A stretch of DNA of 64,000 nt from the NCBI GenBank assembly GCA_027923505.1, contig BROI01000015.1, forward strand, positions 372,001 to 436,000, given 5' to 3'. Within the stretch, counting starts at the first letter, position 1, and every line of letters begins with the position of its first letter. The DNA is from Mayamaea pseudoterrestris. Its lineage: Eukaryota. Both the position numbers and the translations under genes were made by a program. Below the pieces are notes generated by a model. That model had not been told where the DNA came from. It worked only from the letters and a program-made list of their open reading frames with translations, and made no database searches. Shown here piece by piece: positions 1-64,000 of the stretch.

Positions 1-62
1 ACTTTGATGATGTCGTACCACGAATCCAAAGTTATCGTAGCGGTACTTACAGTGCTGGACAG

Positions 63-364
63 AGTCGAAACAATTAAGGTTCAGGCCCTGCCAGTGTCCG
101 TTTGTTTCGGTTGATCCTCATGGCTGGATATCTGTTAATATCCAGTATCTGTGAATACTCAAGTTACTTAAGCTACAGAAGCAAGCCGACGTTACCAACA
201 CGTCGGCAACGGTCCCCTTAAAGTAGCGGTAACAACTAAATCAAATCATTCTATTGCAAAGTACACGCAATCGTCTCGTTCCCCTTCTTCTTACCAAGCT
301 AGTAGACTGATCATCTCCTACTTGACCAAGTCCTCAAGGTAACTCGACACAAGTTGCATTGATA
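63..364 (+). repeat. 5' LTR (302 bp)
   Basis: Identical to 6818-7119 on manual base-by-base comparison; starts AGTCG and ends GATA. Confidence 0.95.
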
Positions 365-377
365 GGTTATTCGTCCC
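365..377 (+). other. Putative primer-binding site (GGTTATTCGTCCC)
   Basis: Lies immediately 3' of the 5' LTR. Starts GGTTAT like the GGTTATGGGCCC half-tRNAiMet PBS of copia-type elements, but the match is only partial. Confidence 0.45.
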
Positions 378-433
378 AATCACGCGCCCTACTGCCGCTA
401 CAAAATCTCGTTCTAGACCCCGAGAAAAGCATC

Positions 434-2088
434 ATGTCTACCGACAACAACGACACGGAGCAGTTCTTCGACACTCCTCCTCCTAAACCCCGAGCTGGCT
501 CTCCAACATCTGCTGCAGCTGATCTTGCCACGCTCATTACAGCTCTCAAGTCGATTCCATCCGACCAGCTTAAGATCCTCCTCCAAGCCGTCCAACCGAC
601 CGACGCGTCGTCGCCTGGAGACACTCCTCCCAAGGATGAAACCTCTATTCCAACGGCCAACGAATATGTTTCCCTCATTGGTGGTTACCTCGATGCCGAG
701 CGCAAGATTGCCTTCTGTGGAGGCAAACCGAATCTTGACTACACGCTCCCCCAAGTGCTCGAGGACGACCCGCTCGCCAAGCACATCCCCAAGACGCCAG
801 CTTGCCACCGCGATCTCACCATGAAGCGTGCTGCTCAAGACTACGCCATTCGCATTGCTTTCAAGCCTTCAATTGGCAAGTTAGAGAAGGCCATGCCGAT
901 GTTCGCGTGGGGCGAGCTCATCCTTCGTGCGCTTGAAACGACTGGCGGCGATTCTGTCACTTACTCGCTGTCGAGAGACAACAAGACGCGCGTTAGTGTT
1001 TGTACCAACTTTGATGTACTCACGCTCGCTCACGTTATCGCTCAAAGCAAGAAGGATGTCGCCAATTGGCGCCCGATGGACCACGAGAACAGCTCGATGG
1101 CGATCGAGTTCGTGTTGAATCACTTGAGCACGGCGATCCAACAGATTGTCGAGCCTCGCCGAAAGGAAGATGACACCTTCGCTATCTTCTTTATGCGCAT
1201 CGCTCAAGCCAACGCTGATCTCTCATACGAGGCTGCCGACAAGATGAAGGCCGAGCTCCGTGCTTACAAATTGACCGACGTTTCCTTCCAAGACGTTCAC
1301 CATTTTGGTGCCAAGTTCCTCAACACTGAGCGCCAGCTTCACAATGGCAAGCGCTGGGACCATTCCCTTGGATTAATCTTCATTAGAGAGCTCTCCAAAT
1401 GTCCATCGGAAGTTATGCGTGTTACGTTCATTGGCATTGGAGAACGGTACGACACTGCTCTTCGTGAAATCAATCCCCTCTCCTACGACGAGCAGCGCTC
1501 TCGCATGTTCAGTTTAAACGTTCATATCTCCCAGTTAGTTGAATGCGCTGACAATCTTTACGCTCAAATCAAAGCAGTTGATGGAGGATGGCCTCCGCTT
1601 GTCAATATTGTCGACAAGAAAGCGCCCGATATCAACTCGTTGACAAAACTCAGCCACGCCGAGCAAGCTGCTCTCATCTCAAGCGGCCAAGTTGACATCA
1701 ACAATCTCGTTCAATCCAAGGTCAAAGAGCTTCGCACAAAGGACAAGAAGCAGTTGGAAGCTTACAAGAAGCGCTTCGCCAAGCAGTCGCCAAATGGCGA
1801 CACCAACCCGCGCAATCCTTCTGGCGATTCCACCAAGACCCCGACGAAAAGCGAGCTGAACGCCCTTTACCAGCATGGCGCACAAAGCCGCCTGCTGCCA
1901 AACAATAAAGGCAAAAAGTCAAGTACAAGTTCCAATGGTGCGACAAGTGCTCCAAGTGGGTGTGGAATCATACGTCTGCAACTCACAAATCCAAGTCGCC
2001 CGAGGCAAACAACTTCATTCTTGCCGACTCCTCCAACGTGTTTGAAGAATTCACCAACTACGCTCCCTTCGCTGACCGTCAGGAATGA
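434..2088 (+). CDS. gag: Copia gag (frameshifted near 1870-1920)
   Basis: Long ORF from ATG 434. After small indels the frame reads PAWRTKPP, then KFQWCDKCSKWVWNHTSATH (Cx2Cx6Hx4H knuckle), then an acidic tail ending ...DRQE-TGA at 2086-2088. Confidence 0.8.
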
Positions 2089-5000
2089 CTTGAATGCGGA
2101 AGGACGCCGCCTCTTCTTCTCTTTGTTCAAGCGTTTTGTTTCAAGACTGCCTTCGCCCGGTTCATCCTCAAGCCCGTTGCCGCCATGCTCCTCTTGGCTG
2201 CTCTGAGTATGCTTCCTACCGTCCTACCGGCCGTCCTTGAATCAGTTTGCGCTTGCGCATTGAGTGGACTTGCGCTCAATCAATGGTTCTGGTCTTCAAC
2301 TCTCACCAACGCCTCTACGTTTGCTTGCAATGCGCTCAATCTTTCGCGCGCCATCTGGTCTTCAACTCTCACCAACGCCTCTACGTTTGCTTGCAATGCG
2401 CTCAATCTTTCGCGCGCCACGCTCGCTCTTCCAACGTTTCTCCGCTGGTTTTGGTTTGAGTTACTCACGACAACGCTCGAGAGGGAGATGATGTTGCTGT
2501 GGATGTCAGTTATCCTCGAAGCATTAGCTCTTTCCTGTCACCTTTCTCCGAGTCGCCCGCAACCAACTAGAGACAAGCTCCGTCAAAAACAAAAACACTA
2601 CGACAAACGCAAGAACTCTACTGACGAACGTCAACTTTCCGTCCAATCAAAACGCCGCATTCGCCAACAGAAACGATTGAAAAGAACGCTCCGTGTCCCA
2701 CTCATCTATAGCTATCACCGTTCCTATCCAACAAGATTGCGCAGCGACGGCATCTATCGTCAAAGAGTCCATTGCCCGCGTTTCGAAACCCTTCCAGAAG
2801 CCAAGGCTGTGCCCATTGAAGTCATTAAGGGTACAAGGGCTTGTTTACTACTCCCGTCGAGTCCAAGGAATGCCGATGGATCGACAATCCCATCTCCCAA
2901 TTTAATTCCCTCATCGAGTACCCTGGCCTCATGGATTACCTTGGCGCGCTCGCTCCTCTCGAGTTCAACAACATTACCTTCCAAGCAGACTCTTCAGTCA
3001 ATGACTTTGCATTCTCTCCAAGCAATGCTGCTCGATCCTCCACGTTCGAAATCATTCACGACAGCGGCGCGTCTGCAACCGTCGCCAATCACTTGGATGA
3101 CTTCGTCCCTGGTACTTACCGCAAGAGCACAAAGAAGATCATTGCAAAGGGCCTCGCATCTGGTTTACAAGTGGTCGGCCATGGTATAATCGACTGGACG
3201 CTTGATGGCAACGATGGCAAGCCTCTACGAGTCCGTTGTCAAGCTCTCTACATTCCCGACAGTCCGCGCAAGTTACTGTGCCCTCAACAGTACATGCGAT
3301 ACCACAAGCTACACGATCGCGAGGCGAATTTAACGTTTGCTATTAATGGAGAAGGATTCTGGTACTTTGATCTACACAAACAAGGATGCCCGTCCCTTCT
3401 TCACGGCTCGCTCGATCCAGTCACCAACCTACCGACTTCTACAGCCATCCAGATTGCAACTCCAGATCCGACTTCATGCTGAGTTTAATGCATGTGTAAC
3501 AGACGCTCGAAACGCCAACTTGTCGCCCGCTCAAAAGCTCCTTCTTCAATGGCATTTCAAGTGCGGCCACGCCAGCTTCCGCAGCATGCAAAACCTCCTT
3601 CGCTCTGGATGACTGGCAACGAGCGATGGGGCAAACTCCAAAACGCTGCGCTGCGTGCCGTCGAGATACCCAAATGTGTGGCTCGCCGGAGTTCGAAAAC
3701 ATCGACCAACGGCCGCCTCGAAACCTCGAGCCGACGGATCGCTCAAACAAGGAAAGCTTCGCCCAGGACAACAAGTCTCCGTTGATCATTACATCTGCAG
3801 TCAAAAGGGACGCCTCTATACGTCTCGCGGCAAAACGTCGACCGACTCAATGTTTAGCATTGGCGGCCTCTTTGTCGACCACGCGAGTGGATACGTCTTC
3901 GTCGACCACCAAGTTGTTATGAACACGCATGAAACCCTTCGCTCCAAGTGGAACTTTGAAAAGTTTGCAAGAGACTGCGGCGTTTCAATTGAAAGCTACT
4001 TGTCTGATAACGCTGCTTGTTTCACCAGTCACGAGTACACTGAGCATCTTTCCAAGTTCAAACAGACGACCATCTTTGCAGGCGTCGGCGCGCATCATCA
4101 AAATGGCATTGCAGAACGAAACATTCAAACCATTATGAACATGGCAAGGACAATGCTTATCCACGCTAATATGCATTGGACTGACGTTGATGATATGTTG
4201 CTCTGGCCGATGGCTGTCGACTACGCAGTTTACATCTTCAATCGAATGCCAAACGTCGCCACTGGCCAAGCTCCCATTGATATCTTCACTGGTACCATCT
4301 GGGCAAGTCACAAGTTCCATCATCTCCACGTTTTTGGATCGCCCGCCTACGTTCTTGATCCTCGCATGCAAGACGGCAAGTCCATTCCTCGTTGGAAAGT
4401 GCGCTCGCGCCGCGGGATCTTCGTCGGCTTCTCCAGCAAGCACTCGGCTACAGTTCCTCTTGTCCTCAACTTGAATACATTAACCATCAGTCCTCAGTAT
4501 CACGTTACGCATGACGATTGGTTTACTACAGTTGACGCTCTTCCTGATTCGCCTCCAAATTTTACGGACGACAGATGGACGAGTCTCTTTGCGACAAGCA
4601 AGTACATCTATCCGTTTGACAACGATGACCCCCTTCCTGCTCTCAATCCTGAGTGGGAGGACAACTTTGATGCCTCAGCTGCTCGCCAAGATGCTATACA
4701 TGCAGCACAGACTCCTTCTACTGCACCAGTTTTACCTGCTCCCGCCGCTCCGCCAGCGGTTGCTCCAGTTCCTTCCAATGATTCTCCACCCATCACAGGC
4801 GCTCCGCCTCCGAATCAGAGGGAGACAAGGCCTCCTGAAATTCATTCGCCTCAAGAAACTACAGAACCACAGCTTCAGAGGGAGCAGAGGGAGCATTTAG
4901 ATCACATTGATGGCAATCCCTTGCGCTCGTCCGCACCAACACTGCGTGTCGCAGCCGATGTCACAGTCAATCCCAGTCCACCAAACGCATCAAACGAGTC

Positions 5001-6759
5001 CACGATCCCGACAACAGCTCCCACGCTCGCACAACAACAACAACAAGCAAGTGATCCTCCTTTACGTCGCTCTGCACGTTTACGCGATCGTCCTCCTGAG
5101 CCAGTTATTACTCAAGCTCAGCGTCTTCGGCATGCTCGCGACGAAATGATTGAAACCAATATGCTGTTAGCAGAGCATGTGCACGCGGAATACCCTTACT
5201 CAATCGGTTTAACGCAAGTGCTCCTCGCCTCGACGAACGATCCCGACACCCTTCGCTACGATGAAGCAATGCGCGCTGATGACTCTGAAGAGTTCAGGAA
5301 AGCTGCATGTATAGAGATCAAGTCGCTCGAAGACCATGGAACATGAGTTGTCACCAAGGACCGAGGTTCCTCAAGAGCAAAGCCATACCCGGCACGTGGA
5401 CCTTTCGCCGCAAGCGAACGCCCAGCGAACAAGGCTCGCTTCTGCGTTCGAGGAGACCTACAGAAGGACGTATTCGAAACGTTTGCCCCAGTCGTTCAAT
5501 GGAGCACCGTTCGTGTCCTCATGGTATTCGCCTTGACGTTTGGATACAAAACCAAGTGCATTGATTTCACCAACGCTTTCGTTCAGGCAGATCTAAAGGA
5601 CCCAATCTACATTCAATTCTCTCGCGGCTTTCAACACAAAGACGGTCATCAATCAAGCGATTACTGTTTAAAGTTGCTCAAGTCGTGCTACGGAACGAAG
5701 ATCGCTCCAAAGCTCTTCTACGAACACTTACGCGACCGACTCGTCGAACTCGGATTTACTCAAAGCTTCTTCGATCCCTGTCTCTTCTACCGCAGTGGAC
5801 AAATCATCGCCTGTTACGTTGACGACTGCATCTGCGTCGCCCGTACCGACAAGGAGCTACAGACTATCATCGACGACCTTCGCTCCAAGTTCACGCTCAC
5901 CGAAGAAGGCGATCTAAGCCAGTATCTAGGCATTGATATCAAGCGCTCTGGAAAGTCTTTCACGCTCACTCAAACGGGCTTGATCGATAGCATCATTCAA
6001 GCTACTGGAATGGAGGCTGCTAACGGAGTCTTCACGCCCGCCAACGACACGCTCGGCAAGAACGCCGACTTACCTGATCATCAAGAGAGCTGGAGCTACA
6101 ACTCGCTAATCGGCAAGCTTCTTTATCTTGCTGGTAATTCGCGCCCTGATATTGCCTTCGCTGTTAATCAATGCGCAAGATTCAATCACTGTCCTAAAAA
6201 GCCACACTTTGACGCCGTTAAACGCATCGTCCGCTATCTCATCAAGACTCGCGAACAAGGACTCATCATGACGCGCCCGAGAAACCTTACGTTGGCCTGT
6301 TCGTTGATGCCGACTTTGCTTGGTTTATATGGAAAGGAAGAAGAACGGTCGAGCGCGTCCGTACCTTATTACTCGGTGGCCGCTGCCCGTCTTTTGGCAA
6401 AGCAAGCTACAAACCGAAATTGCTCTATCTACAATGGAATCCGAGTACGTTGCCCTCTCCTTCAAGCCAAGTCCGTCCACGTCATTCAAGGAAGCGAAAA
6501 GTGAAGCAGACGCGATCGACAGTGCGGACGTCCTGGTAACGAAGATAACGCAGGCTGCCTTGCGCTCGCCAATGCCCCTCATCTTACGCCTCGCTCTCGC
6601 CATTACGCTACTAAGTATCACCACTTTAAGCACCACGTAAAGCAGGGCACGATCAAAGTCGTTAAGATTGACACCAAGGAGCAACGAGCGGATATCTTTA
6701 CAAAGGCGCTGCCCCAAGTCACATTCGAGCACCTCCGCCGTCTCCTTATGGGATGGTAA
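2089..6759 (+). pseudogene. pol: Copia pol (hydrophobic leader, protease, integrase, RT, RNase H), broken by indels and stops in this sequence
   Basis: Motifs IIHDSGAS (~3050), LLQWHFKCGH (~3540), the integrase core (3770-4500), KARFCVRGDLQ (~5430), YVDD (~5815), WQSKLQTEIALSTMESEY and ADIFTKAL...LMGW-TAA (6759) fall in several frames. In-frame TGAs at 3610 and 5344. Confidence 0.9.
2288..2419 (+). repeat. Perfect 2 x 66-bp tandem duplication inside the retrotransposon
   Basis: The unit TCTGGTCTTC...CGCGCGCCA starts at 2288 and again at 2354; it encodes WSSTLTNASTFACNALNLSRA twice in frame. Confidence 0.95.
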
Positions 6760-6808
6760 AGTTGCTCATCTTCTCTGTTATTTGTCTCTATGTCTATAAC
6801 AACGATCC

Positions 6809-6817
6809 AAGAGGGAG
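6809..6817 (+). other. Polypurine tract
   Basis: AAGAGGGAG directly abuts the 3' LTR. Confidence 0.8.
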
Positions 6818-7119
6818 AGTCGAAACAATTAAGGTTCAGGCCCTGCCAGTGTCCGTTTGTTTCGGTTGATCCTCATGGCTGGATATCTGTTAATATCCAG
6901 TATCTGTGAATACTCAAGTTACTTAAGCTACAGAAGCAAGCCGACGTTACCAACACGTCGGCAACGGTCCCCTTAAAGTAGCGGTAACAACTAAATCAAA
7001 TCATTCTATTGCAAAGTACACGCAATCGTCTCGTTCCCCTTCTTCTTACCAAGCTAGTAGACTGATCATCTCCTACTTGACCAAGTCCTCAAGGTAACTC
7101 GACACAAGTTGCATTGATA
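6818..7119 (+). repeat. 3' LTR (302 bp)
   Basis: Identical to 63-364 and followed by the target duplication GACAG. Confidence 0.95.
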
Positions 7120-7369
7120 GACAGTTACGTCGTAAGCTACTCGTGTCTATGGTGTTTTCAACTCCATTAGCTCCACAGGCAGACAAGAAAGCATAGAAAA
7201 CGACCATTCGGCTTCAGCAGTCTAGTAGAACTTTGTTTATGATGTATCTAAATATTTGTTTGTTAGTATGGCATACAGTATGCAATTTCTCGCGAAGACA
7301 ATCACGGGGTGCAGCCATCCGGCGACGTAGACAATCTCTAGCGGACAAGTTTGGCAACTGTTATACTGG

Positions 7370-9634
7370 TCATGTGTCGTCCAAATGATCCTTGCACAGA
7401 TAGTGAAGAAGCTTGGTTACCACCATCTTGACCGGGTTACCAATCATATGAAGACCATCGTCCTGTGTGGCAACCTCGTAGCTAAATGCTGCCGAAACAT
7501 CGAACCCGTTGATCATCTTCCAACCTTTCGGTACGAGTATCTCCTGCGTAAGCTTCGACAGCAAATCGGCATTTTCTACCGTCACGTAAGGCTCGCGCTC
7601 GCTTGTATAGTAGTAGCTCGTTAAGAAAAATCTTATTTCATCCGCACCAGCGACTGCACTCTTTGCCAACGCGTCACGCCATTGACTTGTATTCCAATGC
7701 CAAAGCACATGGGGCAGTCTCAGAGTGCTAAAGGCGACTTTCAATGGTTGGGTGTTGTTTGTGTCCACTAATTGTTCACCGTCGTTGGCGGAGGGTGGAA
7801 CGTAGAGTTTGATGTGCCGAAATCTCTGGTTCATGAATTGCTGCACAAAGCCTGAAATAGAAGCACCTTCCATAACATACGATCCTATGCGTCGATTATT
7901 TACGCACTGCTGCAACTGAGTGTCCGTCAGCTCCAAATAGTTGCAATTGTAGTTCTCCCACTTGCTGTAGTGCTCCGCTTCCTTTTTGATGGAGGACTGC
8001 CATGGAAAGTGGTGCTCCCTATGCGCGCAGTATTCGGTGCAGCGTAATCCAATAACTGTTATATTATCGCGAAACCAACAGGTTGGGTGATCAGGGTCCG
8101 ACTCCATGACATCAAACATGGTGATGTTTGGATCAGATTGCATAACATTTGGGCATGTCGCCGCATCAGGCCATGGGTAGCGTACCCATCGACCAGCGTC
8201 AGTCATGGTCGTGAATCGATCGCTTGGATATTCGTCGGTTAAGGAACAGAGACGCTTTGGTTCGTCGTTGCTTGGCTTGACGGCAGCTGCCAGCGGAGCC
8301 AGTGTGAACCGATTCGATGAATACACTGGAACGGAGTCGTCTAGCGATGCATCGAGACAAGGATACGTTTGTGTATGCCAGAAGCTCCATCCGCAGCCCA
8401 TGAAATAGGATGTTTCCACATCATGTCGCTTGCCATGAAACACATTTAGTTTTCCTCGATAGTAGTCAACCCCAGTCATGTTGCGAATGCTTCTAAAATG
8501 AGGATGTACTTTGGACTCATTGGCAGGTATGTGTACGTTTTCTGCCAAGCGTCGGCGCAAGCCTTGCGAAAGAGCTTTATGATCGGAACTATCGACTGGC
8601 TCGTCGAAAAACAGCTCACAACCTCCCCATCGTGGCAACAGGCCAGACGTAAGACTTAATGGCGGCGACACCCAGTACTTGCAAAGCGGTTCGCGGGAGC
8701 ATATTTCGCAGCAACTTTCCACCGGCGTATAGAATTTGAAACCAAGAAATCCAGTGCTGTAGGGAAAATCGTCCATTGGAGTGTCTAGGCTTTGCTGCGC
8801 CCCGCATAGATCCTTCACGGCGTCACCCTGCGGCGGTGCCTTGCCATTGTATAGCAGCAATCTCGCGTCGACTTCATATTCTCCAGCTACTAGCAACAAG
8901 AAGGGAAACTCCAAGTGACAGGATTGACCAGGAAAGATTTGCGAAGCGACCGCCACTGCCGACCCAGCAAAGATTTCCGGTCCATTGACGCGCACATAAA
9001 TGGTCCACTTTGCGCAGTCAGCTTGCGTCGTTTCAACTGTATTGAAAATGCGAACAACATTCCAACCAGGCGTATATGGTTGATCAGGCAATATAGCGGC
9101 AAAAATGACGGCATGTCGAGCGTATGCGTATCCCATGCCGCGCATGCGCCACGTATCTCTCACGTTGGACTCATCGAGCGCCCTGCCCTGCATTGTGTAG
9201 GTACCGGGAGTACTTTGGCGTGTGGCATTGCGGTAGGCATCTTGCCGTTGTATGAACAGTTCTCTCGCTTGTACTGTTGCTTGTCGAATGAGGCTGGGAT
9301 TGATCTTGACGGAAGGTGAAGTCGCCGAGGAAAATATTCTGCCAGTGCGTTCTTTGACGGCCCCAATCGGTGAATTTGCAGTGATACTCCAGTTGTTTGT
9401 CATCAAAAAGAGTAATGCAAGCAAAACCATTGTAGCTGCCATAAAATATCGATGTTTGGAAGGCGGCGGCAGAGAAAGAACTGCCTTTGCACCAGTTGGC
9501 ATGGAAGACGAAGGCGTTTGCAAGACTGGCATTTTCAGCAAAGTGTTGTTCGATAGGCAAGAGACTGCACTTCTCCTCGTGTTGTACACGAGTGAGTATA
9601 TACGATGGAAAGGTGTGTAATGATGCGATGGCAA
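7370..9634 (-). CDS. Type II membrane protein, NXPE/PC-esterase-like (Ig-like domain, Cys-rich insert, SGNH-like C-terminus); true start may be a downstream Met
   Basis: 754-aa ORF with an N-terminal TM (MAATMVLLALLFLM), a WENYNC..LQQCV..MEGAS block resembling the WxxxxC..C..GDS motif, and a C-terminal DDGLH (DxxH). Confidence 0.6.
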   Translation of the reverse strand: MPSHHYTPFHRIYSLVYNTRRSAVSCLSNNTLLKMPVLQTPSSSMPTGAKAVLSLPPPSKHRYFMAATMVLLALLFLMTNNWSITANSPIGAVKERTGRIFSSATSPSVKINPSLIRQATVQARELFIQRQDAYRNATRQSTPGTYTMQGRALDESNVRDTWRMRGMGYAYARHAVIFAAILPDQPYTPGWNVVRIFNTVETTQADCAKWTIYVRVNGPEIFAGSAVAVASQIFPGQSCHLEFPFLLLVAGEYEVDARLLLYNGKAPPQGDAVKDLCGAQQSLDTPMDDFPYSTGFLGFKFYTPVESCCEICSREPLCKYWVSPPLSLTSGLLPRWGGCELFFDEPVDSSDHKALSQGLRRRLAENVHIPANESKVHPHFRSIRNMTGVDYYRGKLNVFHGKRHDVETSYFMGCGWSFWHTQTYPCLDASLDDSVPVYSSNRFTLAPLAAAVKPSNDEPKRLCSLTDEYPSDRFTTMTDAGRWVRYPWPDAATCPNVMQSDPNITMFDVMESDPDHPTCWFRDNITVIGLRCTEYCAHREHHFPWQSSIKKEAEHYSKWENYNCNYLELTDTQLQQCVNNRRIGSYVMEGASISGFVQQFMNQRFRHIKLYVPPSANDGEQLVDTNNTQPLKVAFSTLRLPHVLWHWNTSQWRDALAKSAVAGADEIRFFLTSYYYTSEREPYVTVENADLLSKLTQEILVPKGWKMINGFDVSAAFSYEVATQDDGLHMIGNPVKMVVTKLLHYLCKDHLDDT

Positions 9635-9920
9635 GCAGAGAGGCGTGTTTGGTTAAATTGAACATTGAATCGATTGTTTGGGTTGGCTTCGATCAGTCAT
9701 TGGAACATGCAAAAATCAGTCATCGTCACCTAAAAAACGTCATTATATCGCACCGCCACTGAAACGTCCGCGATGCGACAGCCACACGATGCCACGAGGA
9801 ACAGCCGCGTCGATGAACGAACGCATCATCCGGCTTTTCGCTCTGGCAGCCTATCATACAATCGCATCTAAATCTAATCTTCGTTGTCTTTCCTTCTTCT
9901 CACGTCTACTCTCTATCAAA

Positions 9921-10649
9921 ATGGCTGTAAGTGCTTAGAAACCAGAGACAATTGAGGATATGTTACGCGAGGAAACCGATGTGAGATTCTTCAGGTTTTT
10001 GCCGACTTGAACCTCGACTTGTTGGCACGTCTGCTTCCACGCTCACTGCACGATTGGCAAGGGTCTCTCTTCTCTTCCATGGCTTGCGTAATTTGATGTT
10101 TCGTTTCAGTCATCTTGATGGACTTATAAATGCTAGCTCATTGTATTCATTCTCACCATCATACTTGAATGTTTCCTTCATGCACAGCGTTCTGCTCGTG
10201 GAGGTGGCGGTCGCAGTGTCAGCCGTCCGGCGCCTGCCCGCAAGCCTGCTCCTTCTCACTCGGTCCCTCAGACACGATCGGCGTCGTCTGTTCCCGCGCC
10301 CGCCCAAAGTAGCGGTGGTGGCATGATGTCAGGCATTGGAAGTACCATTGCCCAGGGAATGGCCTTTGGAACTGGATCGGCCATTGCTCATCGCGCTGTC
10401 GGCGCTGTTGCTGGTAGCTTTGGAGGCGGAACGGAAGCGGCCGCTGAGCAGCAGTTGCAGGCGCCCGAGTATGCGCAGGGAGCCATGGGACAGCCGCAGC
10501 AGCAGTTTGACTTTTCTGCGGGTGCGTGCGCGCAGGACAAGACCATGTTTTACGATTGTCTTCAATCGAACCGCGGCGATCAGCAGGCTTGCCAGTTTCT
10601 TTACGATCAGTTGAAGCAGTGCCAGATGAACGAGCCAAAGTTTGGATAA
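9921..10649 (+). CDS. CHCHD2: Mitochondrial CHCH-domain protein, CHCHD2/CHCHD10/Mix17 family; exons 9921-9926 and 10188-10649
   Basis: ATG GCT followed by a GTAAGT...GCACAG intron joins in frame to RSARGGGGR...GSTIAQGMAFGTGSAIAHRAV, with a C-terminal twin Cx9C motif. Confidence 0.9.
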
Positions 10650-11417
10650 GTGTTAAAGATGGTGTTTGCTGTGGACGTTTGATGTGGCTCTATTCATAGT
10701 GTATAGTGGACGCTGATGGCTGTCTCGAGCAACGCACTTTGTCAGACAAATAGATTAATTTGTTATCTAATTCAGATTGGCTTATTTAATTAAAATGCCG
10801 TAAGAGTGTTTTAGCTCGTCTAAGGCAAAACTTTAGTGCGGTGGCTGCCACACAATACCGGTAGTGGTTCGAATGACGTGACAGCCAATAATTGTCTTCA
10901 ATGCCATGGATCCTGCCAGCTGAACAATCATGCGGGCACTAGCTTTGAAGGCTTTTGAAGGATCAAAGCATGTATTGCGTTATTTGCTGGCCACGTTTTG
11001 TTTGATTGGGGACTAAACATGGCTCTGAATGTGGGCTTTCAGGCAGCGTCTGACTGGGCTATGAACCATAATGTCTACAGTCACAATACATAGTTTGAAG
11101 AATCAGCCAGTATTCTGCCTTTAGAGCAGCCGCTGCATTGGCATTGGACCATCATGGTGTGTTTGGGTACTATGCATGCTCTTGCTAGAGGTAGCATGAT
11201 GGCATGAGGGGTCGGATCAGAAGGCCCGAGAGGTTACCCAGTAGACTAGCACGACCGCGACTATCCGTTTCCGGTCATGAGTCATTGGTCATTTCTCGGT
11301 CATTATTTCCGTTCTCCCACCAAAATTGTCGACCTTGATCGACCGATCATTTCCTTCGCAACCTCACGGCTAGCTTGCCTCACGTCAACCTTTATCAGCT
11401 GAATAGCTCAGTGATTC

Positions 11418-12026
11418 ATGATGAAATGTATCTGTATTTTATGCAGCTTGTTATTGCTGCGTAGCTCGGCGTGGGCGCAAACGGATGCTGGCGATGTTGC
11501 TGTCCCTTCTGAGGAACAAGAAGACCGAGAGCTGTATAGCCGGAGCAACCTCTTCAATCGTCCTGGAAATGGAAACAGAAAGGTCATGAATGTCAGACAA
11601 CAGTCTTACACTTGGCCAAACAAGGAGATCATTGCATTGATTAGGAGTGGGGGAGCGCCACCGATGCGTCCAACCACCAGGAAGCCGGTGCAAATGCGAA
11701 TGACTCGAAGACCACGACCACCATCTACGATGCGTCCCAACAGGGCACCATCGCCAACCATTGCCACAACTTCTAATCCGACTTCGGAACCAACGGTGTT
11801 GACGACCGAAGAACCAACCATTTCGGTATCACCAGTTGCACCGACGACAATACCCCCTGTTGTGCCAACCAGCGCTGTTCCTACTATGGTGGATTCATCT
11901 TCAGTCTCATCGGTGCCACCAACGACGGGCCCGACTTCCTTGGCACCAACGATTGTGATTTCTGCCGCACCTTCCACTCTTCCAACGTTAACGCCAGAGC
12001 TTCCGACGGTTGCGCCAGCTGTGTAA
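11418..12026 (+). CDS. Secreted Pro/Thr/Ser-rich (mucin-like) protein with an RxL motif
   Basis: Signal peptide, acidic propeptide ending DREL, Arg/Met/Pro-rich segment, then PT/PS repeats. Confidence 0.75.
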   Translation: MMKCICILCSLLLLRSSAWAQTDAGDVAVPSEEQEDRELYSRSNLFNRPGNGNRKVMNVRQQSYTWPNKEIIALIRSGGAPPMRPTTRKPVQMRMTRRPRPPSTMRPNRAPSPTIATTSNPTSEPTVLTTEEPTISVSPVAPTTIPPVVPTSAVPTMVDSSSVSSVPPTTGPTSLAPTIVISAAPSTLPTLTPELPTVAPAV

Positions 12027-12130
12027 TGATATTATAAGTGCAATGTGCAAGGCTGAACTGTAAGCATTAAAAAATGTGTGATTTATATATATTTCAAGTA
12101 CTATTCTATAAAATGTTCTTTCATAGTAGA

Positions 12131-13351
12131 TCACCATGGATGACTACCATCTTCGAGAGGTATCCATACCTCGCCTCGTCGCTGTCCGATGCTAAAGACG
12201 GCATCGTACTGTCCAAACGTCACCGGGCCGCTCAGCGCAATATTGATACCATCTCGCTGCAATGCTGCTCGAAGCTGCTTGTCGGCTCTTCGCACCACTG
12301 GTTCCAAGCTGGCGTCCTTGAAGAGACCGACAGCCACGACGCGTTCGGGTATATGCACAGTCTGACATTCGGATTGCTCCTGTAGACGGTCATTGTCTAT
12401 TGCAAGTTTTGGCGGCGACGACTCGCCAGGCAGAGCATATGCCATGGGCCATTGCATCGTCTTTTCGTCGCCAGATTCCTGCACCGTCATGAGAGCCGGT
12501 GCCAAAGGAGACTTGCCCGACGTGACGTAGTCTAGCGTTTCGTAACCTTGATCTCGTCGCGCGTACGCAGTTTCGACTCCAGTGTAAGTGGGATACTTGC
12601 GGACCTCATAGTCCCTGCCGCGTCGCAGCAATTGGTAGGGCAGTTCAGCTCCAGCCGATGGTGCCTGCAAGTTGTCGGGTGCAAGTTGGCCGAAAAAGTC
12701 TTTCAAAGCCGCGCCCTTGTCGACTTGCTCGTAGGTTCCTCCCTTTTGAATGTTAATCGAGTCCCAATAGTCTAGTTGCTGCGTCACTTGGACTCCCATG
12801 GGACCTCCTGGTGCCACCTTGTAAACGGAAATGCCCGAGAACCGTGCCGTTGGTGTCCAGGGAATCACCTTGACCGTCATGCGAAGGGTCCATCGCGTCA
12901 CAATGTCTGAAATGTCGCCGGATTCAAGTACGTCGCCACCTTCAATCTTGTGCAGAATGATTCCAGCATCGCGAAAGAGTATCTTGCCAAGTAGAGTTCT
13001 GGAAGCGAGCATGTCGACATTTAATTGGTATGCGTCAACTCCAGTGAGGCTTGTGAGTGGATCAACAAAGCTCACCTCTTTGCTGTAAAAATTCCGTTCC
13101 ATTGGGTTGAAAAACGACGCGTATTCTCTCGTCAAGACTGATTTAAGAGAAGCAATGGCTTGCTTTGTGTCTATCTTGGCAGATGCAGCGCTTGGCTTTG
13201 CTGCCGAAGAATGCAATGCCATTGTCGATTGCGATCGATGAGTCGGTGTACACCTCGAAGTCGTCCACGCGTTACATTCATTCCGTGCAACTAAGAGCAG
13301 CCATGCGAATGTAAGATACATGCATTGTCGCACGCTTATGTCTCTAGTCAT
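12131..13351 (-). CDS. Plastid-targeted DUF2358 plus SOUL heme-binding domain protein
   Basis: Signal peptide ending CNA-W; FVDPLT..GVDAY..N and RWTL (DUF2358-like); YEVRKYP...RRGEVWIPL (SOUL). The ORF extends to 13471, so the start is uncertain. Confidence 0.8.
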   Translation of the reverse strand: MTRDISVRQCMYLTFAWLLLVARNECNAWTTSRCTPTHRSQSTMALHSSAAKPSAASAKIDTKQAIASLKSVLTREYASFFNPMERNFYSKEVSFVDPLTSLTGVDAYQLNVDMLASRTLLGKILFRDAGIILHKIEGGDVLESGDISDIVTRWTLRMTVKVIPWTPTARFSGISVYKVAPGGPMGVQVTQQLDYWDSINIQKGGTYEQVDKGAALKDFFGQLAPDNLQAPSAGAELPYQLLRRGRDYEVRKYPTYTGVETAYARRDQGYETLDYVTSGKSPLAPALMTVQESGDEKTMQWPMAYALPGESSPPKLAIDNDRLQEQSECQTVHIPERVVAVGLFKDASLEPVVRRADKQLRAALQRDGINIALSGPVTFGQYDAVFSIGQRRGEVWIPLEDGSHPW

Positions 13352-13614
13352 GTTGTTGGCAACTAGGTATGCAGTGATATTACGGAAACGCACTGTCAAG
13401 TTAACAATGCGGACGATGAGAAGGACGACGAAAGGCTGGCATGCGTCATTTTTTTTTCTTTGGTGAGTCACACAGTGACATTGCCCAAGCGACGTCCCGG
13501 TCAGCTATCTATTGCGCCACAAAGCTCGCAATACAGTACTGTACAGTAATGTACTACTGTAACACTAACAGTTATTACCATTAATAGCTAGCTGATTAAT
13601 TTCTGCTGCATCTA

Positions 13615-14622
13615 CTAGTCTTCAAGCACAATATCCGGCGTTCCATTGCGCAGCTTGTCGGCGAGCGCTTGCGCCTTGACTCGATTTCGCTGCAAAAAAC
13701 TGGCAAGAGATGAAACCTTGTGCATGCCATTGCGGCCGTCGCGATAACGATAGGAGGACTCGTAGACTGTCGAGCCATCCGTGTAAAGGCCCGGACGAAC
13801 CCGACGCTCCCGCCAGTACATGCCAGATGAGTCGGTAAAGAAATGCTTGGCCGAAAAGTTCCAAATGTTTCTACCGATACGGACAGTCATGAGATGGAAG
13901 GAACTTGTTAGCTGATGATGAGTGAAAAAAGACTAATGGTGGACTATACAGCAGTATACTCACTTCCAGGATCGTTCGCGGACAGTATATTTTGCCTCTA
14001 CCATGGGTTGTTTTGACTCCGCGCTGCGTCGTCCAGTTATTTCGTATCGAGCAAAAAGGTCAACCTTGCCCCGATTGAACAAGTCCTTAATGATGGCCCT
14101 CCTGTCAACATGCACCAGCCGCACCGACCATTTCGCTGTGGAAGGTTTGCGACGGGCGTACCAAGTAATGGGTGTCTCGCCTTCCTTGGCGTTCACGACG
14201 CCAACAAACTGATACTTGCTGCTGCTGCTTCCAGATGCATTACTATTCTGTTCATTGCTTTGGATTTCATCGTACTTGGCGACTGCTTCGTCATACGCTC
14301 GTTCCATAGCTTTTGCTTGCGCATTTTGCATGCGTCGATCCGATGCTGCAACTTGCTGAGCCCAGTCGGCCCTGTCCATCGACACCTTGGTCTTTTTAGT
14401 ATCATACTTTTCGGCTGCTTCCTTGGCTGCCTTGGCTTCAGCTGAGAGTCCAGCGCGGAAGCGAGGGAGGAATCGACTGCGGAACGTTGGAGGCTCTTCC
14501 ATAAGTTGATGATTGTCCCAGATTGTGAGGGCAGTGAGTGGTGAGGCGATTCGCAGCTCGCGGACGGCAACCACCATCGTCGTCAGCGATGCCAACAAAG
14601 TCGACAAAGTAAATATCCTCAT
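13615..14622 (-). CDS. Hypothetical protein with signal peptide; exons 14622-13964 and 13870-13615
   Basis: A GTGAG...TAG intron joins RERSWK to NIWNFSAKHFF in frame. Confidence 0.75.
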
Positions 14623-15076
14623 GTTTCAGAAAAAAGGACGCTTGCTGGAAGAAGGCGTCAGGATTGATGGATGCCATGGTGATCCAAGCGATGGCGTTTC
14701 AGCTACTTATGTCGTAGCGTTGCTCACATGTCGGAGCGGGAATGCTGGTTACCCAATCATGACCCATCATCTTCTCTACCTTATCGATAACATTGCAGCG
14801 ATATGAGCGGAAACGATGCATAACTACTTGAAAGCAATTCGTTCACCCATTATCCTTCTTTTCTGAGTACTGCTATTGTACGCGCGATATGAAACCTACG
14901 TTGTCCATGCACTAAAAGAACTGGAAATAGCGACTGGCAGCTATCGATGAGATTTGCATTTCCATTTGCCGGGACCTCCCAGTTATACAGAAATAATATG
15001 CTCAATGCTCATCACTAATCATCGTGACATGAACGGAGACAGAATAAGTTCTGGGAAGCCACCTACCAGTATTAAT

Positions 15077-16034
15077 TTATGCCTTGCCCACCTTGACCGG
15101 ATAGATGTGAGCTTGCTTGATGGACAAGACAGCCTTCGAATCTGCCGACATGACTTGCTGGAAGATGTCGTGCCCTTCTTGAATGACTCCGTGTACTCCA
15201 GCTTTGCCATCCAGTCCAGCATTTCCACCCGCTGTGACGACAAACGTTGGATTGATCCCAACGACAGCCAACCCTCCATCCGTGCGCTCTAAATCAAACC
15301 CTTTGAGTTCTGTAAAATTGTCAACAATTGTGTGAACGTCCATGCCATACAAGTGCTAATTACAAAGCGGAAAGAGAAGCAAAAGAGAAAGTTAGCAGGA
15401 TAAAGACTACGTTCTAAACGAATCACACATTCAATTCTCCTTTCCGCCACGCAACTCTTACCATGACAATCTTTCCAATCTTTCGCTTATTGACATTAAC
15501 AACGATCCATGTCAATCGCGGTTCGACCTTGCCCTTTGGTGCAACATGCGCTCCCTTGACAATGACTGGTGTCGATTCCTTGACTTGCCTTTGATACTGG
15601 CCAGCCTTGCCAGCTTGTTTGAGGCCATGATCGATCGCGTCGTCCAAAATCGTCTTGTCAACAGCCGCGTCTGCTTGAGTCGCCCAATCAGGACGTTCAA
15701 ATCCATGCTGTTTCTTCAGTTGATCCATCTTGTCAACATGCGACGTGTGTGAGGACGACGGATGATGGTCGGTCACTCTCGTTGGAGCTGGTGGGGCTGG
15801 TGATGGAGCCGGCACTGGTGACGCGACAGTTTGTTTAGGAGATTCAAAGTCATCTTCTTCAATGACTTCCTCTTCTTCGTAGGATTCTTCCTCCTCCTCG
15901 TCGTAAATTTCATCGTCTGCGACTGCTGCAACTGCAGCTGACGAGGATGCAGAATGTCTGGCAGCTTCTTGTTGCGCAATTTGTAGTTTGAGTGCTTCAA
16001 TCTTTCGTTGCAAGTCTTCCGTAGAGTCTGCCAT
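15077..16034 (-). CDS. Acidic/Pro-rich protein with a divergent C-terminal cyclophilin-like domain; exons 16034-15462 and 15355-15077
   Basis: A GTAAG...TAG intron gives NKRKIGKIVM|HLYG..TIVDNF..L and LDGK..VHGVIQEGHDI, echoing cyclophilin GRIVIELF..TVENF and LDGKHVVFGxVxEGMD. The central catalytic segment is not recognisable. Confidence 0.65.
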
Positions 16035-16900
16035 GCTATGAATGAGTTTCGTTGCTTACTGCCAAGCTGTACGAGTACATTTACTGCGCAAGTCGAGCAT
16101 GTACAGAAGTTGTGAGTTGTGAGTTGCGACACGATACGATCTTGGGTCATTCACTGATTTGCGTGTCGCACCGCAACTCATTTAGCTTTTTGGTTTCCGA
16201 TCGTTGACTTGGTATGCTTTCGGCTGCCATGCCACACCTGCCAAGTGGTCCTCATTTGGCTACCATAATCTGCCAAGTGATCTTGTAGATTATGAATGAA
16301 TTCAGCTGCCATGACAGTGATGAGGGCACAACCTGCCGAGTGATCCATAAGTCAAAGGTGTGTTAAGTTGATCCTTGTAAGCAATGTTTGGTTGTCAAAA
16401 ACACTGTAGCTAGAATGGCTGTAGATTGAGACAGAGTGACCCAATCAGGAAGGAAGGAATTGGCCTTGTGGTGCTTACACGAGGGTATGACAGCGACAAA
16501 CTCGTTCAGCATAATGGACAAAACTGAGTGTCCAACACTTTTAGTATAACTAGCATTCAATAATTCATTGAATGGATAGGCTGATCTGGCACGGTGTTGA
16601 CAAGAAATGAAACCTACAGTTAAGGTATGATTGTGAGCATGTTCACAACATCATGCTAAACTCGTATGTACGTGTCAATCGCCGATTGAGTACCGATATG
16701 ACGTGCAGTTGCTTGCGTTGAAACGGCACGAGTGATCGCTAGATGTCCGTCGTCACAGAACAGTTCGATGTGGCCAAGATCGTAGTCCTCGCTCATGATA
16801 TATATGGCATCGAGGCCATTCTTCATCACCTCATACTGATAGCTTTCTATTGACTGCAGTAGGAACAAGAAAAGCAATTTGTTGTGGTCTGCCATCAGCC

Positions 16901-17788
16901 ATGCCTCTGTTCTTTGTTCACGCACCTCAATTTCTAAGGATTCTCACGTCAGCCTCGTGCAGCACGGCTCGCCTTTTGACCATTTGCATTTTGTTCATGA
17001 GCTTGGCGCCTCTTGGTTCCATTTATGTATTGCTGTTGTCGTTGGGAAATTTTGGAGTCGTTATTGACGAACATGATCCATTCTCGCATTCACTTCATCG
17101 ACCGTCACAGAATTTGACATTCGAGGAGCTGTGGTCGACCATGTTCCAAGAATACGGCAATCAGCACCAGGGAAGAGGTCTCATCTTGGCATTTGTACCA
17201 CTTGGGAAACAGCATGTGTCGGCGCACTTGAGAATCTTTCTGCCCTGGGCACTCTCCTTTTTGCTTGGCGTCATTATTCCTACGTCATTCACACTATGGT
17301 CGTTGATTCGCAATAGAAGGATCTTGGTGGAACGAAGGAGAAGACGCGCAGTCCGACTCGACCAGACTATCTTCTTGTTGTCGCACGAGTACAGCAAGCA
17401 CTTGACGCATGATGATATCGAGATTGAAGGTGAACTGTCGAGAGAAACGGACTGGAACGCAAATATCACGAGTTCCGAAAGCTTGATACACGACGAACCG
17501 ATTGAACAAAAGTGGAAAGTACCAACTGCGGGCACCTCAGCGAATCGATCAAACTTATCAACCAGAATTGTTGATGAAGGTTGTGCAGTTTGTCTGCATC
17601 CATATCATGTCAACGATTCGGTGAGCTGGTCGTCAAATTCAACCTGTGTACATGTCTTCCACGAACGATGCATCATTGAGTGGCTCTCACGAAAGAACAA
17701 CAAGAAATTCGCATGTCCGTGCTGCCGCCAGTGCTTTGTGTCACTCCCTGCTGATACTGGAAAGGCGGGCACAATTGCGGTTGGGTGA
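16901..17788 (+). CDS. Membrane-anchored RING-H2 E3 ubiquitin ligase (start uncertain)
   Basis: CAVCL...CVHVFHERCIIEWL...CPCCR, with hydrophobic TM segments upstream. Confidence 0.85.
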   Translation: MPLFFVHAPQFLRILTSASCSTARLLTICILFMSLAPLGSIYVLLLSLGNFGVVIDEHDPFSHSLHRPSQNLTFEELWSTMFQEYGNQHQGRGLILAFVPLGKQHVSAHLRIFLPWALSFLLGVIIPTSFTLWSLIRNRRILVERRRRRAVRLDQTIFLLSHEYSKHLTHDDIEIEGELSRETDWNANITSSESLIHDEPIEQKWKVPTAGTSANRSNLSTRIVDEGCAVCLHPYHVNDSVSWSSNSTCVHVFHERCIIEWLSRKNNKKFACPCCRQCFVSLPADTGKAGTIAVG

Positions 17789-18191
17789 TTGCGGTTGGGT
17801 GATTGCGGAGGGCGAAATCCGAGGAACTTGTACGACTGCTCGCAATCGTCACCAAGGAGCAGCGCAGTGGTTTACTAGGAAAGGAATGTTTCGATATTGT
17901 AAGCGATGATTAAGATATGCTTCGTGAACGTGACGCAATTGTCCGCCACCCACTCTTCTTCAAACGCGCAGGTTTTGAGCGACTATCGCATGTCTGAAAG
18001 TTATGCATGCGCCTACTCATTGCTTGATTCTGAATTAAAGTATCGTACTATATGCTATGAACACAATAAACGCGATATCAAGTACATGCGATTATAACTT
18101 AGCTAAATACCGGTAACTCACTGTCGGCTCGAATGATGTTGCCTTCCCAAAGCAGGAAAGTTAGAGCCTCCCGAAGAGACGTGTGCGTGAC

Positions 18192-18199
18192 TGACGTCA
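18192..18199. promoter_or_regulatory. Palindromic CRE/bZIP site TGACGTCA
   Basis: Perfect palindrome about 100 bp upstream of ATG 18300; could be chance. Confidence 0.25.
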
Positions 18200-18299
18200 C
18201 ACGATTGGAACGATTATTATTTCTTCGCATGCTTCATCGACGGCATCATACTTTCACTTCCTTCCACTTCCGTGCCCAATTCACCTTTTCTACATAACA

Positions 18300-18527
18300 A
18301 TGATCTCCGTCGTCGCTCGCCAAGCTTCCCGCTCAAGCCGCCAAGTTATTCGTCAGTTTAGTGGGGCCGAGGCTTCTGCAGAGAAGAAATTGAACCCCTT
18401 TTCGATTGTCGACAATCCAATCGGAGGCGGAATTGTGTTGCTTGGACTCACTGCCGCTTTGGGAGCTTTTATGTACAAGTTTGAAGACGAGCTTCCACAA
18501 AATCCGATTACCAAGGAGTCTGTTTAG
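18300..18527 (+). CDS. Small single-TM protein with a mitochondrial presequence
   Basis: 75 aa; Arg/Ser-rich N-terminus ending RQFS, one TM helix, ACAATG start context. Confidence 0.7.
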   Translation: MISVVARQASRSSRQVIRQFSGAEASAEKKLNPFSIVDNPIGGGIVLLGLTAALGAFMYKFEDELPQNPITKESV

Positions 18528-19894
18528 GTTCGCATACGCCACGATTGGGTCAATCGCAAATCGCCGGCAGACGGCACTACTTGAATATTGCGATTCATGT
18601 TACTTTGCCAATCTAAGTTAAAAAGCTGTTTGTAAGAAACTGGCTCTGTCTGTGGTATACATTAGTTCTAATGTCATATGATTGAATGATAAATGGCTGA
18701 CATATTCAACCGAAAGGGTTGGCTATACATACTGCATTCTTTAGTCAGTCTTGCCCTTGCTTGATCAGATCTAATCTTCAGCGTACAGCGTCAATTGTCA
18801 ATTTACTTCATACTCTGTCATAAATCTTTCTCTATAAGGTATATTCAATTTAACATTCTATGTCAGCTCCCACCAGACTTCGACGACGGACTGCCTAACG
18901 AGCTAAATGAGCTAACGAGTCGGAATTCGCAGTTCGACTGGCGCGAGTTCAAAACGACTCGGAATCAGGAATCGAATATTAAGCTTGGTGTACACTATAT
19001 TATCAAAGTGTGTTAGAGCAGCATCTGTAGCAAAAGCATTTATCTGTTATCCAGAGAAAGGCCATGGTAGTGCCCTGCTTCTTCTATAGTCTTTTGTAAC
19101 CCCAAACCGCAAGCAAGAAATACTGAATGACACAGAAGTTGACGCGAGAAACAGCGTTGATCCCGGGTGAGATGTAGAGAGGGAGTTTAACAAGTAAGTA
19201 GTATGTAGAGTACAGTCGTACTCTCAAGTAGGTAGCTACCGGTAGGCCTTTTGCTTCTGCTGCCGGTATCCTGCGTAAGCGGGGAATTCCATCTTCGGCC
19301 TGACGGTCACACTGTAAAACGAAGGCTGATATTGAAGTTCTGACAGGGCAAACGTGTCCGGCGTTCTTTGCTTTCAGTGACACGTTGAAAACGGCACCGT
19401 CAGGTTCCAACAAAAGGTTGCGTCAAGATAATCGACCAGCCACGTTGGTTAGCATGTATGTCACTTGTGCCCATTTGACACCGCACCTTCAATTGGCGGC
19501 ACCTCTCCTTCAACGCTGATATGTTCAATCGGTTCAAATCTTGCACGGGACATTCAGAACGAAAAGGCCCAAGCGTTGATATGAGTCTCTATTGCCCGCT
19601 GATCGGAGAATCCCTTCGTCACAATGACTAGTTGAAGGAAGACCGCTTTGGCAATTCAAATCGAAAACGTCAGAAGGTTTTACGATGTGAGGTCGTTTGC
19701 GGTGCCTTCTTTCATTCTCACAAATCGCAAGTTTGACCATCCCCACTGCAACAACCAACAAGCAAGATCCGATCGTCGGAGTCTCTCAAATCTATATCAA
19801 GCACAAGCAGTGACAACACTCATCCAACGATAGAGTATCAAGAGCCAAGCAAGAAATACAGACACAGAGAATCCTTTTTCAGCCAGCATCCAAC

Positions 19895-22800
19895 ATGAGT
19901 CCACGTCCGTACCCATTGATCGATGACGAAGGTGACTTGTCAAGCAACGGGAGCACCTGCGAAGATGACAAAGATGCGGAAAGTACCTTCAGCACCTCCA
20001 ACGCCAGTGGAACGGGTCATGGCGGAGCTCTTAGTGAGTCTTCCAACTCGGACCTTCGCGACAAGCTTATCAAGAACGAGGAGAAGGCCGTCCGCAAGAC
20101 TCGCATTGCCGTCGCCGTCATTCTTCTCATTTGCGCAGCATCAGGTAAGGCCAATCGCAATCTCCTGTCTGTTCGATTATTCAGTTGCTAACCCAAACAC
20201 CTTCATTTTTATACATTCAGTGAGTACCGGCGTTTACCTATTCGCTTCCAAGAATGAGTCGAAGAAGTACATCTCTGAATTTGGCATTCATGCTGAGTCT
20301 ATTCTCAACACCGTCAAATGGCACTGTCAGTTCAACTTTGCCCTCATGCAACAAGTCTCAGCTGCCATGACATCGTCAGTTATGATGATGAATGCTTCCT
20401 TCCCCTTTTACACGCACCCCACATTCGAAGTGCCTGCTGGCTACGCCGATGGTATGGGTGGTATCATGTCGGTAGTATATTCGCCTCGGATAAAGTCGGC
20501 GCAAAGGGCGCAATGGGAGAAGTACTCGGTGGAGAACCAAGATTGGCTACAGGAGAGCGAATATTTAAGATTGGTCCATCCGGGACATCGTGATGCTGTT
20601 CATGGGACCATTCAAGATCACGAGCATGACCGTCGTCGCCGTCTCGATGAAGAGGTTGTCTTTCCAAACATTTCCAGTCAAATTTGGCATTGGGAGAACA
20701 CGACAAAGGTTGTCGACACAAAGGAGCAAGATGAAGACTACTACCCCATCTGGCAAACAACGCCACCTGATGCAACTCCAGTCAACTCAAACCTCCTTGG
20801 TGATCCCGCAACTAAAGAGCTTTTTGAGAAAATGCTTGCCAACAACATGTCCGTCCTCACTGGCTACACGCAGATCAACCAGCTCTGGGACTGGATGTTT
20901 GACCCAGAGGAGAAGGTTCAGGAGACAAATCCACACATGTATCTCATGGAGCCAGTCTACGACACGTTCAGTACAAATCCTAAACTAGCGGGTGTCTTGA
21001 CGGGATTGGTTTCGTGGTCAAACATCTTGAATCGTCTCTTGGCGCCAGGCGAGAACGGCATTGTTGTCGTTATCAAGGATACATGCGGATTAGATTTTAC
21101 TTACGTTCTGGATGGCCAAGTTGCAAATTTCCTCGGTGTTGGAGATTTGCACGACACCGAATGGGATTCCATGGGCAAAAGCAGTCAACTAGAGTTGGTC
21201 GCCGCAGTTGCGGAGGACATGTGTGTCCATCATCTTCATATTTACCCGACGGACGTCTTTCGTTCGAAATACGTTACGGTTCAGCCTATCATTTTTACCT
21301 TGGTGGTGGCATGCTCGTTCCTCGTGACGGCGGCAATTTTCGTCCTATATGATCACAACGTCAACAAACGCCAGAATAAGACAATGGATAACGCCATTCG
21401 CAGCAACCAAGTGGTTGCGTCGCTCTTCCCGGCGAATGTCAGGGACAGGCTCATGGAAGACGCGGAGCATCAGCTCAAAGCAGACAAGAACGGCAAGCTA
21501 TCTGGTTTCAATCGCAAGGACATTGTTGACAGCCAGACTATATCCGTCTCGAGACCCATTGCCGACTTCTTTCCTCATGTGACGGTACTTTTTGCCGACA
21601 TTGCTGGATTCACCGCATGGAGGTATGTTGTATCGGTGTCCTCTCACTTTTCCGCTTAGTCTCTCCTGCGCCCACTCACACTTTGCTTTTAGTTCAACTC
21701 GCGAGCCCTTCCAGGTCTTTCAGCTACTGGAGACCATCTACGGAGCACTCGATGAGATTGCTAAGCGGCGCCGCGTCTTTAAGGTTGAAACTGTCGGGGA
21801 TTGCTATGTTGCCGTCGCTGGCATGCCTGACGCTCGTAAGGATCACGCAGTCGTCATGGCTCGCTTCGCCCGCGACGCCATTTTCAAGATGAACCAGTAC
21901 AGCCATAAACTCGAAACAACCTTGGGTCCAGACACAGGAGACTTGTCATTCCGATGCGGACTTCATTCTGGACCTGTCACTGCCGGTGTCCTTCGTGGGC
22001 AGAACGCTCGCTTTCAACTTTTTGGCGATACAATGGTACGTGAGAGCAAAGCGTGTTGTGCCTCGCTGTGACAATTTGTATGATCACTTCTCTAACCCCT
22101 TATGTTCAACTTCCAGAACACCGCTGCGCGAGTCGAGTCCACTGGTATGCCGGGTAGAATCCAGATCAGTAAGGCGACTGCTGAATTGTTGACGGCTGCT
22201 GGAAAGGTAAGAAATAAAGTGATGTTGTTCAAGGCATGCTTTTGATCATGGGGCGCTTCTCACTCACATGCCATATATCCCTTCACGCAGAACCATTGGT
22301 TTAAACCCCGCGATGAGCGAGTTCATGCCAAGGGTAAGGGAGAGATGGAGACGTTCTGGCTACTTTTGAATGCGGAATCTGTGGGCTCGTCAGCCGGCAG
22401 TAGCTCGGTTGGCCAGATGGAAGAAAACCGCTTCGATCAACTGCATGAAGTGGCGGAACGCTTACCAGAGCAGCATCCCTCTGACTTGAATACCAAGGAT
22501 CGGCGTCTTATCGAATGGAACATGAGTGTCGTCTCGCAACGGGTTAAAGCTATCGCGGCGCAGCGAGATGGTGTCAAGGTCGAGGATGTTGATATTCCCA
22601 ACCATGTCGCAACTTTACTGGAGCAGTACGTCGCCGGTGTCGCAAGCATGTACCGAGACAACGCCTTCCATAATTTTGAGCACGCTTCGCATGTGACCAT
22701 GTCGGTTACAAAAATGCTTTCGCGCATTGTAGGCGGCGAAAAGGATTGCGGTACCAAAGATGAACATTGCTACACTCGGGACATTACATCGGATCCGCTA

Positions 22801-23763
22801 AGTCAGCTGGCCACCGTCTTTAGTGCGTTGATTCACGATGCTGATCATCAAGGTGTGCCAAACTGCCAGCTGATAAAGGAAAACCAAGCAGTCGCGCAGA
22901 TGTACGACAACAAGAGTATCGCCGAGAACAATTCCATCGCCGTTGCCTGGCAGTATTTTATGCTCGATGACTTTGAGCCGCTCCGCGCATTCATCTGCCC
23001 ATCAGCCGAAGAAGAAACACGTTTTAAAGAGCTGATCACAGTATGCGTCCAGGCAACGGACATTGCTGATAAGGAACTAGCAGCCGACCGCAACTCACGA
23101 TGGAAGAAGGTTTTTTCGGCCGAGAACTCGGACTCAACGGAACAGAATTCTCTCAAAGCGCAAATTGTGCTGGAGCACTTAATTCAGGCCTCCGACATTT
23201 GCCATACCATGCAGCATTGGCATATTTACATGGTACGTTATCAAGAGTTCTTTCTGACGAGCTTCTTGTTGTTATGTACAGCGTTTCACTCAACAACTCT
23301 TTCTTCATTTCGCCGAGACAGAAATGGAACGAGAGACTTTTCAAAGAAATGTATACGGCTTTCTTGGAAGGACGATCGGAGAAGGTTAGTACCCTTCAAC
23401 GGTATGTGGTGCTTATTCCACGCAACATAAGTTATCTAACATGTCTGTTTCTCAAAACACTTATTGCAGAATCCGTCCGAGTTCTGGTATGAGGGTGAGA
23501 TTGGCTTCTTCGACTTTTACATTATTCCGCTCGCACAAAAGTTATATGAGTGTGGCGTCTTTGGAGTTTCTAGCGACGAGTTTTTGAATTATGCCCGGCA
23601 TAACAGACAAGAGTGGGAGCTCAAGGGACGGCAAGTCGTAGCGCAATATGTGGAAAAGTATTGCAAACCAGAGCATGTTGCCGCAGCAAAATTGACTCTC
23701 GCAACGGAAGAGGCAGTAGCGGCAGCAGTCGAGAGCACTCCAAGTGGGCTCCTCTTCTTGTAA
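19895..23763 (+). CDS. Receptor-type class III nucleotide cyclase fused to a class I cyclic-nucleotide phosphodiesterase (TM-CHASE-like-TM-cyclase-PDE); exons 19895-20144, 20221-21622, 21693-22035, 22117-22206, 22291-23232, 23322-23384, 23470-23763
   Basis: Cyclase motifs VLFADIAGFT, KVETVGDCY and RFQLFGDTMNTAARVES; PDE motifs FHNFEHA, LIHDADH and QASDICH. Six GT-AG introns restore a single frame. Confidence 0.92.
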
Positions 23764-25171
23764 ATAATATTTAATAAGGGGTTTCATATGACAATGTTTT
23801 CACTTCTAGGTGAAGCAGCGTGTAATAAAGTCTCTCATGACAACATTCCATAAAGTTGTGAAAAGATAGCTGGAATGTCGCATCGAAAGTGACTGTGACT
23901 GAAACGCCGATTCGCGCATCGCCCGTTTTCCGATGATGATCGAGGCTCGAGGCCAATTGCCAATTACCCTGCAAGGCAAGAGGGCGCATTGTTCGACCGA
24001 TCATGACGCCAAGAACAGCAATGCGTAGTGCCTTTCAATTCCCCTGGCGTGAAATTTCGCGGGGCGTCGCCTGCTGTCCAAGCAGTCTGGACGATCCCCG
24101 CGTGCACCGTGTCATTCGATCGGGTTGCCATTCGTCATCATATTCGCAACTAATAACGGAGAACAAGTTACTCTGGGGATAGCTCGCAGAAATACATGTA
24201 GCAAACTTTGATGAAGCAGTTCCAAGACCTGATAGGCAGCAAAGACGGCTACAATGATACGCTTCGGGAGCGTCGGCAGAACTTTCCGGCGAATTTTCGG
24301 TTCGACTGCTGAGATGAAAATCGAACGTTTTTCTTTCTATCTTAAAATGATTTACTACGATAGGTCGATCATGGCGAAACCAAACATCGTGAAGCACTAT
24401 CGTGAGTGTATTCGACGCGCGAAACAACACACAACGTTCCATGGTCGTTTCGAACTCTCACAGCGCTCAAAGGCGACGCAACTCGCAATGCTTAGGCTCT
24501 TTGCAACAAAGAGTTACTTTCGATGACATTTTCGGTCTACCGGTATACCTGCCAACGTTGTTAAACTATGGACAAGCTGCCGCCCGACTTTGGTGCCCCG
24601 CTTTGGCGGATTGATTCTTCCAAGTATCGATTGCATCGATATGTTCTTTTTAGCAGACGAAGCGGGCCATGGGTGGGTGGGCGGCAAGTCAATGCTTTGG
24701 TCGAAAACCTGAAGGGCCTTGCAACGATTGTCGTCAGTCGAATACTACCCAAAGAGCTACATTAAACATTGACAAAGAAAATAGGATGAGGATGGCGCCT
24801 AAACCGGAGATTGAACAAGTAACGTCCGCTGCTTGTTCTCTGTTCGTCTGCAACTAATGGTCTGCATGTGAGCACTGCACACGGCGCCGGCAAGCTGTTA
24901 CTCGCTCACAGCAAGGAGCACTTGTAGCACTCTGATTGGCGGTTTAAGGGTCGCATGCTCTTTTACGCCATGTGCGACTGGATTATGTAAACTGGAGGGC
25001 GAGCTGGCTCATTCATTGCTGGTTGGAGAGTACGACGGCTTTCCAGCCCTTTTCGAACCCGCAACGCCCTGATATTTGGCGACACCTTTGGTTCCTCCTT
25101 CTGGCAGGTATCGCCATTGCTGGCCGAGGACTGTTGATTTGTTTACACAAACGCCGAATCTAACCAACCCT

Positions 25172-25255
25172 TGGTATCGATTCACCGGTCAAGCTTGCCT
25201 CATTCACAGCCGTTGAGCCGCGAAGCAAAAGCCGATCCGCCGGTACAATTTCGCC
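25172..25255 (-). pseudogene. Fragment of a P-type ATPase actuator domain (P5-like)
   Basis: GEIVPADRLLLRGSTAVNEASLTGESIP followed shortly by a stop; no DKTGT domain seen nearby. Confidence 0.7.
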
Positions 25256-26451
25256 TCCAGCATCTTGAATTGCTGCGCTTGGCTGAACAAAACATCCACC
25301 TCCGATGGAACGGACCTTTGCTCCTTTTTTGCGGTTGGTAATCTGCTTCTGCCGGTGTGGCAAAACGCGGTTGAAGCTATAGGTCTTGGCTTGTCGCTGG
25401 ATCGCTATTCGGGGAAGGGTGAGTTGTTTTGTCTCAGCTTCGCTTCGCTAAAGTCAAAATATCGAGGCGCCTCATTTTGGAAGACGAAGAGAGTGCCCAC
25501 GGATATAATTTAGGTCTGTTAAAAATCACGGGTTCCGCTGGCGATGCAGCTGGCGGCGATGATCGTTCATGAGCGATCCGACACAACGCTCAAGCTGGGT
25601 ATGCCCTTTACATTGGTACGGCTGATGTTTACCGCTTTGTCGACGAGCCAGCCATGTTGGAGTAATCACTTGTTTTCGGAAGTCAATCAAGACTGGCAAG
25701 CGCGCTGGGGACGTGCATGTCATGCTGTTCGTCAAGAAAAAAGACTGCGTAAAAAGCGCATCTGACAAAATTAGGCTAGCAAAACAAATTGTGTACAACA
25801 GAAGCGGTAAGAAATTGGAGATTGCTTTCCGCGATCGTTTTGCAGGAGTTGAATCTAAAACGTTGGAAGGTTCTTTCCGCGGCGTTTGGCGAGCTTCGGG
25901 TCAAGGTTATAATGGTTTGCATAGAAGGTGCGGTTATCTGCTTGGCTCTCCAAACTCGACCAAATTGCAAAAACAGTGTTGTAAACACTGGCAATATCTA
26001 TCAATCACGGTGGTTGGTACGACGCATCCGTGGCGATTGCTACCGGTATCAAAACTCAGCGCGTTCAGCTCATGATGTCGCGGTCTTCTTACCGTCGGGA
26101 AGCGGCCAATTCTACAAACTTCATGCTTTATTTGTCTTTCCCTTTGCTTGATAAACATAGAGGTAGATACGAAAGGTAGGATCGTGCCTTATAACATAAC
26201 TAACTTGGTTTCCGGTGCTACTAAACCTTATAAAATCCAAATGCCGAAAACTGGAGTAGCCCCACTTTAAGCGCGAATGAAAACCTCAAAACGCACCCAA
26301 CGCAAGAAAAAAGGTCATCAGCTTCACTTGGAAAACTCGAGGCGAACAGTGAAGGGCAAACAAGTCGGAGCAAAGTAAACCAGGACTTGACCTCAAGTTA
26401 AAGAGTAACAAGATAACAAGCAGCAGAGCGAATTGCGGCTATAACGTTATA

Positions 26452-29400
26452 ATGTCGCAATTCAAGACGGGGCTTTCAAATGACTCGTTGCGCAGCAGCA
26501 GTCGTCGGCAGAAGCCGTCAACCGATGAGAACGACTTGATTGCAGGCGACGAGTTTTTCAAGGTGACAGAGTCCTGGGACATTCAAAACAGTTTCATGGC
26601 TAAGCGAGAGCTGGACCATTCTGTTGCAGATGATAAAGATGAGTCATCGCTGCGCGAGAAAGGAGCAAAGGAAAGTGGCACGACGCAGCAGTCATCTCGC
26701 ACCTCTCTTGGTAGCTTCATGAAAAACACAGTCTTTGATGCGAGTCGAGCCAAATCTGTGGACATGAATGACGACGACGAAGCATCGCGGGGAGCGTATT
26801 CGACAGTTAGTAAATTGATAAAGGCCAAGAAGCGGCGGAAGAAGATTGCCGAAGTGGACGCTGGTGGGCGAGCAGATTCACCAATTGCTGGCAACATCAA
26901 GTCATCCACTCCAAAGCGAACGGCGCTCGATTTATTAGATGTATTTCTTGCAAAGAACAATCTAACGACTCTTGATGATGGTTTATTGGATGCTGGCGCT
27001 GCCGATGACCAGTCCAGGGGAGCACACAGTACCATGACGGACGTCGTTCGTCGATCAGATAATCGAAGCGTCACTGGCAAGCTTGCTGGCAAGCCATCGA
27101 CTGGAGAAGGACCGATAAATCATATTGACAAAAAGACTGATGATGAGGCAAAGACTCGGTCTCGCAGTCACGCGCGCCGTCGTAGCACGTCGAGACAATC
27201 CAGTCCTATTCGTACTCGACATTCAAGTCCCAGTCGGCAGCGACATAAGAATTTGATAGACAATGAACTGTTTTTATTGAACAAGTCGACTTCGTCCATG
27301 AGAAGTTCAATGCGGAAATCATGTTCAGCACGAGACGACATCATGGATAAATCCAATTCGTCGACGAGGGATTCCACGCGAAAATCAAAATCGGTCCGAG
27401 ATGACATGAACCAGTCGAATTCCTCGCTGGTGAAAAGGTCGAACAGTACGAGAAAACATGCTAGCTCCTCCAAGTCGGACCGGAAATCGATTGCTTCTCA
27501 CTTGAAGGAAGATGAAAAGCATTCCAGTCGCCACAAAAGCGGATCATCCGCCACTGTTTCGGGAGCGCCCATGAGTGACGAAAGCAAAGAGTACATGGAT
27601 TTGCACAAGCGGAGTAGTCGCAACGATGGATCCAAACGGAGTAGTTCGAGGCGTCACAAGGACCTTGACATGCTTTTGTGTAGTGGCAGCAAGTCTTCGC
27701 ATCGAAAGTCGTCTTCGTCAGTCGTGGAGAATCGCGGAAGCAGCAGTCGAAGGCGATCGTCGGACATGATATCGAGCAGCCATAAGTCATCTCGATCAAA
27801 GTCCAAGTCGCGTTCATCCAGAGTCGGTGGTGAAAATCCGGAGGCTGCTGAGCTCATGAGCCTTCTTCATTCCCTGGCCAAAACTTCATCAAAGTCGGAC
27901 GATAAGGCATCAGGTGATGTTGTCCTTGGCGACGGAGAGAATCGGGACAGACGAAAGCATCGAGTTTCTTCTATTCGAAAGGTGTCGCGGCAAGGTTCTA
28001 ACGCTTCTGGTTCTGTCGCACCTCGCAGTAGCAGCCATGAGAGTGCAGTGGTGCTTAAGGAAGAGTCTCCTCGCCATTATGATAATGGCGTCAAGTCTAT
28101 TTTGAAGGAGTCAAAGTATCGAGAAAAATCACCGAGTCGAACTGAACGACGATCGTCTGCCAGGCTTGAGGGTACTAGTAAAGTTGAGTTGGACGAACAT
28201 GGCTTGGTTGTCTCGCCAAGCAGTATAAAACATGGTGAACGGCGAGGTAAATCTCCCAGCAGACGGGAATCGAGGAGGCAACGAAGTGCCAAGGACGAAA
28301 AATTAAAATCGCATCGTGAGTCTTCACCCAGCAGGGCGTCGCGACGCCGAAGTGAGAAGCCGTCATCAACAGCAGAAGAAGTCAAGTCGTCGCGACATCG
28401 CTCGCCTTCTCGAAGCCGACAATCATCAACCAAGGACTCTAGAGAAAAACGATCGTTGCGGCGCTCATCCACCAACACCGATGGCGGTCATGTTGATGCC
28501 GATCGCAAGAATAGACGGCAAGACGGCACAAGAACCGAGAAGAATGAGATTTGCGACTCGAGCAAGCGTCGTGGGCGTGAAAGTAAGCGGTCTGGCGACT
28601 TGCTTTCGTCACACAAGTCGTCTTCAAAAAAGAAGAAGAGTAGCTCTAGCCGGAGAGCAGTCAGCGTTGAACCAACCTCTCACGGCCATCACAGACAGCG
28701 GCGTGCCCAATCAGTGGATCCAATTGGCCGCTCTGGGGGAGACGGAATTGAAATGGTGGATAAGACCAAGGATTATTTCTTGTCACTGTTGAGATCCGGC
28801 TCAGATGAAGACAAGTTTAAAAGTCTGGAGTCGGATGTTATGTCAAGCAAGATGCTATCGATCAGAGGACGATTCAGTGGTGGTGATGATGATGATGCGC
28901 TCCCCCGATTGGAAGACAAGACTCCGGTTTCGCCTGGTGCATTTGCTAAGGTCGGCAAGATTGATGATGACGATGACCTAAGATCCGTGTTGAGTGCCAG
29001 CAACATGCCGGAACTGCCGTTTGCTAGCAAGATGAGAACGGGGGAGGCACTTGGACTCAATGACAGAGACGGAATCATTGATCTGACGGATAGAACAACA
29101 AGCCCTGTCCATCGCGTTGATCTAATAGATGGAGTCATAGATGTTACAAACAAAGTCGATGAGGCAGTGGACATTAGTTTGGGTACGGCTGACGGAGCTG
29201 ATAGATTCTACGACTCGAACAATGATGCTGGTATTCTTAATAAGGACTCAAACGATTCTGTTAATACGGAGCGCAGTGCAGAACAGGGAACTGCAGGTAT
29301 ATCGAGACGAGGCATTTGGGGTTTAATTCGCAGCCGAATAGCGTCGACGGGTTCAGCGGACGACACCGCACATGGCAAGGATTTGCAACCGGACAGCGAC

Positions 29401-30171
29401 AAACCAGGCAAGCTGGATGTTGACGATGATGCATCTTTCACTACAACATCGGCCGACAAAGGAACAGCTGACAGCAAGCAGGTTTCGTCAACTCCTTTAG
29501 ATGCGGATGCTGTTTCCGATGACATGACGGCGGCGATGTCGGTTTCTCAGCATTCTGTAACCGAAAAATTTTTGAGCGGTCGCGATCGATCTCAGTCCGT
29601 TTCGCCTATTCCGTATGAATCATCTGTTGGGTCTATTGGGAGCTATGACTCGCCGCATGCTGTTTCACCGGTTGGGCACGCATCGGAGAAGGTGTCAAGT
29701 GAGTCGGCCACACTTAAATCAAGAGAATTAAGGGAGTCGAGAAAAGAACGGAAGCAACACTCGACGGACAGCAGGCGGTCGTCAAAGGTCGACCGACGGC
29801 AAGAGAAAGACGACACAAATGCTTCCCCATCTGATTTGGGTTCGAGCTCGCACACTAATCACCGAGATGCATTAAGTCAAGGTCGTGACACTTTGAATGT
29901 TTTAGATGTCAAGGCAGACGAGAATAGTTGTACGTCGCCGACATCTGCAAACTCAATGTACGGTCGGTCATGGAGCAATGAAATTGACGCTCTGGCCCCG
30001 CCATCTTTTAAACAAGAGCCGCTCGTTGTTTATGACGACGAAGATGTATTTTCTATATTCTCGTGGTCCGAGCACATTCAAGATGAACAAAAAAGTCTAC
30101 TACAGCGCAAGTTTCTGAGGGAGTCTTTGCAAATGTCAGCCTTATATCGAGCGATCTACCGAATCAAGTAA
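26452..30171 (+). CDS. Large Ser/Arg/Asp-rich intrinsically disordered protein
   Basis: 1239-aa uninterrupted ORF, low complexity, many RS/SP motifs. Confidence 0.8.
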   Translation: MSQFKTGLSNDSLRSSSRRQKPSTDENDLIAGDEFFKVTESWDIQNSFMAKRELDHSVADDKDESSLREKGAKESGTTQQSSRTSLGSFMKNTVFDASRAKSVDMNDDDEASRGAYSTVSKLIKAKKRRKKIAEVDAGGRADSPIAGNIKSSTPKRTALDLLDVFLAKNNLTTLDDGLLDAGAADDQSRGAHSTMTDVVRRSDNRSVTGKLAGKPSTGEGPINHIDKKTDDEAKTRSRSHARRRSTSRQSSPIRTRHSSPSRQRHKNLIDNELFLLNKSTSSMRSSMRKSCSARDDIMDKSNSSTRDSTRKSKSVRDDMNQSNSSLVKRSNSTRKHASSSKSDRKSIASHLKEDEKHSSRHKSGSSATVSGAPMSDESKEYMDLHKRSSRNDGSKRSSSRRHKDLDMLLCSGSKSSHRKSSSSVVENRGSSSRRRSSDMISSSHKSSRSKSKSRSSRVGGENPEAAELMSLLHSLAKTSSKSDDKASGDVVLGDGENRDRRKHRVSSIRKVSRQGSNASGSVAPRSSSHESAVVLKEESPRHYDNGVKSILKESKYREKSPSRTERRSSARLEGTSKVELDEHGLVVSPSSIKHGERRGKSPSRRESRRQRSAKDEKLKSHRESSPSRASRRRSEKPSSTAEEVKSSRHRSPSRSRQSSTKDSREKRSLRRSSTNTDGGHVDADRKNRRQDGTRTEKNEICDSSKRRGRESKRSGDLLSSHKSSSKKKKSSSSRRAVSVEPTSHGHHRQRRAQSVDPIGRSGGDGIEMVDKTKDYFLSLLRSGSDEDKFKSLESDVMSSKMLSIRGRFSGGDDDDALPRLEDKTPVSPGAFAKVGKIDDDDDLRSVLSASNMPELPFASKMRTGEALGLNDRDGIIDLTDRTTSPVHRVDLIDGVIDVTNKVDEAVDISLGTADGADRFYDSNNDAGILNKDSNDSVNTERSAEQGTAGISRRGIWGLIRSRIASTGSADDTAHGKDLQPDSDKPGKLDVDDDASFTTTSADKGTADSKQVSSTPLDADAVSDDMTAAMSVSQHSVTEKFLSGRDRSQSVSPIPYESSVGSIGSYDSPHAVSPVGHASEKVSSESATLKSRELRESRKERKQHSTDSRRSSKVDRRQEKDDTNASPSDLGSSSHTNHRDALSQGRDTLNVLDVKADENSCTSPTSANSMYGRSWSNEIDALAPPSFKQEPLVVYDDEDVFSIFSWSEHIQDEQKSLLQRKFLRESLQMSALYRAIYRIK

Positions 30172-30211
30172 AATAATGTATTAGTTCAACAAAAATCATT
30201 GTTACTTCATG

Positions 30212-33019
30212 TTACAAATCGTCAACTAACAAGCTCGCCTCGTCGTCCAGCCATCCGTCTTGGGCTTCTTCCACGCGATTTCCAGTTGACAAGTTATTGC
30301 AGCTCGCATTGCCGAAAAAATTCCTGACTAAATCCTTAGTTCCATCCTTGTCCGCAGAGTTTTTAGGTGCACGAAACAAACCTTTGCGCTTTATGCTCTC
30401 GTCTGTTCGTTCGCTGCCAGTCGATCTGCCTGCTCGGTTAGAAAAGTTTCGCATTATCCCTCTTTTTGGCGACAAAATGCTTCCTTCTGTGCTCAAACTT
30501 CGCATCAGAGCACCCCTACCAGCACCTGTCGGCGCTAATGCCTCCAATACAGAGGCATTTCCAACCGTCTCCCTGTTGCTAATATTTCGCACCAAACCAC
30601 GCAAGCCGCGCTGCTGTGGCGGCATCTGCTGGGGCATGTCTTCGTTCGTCTTGTTGCGCACAGGTAGTCGCGGTGCAGCACGTTGAGAAGTTAGCTCCAA
30701 AACTTCCAGTTCCGGTATTTCTGATGCAGCTTCATGAGGCAATGTTTCAGCCTTTTTATGCAGCATGGTCGCGTCAAACTCGTCAATCGAACCGTCTTCA
30801 GACGATTCTGCCACTTGAACGTCTTCATTCGTTTCACACCGTGTCACGCCTGCTTCTGCTCGGAAATCAAACTGCATAAACGCCATACTCTGGTCAAGAA
30901 CAGACTCGGGCATGGCGTATGGATTAATAGTCTGGAAAGCAGGAGATGAGTCACTCCCCGAGCTGCCCATGGACGTGTGAGAGTGCTGCAAAGCACCCGA
31001 GCTTCCGTTGTTTCGTCGTCTGAAACTGTCATGGCCGCTGCTCACATGAGCCTTCGCCTGTTGTTCCTCAGTTGATCTGGCGTCAATCATAGACGGTTGT
31101 CGCACTCGAGAGGCAGGCTTTTTCGAACCGCGATATATGCGAGGCTCGTCTTTGCTGGATGGTTTTAACTTTAAGTCTGTCGAAGCGTGAGCCGACCTAC
31201 GGGTCGATGTTAATACTGGCTGAATTTGCGCTTGAGTCGGCCGCTGCAAGGACGATGCATGCCCATTTTCAGCTGGTTCGACTTGACGCTTGGAGGATTT
31301 CGGTGAAATGATTTGGATCGGTCGTCGAAGTGTCGATGGCGGTGTGCTTTCACTATTGGAGGCCGGTGAAACAAGAACTGGATTCAGCTTCACTGGTTCT
31401 AGCTCCTTAGCGGAAATGGAGCTTGCACTCTCAGCTTGTTCAATTGTTACATCCTCATTATATCCATAGTCAACTGATGGAGCTGAGTAGTCATCCATAC
31501 TCGCTACAGCAAACGAGTGTTCTATGTCCGCTAAGGAGTCGTCTACCAATGTATCGTCATCATGACGCGCCGCAAAGTCTGCAAGCGGATCAATGGATTC
31601 CTCCTCCTCATGCAGCGATTCCTCGCGACTGGCTGACGATGAAATCGTTTTGGCCAAGCGAGCGTGAAACTGTGTTTGGACATAATTGTTAATATAATTT
31701 TTAACATGGTCGTCCGCATCGTCCGACTCGGAAGTTTCGTCTTCCTCTTCATCGTCGCTCAGAGACGTATCTCCAATTATATATTCGTCTTCCTCCTCCT
31801 CGGACAAGTTGACACTAATGTGAAGGTCTTGCTCCTGTCGTCTGAACGACGCACCATTTGTCGTCGTCCACTCTTGCCGCGAGGGTGACTCCTCAAATGT
31901 TTGCGTCGATTGTAAATGTCCACCATCTTCTTCTCCGTTATCCTCCTCATCACGACGCCGCCAGCTTGCGCTACCAATGCTGTTTTCTAACGTTTCGGCC
32001 AAGGTTCCAGAGTCGCGTGGGACTGGAGCGTTTCGATCATTGCGTTGCTGCTTCGCTTGCTTCCACAATTGATGAAGAAGTGCACTATTATGAGCACTGT
32101 CAACTATTGTTTCCGCTCCTTTCGACTCAGTAGTACTAGGCTGCGACTCTTGCGGCGCCGGTATGTCACTGACTTGTCGCTTGGGAAGTTCGGGAGGTGA
32201 GGTGATGTGACTTGTTCGAGGAACAGCCGTACAAGTCCCTACTGATATCGGTGTCTCATTCTCCTCAGTGAATGTAGTCTCGGCTCGATTACGCGTAGAT
32301 CGTTTCTGTGACGGTTTTGGTGGTGTGGGAGGTCGTTGCGGATGTGGTCTAGATGGTAACGTCCTTCCGGTTCCGGCTGATCGACGAGCGTGTCTCTGGT
32401 GCTGCTCATTGCCGCCATCAGAGTCACTGTCATACATTTCAATGCCTTGTACAAGAACCAAAGCAGGGTATTGATGGCCTCCGGGAGTATCCATGTCAAT
32501 AAAGAAGTGAATAGCTCCGTTCCCTCGAGTTCCCTGCACTCGCTTGCGTGATGGACACAGCGGTAATGGTGTCCGATGATGTTGGCCGAGTTTGCTGAAA
32601 TAAGAAATATACGGATGGCTTGGTTTGACACAGGGAGTAACTTCTGATTTTAGAGGACTCATCTGTTGATGATTGTCGTGCACGTGCTGATCGAAAGGTC
32701 GTGATTTTTGAGCAGCAGCGTTCGCGTCATGATTGTCGGAGCGTTTTTTATTGGAATCAGACGCCCTTGGCGTCTCCTCTTCGTGAGAATGCCGACGAGC
32801 CTTCGGCTTGCTGGTACTCGCAGGAGTTGTGGATTTCTTGCTCCTGCTAGGAGATGACGAAGAGGGACGAGTTTCGTTGCTGTGACTACTCGATGGTTTG
32901 GACGTGGCGCGGCGAGGACTGGTCGGGGATTGTTGATCAGTATGCGTGGAAGAACGTGGCGTCTTGCTGTTTCCGCTAGTTCTCTTCCTTCCTCCCTGCT
33001 GTGGATTGTTTTCAAACAT
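30212..33019 (-). CDS. Large disordered Ser/Pro/Glu-rich protein
   Basis: 935-aa uninterrupted ORF, convergent with the previous gene. Confidence 0.8.
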   Translation of the reverse strand: MFENNPQQGGRKRTSGNSKTPRSSTHTDQQSPTSPRRATSKPSSSHSNETRPSSSSPSRSKKSTTPASTSKPKARRHSHEEETPRASDSNKKRSDNHDANAAAQKSRPFDQHVHDNHQQMSPLKSEVTPCVKPSHPYISYFSKLGQHHRTPLPLCPSRKRVQGTRGNGAIHFFIDMDTPGGHQYPALVLVQGIEMYDSDSDGGNEQHQRHARRSAGTGRTLPSRPHPQRPPTPPKPSQKRSTRNRAETTFTEENETPISVGTCTAVPRTSHITSPPELPKRQVSDIPAPQESQPSTTESKGAETIVDSAHNSALLHQLWKQAKQQRNDRNAPVPRDSGTLAETLENSIGSASWRRRDEEDNGEEDGGHLQSTQTFEESPSRQEWTTTNGASFRRQEQDLHISVNLSEEEEDEYIIGDTSLSDDEEEDETSESDDADDHVKNYINNYVQTQFHARLAKTISSSASREESLHEEEESIDPLADFAARHDDDTLVDDSLADIEHSFAVASMDDYSAPSVDYGYNEDVTIEQAESASSISAKELEPVKLNPVLVSPASNSESTPPSTLRRPIQIISPKSSKRQVEPAENGHASSLQRPTQAQIQPVLTSTRRSAHASTDLKLKPSSKDEPRIYRGSKKPASRVRQPSMIDARSTEEQQAKAHVSSGHDSFRRRNNGSSGALQHSHTSMGSSGSDSSPAFQTINPYAMPESVLDQSMAFMQFDFRAEAGVTRCETNEDVQVAESSEDGSIDEFDATMLHKKAETLPHEAASEIPELEVLELTSQRAAPRLPVRNKTNEDMPQQMPPQQRGLRGLVRNISNRETVGNASVLEALAPTGAGRGALMRSLSTEGSILSPKRGIMRNFSNRAGRSTGSERTDESIKRKGLFRAPKNSADKDGTKDLVRNFFGNASCNNLSTGNRVEEAQDGWLDDEASLLVDDL

Positions 33020-33166
33020 CTTGATAGATAGAACAGTTTCTCAACTAGCAATTCTTTGCTTTTCCTCTACCATGGTGCCCATCTTCCTCGGCATGCCGCG
33101 TTTGTCATACTGACGCGTGACGCAGCGGTAAAGTAGTGCAAAATGACCATAATTTAATCGCAATGG

Positions 33167-33555
33167 TACGTCATCAGGCAATAGTAAGAAACGAGTGCTA
33201 GTGTCAATTACGCCACAAGGCAATAGTGCGAAACGAGTGCCAGTGTCAATTACGTCACGAGGCAATAGTGGGAAAAGAGTGCCAGTGAAAACTACGTCAC
33301 GAGGCCATAGTATGAAACGGGTGCCAGTGAAAACTACGTCACGAAGCAATTTGTGAAACGAGTGCCAGTGTCAATTACGTCATACGGCAATAGTAAGAAA
33401 CGGGTGCCAGTGAAAACAGCGTCATAAGGCAATAGTATGAAACAAGTGCCAGTGAAAATTACGTCATAAGGCAATATTATGAAACGAGTGCCAGTGAAAA
33501 CTACGTCATTAGGCAATAGTATGAAACGAGTGCCAGTGAAAACTACGTCATCAGG
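33167..33555. repeat. 42-bp minisatellite, 9 full units plus a partial unit
   Basis: Units start at 33167, 33209, 33251, 33293, 33335, 33376, 33418, 33460, 33502 and 33544. Consensus TACGTCAYNAGGCAATAGTATGAAACGAGTGCCAGTG(AAAAC/TCAAT). Confidence 0.95.
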
Positions 33556-33858
33556 GCTTATACTAAAAAAGAGCTTGTCTTTCTCGATGACTGCTGGATC
33601 GAATTGATGACCGTGGCAGAAGTCTGCGCGACGCATTTTGCCACTGATGAAGAAGCAAGCTTCCGGTCCCAAGTGTTGAGTGTTGCTGGAGTACACCCTT
33701 ACAAGCTTTACAGCGACTATTTTTATTTGCTCATTATATTTCAAAAGACATCCGTATAAACAATATACCGCATAGGCCAAGCACTGCGAGAGAACGCCAA
33801 TCTATCTCGACACCCGACCGCTGACTGGAAGCGAACAGAATCATTTACACATTACACA

Positions 33859-34894
33859 ATGTCACATGCCCAGGAGAATTTACCAGCCGGGATCAAGGTT
33901 CGACTAGCCGCATATCAAGAGGCTCTTAAGAGGAAGCGAGAGCTCCAAAAGCAAACGATTCTTGGAGCCGACACGGACGACATTAAGCGGAGCTATCACA
34001 ATGAAATTAATGGCATTAGTCCTAGTAGAGCAATGTCACCTGTCAAGCTTGTTGGACGAGTTGATCGCGATAAAATGAAGAATTTCCAATTCGAACTACC
34101 CGACGTTGAGCCAGATGCTGTGGAATTGGAGCAGGAAGCAAGAGATAATCTTCACCGCATGTTTCAAGTCGTTCAAGGCGACAATCAAGACAATTGGAGT
34201 AACAATAACCACAACTATGGTCACTCTCCATCATTATTAAACACATGGACAAGGACTGATTCGCCTCCAGCTTTTAATGATAATCGACTTCGGTATTTGG
34301 ACGTCGTGGAAACGCTAGTGCCAGCTCCGTTGCCGCCAGAGTCGGGCGAGCCAAAGAAGCGCGCTGTGCTGACGGAGATTATCAAGAAGGAAGGTACGTA
34401 AATGCGAAATAGCAATGGGGATATAAAGTTTGCACTGTAATACATCTCATCACTTTTCTCCTCGTGCAATAGCCTACGGCTCACTTAAAAATGCCTGGGA
34501 CGACTATGAGGTTGCCGCATTGGATCGACCAAGGGCACCTCCCGATCCGGAGGAAAAGGTTATGCGTGAACGCATCGCCAAGGTGGAGGATCGCATTGAC
34601 ATGGCATGGGTGCAGTATGCGCAAGAGATAGTAACTAGGGCCGTGACAGATGGCGACACAGATGAGGCGGAGATTGATCAGTGGCAGGACGAAGCGAAAC
34701 GGATGGAGAAAGAGAGTCGACGTCGACGCAAGCGGAAAGAGAAGCAAGAAAAGCTAGAGGAGGAGCAGTACTGGAAGGATGAGTGTGAGCGGCTACAGCA
34801 AGTGATTAATGATCGGAGCGACGAGTCGGAGCTTGGCAGCGACGAGGAGTGGTTGTCTGATGTGTCGGATCCCGATGAGGGAGTCATTCACTAA
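33859..34894 (+). CDS. Hypothetical protein with charged coiled-coil C-terminus; exons 33859-34393 and 34473-34894
   Basis: A GTACGT...AATAG intron joins KKE|AYGSLKNAW in frame. Confidence 0.75.
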
Positions 34895-35512
34895 CTGACA
34901 GCAATCGATGACCATTTGCACTTGATATTTCCGCTTTTGTACAGCTGCCAAATCTGGGAATGATATGATAAGGCAAACAGCATGCGACGAAGGAAGTGCG
35001 TACTGGAGTACTCTTTACTTTTACTTTTACTACCAGTAATTCTTTTCAACCAGGCTTGTGCCGCCAATTCATAATAATAAAGGCTTACTTTTAGGTTGTA
35101 TTGCTTCGTCAGCCCATCGTTAATGAATAAAGTCCTCCCCAGCCTACACTGCTTGCGAAACAGAATTGGCGAACTGGAGCAAAGGGAACGCGAGACAAAG
35201 GCATCCGAGGGGCGGAGGGCGCTACTCTTCGGACTTGCTTTTATGGCGTCGACAAGCGGAAGGGCATAGCTCAAAAAACCGATGATGCGGTGAATTATCG
35301 GAGATGTTTCGAGGACACGGTTGAATGCTGACATTGAAAATGAGTCACACTTCATTTATCGGTAGTTGAACCTCACTGACCTGGTCGAACACAGCATCTC
35401 GATTTCGAATCTTCAATCGGATGTCAGTGTCAGCGAGTGCGTCGTTCCAACTTCCAACCGTGGTAATGCACATTGCAACTGCTCTCACAGCTCGGCTCGT
35501 TCATCGCACACC

Positions 35513-36055
35513 ATGACCAAGTACATTACTCAAAGCGCAACCACCAGCACGCCATTTACGAAACGAAGAAGCCGGCCTGGCAAGCATGCCGCTACGCTAT
35601 CAGTTTCCGAGGCAATGCAACTCCAAAAGAGAAAGTCACACGAGCATGGCGCTACCACTAGACCGAGAGTAACCAACGCCAAGAAATCGGTCCGATTTGC
35701 CGCCGACGCATCCATAGTCCCTGCAGGCGCAGCAAGCCACGCTGATACATGGTACCACGCATCAGATTATAGTCACTTTCTGCAGGATCGTCGAAGCGCG
35801 CTCTCGTTTCTTCTGCATGCCCTCGTCAAGAATGAGGCGGTCCACGCTTCCGATTACGTGGGAATGGAACAACAGCTTTGCCAGGAGCAGTTTATCGCGC
35901 GAAAACTACAATGCCTGCAATATGTGCAGCTTGTGGTTTGTCAGCAATACATGAAGGATGATGTGCAGGAAATTCAAGCTGCTACAAAGAGTTTCACCAT
36001 GGAGTCTAGCAATAGGGCTTTTCTGCGAGCAGCGTCGGCCTTTAGCGAGAATTAG
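35513..36055 (+). CDS. Hypothetical protein with KSVRF (RVxF-like) and WY motifs
   Basis: KKSVRF...DTWYHASDY...YVGME; ACCATG start context. Confidence 0.7.
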   Translation: MTKYITQSATTSTPFTKRRSRPGKHAATLSVSEAMQLQKRKSHEHGATTRPRVTNAKKSVRFAADASIVPAGAASHADTWYHASDYSHFLQDRRSALSFLLHALVKNEAVHASDYVGMEQQLCQEQFIARKLQCLQYVQLVVCQQYMKDDVQEIQAATKSFTMESSNRAFLRAASAFSEN

Positions 36056-37455
36056 TACCAGTAGCAAACTGGGGAAGCAAGTTTTGCGATAGAAAATATA
36101 AATGTACATAAATTCAATATAAATCATCTTTTGTACTTGATACGTCATGAAGCTTTAAGCTGCCTCCGTTCGTTGCCCTTAACACGGAACACACGGGACG
36201 GCTAAAATTCAGTTCCACGTTATCGTCTTGTCTCGAACAACCAGTGGCAATCGGTTAACAAACTTGTTGCTCCTCTTTTAGCTGCTGCCTGCTTCAATTG
36301 AAGCAAGACTCTGTTTGTCAAATAATGCGGCCAACTTAAAACACAGCACAGGCTTGGCGCTCCAGTCGACGATTTGGCGCGCGTGGTTATAGTCTTGCTC
36401 ATGCCTTCATGCATCTGCTAGCGACATTCATAGGAGCACCGACACATTGCAGGCGGCAACCGTTTCCTTTTGTGTATTTAAAACTTGCACGCGAGTGATG
36501 GACTCTGTTCGCCCATGTTCCTCGAACTGCCTTGTTGCTCCTCTATCCGACAAAATGTCGCGAACCGCATGAATGGTCCTGCCAATTCAATATCGCCGAC
36601 AAAAAGTGGAGCAGCGAGTGCCCAACCATGTACAATGCCAAACTATTCTAAATGGTGGCTCAAATCTTGTGGATTGCTTGGTGGCATTCCATGCACTAAT
36701 CTCTTCGGACCTTCGACGTGTAAGCAAGAAGAGCTTGTGCCAGCCGCCAGCCTGAAATGTCAAAGGTTCGTGTACACTTTTGCCATTTACACTTTGTAAC
36801 ATGGAGAATCGCTCGTCCGTGGTTTACTTCGCCAACATTTTGCTGCGCGACCATTTATTCGAAACACTGTAGTGCCATCGGTTTGCGCGTGAATGCACCA
36901 CAGTCATACCATCCATACAGCCTGCAGCACTGTTTCATGCTGTTCCCAAGTTAATCCAACAGTTGGGTCAGTTGCTACCGGTAGTGGTGTCAGGTGCCAG
37001 TGCCAGCGAGTACTGTATTCGGGTTCGATGGTCGATGAAATCGGCAAGGGGCAGGGGACCGGAAATTGCAATGTGCGCGTGCATACAGCATGCTTGCCTA
37101 GAAACCGTATTGGCACGCGATAGCGAGAGAACCGTAAGATGCATGGACAAAGTTGTGGCAGAGGACAATGGACTTAACAAGGAAAATAAAACGAATGGAA
37201 GAAGAAAAATCAATCGAATTGATGGTGATCAAAAAAATGATCGGCCGGCTGGCGCGACGATAATTTCTATGTAATCGTCTCAATGACGCCCAGCTGTTTT
37301 CGACCATGACATTCCGGTCTTGGGTCGTCGAAAGTTGTGACCCTTCGAGCCGTCGACAAGATCTTGCTTTGATCTTGGTACAGTCACACTCCTTCTTTAC
37401 CTCATCGTCGCCCTCCTTTCAAATCCATTGATTCACTTAGCCAACATTTATAATC

Positions 37456-38061
37456 ATGGGGCCAACCAAGGAGGATCTAGACAATGCCATGATCGCTGGC
37501 CGAGCATTGCTCGATGAAAAGAAGGCAGCAGCCGAGGAGGTCAAGCGACGAAACGATCAAGCCATTGACGCCGCCGTTGCAGCACTTGAAGAAACCAAAT
37601 TGAAGGTCAATAGTGAAATTGAGGATGCCAAAGTGGACGCGCAGGAAACACTCGACAAGATCAAGGCCAAGGAGCAGGTCAAGCTTGATGCAGTCAAGGC
37701 TCGCGGAGAGGAGGAGTTGAACGATGCGCGTGAAACTTGCGAGGAAGCGAAAGGCAAGGAAGACGCTGAAGTGGAAGCTGCTTTGGTCGAGTTTGAAGCC
37801 GTCAAGACAAAGGTTGAAGCCGACCTTGCCGTGGCGCAAAAAGCATGCCATGACGCATTTGCCAAGGCCAAGGCAAAGATGCACGAAGCACTTGCACAAG
37901 CCAAGAAGATGGGCCAAGACAAGCTGGATGAAGCGTCAGCCGAAATAGAAGCCATTCGCGTCAAAGCGGAAAGTGATTTTAACGCTGCCAAGGCAGCTCT
38001 CGAAGCTGCCAACGTGCAGGTGCAATCCGACCTCAAGGCTTGCTCTATCATCAAGGCGTAG
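37456..38061 (+). CDS. Ala/Glu/Lys-rich helical repeat protein (LEA/apolipoprotein-like composition)
   Basis: 201-aa ORF, almost entirely amphipathic helix, with strong codon bias (AAG, GCC). Confidence 0.85.
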   Translation: MGPTKEDLDNAMIAGRALLDEKKAAAEEVKRRNDQAIDAAVAALEETKLKVNSEIEDAKVDAQETLDKIKAKEQVKLDAVKARGEEELNDARETCEEAKGKEDAEVEAALVEFEAVKTKVEADLAVAQKACHDAFAKAKAKMHEALAQAKKMGQDKLDEASAEIEAIRVKAESDFNAAKAALEAANVQVQSDLKACSIIKA

Positions 38062-38548
38062 AAAATGTTAGACTATATGCGCTGCTGTCCACTTTGATCA
38101 ATGTTGTGCGCTTGTTTGTAAAGCCAATTTCAATCCAGATGTACTATCTAATCGCAATGAGGGTTGTGAATAGTGCCAAGCGCTTGTAAACTGTGTTTTG
38201 AGATTTTCTGCTGCCAAAACGATAGTCATCGAACTGCTTTAAAGCAGCTGGAATGCTTCCATGCCTTTAAACGTAGAGTATGCTGTTTGATGTTTAAGGC
38301 ATTGTGTTGGTGTGGCAGCTTTTTCTAGCGAGGCCGTGCAAGGGTGATCGGCATGTTGTGTGGTTTCGCGTTTTCAATAAATTTGAATCGCACTGGTTAC
38401 GAAGCCCTACAGTTGTGGTGCGACAACAGCTTCGAATTGCTTGCATCTCGCACCATGACCTCGTTGACAATCGACGCCTGCCGTATCAATATATTCGCCA
38501 GACTACTCGGCAAGTAGAAGCTATATTACAGTGTAATGTATACATCAC

Positions 38549-41500
38549 ATGACTGTTTCGTCGTTTCGTCAAAGCAGTCGGAGACAGAGACGGCGTAGAG
38601 TCACCTGCTTGACTGTCGGCATCACTGCTGCTGCCTTGATCTTTTGCTTCTTCTACAACCTTTACGCGGCGGATCAACGATTGCAACAACATAATGCAGT
38701 TTGGATCGACTCAAAATGGATTCTTCCTGGAAGCAGCAAATTTATCGGAGGTTCTGCTCTTGTAGCCGCGAATCAGACGCATTCTAAAAAGCTAGCGGTA
38801 ACGCAGCAACTCTCGTTTCAACGACCCGATTGGCCAACATTACGCACTCCAACTCATCACGCTTGCGACGATTATGATGGCATCTACCATGTTGCCATGG
38901 GCGACAAGGGAGGAGCTGCTGGAACCATTTTCTTTCAGTTTGTCATTGGCCAATTAATTTACGCTGAGCGCAACAACCTCAAACCGTGGGTGCATTTCAA
39001 CAATGTTAGTTACGTTGTTTACGATCCAGACGTTCATGGCCAAGGACCGGGTGCGACGTTAAAAGCCATGGTTGGAAGGAATGCAACCTACGTGCGAAGA
39101 CCGGGAGGGCATTGGAGGGATGCTTGGCCTGGTCCGCTCGATGATGGTCCTACTCATCAAGCGACGCTACACTTTGAAGGCACTGGCGTTTGGGAGCACT
39201 ATTTTGAACCAGTCTCGGACTTTGTACCGGGCGATGATTCCTGTCATAGCAAGCTTTACGTGACGCTTGATTTGTATCTGATTACACCAGGTATACATGC
39301 GTTTGCGCCATGGGCGACGAGCTGCTGGCGATACAAATACTTGCATGATTACATTACCAAACCTCATATTCCAATCAACGAATGGCTAGAGCCAAGAAGA
39401 ATTATTGGGCATGAAACGTTGAACAAGTATATTCGATTTAAGCCATATATGTCGGAAGCGGCACAAAAGGTGAATCCGGGGTGCAGTCGCAACAATCCTT
39501 GCCTTGGAATGCATATTCGGCACTCCGACAAGGCGGCGGGCCGACGTTTGATTGAGACGAACGAGTTTTTGCCATATGCGCAAGCATTCATACATGCCGG
39601 TGGTCGGCATATTTACCTTGCCACGGATAGTGCTCTAGTGCTGCGGGAGATTGAAATGAACTGGCCGGATAAAGTGAAGAGTCAGCTGCGGACCATGGGA
39701 GAAAATGTGGTTCGGTCGATCAACGAAACGGCAGTCTTTGACGCCGGAGTATCGCATCACCGTACCAACCAGGAGGCTTTGATTGAGATTCTCGCACTGA
39801 GTCAGTGTCAGTACATGATACATGGATTTAGCGCCATGTCCGAGTCAAGTATATGGATCAATTTGGGATTACATAATCGCTCGGTCAATTTAGAGGACTT
39901 GGATCACATTCAACCCGTCGAGTTTGGGACGCTCGTGCAAATGAGCCTTCGAGGAGAACCACAGTATAAATGGCCACAACCGCAGCGAACCGACGCTTGG
40001 TGGGAGCGAGACGAGCCAGTACAAAGTAAAGCTCCAATAAGCGCCGCTTGTCAAGGCTACAATGGAATACTACTTATTTCTTCCGTCAGCCGCACATCGT
40101 CCGCTGGATCAGCTTTCTTTACGGACGTTCTCAACCAATTATTATTTGCAGTTGAGAATAATATGGCGCCTTGGATACACTTGCAAAATGGCACGGATCT
40201 GATATACGACGTGGCCGCTCACCAAGCATCTTCTGCGCAGAAAGCAATTTCTTTGAATGTCACCTTTGTTGCTAATGGCGCTTCGACAAATAATTCATGT
40301 CCGGATTTCGGGGCAAACCAATTTAGAGTTCGCGCAGGGATACACCTCGGTGGAAACGGTATATGGAACAGCTACTTTGAGCCAATATCGGTCAATCGAT
40401 TAGACGATCCGTCGTGTTCGATGTTGCCCATCATTACTATACCCGAGAGCTTAATTTCGTCCTCTTTAAACGCCGTGTGTACGTACACTGTGAAATCATG
40501 GAGATATGACAATATTGCAGCGTCCCATTGGAAACCTGGCGGCACGTCTTTGGCATCCTGGTACGGCAACTTGAGAGAAAAAGGCCATGATGTTGTCAGT
40601 AAATACTTTAAGATTTTGCCCCACATTCTTCGGCAAGCCAATGTCATCAATCCTATGGCGAATGGACGGCCTTGTCTCGGCGTGCATGTTCGCGTTGGGG
40701 ACAAGACTGGAAAATACAGGATGAAGGTGTTGTCGGCCAGATATATTCCCTATCTTGAGGCATTTGTACGAGCTGGCGGCAGGTCGATTTTCCTTGCAAG
40801 CGACTCGCATCGCGCTATCCAATACATAACGAAAGCCCTTCCTGACCAAGTTTCCAAATTAATACGCACGCAAGGTCCTTGGGTTGTGCGGACATTCAAG
40901 GAATACCCAACACACTTCATCGATGACCACCATCGCGTCAACAGCGAAACACTTGCGGACATTGTGGCCTTGTCCCAATGTTCACTTCTATTACATTCTT
41001 ATAGCACTGTTTCGGAGGCCGCAATCTACTTGAATATTGATTTGCATAACAGCAGCATTAATCTTGAAGACCCCGACCATCTTACGTCTACGGAATTCGA
41101 AGTGTTTTCTCGGCAGATGATAGGCACTATAATGCCTGACACTTTAATGCAACCAGCGGATCCTACTGCGATATTAAACACTGCCATTACTCGCGTGATG
41201 AACGCTTCCATTGTGTATGCTGGCGAAAGGAAATGCCGAAATAACGCGATTGTATACTTGGCTCAAAAGACCCACTCGACGTATGGCCGTGACAGCTACT
41301 CCATTTTACTTCGGTCACTCGATCTGCTTTACGAAAATTATCTCATGAACGCTACACACATGGAGAATGCCGATGTTTTCATTTTTCACACTGAAGATTT
41401 TGTCGAGACGGACTTGACGACGATCGAAAAGCGATTGGGGCCGCATGCGCGTGGTGCTGTCCGCCTCGTCAACCTCCGCGACTCGCCGTACTGGGCTCGA

Positions 41501-42316
41501 CCTGCATCCAATCGGAACGACGACCCAAATAGCTGGTATGCGTACCCGTTGTTCAAGGAAGGTTATCGTCGCATGATGCATTGGTACGCAATTGATATTT
41601 GGAAATTCTTTGCCGACTTGAACGACATGTCGACGTGCAACTACAGGTATATTTTTCGATTGGACGAAGACTCGTTCATTCATTCTCCCATTCAGTACGA
41701 CATTTTCAAGTTGTTTGAATCGAATCGATATGTATACGGCTATCGCATGTGCGCCTACGAAATGAAGGTTGCTCAACGAATGTGGACGTGGTGGAAACGA
41801 CAGAATCCAAGCTTTGCTCCATATCGCGAGCTTGATTTGCACCAGTGTGGTTTTTACAACAATATGTTTGTCGCTGACCTTGAGTTCTTTCGAAACGTCA
41901 AGGTGCAACGCTTTCTTCAGTTCATCGATCGACAGGGCCACATTTATCGACGTCGGCTTGGCGACTTGATGATTCATACCATGGCGGTTATTGCGTACGC
42001 CCCTCCAGGGCGCATTCACCGCTTCTTGGATTTCACATACGAACATGGTACGTTGAATGAAACTGATGGCTGTCTCATCTGGGGAGGTATCCAGGCTGGT
42101 TACGCCGATCCAAACGCGACGGCAACATTGGGACATTACTATGAAACGCGACTGGTTGAGCGCGGCTGTCCCTGTAATGCAACCTATCTCCAGGAGCCCG
42201 ACCTTTCTCCTACCTATGCACATGTGCCAAGGGAGCTTCAAGGAACGATCTCATTGCAAACCATTGTGGCTGGCCAGGTCGAGGTGCCGACTGGCAAAGG
42301 GATACTGTCTGGATAA
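38549..42316 (+). CDS. Golgi-type multi-domain glycosyltransferase: two NodZ/FUT8-like fucosyltransferase domains plus a C-terminal GT15 (Kre2/Mnt1-like mannosyltransferase) domain
   Basis: N-terminal TM; LGMHIRHSDK..IYLATDS and LGVHVRVGDK..IFLASDS; then YRRMMHWY, YIFRLDEDS, FYNN.FVADLEFF and IYRRRLGD. Confidence 0.85.
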   Translation: MTVSSFRQSSRRQRRRRVTCLTVGITAAALIFCFFYNLYAADQRLQQHNAVWIDSKWILPGSSKFIGGSALVAANQTHSKKLAVTQQLSFQRPDWPTLRTPTHHACDDYDGIYHVAMGDKGGAAGTIFFQFVIGQLIYAERNNLKPWVHFNNVSYVVYDPDVHGQGPGATLKAMVGRNATYVRRPGGHWRDAWPGPLDDGPTHQATLHFEGTGVWEHYFEPVSDFVPGDDSCHSKLYVTLDLYLITPGIHAFAPWATSCWRYKYLHDYITKPHIPINEWLEPRRIIGHETLNKYIRFKPYMSEAAQKVNPGCSRNNPCLGMHIRHSDKAAGRRLIETNEFLPYAQAFIHAGGRHIYLATDSALVLREIEMNWPDKVKSQLRTMGENVVRSINETAVFDAGVSHHRTNQEALIEILALSQCQYMIHGFSAMSESSIWINLGLHNRSVNLEDLDHIQPVEFGTLVQMSLRGEPQYKWPQPQRTDAWWERDEPVQSKAPISAACQGYNGILLISSVSRTSSAGSAFFTDVLNQLLFAVENNMAPWIHLQNGTDLIYDVAAHQASSAQKAISLNVTFVANGASTNNSCPDFGANQFRVRAGIHLGGNGIWNSYFEPISVNRLDDPSCSMLPIITIPESLISSSLNAVCTYTVKSWRYDNIAASHWKPGGTSLASWYGNLREKGHDVVSKYFKILPHILRQANVINPMANGRPCLGVHVRVGDKTGKYRMKVLSARYIPYLEAFVRAGGRSIFLASDSHRAIQYITKALPDQVSKLIRTQGPWVVRTFKEYPTHFIDDHHRVNSETLADIVALSQCSLLLHSYSTVSEAAIYLNIDLHNSSINLEDPDHLTSTEFEVFSRQMIGTIMPDTLMQPADPTAILNTAITRVMNASIVYAGERKCRNNAIVYLAQKTHSTYGRDSYSILLRSLDLLYENYLMNATHMENADVFIFHTEDFVETDLTTIEKRLGPHARGAVRLVNLRDSPYWARPASNRNDDPNSWYAYPLFKEGYRRMMHWYAIDIWKFFADLNDMSTCNYRYIFRLDEDSFIHSPIQYDIFKLFESNRYVYGYRMCAYEMKVAQRMWTWWKRQNPSFAPYRELDLHQCGFYNNMFVADLEFFRNVKVQRFLQFIDRQGHIYRRRLGDLMIHTMAVIAYAPPGRIHRFLDFTYEHGTLNETDGCLIWGGIQAGYADPNATATLGHYYETRLVERGCPCNATYLQEPDLSPTYAHVPRELQGTISLQTIVAGQVEVPTGKGILSG

Positions 42317-42536
42317 TAGCTAGCGCAGCTTTATCCCTTCTACGGTCCTAACATTGCAATATGTAATGTACTCGTAATCCGAGAGCAAGCTCATGCAGTC
42401 AGTCATACAGTACAAGTAGTAACCTCGCGGATTTATAGCGCACATAGCACACTCTATAACGCTGCGACATGAAGATTCATGGACCATTGCGTCCGCTGCC
42501 GATCACCTCTTGACAATGGTGGCGTTGTTTATAGCA

Positions 42537-45043
42537 TGAGAGGACTTTTGGACCTTTCCAAGCTTTTCATAGTTGTTGCAGTTGCTGTCTCTGGTTGGAA
42601 TCTATACGTTGGATTTCGCTACGGCTTGCGAGAACGGCGCGAAGAGAAATGGTCGGCATCGTTCCTGACGGCACCATTTGAAGAAACGAAGAGCACTTCT
42701 TCAAAAGCTAGCAATGCATTTGAAAGCATTATTGCCCGAGAACCGACGCATCATGCTTGTGACGGCTTTGACGGCATTTATCATATAGCCATGACGGATA
42801 TCTTGGGAGGAGTCGGCACGGGGCTGCTGCAGCTGGTGGTGAATCAAATTGACTACGCGCGACGTCACAATTTAAAGCCATGGGTGCATTTGAACAATAG
42901 CAGTCATGTGATTTATGATCCAATTGTCCATTCACGAGGATCTGGCGTGCAACTAAAGGCCATGCGAGCTGCCAAGGCAACTTACGTAAAACGGCCTGGC
43001 GGACATTGGCGCGATGCAGTTCCTGGTCCGCCAAACTTGACAAGCATGGAGCCCGAACGTGACTTTACATTTGATGGCACTGGCGTCTGGGAGCATTACT
43101 TTGATCCCGTGTCCGATTTTGTACCAGGCGATGTTTCCTGCGAGCACAAGCTGCTGGTATCGATGGATCTATACTTGATCACGCCTGGACTACACGGGTA
43201 TTCCGACTATGCCACCCGCTGTTGGCGATACGATTACTTGCCGGAATACATTACAAAGCCTCATATACCATATGACAGTTGGCTGTACGAACAAAGGTTG
43301 CGGGCTCATGACGTAATGCAGAATTATGTTCGGTTGAAACCAGATTTGCTCATCGCCGCCAAAAATGCAAATCCTGATTGTAGTCTGCAAGAGCCTTGCT
43401 TGGGTTTGCATATTCGGCATTCTGACAAGGCTGCAGGACGTCGGGTGCTGGAGACGAGTCAGTTTCTTCCTTACGCACAATCCTTTGCTGATAATGGAGG
43501 CAAACACATTTACCTTGCAACCGACAGCGCCGTTGTTTTAAACGAGATTCGCGACATTTGGCCAGCTAGCATTGCCAGAAGAATTCGTCGCATGGGAGAC
43601 AACACGGTCCGCTCTAGCAATCAACAAGCTGTTTTTGACATGGCCTCGCACCACCAAACAAATCAGGAAGCCTTGATTGAAATACTAGCATTGAGCCAAT
43701 GCCAATACATGGTTCATGGACTTAGTGCCGTGTCCGAATCAAGCATTTGGATTAACATGGGTCTGCACAATCGGTCAATTAATTTGGAAGATCCAGAACA
43801 TGTTGACGCAGCGAGCTTTGGTTCATTGGTCCGAATGAGTCTGGCTGGTCATCCCGAAGACCAGTGGCCTCATGCAACTCGAACGAGTAATTGGTGGAAC
43901 GTCGATGATACCTCATTGATTGAAAAACGCTTGCCTCGTCCAAATGAATGTTTGGGATATGACGGAATTCTTCTTATTTCAGCTGTCAGTCACAAATCGT
44001 CCACCGCCTCGGCCTTTTTCATTGACGTATTGAATCAGCTACTCTACGCGAAACGTAACAATTTAAAACCTTGGATCCACTTGCAAGATGGAACTGTCTT
44101 GATTCAAGACCAGAAAGCGCATACGAATAAAAAGACAACGAATATATCAGTAAAAGTTACAAACATTGGCTTTTCTAAGTCTCGACCAGTTTGTCCGAAC
44201 AATTTCGACTCGAACGCTGTTCAAGCATTTACTGTTAGCAACATGTCCCTTCGAGGCAACGGCATATGGAATAGCTACTTCTTGCCCATTCTTACTCCGC
44301 CAGAGATTGATTCATCGTGTTCAGAGCTTCCTGTTGTGACCATGGAGGAACGGCTTGTGTCTCCTCTCCTGACGGCCTTGTGCCCGTATTCAGTTAAGGC
44401 TTGGCGATATGATAATGTTCCCTATTGGAAACCAAACGATATATCGCTGCACGAGTGGCACGGTCAAATGAGACGGACGGCGCACGACATTGTGAGCAGG
44501 AATTTTATCTTTCGCCATCATATTGTGCAGAGAGCTACGGATGTAAATTCCGTTGAAAGCGGGAGCATTTGTCTCGGAGTACATATCCGAGTCGGCGACA
44601 AAGCTGGAACTCATGTCAAGAAAATTAAAGCCGACCAATATCTCCCGTACATGAAAGCTTTCCAACGAGCTGGAGGTCAATCAATCTACCTTGCAAGCGA
44701 CTCCCACCGTGCCATACAATATGTCATAAAGTCCCTGCCCAAAGAAGTGGCAAAGTTTATCCGCACGCAAGGGTCGAATGTGGTGCGAACGTACAAGGAA
44801 TATCCAACTCACTTTTTGGACGACCACCATCGGGACAACAGTGAGGCTTTGGTGGATATATTGGCGTTATCTAAGTGCTCGCTCATGTTGCATTCATACA
44901 GTACAGTCTCTGAGGCTGCCATTTACCTTAACATAAACTTAAATAATCACAGCGTCAACTTGGAAGTCGCTGATTGTATATCGCCGGAGCGATTTGAAAC
45001 TCACGTAAAAGATCTAATTAATAGTAAACCTAGTGTTTCATAA
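42537..45043 (+). CDS. Tandem paralogue with two NodZ/FUT8-like fucosyltransferase domains and no GT15 (ORF opens at 42479)
   Basis: Collinear with the upstream gene (THHACD..DGIYH, GTGVWEHYF, LGLHIRHSDKAAGRR, LGVHIRVGDK); ends after the second domain. Confidence 0.85.
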
Positions 45044-45088
45044 AGCTAGCATGTAACTTGACACGGCCGTTGACGTGTGAATGGACCT

Positions 45089-46510
45089 TTATAATAGTGC
45101 GTTGTCGAGTGATGGCTGCCGCCACGCAAACTCTCGACAATAGGAACCAAAATCCGGATCCAATAGAGGTTTGCACGACGCGGTGCATGTATAGACTACA
45201 ATGACACCCCAATCGAGCACCTTCGCCTCCAATAAATTCTTTTGTATCCGCTCAATGGCGGCTTGCTTGGCGTCCATGAGCGCGGGTGGCACATGCTCGG
45301 GCGGAGCTTGCTGAACCCACGATTCGGCTTGCTCCAAAGCTTGCGTGACCGCCTCGGGCGGCTTTTCTGCCGTCGTCATGTGCCCTGCAAGTAAGTAATG
45401 GAGCATTTGCGGCAGTATTTGGAATTCAAACTTGCGAGGTGACCCGCAGTGTTCGCAAGGTGGTGGGTCGCTTTCAAGCTGATGTCGCCGCTGGATCCAG
45501 AGTACGCCATCGTCGTCTGTACTATCCGGCCACCGCGAGTATCGAAGACACTGCGTCTGCACACCAGGTCGGCTCTTAAGTCGACTATAAAACTCCATGG
45601 CAAATAGATCCTGACTGACATCATGTTTGCTCTTGTCGCGTTTGCCGACAACCATTTCATTCAAATCGTCTTGTTCCAGGTCCTGGTCGCTGTCACTGGA
45701 AGCGTCCGAGTCGTCATCGCAATTTCTTGCGGGGAATATTGAAGCTCTTTGGTCCAATTCTGCGTCGTCATCATGAAAAGGCGGTTCCTCCTCCACGACA
45801 AGTTCCGACAAGGCGAAAACCGACGGAAGCTGCGTGATTAAAGTTGCATCGGCAACATCATTAGCCTTGTCGAAAACATGTCGTTTATACTCTTTCTGAT
45901 GCTCCTTGCAACAAAAGAATTGACTTTGTAAAGGACATTTTGTCGTTGCTGCCATGCCGCAAACAGCGCACGTATACGTATTCCACGTGGTGGGTAAATG
46001 CTGCTTCCAATCTGAATCATTTCCTTCACTTTCAGCTGGATAGTAGGAATTGTAGCGGCCGAGTTGACAGCGTAAAATGCAGACCGAATTCGAAGGATCT
46101 TGACATGATGGACATGCAAAGACGTAAAGAGTTCGATGAAATGCTTCTGGTACTTCATCCAACGGTGCGTAGAGCTGGCAAATGAAAATCAGTTGCGTTT
46201 GACAATGTCCACAATGAATCGGTTTCGGTACATGCTCTGGATCCAGCCAGACGCAGACCCCTCCAATTTGTCCGCCGTCCCAATCGTCATAGTTGCAGCT
46301 GCGATGCGCCACTCTCGTCAAGTGTTGTTTGTCTTGAATGGGCTCGCTAAAACCGAGTTGAATAATGGATGCACTCGTTGCGTTAGTTGTATCGGAATCT
46401 GCCGCTTTTGTCTTCATGACAAGAATGGACGAAGTGTTGCTTCGTCTTGGATAATGAAGGGTAATAGTCGCAGGAACAAACGAGTGTTTGCTTTGTCGGA
46501 TTGTTGGCAT
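45089..46510 (-). CDS. PDCD2: Programmed cell death protein 2 family (PDCD2/PDCD2L)
   Basis: QIGG..VWL, CxxC..L.FICQLYAP..FHRTLYVFAC, MYND-like cysteines, CEHCGSPRKFEFQILPQML and DWGVIVVYTC. Confidence 0.9.
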   Translation of the reverse strand: MPTIRQSKHSFVPATITLHYPRRSNTSSILVMKTKAADSDTTNATSASIIQLGFSEPIQDKQHLTRVAHRSCNYDDWDGGQIGGVCVWLDPEHVPKPIHCGHCQTQLIFICQLYAPLDEVPEAFHRTLYVFACPSCQDPSNSVCILRCQLGRYNSYYPAESEGNDSDWKQHLPTTWNTYTCAVCGMAATTKCPLQSQFFCCKEHQKEYKRHVFDKANDVADATLITQLPSVFALSELVVEEEPPFHDDDAELDQRASIFPARNCDDDSDASSDSDQDLEQDDLNEMVVGKRDKSKHDVSQDLFAMEFYSRLKSRPGVQTQCLRYSRWPDSTDDDGVLWIQRRHQLESDPPPCEHCGSPRKFEFQILPQMLHYLLAGHMTTAEKPPEAVTQALEQAESWVQQAPPEHVPPALMDAKQAAIERIQKNLLEAKVLDWGVIVVYTCTASCKPLLDPDFGSYCREFAWRQPSLDNALL

Positions 46511-46741
46511 GGTTTCGTGGCTGTCCGTTTTCCTCGTGAAACGTCACTGAGCCTGACCGGTACTCAGGGTGGACTCGCGATACATACAGCTGCATCGAGT
46601 TAACAGTTAGCAAGCGTATCTAATGTTATACCGTAGATTAGTAAGCTTATTGATATAATACTAGGACCAATGTAGCTATCTCAAGATTGCGTTTCACTGA
46701 CCGGGCCTCCATGCCTTTACTCACACTCATCCTCGCCTCCA

Positions 46742-47665
46742 CTATCCGTCACCATCATCCCCTTCCTCGTCACTATCACTGATGCCACCAGCATCCGACG
46801 CGTTTGATTCATCCTCGCCGTCTCCGATCAATGCAGTCAGAGCCTGAATTCCCGCATGTAAAGTATTCAATCCATCGTCCAACTGAGGAAGCAGCACGTC
46901 GCGCCGCAAGTGCGCGGAAAGTACAACGCTTAAAGACATGGCCAGAAAACACAAAACCTCCTCGGTAGCTTTGTAAACCACCCTAACCATATGTCGCATA
47001 TTATCATCGACTGGGCCGAGATACGTCTCCAAATCGTTTGCCATTAGCAAAAGGAGGTCGACGGCATGTGAATCCAGCAATCGCTCAGCATAGCGAACAT
47101 TCCATTCGCTAAAGACCACATCGACGTCATAGTCCATAGATTCTATGCTTCTGCACGCAAAGAAAATGAAGCAAACTCCCAGATCGACTGGGTTCCACAT
47201 GGCGGCAGAGAGGCACGTTTCAAACAGCGCGTCCATTAGTCGTTGAGTCATTTGTAAATTGCCCCGGTTGCCCAACGAAAAGAATCTCATAATCTCGGCC
47301 ACGAATATATTGCTCTCGGAGTAGTATACTGAGTAGCCAATCAGTTCTTGTTGCAAAGCTTGAATGCTAGAACGATCCGATTGGGCCGATGATGCCATCA
47401 GCTCGGCGAAAATAACAGCCGTCCGCTCCAGAACATCGCTCATCACGGTTCCTCTGTAGTATTCCTGAATCATGCCCGTCAAATCTTCCTCATGAAGAAA
47501 TCGGTTGAGGCATAGCGAGGCGGTTCGAAGTCGTTTCGTAATGCTAATGGGACGGTCACCAGGCTTCGACGGCGATGTCTCGCGGCGGCTCAAGCGTTGC
47601 TCTTGTAGACGTTTGCTGCGACGTAACAGCTCGGATGACTCGTTGTTGCCGCGTCTCTTAGGCAT
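46742..47665 (-). CDS. Hypothetical protein (basic N-terminus, helical core, acidic tail)
   Basis: 307-aa ORF with an NLS-like MPKRR..RRSKR; no family recognised. Confidence 0.65.
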   Translation of the reverse strand: MPKRRGNNESSELLRRSKRLQEQRLSRRETSPSKPGDRPISITKRLRTASLCLNRFLHEEDLTGMIQEYYRGTVMSDVLERTAVIFAELMASSAQSDRSSIQALQQELIGYSVYYSESNIFVAEIMRFFSLGNRGNLQMTQRLMDALFETCLSAAMWNPVDLGVCFIFFACRSIESMDYDVDVVFSEWNVRYAERLLDSHAVDLLLLMANDLETYLGPVDDNMRHMVRVVYKATEEVLCFLAMSLSVVLSAHLRRDVLLPQLDDGLNTLHAGIQALTALIGDGEDESNASDAGGISDSDEEGDDGDG

Positions 47666-47919
47666 CCCAATGATTTTACAGTCCAGGTTGTATAGTGCAG
47701 TGGGTAAAATGCGAGTGGGGGGGAGGGGATGGTGCGAGGAGTTACAAGTGGGATGGTTGCTGCGGCGTTTGCCATGCGCACCTTTTACATGTCACAGAGG
47801 TTTTCCAGTCGTTTTAAATAATGGCGCGCCACCGCCTCGTCTCGTTCTGAAGACCAGACCGAGCTGTATATACTCCAATTCCCAATTGCTGTACGTACAA
47901 AGTAGCTACATATAAAACC

Positions 47920-48828
47920 ATGCTGAACATAGTAACAGCTACTATACTGCTTTTATCTACATCCCGAAGTTGCTTGGCATCATACTCAATTACCCTGGAT
48001 CCTGGAGCGCAGGAATGCGTCCTTCTTCGGGCGCTTGACACTCATTCCATGATAAGGTACGCTAGACAGCGACAGGGAGCGCGCATGATGACAGAAAACA
48101 TGTATAAGTCTCATCCTTTTGTTACTTGACTCATTGTCGCTCTGACAGCGGCAACTACGACATTTTGAATGATCTTGTCGATGGACACGTCGTCACAGCC
48201 ACTTTGGAGCTCGCCGACACGCCTCACACTGTACTTTGGAAGTCCGATCGAGGCGAAACGGAAGGAACCTTTCAGATTGACGTCAAGCCACGAACGAGGC
48301 TAGAATTTTGTCTTGAAATGGATATTGAAGTGGATGATGACGTTACGCTAGGCAGTATTCCAGTTGGTTTCAACTTGTATGTACGACCTACAGTGGAGCG
48401 TACGCTGGATGCGGCCGAGTCTGGACCAGATGCGCAGCGAGCTTTGAAGCTAAAGTCGAGTGCTGATTGTAAGTAATATGGCTCTCTGCGTGGTTCTCTG
48501 TTCGCCTTGGTCGATGACCGACATGGATCGAGACGACGATTGTCTTTGTGGTGCTTCATTCTCAGTAATCCAAACCAATGTCACTCACTCTTCACAAACC
48601 TCGCATATATTCATTTTGAAATTGGCAGCCATTAACAACGACTGGCATAACTTGGTGGACCATTTTGACTTTCTCCGCAATCGCGAGGCCCAGCACCAAG
48701 TGTTAACATCTCAAATCCTTTCGCGGGTCATGGGATGGACCGTTTTGGAAGCAGGCTTGGTCATTTGCATGGCCTTGGGTCAAGTCATGTACTGGAAAAA
48801 GTTCTTTGAGCAACGGAGGTACTTGTAG
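47920..48828 (+). CDS. emp24/gp25L/p24 (TMED) cargo receptor; exons 47920-48056, 48149-48468, 48629-48828
   Basis: Signal peptide, GOLD-domain cysteine pair, LRNREAQH coiled coil, TM, and tail WKKFFEQRRYL. Both introns restore the frame. Confidence 0.9.
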
Positions 48829-49344
48829 TGAAGCAGTGGAGGTCATTGCGAGGTCACACGTCGTGCGACTAGGATTGATAACGGACAGCTACCTGCGATT
48901 TACGCATTAATGTATGCATATAGTCGTGTCTAACGGTACCATACGCTAAAGTTAAACGGAGATATTCTCGTCTAATACAAGCAGTGCTTGCTATAATACT
49001 CTCTCTCGCTTGCATGTGACTCACGTCGCGCGATGGTTGCAGTCCCGCGTTGAGGGCCGTCGACGTTGTGACCTCTGTGACTGAATTTTGTCCGGAAATT
49101 TGATGTAATCGGCCGTCCTGTTACACCATTGTACCTTCATTCGGAGCCTACGCATCTGTGCAAGCTTTTTTGTTGTTGTTCCAGCAGTTGCCTACTGGTT
49201 AGAAGCCAGATCAATCTCGGCTTTACTGAAACTTCGAATTGTGTGTGGCGCGCCTGCTCCTCTACGGTTTGTAAGTCCTTTTGTGGCTCGCTGTCAACAA
49301 GCTTTATTCCGCCACACGCTCCTGTTCCGCTTCATTGAGTGAGT

Positions 49345-49872
49345 ATGACGGACAATCAGCTTGATTCGACGAATGGCAGAGGTGACAAGTATACGCAATC
49401 ATCAGCCTCTGAAGAATTTGAGTTGCCATTGGACGCCCTCCACCTACAACGATCGCCATCACTCGATGCCAAGGACTTGCACGCGTCGCTCGATTTGGTT
49501 TCACACACGCAACGAACTGGTGCTCGAGGTCATCAGGATGGCTTGACGAGTCGAGGAAGAGTCATTGGCTTTGAAGACAGTTTCGATGACAGCATGAGTT
49601 ACTTGGGAGAGTCATTTGCCGTCGATGACCGAGACGAACCTCGACGAGCGAATCCAAATACATACAAGCAGCTGGAAGCCATTCAAGACATGACGGAGGA
49701 AGAAGATGAGGAAGAATGTAGTACTAGTAGCAGCGGCAATGATGATGCTGCTGCTGGGGATGATGACGAGGTGCGGCTTTCGAGTAGCCAAAGTGCTCCA
49801 GAAGGCGACCAGACTGTCGGCGTTTTAAGCAAGGACGCTGTTGCTGCAGGTGGAGACCTCAATTTTCCTTAA
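49345..49872 (+). CDS. Small acidic disordered hypothetical protein
   Basis: About 175-aa acidic ORF sitting in a gene-sized gap. Confidence 0.6.
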   Translation: MTDNQLDSTNGRGDKYTQSSASEEFELPLDALHLQRSPSLDAKDLHASLDLVSHTQRTGARGHQDGLTSRGRVIGFEDSFDDSMSYLGESFAVDDRDEPRRANPNTYKQLEAIQDMTEEEDEEECSTSSSGNDDAAAGDDDEVRLSSSQSAPEGDQTVGVLSKDAVAAGGDLNFP

Positions 49873-50295
49873 GACTGTACTTCTAATCTTATAGAAGAAT
49901 TTACTGGCCAGATATGTATATCTTCGCGAAGCAGTGGAACTGCATCTCACCTCTGCATGTGGCGACGTCGTTCTTGTGCAAGGACTTTAGCAAACGACGC
50001 CCGCAAATAGCAAAGGTAGTGACAGACGTCAGCGACTAAAGAGAACTTTTTTGCGTCTATCATACGACGGAGGAGCTACCACAGAGTCTACCATTATCTA
50101 GCAATTGCAGAACGCTGATGGTCGTACCTTTACTACCTTAACACCAGCTGCTGCCGGATCTCACTAAAGAAACGAGTAGTCAAGAATTCCCATGCGTCTA
50201 TATAATCAGTAGCTATTATTATTTGATCTTCATTTCCCTTCATTACGTGTAAGTTCAGTACATGCAAAAGGTCATTGGCGGTGAAATGTCAAATC

Positions 50296-50559
50296 TTACG
50301 CATCCTCCGAGACGGCTTCCTTCTTTGACTTTTTCTTCTTGGGTGCAGCTTCTGTCGCCTCTGCTGCTTCCGCTTTTGGTTCGTCTGCTGCAGCACCCTC
50401 ACTATTGATGAAATCAAGAATCACCTTGCGCGTCAACTCCATATCCTTGTCGCTTGGTTGTGCGTTGGATACAATTGTAGATCGGGTGAAAGCTCGTTGT
50501 GGACTGACAAACGCCGAGACGGTTGAAATCAAAATCAAAGCTAGCAAAGATAACTTCAT
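50296..50559 (-). CDS. Small plastid-targeted protein
   Basis: Signal peptide ending VSA-F, transit peptide, short core DMELTRKVILDFI, Ala/Glu/Lys tail. Confidence 0.75.
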   Translation of the reverse strand: MKLSLLALILISTVSAFVSPQRAFTRSTIVSNAQPSDKDMELTRKVILDFINSEGAAADEPKAEAAEATEAAPKKKKSKKEAVSEDA

Positions 50560-50928
50560 CGTAGCCACAAACAGAGTTATGATGTACTGTAGGCACTACT
50601 ACCGGTAGTGGAGAGCAAGAATGTCAACTGAAGGATCCAGATCGTGTCTCTGGCTTGGATGGGGGTCGTCGTCGATCGCATCGTCGGTCGGCCGTCCGCC
50701 GCGCCACGCGTACGTCACTCGTTAGCTACTCGATGACGCTACGACATTTAGTACCGGTTGAAGTGCAACCGAAGATCTTGGCGCGCCATCATGGTCGTTG
50801 ATCAGGCGAGTCGAACAGTGCACCGCACCTCATCTGCAAATTTATTAATCAAGGAATAACAACAGCAGCGCTAAATTAAAGCTAGCGCCGTCTCATCAAC
50901 TAGCACTTCTTTCGAGACTTGTACGAAA

Positions 50929-53439
50929 ATGAATCAAAGTACGCAGAAAAGGGGAATCGCACGGCGTCGAAAGGTCCGTCACCTTGCGGCAACGCTTGTC
51001 GCACTTTTCGCCAATCGACATCATGCATTAGTGCGTGGATTCTCAATCGAAACTCAAATACATAGTAAACACTCCTCGATAGGAGAACAATCAACAGCAT
51101 CCGCAGCTTCGACTGCTCAGCCGCCTTCACTCCCACCAAAGTCACCGAAACAACAGCAACGTCGCAAATCACAACGTGACCAGAAACCACCGATATGCAC
51201 CGAAGTGGATAAGTCTAACGGACGGGAGAAGCGAATACAGCAACCCTCTTCCATCATGCCATATCAGGCAGGCTACTATGTGTCAGTCAAGACGCAGAAG
51301 CGTCTACAAGACGTTGCAGCCGATGCTTTAAATATTCCTTTCGCCAGTGATCGAGCGACTCGTGTTTTGGAAGCCTTTCTGGCGACACCTCCACACCAGT
51401 GCAACGCGGCCAACATTGTTTGTGCACTGACGAGTTCGGCCAAGTTGCTTGAACGAGCCGGAACAATGACCGACCGCTTTGAGACCTTGCTTTACCAAAC
51501 TTGCGACATTGCTCGTGACATGTTGACACTTCATTTGCTGACGGCGCGTCAAATATGTAATTTGGCGTGGGCGATTGCCAAATTTCACGACGTGAATCCT
51601 CATGTTTTGCCGCACCCGGACGAAAGATTGGCGCTGTCTTCGAACAAGGTTTTGGGACAAGCTGAAACATGGAATTTGGAGCAGCAAAGTCTCAGTTATG
51701 GCCTGGATTTGTTGGTCGACCAGATTGCTTTGGAGCTTTGCAACATGCTACGCAATAGGGCCGCCTGCGCCAAAGTTGGTGAACTTGCCATGGTGAGCTG
51801 GGCGTATGGTGTTCTAAGACCCCGACGGAAACCCCCTGGCTGGAAACATGTGCCGCAGTTGGATGAAATGCGCAAAGTAGACGCTGTGCGGAAACAAAAA
51901 GGTGCTCAACAAAGTAGCAGCAATGAACAATTTTTGATTCGATACGAAACGTGGTCAATGGGAAATTTGAGAGAAAGAGTTCCTGTTGAAGCACCGACGG
52001 CAACTAAACAACTTTTTGATGCTATTTCAGATGCTTTGCTTTGCCACGATTCGGCAGTAAATGGGACGCTTCGTCTTTCATCTTGTCGGTGGAACGAACT
52101 GGCGACAACCGCTTGGGCTTTTGCCAGCCACGGCCATTGCAGCTCAATTCAAGCGCAGAATCTGCTTTTAGCTATTTCCAGTGAGACCGCGAATCGTCTG
52201 CGGCGAGCGGCGGGTAGCAAAACAGTTCTCAGCAGAGACATATCCCAAATAGTTTGGGCTTTGGGCAATCTACAATCGGACAATTTTCGGCTCGCCGATG
52301 GATTGCTCGAACTAATAGCCGCCGTTGATGAATACAGTGGAGTCAGCGATGCAGCATTTGTCAACTCCCGGCCTTTTCTAGATTGGAGCTGTGTGGATAT
52401 CGTGCAGATACTTGTATCCATGGCTCATGCCCGACTGGACGAGGAAGCTCTTTTGCGAGCGCTGTACGAAGAGGCTTACATTCGCTTATCACAAGGCATT
52501 GGTAGAAAGAATATACCACCAGGTCGTCGAGACTCGTTTTCGGCATGGGAAGTAAGCATGTTACTCTGGGTGCAAGCTCGGCTTTATTTAAAGGAAAGGC
52601 AAGGCATAGTATTTGCCCGATTCCCTTCTCGGGCCGCAAAGCAAATATTGGCTAGCTCTCGCCAGGCTGGTTCTCTGGAACAGATGCAAATCAGCATTCA
52701 AGAGCAAGCAAATCTTGCTTGGTCTCTCACAGTGCTGCAAGCTCATGAATCTTCCGACAGCGCTATCCTGCTGTCAAACATCTTTTCGGAAGTCGTCTTA
52801 GTCTGTGGACGTGAAGGGGTGATCCACTTGGAACACGCTCATCAGCTTTGGCAAGCTCTATTTCTGCTAGAAGATGACTGTCCTGCTGCCGTCGACAAAG
52901 TGCCGCGATGGTTGTACGAATACTTGCAGTCTAGGTGGAAGGCTGAGAAAGCACGACCAAAGATAAGCAGTGCGCGACATCAAGCACTGAGCCAGACACT
53001 CAAGCTTATGGGAGTGCACCATGTAAATGAGCATGACGAGGATATTGACGTTGCAATTGTCCTTCAACCCAAAGCGTCCTGGACGCACGAAGCAACGCTT
53101 AATGTATCGAATAACCCCGCCGCCCATCTAGATTCGATCAAGGTTGCTGTCGAATTTGATGGACCGAATCACTTTACCCGTCAGCGAGAGCCAGGCAGGG
53201 GCGAAACACCTCGGCCGCTAGGACAAAATGTGCTCAAGTACCGTATTTTGAAGAAACAAGGCTGGACTGTAGTTCGTGTCCCCTATTATGAGTTTGACAA
53301 GATCCCTTTTTGGGCATCGATGGAGCGTCAACGGTATTTGCAGCGGCTGCTTAAGACGCATGGAAATTTACGCTTTAGCGACGCAGATGTGAGCGCGTAC
53401 AAGGTGCAGGTTCCCAATCGACGGACGCGGTTTGATTAA
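50929..53439 (+). CDS. RAP-domain helical-repeat RNA-binding protein (organellar, FASTK/OPR-like)
   Basis: Repeated xxQxxNLAWA motifs; C-terminal VAVEFDGPNHF...LKKQGWTVVRVPYYEF. Confidence 0.9.
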   Translation: MNQSTQKRGIARRRKVRHLAATLVALFANRHHALVRGFSIETQIHSKHSSIGEQSTASAASTAQPPSLPPKSPKQQQRRKSQRDQKPPICTEVDKSNGREKRIQQPSSIMPYQAGYYVSVKTQKRLQDVAADALNIPFASDRATRVLEAFLATPPHQCNAANIVCALTSSAKLLERAGTMTDRFETLLYQTCDIARDMLTLHLLTARQICNLAWAIAKFHDVNPHVLPHPDERLALSSNKVLGQAETWNLEQQSLSYGLDLLVDQIALELCNMLRNRAACAKVGELAMVSWAYGVLRPRRKPPGWKHVPQLDEMRKVDAVRKQKGAQQSSSNEQFLIRYETWSMGNLRERVPVEAPTATKQLFDAISDALLCHDSAVNGTLRLSSCRWNELATTAWAFASHGHCSSIQAQNLLLAISSETANRLRRAAGSKTVLSRDISQIVWALGNLQSDNFRLADGLLELIAAVDEYSGVSDAAFVNSRPFLDWSCVDIVQILVSMAHARLDEEALLRALYEEAYIRLSQGIGRKNIPPGRRDSFSAWEVSMLLWVQARLYLKERQGIVFARFPSRAAKQILASSRQAGSLEQMQISIQEQANLAWSLTVLQAHESSDSAILLSNIFSEVVLVCGREGVIHLEHAHQLWQALFLLEDDCPAAVDKVPRWLYEYLQSRWKAEKARPKISSARHQALSQTLKLMGVHHVNEHDEDIDVAIVLQPKASWTHEATLNVSNNPAAHLDSIKVAVEFDGPNHFTRQREPGRGETPRPLGQNVLKYRILKKQGWTVVRVPYYEFDKIPFWASMERQRYLQRLLKTHGNLRFSDADVSAYKVQVPNRRTRFD

Positions 53440-54020
53440 GAGGTGATGGCAAGAAATAATGTGGAAACGCAACATGCTGATCCCAAGCGCTATTGCCCAG
53501 CCCTGGAATCGGCATTGTCGTTATGGTTGCTATATCTGACTTGCCACATGGCTGGCGGCTTGATTCCAGGGTTTTTGGCGATCGATTAGCTATGGAGTGG
53601 CCTTTCAGCGGCGATTTTGTTGCCCGTGAGATCGGTGAAACTATTGCCGCGGCACGATATCGCGCTTTTCCTCCGTGCCGGACTTAACTGAGGGCATGAT
53701 GGTTCATCGATAATTCGACGGCACCCTTGTTGTCCACGTATGGATCGTTGCTATTTAGGAAGTTTTTTCAAAGGTGATTTTGGAAAATCGATTTACTTTT
53801 TCCTTAAAAATCTCCCGGTTGGCTGACCGATAGACAAAAAAATGGTTACGACGTCTACAGTGCATAAGTGCAATCAACCAATCATAATGACTATAGAATA
53901 TACGTTTTCTCGTCGCTAGCAAAATGTTGCACAAACATAATAACCAAAATTGCCGACAAACCCGATTCATAATTGTAGATCTATGAAAGAGTTTTAAAAG
54001 AATATTCTGTAGCCAGTTAC

Positions 54021-56804
54021 TCATCTGCCAGACGACCGACTCCTTCTTACTTGTCGATGTCGGCTGCTATCTCCCGAAGACGACGTTTGATGATCGTGAT
54101 GAGAACGACTGGTAACACTGCGGCTTCGGCGACCAGAACTGCTTCTTGACGACTGACTTGACCGACGGCTGCGGCTTTCGCTGTCCGTGACAGCAGCTGT
54201 ACACGTTGTGAGAGCCGTGCTGGCAGTCACAGTTCTGCTACCATTAGATCGAGGAGGCGCCATTCTTTCCAATGAACGCAGCTCGGACGACACAATGGCT
54301 GGGCTGAGAGCTCCAAACGGTGAACTGCTATGCGAATCATATGGAAGAGCTGGCATACCTCGGCGTGACTCAATCACCATTTCAGCGTATCGATCCATCA
54401 AAGCCAGCTGCCGACCCAACGTAGTGCGCGACAAAAGCTCCGCTCGTTCCGCTTCGGCAAGTGTACGAATGCGCATCGCTTCAGCTTCTGCCTTGGCCCG
54501 AATGATCATTGATTCGGCGACTACTTGCGCATTGGCAAGTTCCGTGATTTTCGTCATTTCAGCTTTCGCCCTCGCAGTTTCAATGTCACGCTCATTCTTT
54601 GCTTCCGCCCGAAACTTTTGCGCGTTCCGGTCAGCCACCGCCGCAATACGTTTCACCTCCGATGCCGTGTGCTCCTCCGCCATGAAAACCTTAGCTTTTG
54701 CTTCTAAATGGCTCACTTTATTCTCGAGCTGCGCCGTTGTCAAGGCATGCTTGGCAATTTGCTCCGCAAGCTCCTCATCCATAATGACAAACGACATGAT
54801 CTGCAACTCTGCGAGGCGGACGCCATATTCGTTCAGAAACGACTCCTTAAGTTGCGAGGCGAACTTATCCTGGAGTTGCTGGAAGAAATTAACGTCTCCA
54901 GCTTCTCCTGGTGGAGCATCATCGCCAGAACTCAGTGGATCCAAAAATTTGATGCGAGGAGGCTCGTCGGCCGCTTGCACATGCGTCCACTTTGCCATTT
55001 GGTACAAAGCGGTTGACCGAATAATGTTGGTAAGGACCGATACTGACGTATCCAAAATGATGTCCTCCAGCTTGTCAGGATTCGCTTTTTCAACGAGCTT
55101 GCCTGGATCAACGATACTGTACAACACATCGGCACGCACACCAACGCGCACAAGATCCTTGGTTTCGCTAACCACCAGCGCAAGGTCTTCATCGGCGTCC
55201 TTGACTGTTTCATCCGCTTCGACAATAGATCCAGTGGTGGACATGAGTTCTTGTTCCCGTCGCTTCGTCTCGGCAAAAGAGCAAGACTCCAGGTCTGTCG
55301 GAAAGGCCACAGTCTTTAGAATGCCTCCTTTTTTCGGAATCTTTCTCGGTTCCTGCAAACTCTTGTGTGTCTTAAGACGAACCGGTTTTTGCTGCGTCGA
55401 GAGGAACCGTTGAAAAACGTGATTCGACCCTTCCAACAAGTGATGACCGTCGGCAAGAATTTGAAGCTTGCCAGAGTCGTACGTGACGGCGACTTGTCCG
55501 GTATGCACTACAACGCGTGTCTTGGATCCCAAGGTGATGACTGGTTCCGCAGAGTCGCGCATTTCGACAAACGTAAAGTCGGAACTATTGTACTCGTGCA
55601 AGCCTGGCTTGGTAATGAAGATTGGCTCCATATCCTTCCATGCCAAAGCAATCTTGCCCAAGGGAATGCGAAGAATGGTTATGGTTCCATGCACAATGGA
55701 TTCCATATTGGACAATGGCACGGTTTCAAGGTATTTAAAAGACGATGCCGTTATAAAGTGTTCACCTTCGCCAAGCAACCTTGGATTGCCTTGCTCCCAA
55801 ACCTTGGCGATGAGCCCCTTGTCGACGGACACTTTGTGTATTGACCCATGCTGAATGTACGGCTCGTGGTCGCTGACAAAGTCGTCAAACTTGAAGAGGT
55901 GCGACTCGATGAAATGCTCGCCTTCCTTCAAAAATCGCGGTTGAATAGACCTTGTTCCGTCGCTTGCAACTCGTTCCACGTGCACCTTGGCAAGCTGTCC
56001 CTGCTTCACGCGAATGGCATGGTAGTTTCCATGGCTCCAATACGGTGTATCAAGCGTGATTGTTCCATCGTCGACTGCAGAGCCTGCGTTAAATACATGC
56101 GTGCCAGAAGCAAGCAGTACGTGCGATCCTTGGTAGCGAATTCTTCCAATGGATCCAAGTGGAATTTGCACCATAAAAACTGAGCCAGCTACAATGACTT
56201 GTTGGTTCACAGGCACATTCTTGGCAATCCATTTAGCTTTCAATGACATTAGCAGCCATTTTCCTGGTCCCGCCGCGTATGTGGTTCCATTGTGCTTGTA
56301 GAATGAAATGCAACCTTGCGCTACGGAATGACCGGCTGGTCCATGAACGTGACAGCATGAATGTTTAATGACCTTGATTGCTTCCGTCATTATATCGGAT
56401 GACTCATAGTCGTAGACTGAATGAGGACGCAGTGGATCTACAGTTGTATTCGATCCATCAGTTTCAAGCTTGTCTTGGCGATTGCTGCTGCTTCCGTTTG
56501 CAATTGCTGCCGCCGCGGCTCGCTTTGCCCTCATTTCCTGTCGCTTTATTTCTTGATCAAAGAGCGCCTGCGTATGCGGATTACTAGCCAGTATATTGAC
56601 CATGTCAACCAAGCTTTCTGGTTTCCTAGCGTCTGCATTGCAGCATCGAATTGGAAGCTCCTTCAGGTAGCCGGAACAGTCGCGCAAATCCTGCGGCGGA
56701 ATTGATGCTTCTAATGCACCTCCATTGTCGCTACCGTCATTGCGAGACGGATAGTGGACGAGCTTGAGACTTGCAAAGGAAAAGACTGGTTCTGACTCGC
56801 TCAT
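54021..56804 (-). CDS. SPFH/band-7 protein with about six tandem N-terminal beta repeats and a C-terminal coiled coil
   Basis: Repeats of V..G..A.....G....L..G.H.; ETKDLVRVGVRADVLYSIVDP...YGVRL; AEA-rich helix. Confidence 0.85.
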   Translation of the reverse strand: MSESEPVFSFASLKLVHYPSRNDGSDNGGALEASIPPQDLRDCSGYLKELPIRCCNADARKPESLVDMVNILASNPHTQALFDQEIKRQEMRAKRAAAAAIANGSSSNRQDKLETDGSNTTVDPLRPHSVYDYESSDIMTEAIKVIKHSCCHVHGPAGHSVAQGCISFYKHNGTTYAAGPGKWLLMSLKAKWIAKNVPVNQQVIVAGSVFMVQIPLGSIGRIRYQGSHVLLASGTHVFNAGSAVDDGTITLDTPYWSHGNYHAIRVKQGQLAKVHVERVASDGTRSIQPRFLKEGEHFIESHLFKFDDFVSDHEPYIQHGSIHKVSVDKGLIAKVWEQGNPRLLGEGEHFITASSFKYLETVPLSNMESIVHGTITILRIPLGKIALAWKDMEPIFITKPGLHEYNSSDFTFVEMRDSAEPVITLGSKTRVVVHTGQVAVTYDSGKLQILADGHHLLEGSNHVFQRFLSTQQKPVRLKTHKSLQEPRKIPKKGGILKTVAFPTDLESCSFAETKRREQELMSTTGSIVEADETVKDADEDLALVVSETKDLVRVGVRADVLYSIVDPGKLVEKANPDKLEDIILDTSVSVLTNIIRSTALYQMAKWTHVQAADEPPRIKFLDPLSSGDDAPPGEAGDVNFFQQLQDKFASQLKESFLNEYGVRLAELQIMSFVIMDEELAEQIAKHALTTAQLENKVSHLEAKAKVFMAEEHTASEVKRIAAVADRNAQKFRAEAKNERDIETARAKAEMTKITELANAQVVAESMIIRAKAEAEAMRIRTLAEAERAELLSRTTLGRQLALMDRYAEMVIESRRGMPALPYDSHSSSPFGALSPAIVSSELRSLERMAPPRSNGSRTVTASTALTTCTAAVTDSESRSRRSSQSSRSSSGRRSRSVTSRSHHDHQTSSSGDSSRHRQVRRSRSSGR

Positions 56805-57198
56805 GGTTGCTAAGTTGCAAGTGATTTATCTTGTACGTGGAGAGGGTCCAATAGTACGTATCGATATTGAGCACCAAACAGGTTGATGAAGTTTCGCTCG
56901 TGTCACGCTCGTTCCATCTCTGGAACGGTTTGGCCGGTGTATAGGGTTGAGGCTACTCTTCATTGTCAAGTAGCTATGAGTAACCTTCCAAGCCTATTAC
57001 AATCCTCATCAACAGACATTACAATTGCAATAGGTACAGCTTGTAACCACCGCCGACATTGAGATAACAAAACGTGTACAGAAAGCGATACGATGGAGAT
57101 ACGGCTTGTTTGATACACACGGCGAAAGTTTCGACGGTCAAACGGATATCATTTATCAATTAGATAGCTCGACATATTCTTTTTACAAAACACTTTGC

Positions 57199-58554
57199 TT
57201 ACTCCTTCTTGACCTTGAGTCGAAAGAGCTCAATGTCCAATCGGTCGCATAATTGCCGAAGAACTGCGCGAATCCATATTGACATTCGAACAACATAATA
57301 CAATGTCGCCAATTGCCAAAGCAAATGCATGCCAGGCGGCTTCCACCTAGCATCCAAGGTGGACCACGCAGCAGCGCCCAATACAACCAAGGCATCCCCT
57401 TGCACCGACGCGTAAGCTTGCTTGGCCATGCTGAAAACGATCATCTTGATCGTTACCAAACACATGGCCAGACCAACCGAGAGTGAAATGAATCGCAATT
57501 CTGAATAAAGAATGTCGTGCGGCAAGAAGAATGGACAAAGTGCAATGGCTAACGGAGAAGCAAGCTTTAACAAGGCCGATCCTTGAAGCTGCCAAGTCGA
57601 TTTGCCATTCTTCTTCAAAGCCAAGTGCGCCAAGACGCGCTGAATACTCAGCAGCACCAACATTGTCATCATGGTGAACCAACCAAGGCAAAAGACATGC
57701 TTCGTTTGTAGGGTTTCGAATCCAAAGATTGGAAGCAAGACTGAATCTTTCACAAATCGCGGAATGGACAGAAACGGCAGTATCGTTTCAATGCTTGTCG
57801 AATAGAATAAACTCAAGTCACTCATAAAGAGCGCATTCAGAAAACTCGCCGCAGCCATGCCGTAACTCACTTCGGTCACTCCAATCTGCCCCGTCGCATG
57901 CGGCAAGACTCCAGTGTAGTATTCTTCCCACTGCGCCACAAAGAAACTAAACTGCAGCGTCGCCTGGAGCCCAAAGTACCAGGGCGCACCGCCGCCATGG
58001 TACTCCGTTGGCGCTCCACTTAGCTGCGCCCACGCTTGCACCATGCTCAAGTGCGCCAACAAGCACATGCAGTCGAGTCCATGGTCAAATAACTGTCCGA
58101 CTGGACTGCTGCTATTCGTGCGTCTGGCTTGCTTGCCGTCCATGCAGTCGAGTGTATAATAGGCGGCCAAGCACCAAGCATTCACCAACAACATCCAGGG
58201 CTGAAAGGGTGATTTTTCGTCACTTGCAGGAATGAGATTGGGCGCATAATACCAAATCATCAGATAGGCGAACAAACAATGAAAGCCTCCATACAGAGTG
58301 ACCAAATTTGGAGCGAGCGTGATCGGAAGAAGCTCCGTGAGTTTCGTCCAGATCGGATTCAGCGTCAGATCCAACATTGTGTAGGCGCCCGGCTGATACG
58401 CGTGAATCTTGATTTGCGTTGCTCCATCTTGCGTGAGAATGTTTCCCTTGCGAGTATGCGGCTCAAAGAACCAACGGTGGTGCAAATGCCAATCATAGGG
58501 GTTGACGTGCGGAACGTCATCGTCGCTGATGTTGTCGCTCGTAGTGGTCGACAT
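57199..58554 (-). CDS. Choline/ethanolamine phosphotransferase (CDP-alcohol phosphatidyltransferase, CEPT/AAPT family)
   Basis: LAPNLVTL; DCMDGKQARRTNSSSPVGQLFDHGLD signature; multiple TMs. Confidence 0.95.
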   Translation of the reverse strand: MSTTTSDNISDDDVPHVNPYDWHLHHRWFFEPHTRKGNILTQDGATQIKIHAYQPGAYTMLDLTLNPIWTKLTELLPITLAPNLVTLYGGFHCLFAYLMIWYYAPNLIPASDEKSPFQPWMLLVNAWCLAAYYTLDCMDGKQARRTNSSSPVGQLFDHGLDCMCLLAHLSMVQAWAQLSGAPTEYHGGGAPWYFGLQATLQFSFFVAQWEEYYTGVLPHATGQIGVTEVSYGMAAASFLNALFMSDLSLFYSTSIETILPFLSIPRFVKDSVLLPIFGFETLQTKHVFCLGWFTMMTMLVLLSIQRVLAHLALKKNGKSTWQLQGSALLKLASPLAIALCPFFLPHDILYSELRFISLSVGLAMCLVTIKMIVFSMAKQAYASVQGDALVVLGAAAWSTLDARWKPPGMHLLWQLATLYYVVRMSIWIRAVLRQLCDRLDIELFRLKVKKE

Positions 58555-58769
58555 GCTTTCTCGACAAGTAAACGTAGCGTCGTTTGACAGCACTAATAGT
58601 CGCAGGTCTTGAATGCAGCCTTCCCGGGAAAACTTGATGCAACCTTCAAGATGTCAAGGTGGACAGTCAACAGTAATGATGGACTCGGAAGGTTGATGGT
58701 CGGCCATTCCAAGAACGACGAAAGGGTCGTGACCAATAGTACAGCTGGTCCAGAATTGTACACAATAAG

Positions 58770-59076
58770 CCATAGTGCCAAAAACTTTGAAAATCAAAGT
58801 AATTGGCAGCACTCTCTCATGCACAGTCATTGAGCGTTGAAAATCAAAGTTATTGGCACTACTCTCTCACGGACAGTCATTGACTGTAAGCGTTGAAAAT
58901 CAAAGTTATTGGCAGTACTCTCTCATGCACAGTCAGTGACCGTTGAAAATCAAAGTTATTGGCACTACTCTCGCTCGGACAGTCATTAACTTTAAGCGTT
59001 GAAAATCAAAGTTTTTGGCACTACACTAAAAGGCAGAGTCATTGACCGTTGAAAATCTAAGTTTTTGGCACTATGG
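58770..59076. mobile_element. Putative MITE: 18-bp terminal inverted repeats enclosing alternating 50/56-bp tandem repeats
   Basis: CCATAGTGCCAAAAACTT (58770-58787) is the exact reverse complement of 59059-59076, with AG on both flanks. Internal units start at 58787, 58837, 58893, 58943, 58999 and 59049. Confidence 0.75.
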
Positions 59077-59972
59077 AGGATAATGTACATCATGAATATC
59101 AATTCATGAATACTACCGCGATGAATCCCACGAAGTTCTCATCCGCCGCACGCACAAAGCGTGAACATTCACAGCCCAATTTTTATACAGTAATGCTTGA
59201 TTGGAATAAGGAGACGAGTCTATTATTTGCATGATGCGATAATCTCTACAAATACTCGAGTACTCGGTTTGCTTCTTCTCTCCTGGCACTCGCTCGCTGC
59301 AAGCGGCGAACCTCAACAACTATCCGCAACACCAGCCGATACACCATGACTAATTCTCGACAACGACAAGACGACGACGAACAAGAACAATATACTCGTA
59401 ACTTCACGTGGACAACAACAATAACAATTAGGCCGTCGTCACACCGCAAAATCCGCTCCAAGTATCGAGTCGTGCCTTTCAGGCCGCTGCACCGCCCAAC
59501 GGAACGCCACTTCTGACAACCGATTGCATCAAGCAACTCAAGGGATCTTCGTTAATAAAGGAAAACAAGGCGTTTAAGAAGAAGGGGCCGCCACCTCGAT
59601 TTTGCCGCGAAGTTTCCAGTAGCAGTGGATTGGCGGGGAGTAGATCGAGTAGGCAGCATGCAATTTGCTTTCATCAAGGCTCGTCGCTGATCATGGTCAC
59701 TCAAAGAATAGATATAGATCCCTTTGCAATTCAGTGCTACCTTACCGGTAGTGTGTTCTTCGTGCAAATCTCCATGGCGTTTTAATAACCGGTTTTTGTT
59801 ACATCACCATGTCAAACGGGAATACCGGTCTACGGAAGCTGCATGTGCGGCCTATTTATAGTGCAGCCCATGCCCAAATCAAGACGCAGGCAATATGACA
59901 GCGTGTACATGTTTGCGGTAGTTTAGGGAATGATACGAAATGAATCTAGTATTGGTCAACTCTGATTTTCGT

Positions 59973-61124
59973 TTACAACCTCATCATGCCATTGACAAAG
60001 TCTCCAAACTGATCCAAGAGCCCACCACCTTCTCGAGCTTCAGTAATTCCATTTTCCAAATCGTAAATGTCTTCAACCTCCGGATTGGATGGGAGCCGAT
60101 TCATCGTCTTGATCAGCCGATAACCTCCACTTGCCGCCTCATCCTCTTGCCATACGGAGAACTCGCGCGGCCACTGTCTTGTCAGCGCTCCCCACGACAG
60201 TGTTCTCAAGTAATAGGCCGTCGGTAATTGATCCAGTAGCCGCTCGCGCAAGCGCCGACCAGCCAATCCGAAACCAGTGACACCCATGTCAACGAGCTTG
60301 GGATTCACAAAGACACTCACCCGCAGATTGAGAGCATTTGCTTCTGTTTTGGCTAGAATGTCCTCCACCGAGTCTGCTTCAGCGGCATTGGGACAAAAGA
60401 AGAAAATGATTTCATCCTTGGAGATGTCTTGAGACTGGACCCCGCCACAAGATGAGAATTGGCAGCAGGCTGGAACCTTGGCGTCAGCTCCAGATCCTAG
60501 CAACCAATCTCTTCGAGCAAGTGCTGCATTTCCTTCGTCCGGAAAATATATACGAGCGATTGGGCCATTCCATGGTTTGGTACCAACTGCAATCTCTGGA
60601 CTCGATGATGATGTGGAAACATTTGGTGCAAGTTCCTCGCGTTTGTCGCCCTCGGCAGCATATGGCTCCTGCGCGTCCAATTCAACTTGTCGCAGCTGCT
60701 CTGCTCGTAGTTTGGCTGCCTGCATGATTTCTTCCTGTCTTCGCTCCATAAGTCCAGGGATCAGTGCATAACAAGTTGCCGAAACATATTGCTGCATAAA
60801 TTCGGTTGACGTCTTGAGGAGACTGTACGTTTCATCACCGATACTTGTGTCAAAATCAATTCGACACCGACTAGTTGATTGCCCCATGGCTTCGTAGTAG
60901 GCCGCAGTCGCTTGAGCGGCGCGCTCTGCTGCGTCCTGCAGTGAGTCTGGAAGATCCGTGACGCCGATGTTTGCCGAAACGCTTGATGCGAGTCTCATGC
61001 TCATGGAGCTCACTGGCTGCGAATGCCGTGATATTTGAACAGTCGACTTGGACGAAAAGGCACTGCTGCTTCTCATTGCTACCAATAGGATCATTAATGA
61101 AAAGATCATTTTAGCAGTAACCAT
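59973..61124 (-). CDS. Plastid-targeted DUF1995 family protein
   Basis: SSA-F targeting motif; [26 protein letters not shown] and [12 protein letters not shown]. Confidence 0.85.
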
Positions 61125-61353
61125 ATTATGAAGGAGCTAATGGGTGAGCGATGAACGATGAATGATGAATGGCATGCGGTCAAAGTTGATGTCTCATTGA
61201 ATATCTGACCGGTACACGCTTGGGCGTTCGACGTGGCAATTCATGCCGTTGAAATCGAATGCTGCCGAGTACTGTATGTATCGACGACCGCCCCGACCAC
61301 CATGGCATGACTGGCAATTCATGCATTGCCTTCCTCAAACAACGCTAAAAACC

Positions 61354-64000
61354 ATGCCTGATTCTGCTGGCAAGCTCAAGCGCAAGCGTACGCCAGACGA
61401 ATGCAAAGTGCGAGGTGAAAATGTCGCCAGTAGTGCAAGTACCGGTAGTAGCTCTAGTGACGATGATTGTGACGACACTGGAAACTCTTCGTCTTGTAAC
61501 GTTCCAAACGGTTCTTCTTCAATAACGTTAACAAACACATCAATTGCTGCATCTCCTGCAAATAAAAATAATACGAAGGAGGGTTGGCGCGTCAAGCTTT
61601 ATCGATTAAATACAGACGGAAGTTGGGACGACTGCGGAACTGGACGAATAACTTGCGCCTATCGCAACTCCAGCGCTTCCGACAAGCAGCAGCATGCGCA
61701 GGACAATACTGCAACGCCTACCATTGCTTCATCATCAAATCCAGATCAGTGGCTTTATCATGAGACTGGTGAAGCGACTCTGGTGGTCACGGCGGAGCCT
61801 CTCAAGCCCTCTGGCAGCGAAGTAACGTCTCAGCAACATCGTTTGCTGCTGCGGACGCGCATTTTACTTCGCGACGCTTACCAAAGACAGGGCGAGAACA
61901 TTATTACTTGGTGTGAACCCTTCTTCTCACTTGGTCGAAATGATAGCAATAATAACATTAGTAGTCATGCTGCTAATGTTGCGGATGGAGATGCAATGCG
62001 AACAGAAAAACATGGCAATGTTACAGGAGAAGCGACATCAACAAACACGAGTACAACAGGCGTCGACTTGGCGTTGTCCTTTCAAGACAATGAAGGCTGT
62101 CTCGACGTTTGGCGGCAGATTCAGGAGGTGCAGTCAAAGGCTGCCCGCATGATGCAAACCAAATCGGTTCAAGACTTGGCGGCTCAAGTGGCGGCCCAGC
62201 ATCACGCTGACTTGTGCCAGCAGCAGGAACGAGACATGCTACTTTGGAATAGCAATAGTAACACGAGCGATAACGACGAAAACGGCAATTCACAACATTC
62301 CTCGTCGCACGGAGGAAGCGAATCAAATCACCGAACATCGGAACTTTCAGTGGCATCGAGTGGAATGCATCATCAATCTTCATGGGCAGCAAATGCAGTA
62401 TCTATCGAGTCCGCCAATAGCAGCAGCAATCACAATGGCAATAACGGCAACTGCCTCTTGTCGTCATCATCACTTCCTCAGCCTCCAACGATTGCAAACT
62501 TGGAGGATGTGGCAGATTCGATTGCCACTCTGCAACACGTGCATCCGCAGCGGGAAGCGCTTGCCATGTGCATTGCCCAAGACGATTGTGCCTACTTGAC
62601 GCAATTATTGGAAATATTTGCAGCGACGGAAGCTAGAGGCAACTACAGCAAACTGGCGACGCTGGCAGCTTGCGTCAAGACGATTCTGCTGTTGAACGAG
62701 CCTGCCATTTTGGAATTGATTGTTACGGAAGCAACCCTATTTGAGCAAGTGTGCTCATGCTTGGAATACGATCCCGATTTACGGGAAAAGGCTAATCATC
62801 GATGGTTTTTGCGGGAGCGAGCGCGGTTTCGTACGGTGGTGCCCATGGAGGATGACGACCTGGTTGGCGCAATTCATCGAAGTTTTCGCGTCAGTTATCT
62901 GCGAGATACCCTGTTGCGACCCACCATGGATGAGTCGACTCTGAGCACGTTGACGAGTTTGCAAACGTTTACTCATGCGGACGTTGTCAAGGGCGTTACC
63001 ATGTCGCCAGGGACGGAGCTGGAAGGTGGGAGTTTATATGATTCGTATCTGGTAAGAGTCATTGATATGCTTTGCGCCGAGCTACATGCGATTTCCGCTA
63101 TGGAGTGGGCGCAACTCGAAACGCGACACGATGGAGAGTCAGCGAGTCACACAGCATTTACCTTGGATCCTTCCATTGTCTTCGACAAGTACGGGATCGG
63201 AGCGAGTCATACAAAGCAATATCTTGCACCACAGGATGGCTCGCTGGCGTCTAGAAAGATGAGAAGAAGGGGATGCTTATTGTTTCTGAAGGAACTTTTT
63301 ACCATGGTTCGAACTTCGTTGCAGCAAAGTGACAAGGATGATTTTATTTCCGTAATCTGCACCCTTGATATTGATCTTAACGAAGGCCGAGAAATTGCCG
63401 ACAACGTGTCGCAAACTAGTCAACAAGTTGAAGTCGGCAGCGTCGCGAGCACAACCAGGTCAGATCGTCTCGACGAAAAGCTTGATCAGGCTGTCAGTAT
63501 TGAACTTCACTCCTTACCTTCCCCGACAAACCTGCTTTCCATGTTGGGGAATGTGTTGGCCGATCCAGGAACCGAGTTGTCCGAAAAATGCGCTGCATTG
63601 GACATTCTTGCGGGAGTAGCTATGCACGATTCTTCTTTGATTCGTCGGCATTGTTTGGAGTTTCATACTTTGCGAACGAAGAGGCTACACGCAACGCTCG
63701 AGAATGTAAAAGAGTTGCCGTATCGACCCGTACCAAATGAACGAAACCAAGTTCTTTTTGTCTGTCCGCCGGACGACCTAATAATGGCGTTGCTCTACAC
63801 AGTGGCCGTGGAGAGAGATGCCGGCATGTTGCTTCAAGTTACGGAGGTTCTGCGGATCGTGCTTGACACTGACATGATGAATGATCAGGGTCCAGTCAAC
63901 GCCGGTGTTGGCGATGAAGCCGACGACCTTCCACATGGCCACGTGGGTCAACAGCCTCAGCCAAATCCTTTGCCAAGCCAACATTATCCCGGCTTATCAG
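61354..64000 (+). CDS. PPP4R3: Protein phosphatase 4 regulatory subunit 3 (PP4R3/SMEK/Psy2); 3' end outside the window
   Basis: ATG at 61354 in frame with [21 protein letters not shown], then [15 protein letters not shown] and [14 protein letters not shown] (EVH1-like), LEYDPDL and [12 protein letters not shown]. Missing from the ORF track because no stop is reached. Confidence 0.92.

Follow-up and report, generated by a model that had tools for sequence, protein, structure and literature searches.

A candidate UGA readthrough junction followed by a conserved hydrophobic module in a diatom Copia retrotransposon family

Copia retrotransposons are usually taught as elements that carry a single open reading frame (ORF) or that rely on splicing or frameshifting. 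A 64,000-nt stretch of Mayamaea pseudoterrestris DNA (the window) contains near its start a Copia-type element in which gag ends at a TGA followed by C, in frame with a hydrophobic coding region upstream of the protease. An earlier note, made from the sequence alone, proposed that Pol of this element is produced by programmed readthrough and is anchored in membranes. The locus raises the question of whether this stop belongs to the element family or to one decaying copy, how ribosomes would reach pol across it and what the hydrophobic region contributes. Here, we compare the window copy with sister copies and with metagenomic relatives; the features of the window copy are collected in Table 1.

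Table 1 Features of the window element (positions within the window).
Feature	Position	Strand	Details
5′ LTR	61–365	+	305 nt, 100% identical to 6816–7120
gag body	434–1909	+	frame 2, ATG 434; within ORF 326–2206
Copy-specific lesion	1910–1920	.	sisters have 10 extra bases, joining gag and knuckle frames
CCHH knuckle-like motif F.WC..C..W...H....H	1930–1986	+	frame 1; FQWCDKCSKWVWNHTSATH
In-frame TGA ending gag, then CTT	2086–2088	+	candidate programmed readthrough site
Hairpin directly behind the stop (proposed stem and inner stem)	2089–2131	+	minimum-free-energy (MFE) fold
Hydrophobic linker part	2113–2544	+	4–5 Kyte–Doolittle peaks; aligns to the clade's AP-LLW segment
Perfect 66-nt tandem duplication	2288–2419	+	22 codons, in frame, copy-specific, inside the hydrophobic part
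Very basic stretch	2551–2694	+	predicted helical
HRSYPTRLRSDGIY, the clade's conserved H-R-x-Y-P-x-x-L-R-S motif	2716–2757	+	alignment
Copy-specific 1-nt deletion	2826–2827	.	separates linker frame from protease frame
Protease region	2829–3482	+	frame 3; DSGAS 3060–3074; Pfam Pol_BBD E 2.7e-4, below its cutoff
Integrase: HHCC finger, core, SH3-like domain	3334–5343	+	Pfam gag_pre-integrs 3334–3609, SH3_retrovirus in 3613–5343
Copy-specific in-frame TGA	5344–5346	+	TGG in sisters (5346 A>G, all covering contigs)
Reverse transcriptase	5347–6501	+	RVT_2, 117.8 bits versus cutoff 31.6; YVDD 5815–5826
RNase H region	6308–6756	+	split over two frames by indels 6275–6384
3′ LTR	6816–7120	+	purine run AAGAGGGAG before it

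The window element has the Pol domain order protease (PR)–integrase (IN)–reverse transcriptase (RT)–RNase H, its RT being of the Copia type (Pfam RVT_2), and its LTRs lack TG..CA ends. A putative target-site duplication of 4–5 bp, (G)ACAG, is found at 58/59–62 and 7120/7121–7124, with a boundary ambiguity of 2 nt, and shares 2 nt with the start of the LTR match. Contigs from runs X1 and X3 join position 62 to ~7126, a putative empty site, with 14 unplaced letters at the joint. The gag body is 86–96% identical to four sister gag proteins (P0122–P0125), whose source name, Mayamaea pseudoterrestris, indicates a diatom host, and is homologous to the upstream ORFs of five further loci (L001, L003, L025, L016 and L023). 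The gene models P0122 and P0123 have a 12-residue tail in common that a search of the window did not find, and we take it to be specific to those models. The integrase query retrieved 318 homologues, the only named relative being P0094, a predicted protein of Phaeodactylum tricornutum that is 50% identical across 66% of IN. A tRNA scan found none. Pol of the window copy is damaged by TGAs at 3610 and 5344 and by indels at 3449–3471 and 6275–6384; the integrase is broken by the first of these stops (3610–3612) together with a divergent patch (3628–3724), in place of which the sisters have 113 nt. Pol expression is impossible from this copy, which must have moved in trans. The best explanation of the window element is a recently inserted, defective copy of a multi-copy diatom Ty1/Copia (CoDi-like) retrotransposon.

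The earlier note placed the end of gag at ...FADRQE TGA CTT in the frame of the zinc knuckle, and our reading agrees. The frame also stays open past the stop, as the note had it, in a stop-to-stop ORF of 366 codons (2089–3189; first ATG at 2185); frames 2 and 3 carry four and three stops, respectively, within 2089–2560, so the open frame goes beyond chance. The frameshift that the note saw near 2840 is a genuine one-base offset between linker and protease, but it arises from a private deletion: all covering sister contigs (runs X1, X3 and X6) have an extra A behind 2826. Upstream, where the window copy has its gag body in frame 2 and its knuckle in frame 1, sister contigs show a 29-nt loose end before 1920 (X1 and X3) at the ~1915 lesion, and sister proteins read ...NNKDEVKEVGKYKFQWC across the site. 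The 66-nt duplication is missing from the sister contigs (joint 2337>2408, net −66). Over 1920–2295, a single sister contig (X1 and X3) lists five other changes and none at 2086–2088; the sister contigs have ~5–8 times the flank depth, and the unchanged TGA is read from the lack of a listed difference, not from the contig letters themselves. Runs X6 and X7 do not cover 742–2717 at 80% likeness and, at a depth of 3–5×, are uninformative here. P0125, a sister gag protein encoded on another contig, has the C terminus ...FTDYAPFADSQE (...FADSQE), finishing at the same residue as the window gag, and P0126, a gag of 36% identity, stops ~27 residues past its knuckle. Because the sisters restore the 10 nt and the A, lack the duplication and have TGG at 5344, gag, knuckle, linker and protease form one frame in the family, interrupted solely by the TGA; the window copy itself departs from this arrangement owing to its private lesions at ~1915 and 2826. 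Judged by these copies, the TGA is evidently a family feature and not a private mutation.

The junction was followed into a wider clade by scanning metagenomes with alignment A1, which returned 74 loci, 28 of them with a readable junction; a scan with the protease ORF as query found no relative. A single in-frame stop occurs at the junction in 10 of the 28 loci (nine distinct elements) and is TGA in every case, with the gag and pol ORFs abutting across it in the same frame, without a gap or a second stop. Another four loci have a −1 overlap, three of them with in-phase slippery heptamers (GGGAAAC, GGGTTTT and GGGTTTC), twelve encode gag–pol as one ORF and two are of undecided type. For the window and the nine distinct loci (n = 10), TGA is the stop in all ten, compared with its fraction of 0.505 of stop triplets (P ~0.001); C follows at +4 in six (P = 0.018) and is missing there in four, and CT occupies +4/+5 in five (P = 2e-4). 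The gags of the TGA-type elements are only 20–30% identical to one another and the elements are scattered over the IN/PR tree, so the stop has been kept across deep divergence. The single frame and the conserved stop are established by these comparisons.

Evidence for an RNA structure behind the stop is mixed. The stem between CUUGAA and UUCAAG suggested by the earlier note does pair in the MFE fold, but its stability is no better than chance: the 62-nt hairpin has a z score of −0.15 and is matched in stability by 81 of 200 shuffled sequences, the 120 nt after the stop have a z score of +1.21, and the first 60 nt fall at the 21st percentile among the element's own 60-nt windows. In seven of ten relatives, the 60 nt behind the stop belong, by stability, to the top 6.2% of windows from the same element (Fisher P = 8e-7), forming simple hairpins 3–10 nt downstream; the other three have no stable structure there. 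An Rfam search gave no matches.

We infer that the stop is bypassed by programmed UGA readthrough, which is probably the best reading of the gag–pol junction as far as gene sequences can tell. Intact members would carry in one frame gag, the CCHH knuckle, a single UGA, a linker of ~225 residues, protease, integrase and RT/RNase H, the linker consisting of hydrophobic helices, a basic helix and the HRxYPxxLRS motif. Most ribosomes would halt at UGA-C and yield Gag, and a small fraction would read UGA as sense and yield Gag-Pol. The hydrophobic module stands at the start of the Pol part and would therefore be present on Gag-Pol and not on Gag.

Other accounts of the junction fare less well. Pol may be translated apart from Gag, beginning at ATG 2185 or at a non-AUG codon, either on an RNA that is subgenomic or initiated internally or through re-initiation, with the TGA merely terminating gag. 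We consider this unlikely, although it has a precedent in Tca2, in which the junction sequence alone did not drive readthrough in Saccharomyces cerevisiae and a promoter at the junction drove a downstream reporter (PMC2194720). ATG 2185 also lies in a good context (GCCGCCATGC, G at −3) that would permit separate initiation, and many pol-only ORFs in databases start at or in the hydrophobic segment. Against these points stands the arrangement of the stop-type junctions, all ten of which keep one frame without a gap when about one-third would be expected of independent ORFs. The first ATG past the stop lies anywhere from 4 to ~63 codons downstream and is not conserved. The codons before any ATG are conserved as protein: L001 and L002 differ there with a dN of 0.40 versus a dS of 0.82, and an L-x-G-R motif follows the stop in five of ten elements. 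At the same junction, the relatives that have in-phase slippery heptamers produce Pol fused to Gag.

Splicing could remove the stop from a minority of transcripts through a small in-frame intron, for example the 54 nt from GT 2078 to AG 2131, and in Drosophila copia gag and pol are under splicing control (PMC2194720). Such an intron, with GT at 2078–2079 and a pyrimidine-rich tract ending in AG at 2130–2131, would take out the TGA and keep the frame, but its 5′ site (C/GTCAGG) is poor, in-frame GT..AG pairs are common by chance (0–37 per junction) and a consensus-like 5′ site spans the stop in just one of ten elements (L037); we regard this route as very improbable. We give hardly any credence to the view that the decay of a pseudogene copy produced the TGA and the open frame by accident and that neither means anything for the family. 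The window copy is truly damaged (~1915, 2826, the TGAs at 3610 and 5344, the indels and the 66-nt duplication), but the sister consensus contigs mend the other lesions while listing no change at the TGA, P0125 and P0126 end as described above and the arrangement is common to ten related loci, which largely refutes pseudogene accident. Readthrough of a family-wide UGA remains the reading that we carry forward.

The product of the post-stop frame begins as the earlier note described, with ~150 hydrophobic residues followed by a basic stretch. Kyte–Doolittle 19-residue peaks within 2113–2544 reach 1.75, 2.17, 1.93 and 1.79, above the threshold of 1.6; mean hydropathy is 0.80 in the linker frame versus 0.07 and −0.11 in the other two, and the last 96 linker residues include 17 Arg and 9 Lys. 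A module of hydrophobic part, basic part and YP..LR motif recurs between knuckle and protease in 43 of 46 fused relatives, and at least one segment with a Kyte–Doolittle value of at least 1.6 lies there in 43 of the 46, placing a conserved hydrophobic module at this junction across the clade; it is short or absent in P0094, L013, L033 and L055. In the 32-row alignment A3, C8, C11, W14, H18 and H23 of the knuckle are invariant, as are the W of DPSAW, the P and W of AP-LLW, and Y217, P218 and L221 of YPxxLR. The window linker aligns to the clade at these last three anchors (DPSAW, AP-LLW and YPxxLR), its homology to the clade module being visible only through such motifs in alignments, and conservation outside a few anchor residues is low (mean column identity 14%). 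Between sisters, constraint on the linker is weak, because 5 of the 11 listed substitutions are synonymous and 6 are non-synonymous. A profile search of the module against the PDB gave no match at E ≤ 1, and Pfam gave none for the modules of the window and its relatives save single weak hits, at the level of chance, to VTT_dom (E 0.046) and to NnrS (E 0.0057, 1 of 24). The linker alone (246 aa) matched nothing among longer proteins, in 1.84 billion representatives or in the ESM Atlas, and a full-text literature search found no mention of a conserved module between nucleocapsid and protease. By its recurrence, the module appears to be conserved and translated as a portion of Pol throughout a large clade, among whose members are many metagenomic elements.

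What the module does is best considered with its physical character. AlphaFold predicts helices in the module both for the window linker and for L004, with a pTM of 0.27–0.29 that denotes no compact fold. The transmembrane propensity proposed for it holds by Kyte–Doolittle peaks but is only marginal on a position-independent biological hydrophobicity scale, on which the best window 19-mers score +1.6 and +2.3 kcal/mol. There is a substantial chance, though short of even, that the module is translated yet is no membrane anchor, being instead a helical spacer under little constraint, or a region of self-association, that lies between nucleocapsid and protease and could, for example, promote protease dimerisation, its hydrophobicity tolerated and not selected for membrane insertion. 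The marginal window scores suit this account, as do the low column identity, a dN/dS of ~0.5, the lack of a match to any membrane protein family and models that show long helices and no compact bundle. It sits poorly, however, with the density of hydrophobic segments per 100 aa across the 46 relatives, which is 0.48 in the module, ~30-fold that of gag (0.015) and 7-fold that of the rest of Pol (0.065). On the same biological scale, segments below 0.5 kcal/mol occur in the module of 23 of the 46 relatives, compared with one relative each for gag and for Pol, and Arg/Lys regularly cluster behind the hydrophobic segments in relatives, resembling the positive-inside pattern of membrane proteins. 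Most likely, the module serves in membrane insertion or association, or in self-association of Gag-Pol before the protease removes it, and membrane insertion as such is plausible.

More speculatively, and with somewhat less confidence than we give the spacer, this mostly marine Copia clade may possess an undescribed multi-helix membrane module directly behind a recoding site (UGA readthrough or −1 frameshift), such that only the rare Gag-Pol is membrane-anchored and the bulk of Gag is soluble. If the module is a membrane anchor, the presumed site of particle assembly changes, and a membrane would nucleate either assembly or the activation of the protease; we know of no such design in the Pseudoviridae. 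The arrangement could also mark a move towards cell-to-cell transfer that needs no envelope, for instance at gamete fusion.

The conserved hydrophobic module behind the gag–pol stop has, in the searches reported here, no Pfam or PDB counterpart. An entire clade has retained an in-frame UGA at one junction, where relatives have canonical −1 slippery sites or fused ORFs; together they form a natural series for comparing the ways in which the Gag:Gag-Pol ratio is set in hosts among the stramenopiles. For genome annotation, a stop between gag and pol is on its own no ground for scoring such elements as dead, and the region behind it should be treated as coding.

To our knowledge, Tca2 is the only studied case of gag–UGA–pol among Copia elements. 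Tca2 (pCal) of Candida albicans is a Ty1/Copia element with gag–UGA–pol in one frame and perhaps an RNA structure downstream of the stop (PMC2194720). It shares with the window family the Copia superfamily and a single UGA between in-frame gag and pol; it differs in having a purine spacer and a pseudoknot, and the available text reports no hydrophobic module at its junction. The window family, in turn, has comparative support, namely a UGA-C/CU context and 3′ hairpins in seven of ten relatives. Alphaviruses represent a readthrough type in which UGA-C is followed by a 3′ stem-loop, and the window-family junction seems closer to that type than to murine leukaemia virus. In the latter, low-frequency readthrough of an in-frame stop between gag and pol sets the Gag:Gag-Pol ratio (PMC2194720); its signal is a UAG with a spacer and a pseudoknot, whereas the window family has UGA, often with C or CU, and relatives with simple hairpins 3–10 nt downstream. 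Like the window element, CoDi elements are diatom Copia elements with LTRs lacking TG..CA; the accessible part of their description does not consider the stop as a site of recoding or address a hydrophobic region, and its supplement may tabulate ORF1/ORF2 stops (Maumus et al. 2009, PMC2806351). With its diatom host and Copia features, the window element is putatively CoDi-like. The sORF2/FAST-like transmembrane proteins of MDG1-group Ty3/Gypsy elements, for which a cell-to-cell role has been shown, offer a further parallel, as small membrane proteins made by LTR retrotransposons that lack env (bioRxiv 10.1101/2025.03.14.642691). By their descriptions, however, sORF2 is a separate small ORF of insect Gypsy-type elements, whereas the module described here is an internal piece of a Copia-type Gag-Pol.

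A single Ty1/Copia (CoDi-like) LTR retrotransposon fills positions 61–7120 of the window, with its Pfam domains in the order Pol_BBD, gag_pre-integrs, SH3_retrovirus and RVT_2; no further copy of the element was found within the 64-kb window. Neither LTR has the canonical TG..CA termini, and a (G)ACAG repeat of 4–5 bp lies on both sides of the element (58–62 and 7120–7124). Contigs of two sequencing runs join position 62 to around 7126, an apparent empty site that suggests a young and polymorphic insertion. About 250 nt past the 3′ LTR starts a 760-codon open frame on the minus strand (7370–9652), presumably a neighbouring host gene.

Features of the retrotransposon copy, in window positions
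Feature	Position	Strand	Detail
5′ LTR	61–365		305 nt; 100% identity to the 3′ LTR
gag body	434–1909		frame 2
Knuckle FQWCDKCSKWVWNHTSATH	1930–1986	+	frame 1
gag stop, TGA	2086–2088		frame of the knuckle
Open frame after the stop	2089–3189		366 codons; first ATG at 2185
Tandem duplication	2288–2419		perfect, 66 nt
Pol_BBD (protease region)	2829–3482		Pfam
gag_pre-integrs	3334–3609		Pfam
SH3_retrovirus	within 3613–5343		Pfam
RVT_2	5347–6501		Pfam; 117.8 bits, cutoff 31.6
3′ LTR	6816–7120		305 nt; 100% identity to the 5′ LTR

The frame of the knuckle closes with ...FADRQE TGA CTT and continues open beyond the stop, where the other two frames hold four and three stops within 2089–2560. The sequence facts that the earlier note had described (the knuckle frame, TGA-CTT, the open frame and the hydrophobic and basic stretches) are all present. 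It overlooked that the gag body lies in a different frame, that the hydrophobic part contains the tandem duplication and that Pol is disrupted at several more places in this copy.

We compared contigs of four runs with window positions 1–7400. In two of them, X1 and X3, depth over the element is roughly 5–8 times that of the flank, and the contigs there therefore represent collapsed sister copies. These sister contigs carry 29 letters before 1920 (net 10 extra bases) that bring gag frame 2 into the knuckle frame, an additional A after 2826 that unites the frame of the linker, between knuckle and protease, with that of the protease, and a net gain of two bases in 3449–3471 that unites protease with integrase. 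The frameshift near 2840 described in the earlier note is thus a private 1-nt deletion. The sister contigs also do without the 66-nt duplication (net −66; 2337 is joined to 2408 with four letters between), read TGG for the TGA at 5344–5346 and are separated from the window by several indels in 6275–6384. Over 1920–2295, the only covering contig shows six differences and no gaps in X1, and nine differences in X3; the differences given for it lie at 2019, 2032, 2056, 2077 and 2178, and 2086–2088 is not among them. Three sister gag proteins read ...NNKDEVKEVGKYKFQWC across the lesion of the window, under the source name Mayamaea pseudoterrestris. The sister gag P0125 ends in ...FTDYAPFADSQE, with the same last residue, and shares the substitutions of the sister contig at positions 2056 and 2077, which provides independent support for a kept stop at 2086–2088. 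The table of differences and this protein end together suggest that the TGA is unchanged in the sister copies. On the basis of the repairs and the sister gag proteins, gag, knuckle, linker, protease, integrase and reverse transcriptase share one frame in the family, with this stop as the sole interruption. The window copy is defective but the family is not; the structure of this copy and the apparent empty site together point to a recent insertion of a structurally dead copy, presumably mobilised in trans.

The sister contigs further exchange 3628–3724 (113 letters for 95) and 923–1029 (106 for 105) for unrelated letters of similar length, which suggests that members of the family are mosaics or recombinants and did not simply decay by point changes. 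Two gene models of sister gags, P0122 and P0123, part from the gag sequence at separate positions, within the knuckle or behind it, and have in common a 12-residue tail for which the window holds no coding sequence; this tail may stem from faulty gene prediction or from genuine splicing to an exon that lies elsewhere than in this copy.

No homologues were found with the linker by itself. An integrase query returned 318 proteins, and the 120 listed fall into two size classes of roughly 1250–1420 aa (pol only) and 2000–2150 aa (gag–pol fused). An alignment of 24 of these proteins, used as query, identified 74 metagenomic loci, 28 of them with a readable junction. Gag and pol ORFs abut in one frame with a single stop, TGA every time, in ten of the 28 (nine distinct, L002 being identical to L003 over this part); in four the pol ORF overlaps gag in the −1 frame, twelve consist of one ORF and two (L021 and L054) are unclear. 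The upstream ORFs are homologous gags with 20–30% identity, except that of L033, which matches none; this AT-rich outlier (407–8425) has a 1250-codon upstream ORF, an in-frame TGA and then pol. Three of the four −1 loci have an in-phase slippery heptamer within the overlap, and none was found in that of L051. The heptamers, GGGAAAC (L016:2310–2316), GGGTTTT (L023:5502–5508) and GGGTTTC (L074:3281–3287), precede the gag stop by a few codons. As judged from these in-phase sites, the clade demonstrably uses translational recoding at the gag–pol junction, where some lineages would rely on −1 frameshifting and others on an in-frame TGA. Among the window copy and the nine distinct loci, the gag stop is TGA in 10/10 (TGA makes up 0.505 of the stop triplets in these elements; p about 0.001), C follows it directly in six (p 0.018) and CT in five (p 2e-4), p-values that are optimistic in that related elements are treated as independent. 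In an unrooted IN/PR tree of 26 rows from a quick search, with L003, L021 and L054 left out and four rows on long branches, one well-supported clade, to which the window copy is sister (SH-aLRT 90), holds 11 of the 12 single-ORF elements. The TGA type is scattered over the remaining branches of this tree and requires five changes, and starred branches force three or more of these.

The stem that the earlier note had drawn behind the stop does form in the minimum-free-energy fold, but its stability does not exceed chance (z −0.15 over 62 nt and +1.21 over 120 nt), and it ranks at the 21st percentile among the 60-nt windows of the element. In seven of the ten elements (the window copy and the nine distinct loci), the stability of the 60 nt behind the stop falls in the top 6.2% when compared with windows taken from the respective element itself, the exceptions being the window copy, L033 and L052.

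The linker of the window is hydrophobic over 2113–2544, with peaks of 1.75–2.17 in Kyte–Doolittle 19-residue hydropathy (KD) and a mean of 0.80 in the open frame versus 0.07 and −0.11 when the other two frames are read; the stretch behind this part has Arg or Lys at 26 of its 96 residues. In relatives, the corresponding module has a conserved second knuckle (F.WC..C..W...H....H) upstream and the protease downstream; it comprises, in this order, DPSAW, at least two hydrophobic segments (the last starting AP-LLW), a stretch rich in Arg/Lys, GSIR.HG.HR.YP..LRS.G.Y, a variable basic region and, ahead of the protease, ALQAP..FR. The window linker aligns at the anchors: its LP-TFLRW corresponds to AP-LLW, and its HRSYPTRLRS to HR.YP..LRS. 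In fused relatives, the second knuckle, a non-CCHC type with no Pfam model, comes after the customary CCHC zinc knuckle, and its C, C, W, H and H are invariant over the 32 rows of an alignment of relatives; the window family seems to have the second knuckle only. With motif patterns and hydropathy thresholds of our own definition, 101 of the 120 listed proteins have the protease pattern, 46 of these also the upstream knuckle, and in the 46 the module contains at least one segment of KD ≥1.6 in 43 and at least two in 30. Such segments occur at 0.48 per 100 residues in the module, 0.015 in gag and 0.065 from protease to end. Proteins without a knuckle match have one in 21/34 cases when at least 100 residues precede the protease and in 0/21 when fewer do. 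In elements of the stop type and of the frameshift type, the module follows immediately after the recoding site, and in these elements only Gag-Pol would contain it. A segment of KD ≥1.6 is present in seven of the ten elements of the stop type and absent from L013, L033 (which has neither post-stop structure nor a hydrophobic peak) and L055. L013 and P0094, a Phaeodactylum tricornutum predicted protein, have a short module or none.

No family in Pfam, PDB or Atlas matched the module. AlphaFold models of the window linker (pLDDT 72.7, pTM 0.27) and of L004 (pLDDT 74.3, pTM 0.29) place helices over the hydrophobic and basic parts, and neither has a compact fold. On a position-independent biological hydrophobicity scale, the best window segments are marginal (+1.6 and +2.3 kcal/mol), and values below 0.5 kcal/mol occur in the module of 23/46 relatives, in gag of 1/46 and in Pol of 1/46. 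The sister differences given in the linker are five synonymous and six not (n = 11). We infer that the module plausibly touches membranes; that it is instead a non-membrane helical spacer or self-association region is a serious alternative.

For the junction, we propose that full-length RNA would be translated from the gag ATG, that UGA-C would terminate most ribosomes and that a few per cent would decode UGA and go on into the module and Pol. Such readthrough appears to be the best-supported bypass mechanism in stop-type elements. Separate initiation of pol is unlikely: gag and pol invariably share a frame, the codons before the first ATG are conserved and there is no conserved ATG. Between L001 and L002, 46 aligned post-stop codons before any ATG give dN 0.40 and dS 0.82. 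Splicing that removes the stop is quite improbable, with a consensus-like donor at only 1/10 junctions, and a private nonsense mutation, set beside the stop kept in sister copies, is more improbable still. In sequence terms, conservation of the shared frame, stop and module, and recoding at the junction in relatives, can be regarded as established, with readthrough itself the favoured reading.

The studied Copia element with a gag-UGA-pol arrangement is Tca2 of Candida albicans, whose junction by itself reportedly gave no readthrough in S. cerevisiae and left the bypass unresolved (PMC2194720). Full-text literature searches and passages of PMC2194720, Maumus et al. (PMC2806351) and Llorens et al. 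2009 (PMC2774666) yielded no mention of a region, hydrophobic or transmembrane, that lies between gag and protease. The nearest idea comes from insect Gypsy-type elements, which however follow another design, with a separate small membrane protein (bioRxiv 10.1101/2025.03.14.642691). The type of recoding is already known; the novel points appear to be that this clade has conserved it and that the module lies behind the recoding site.
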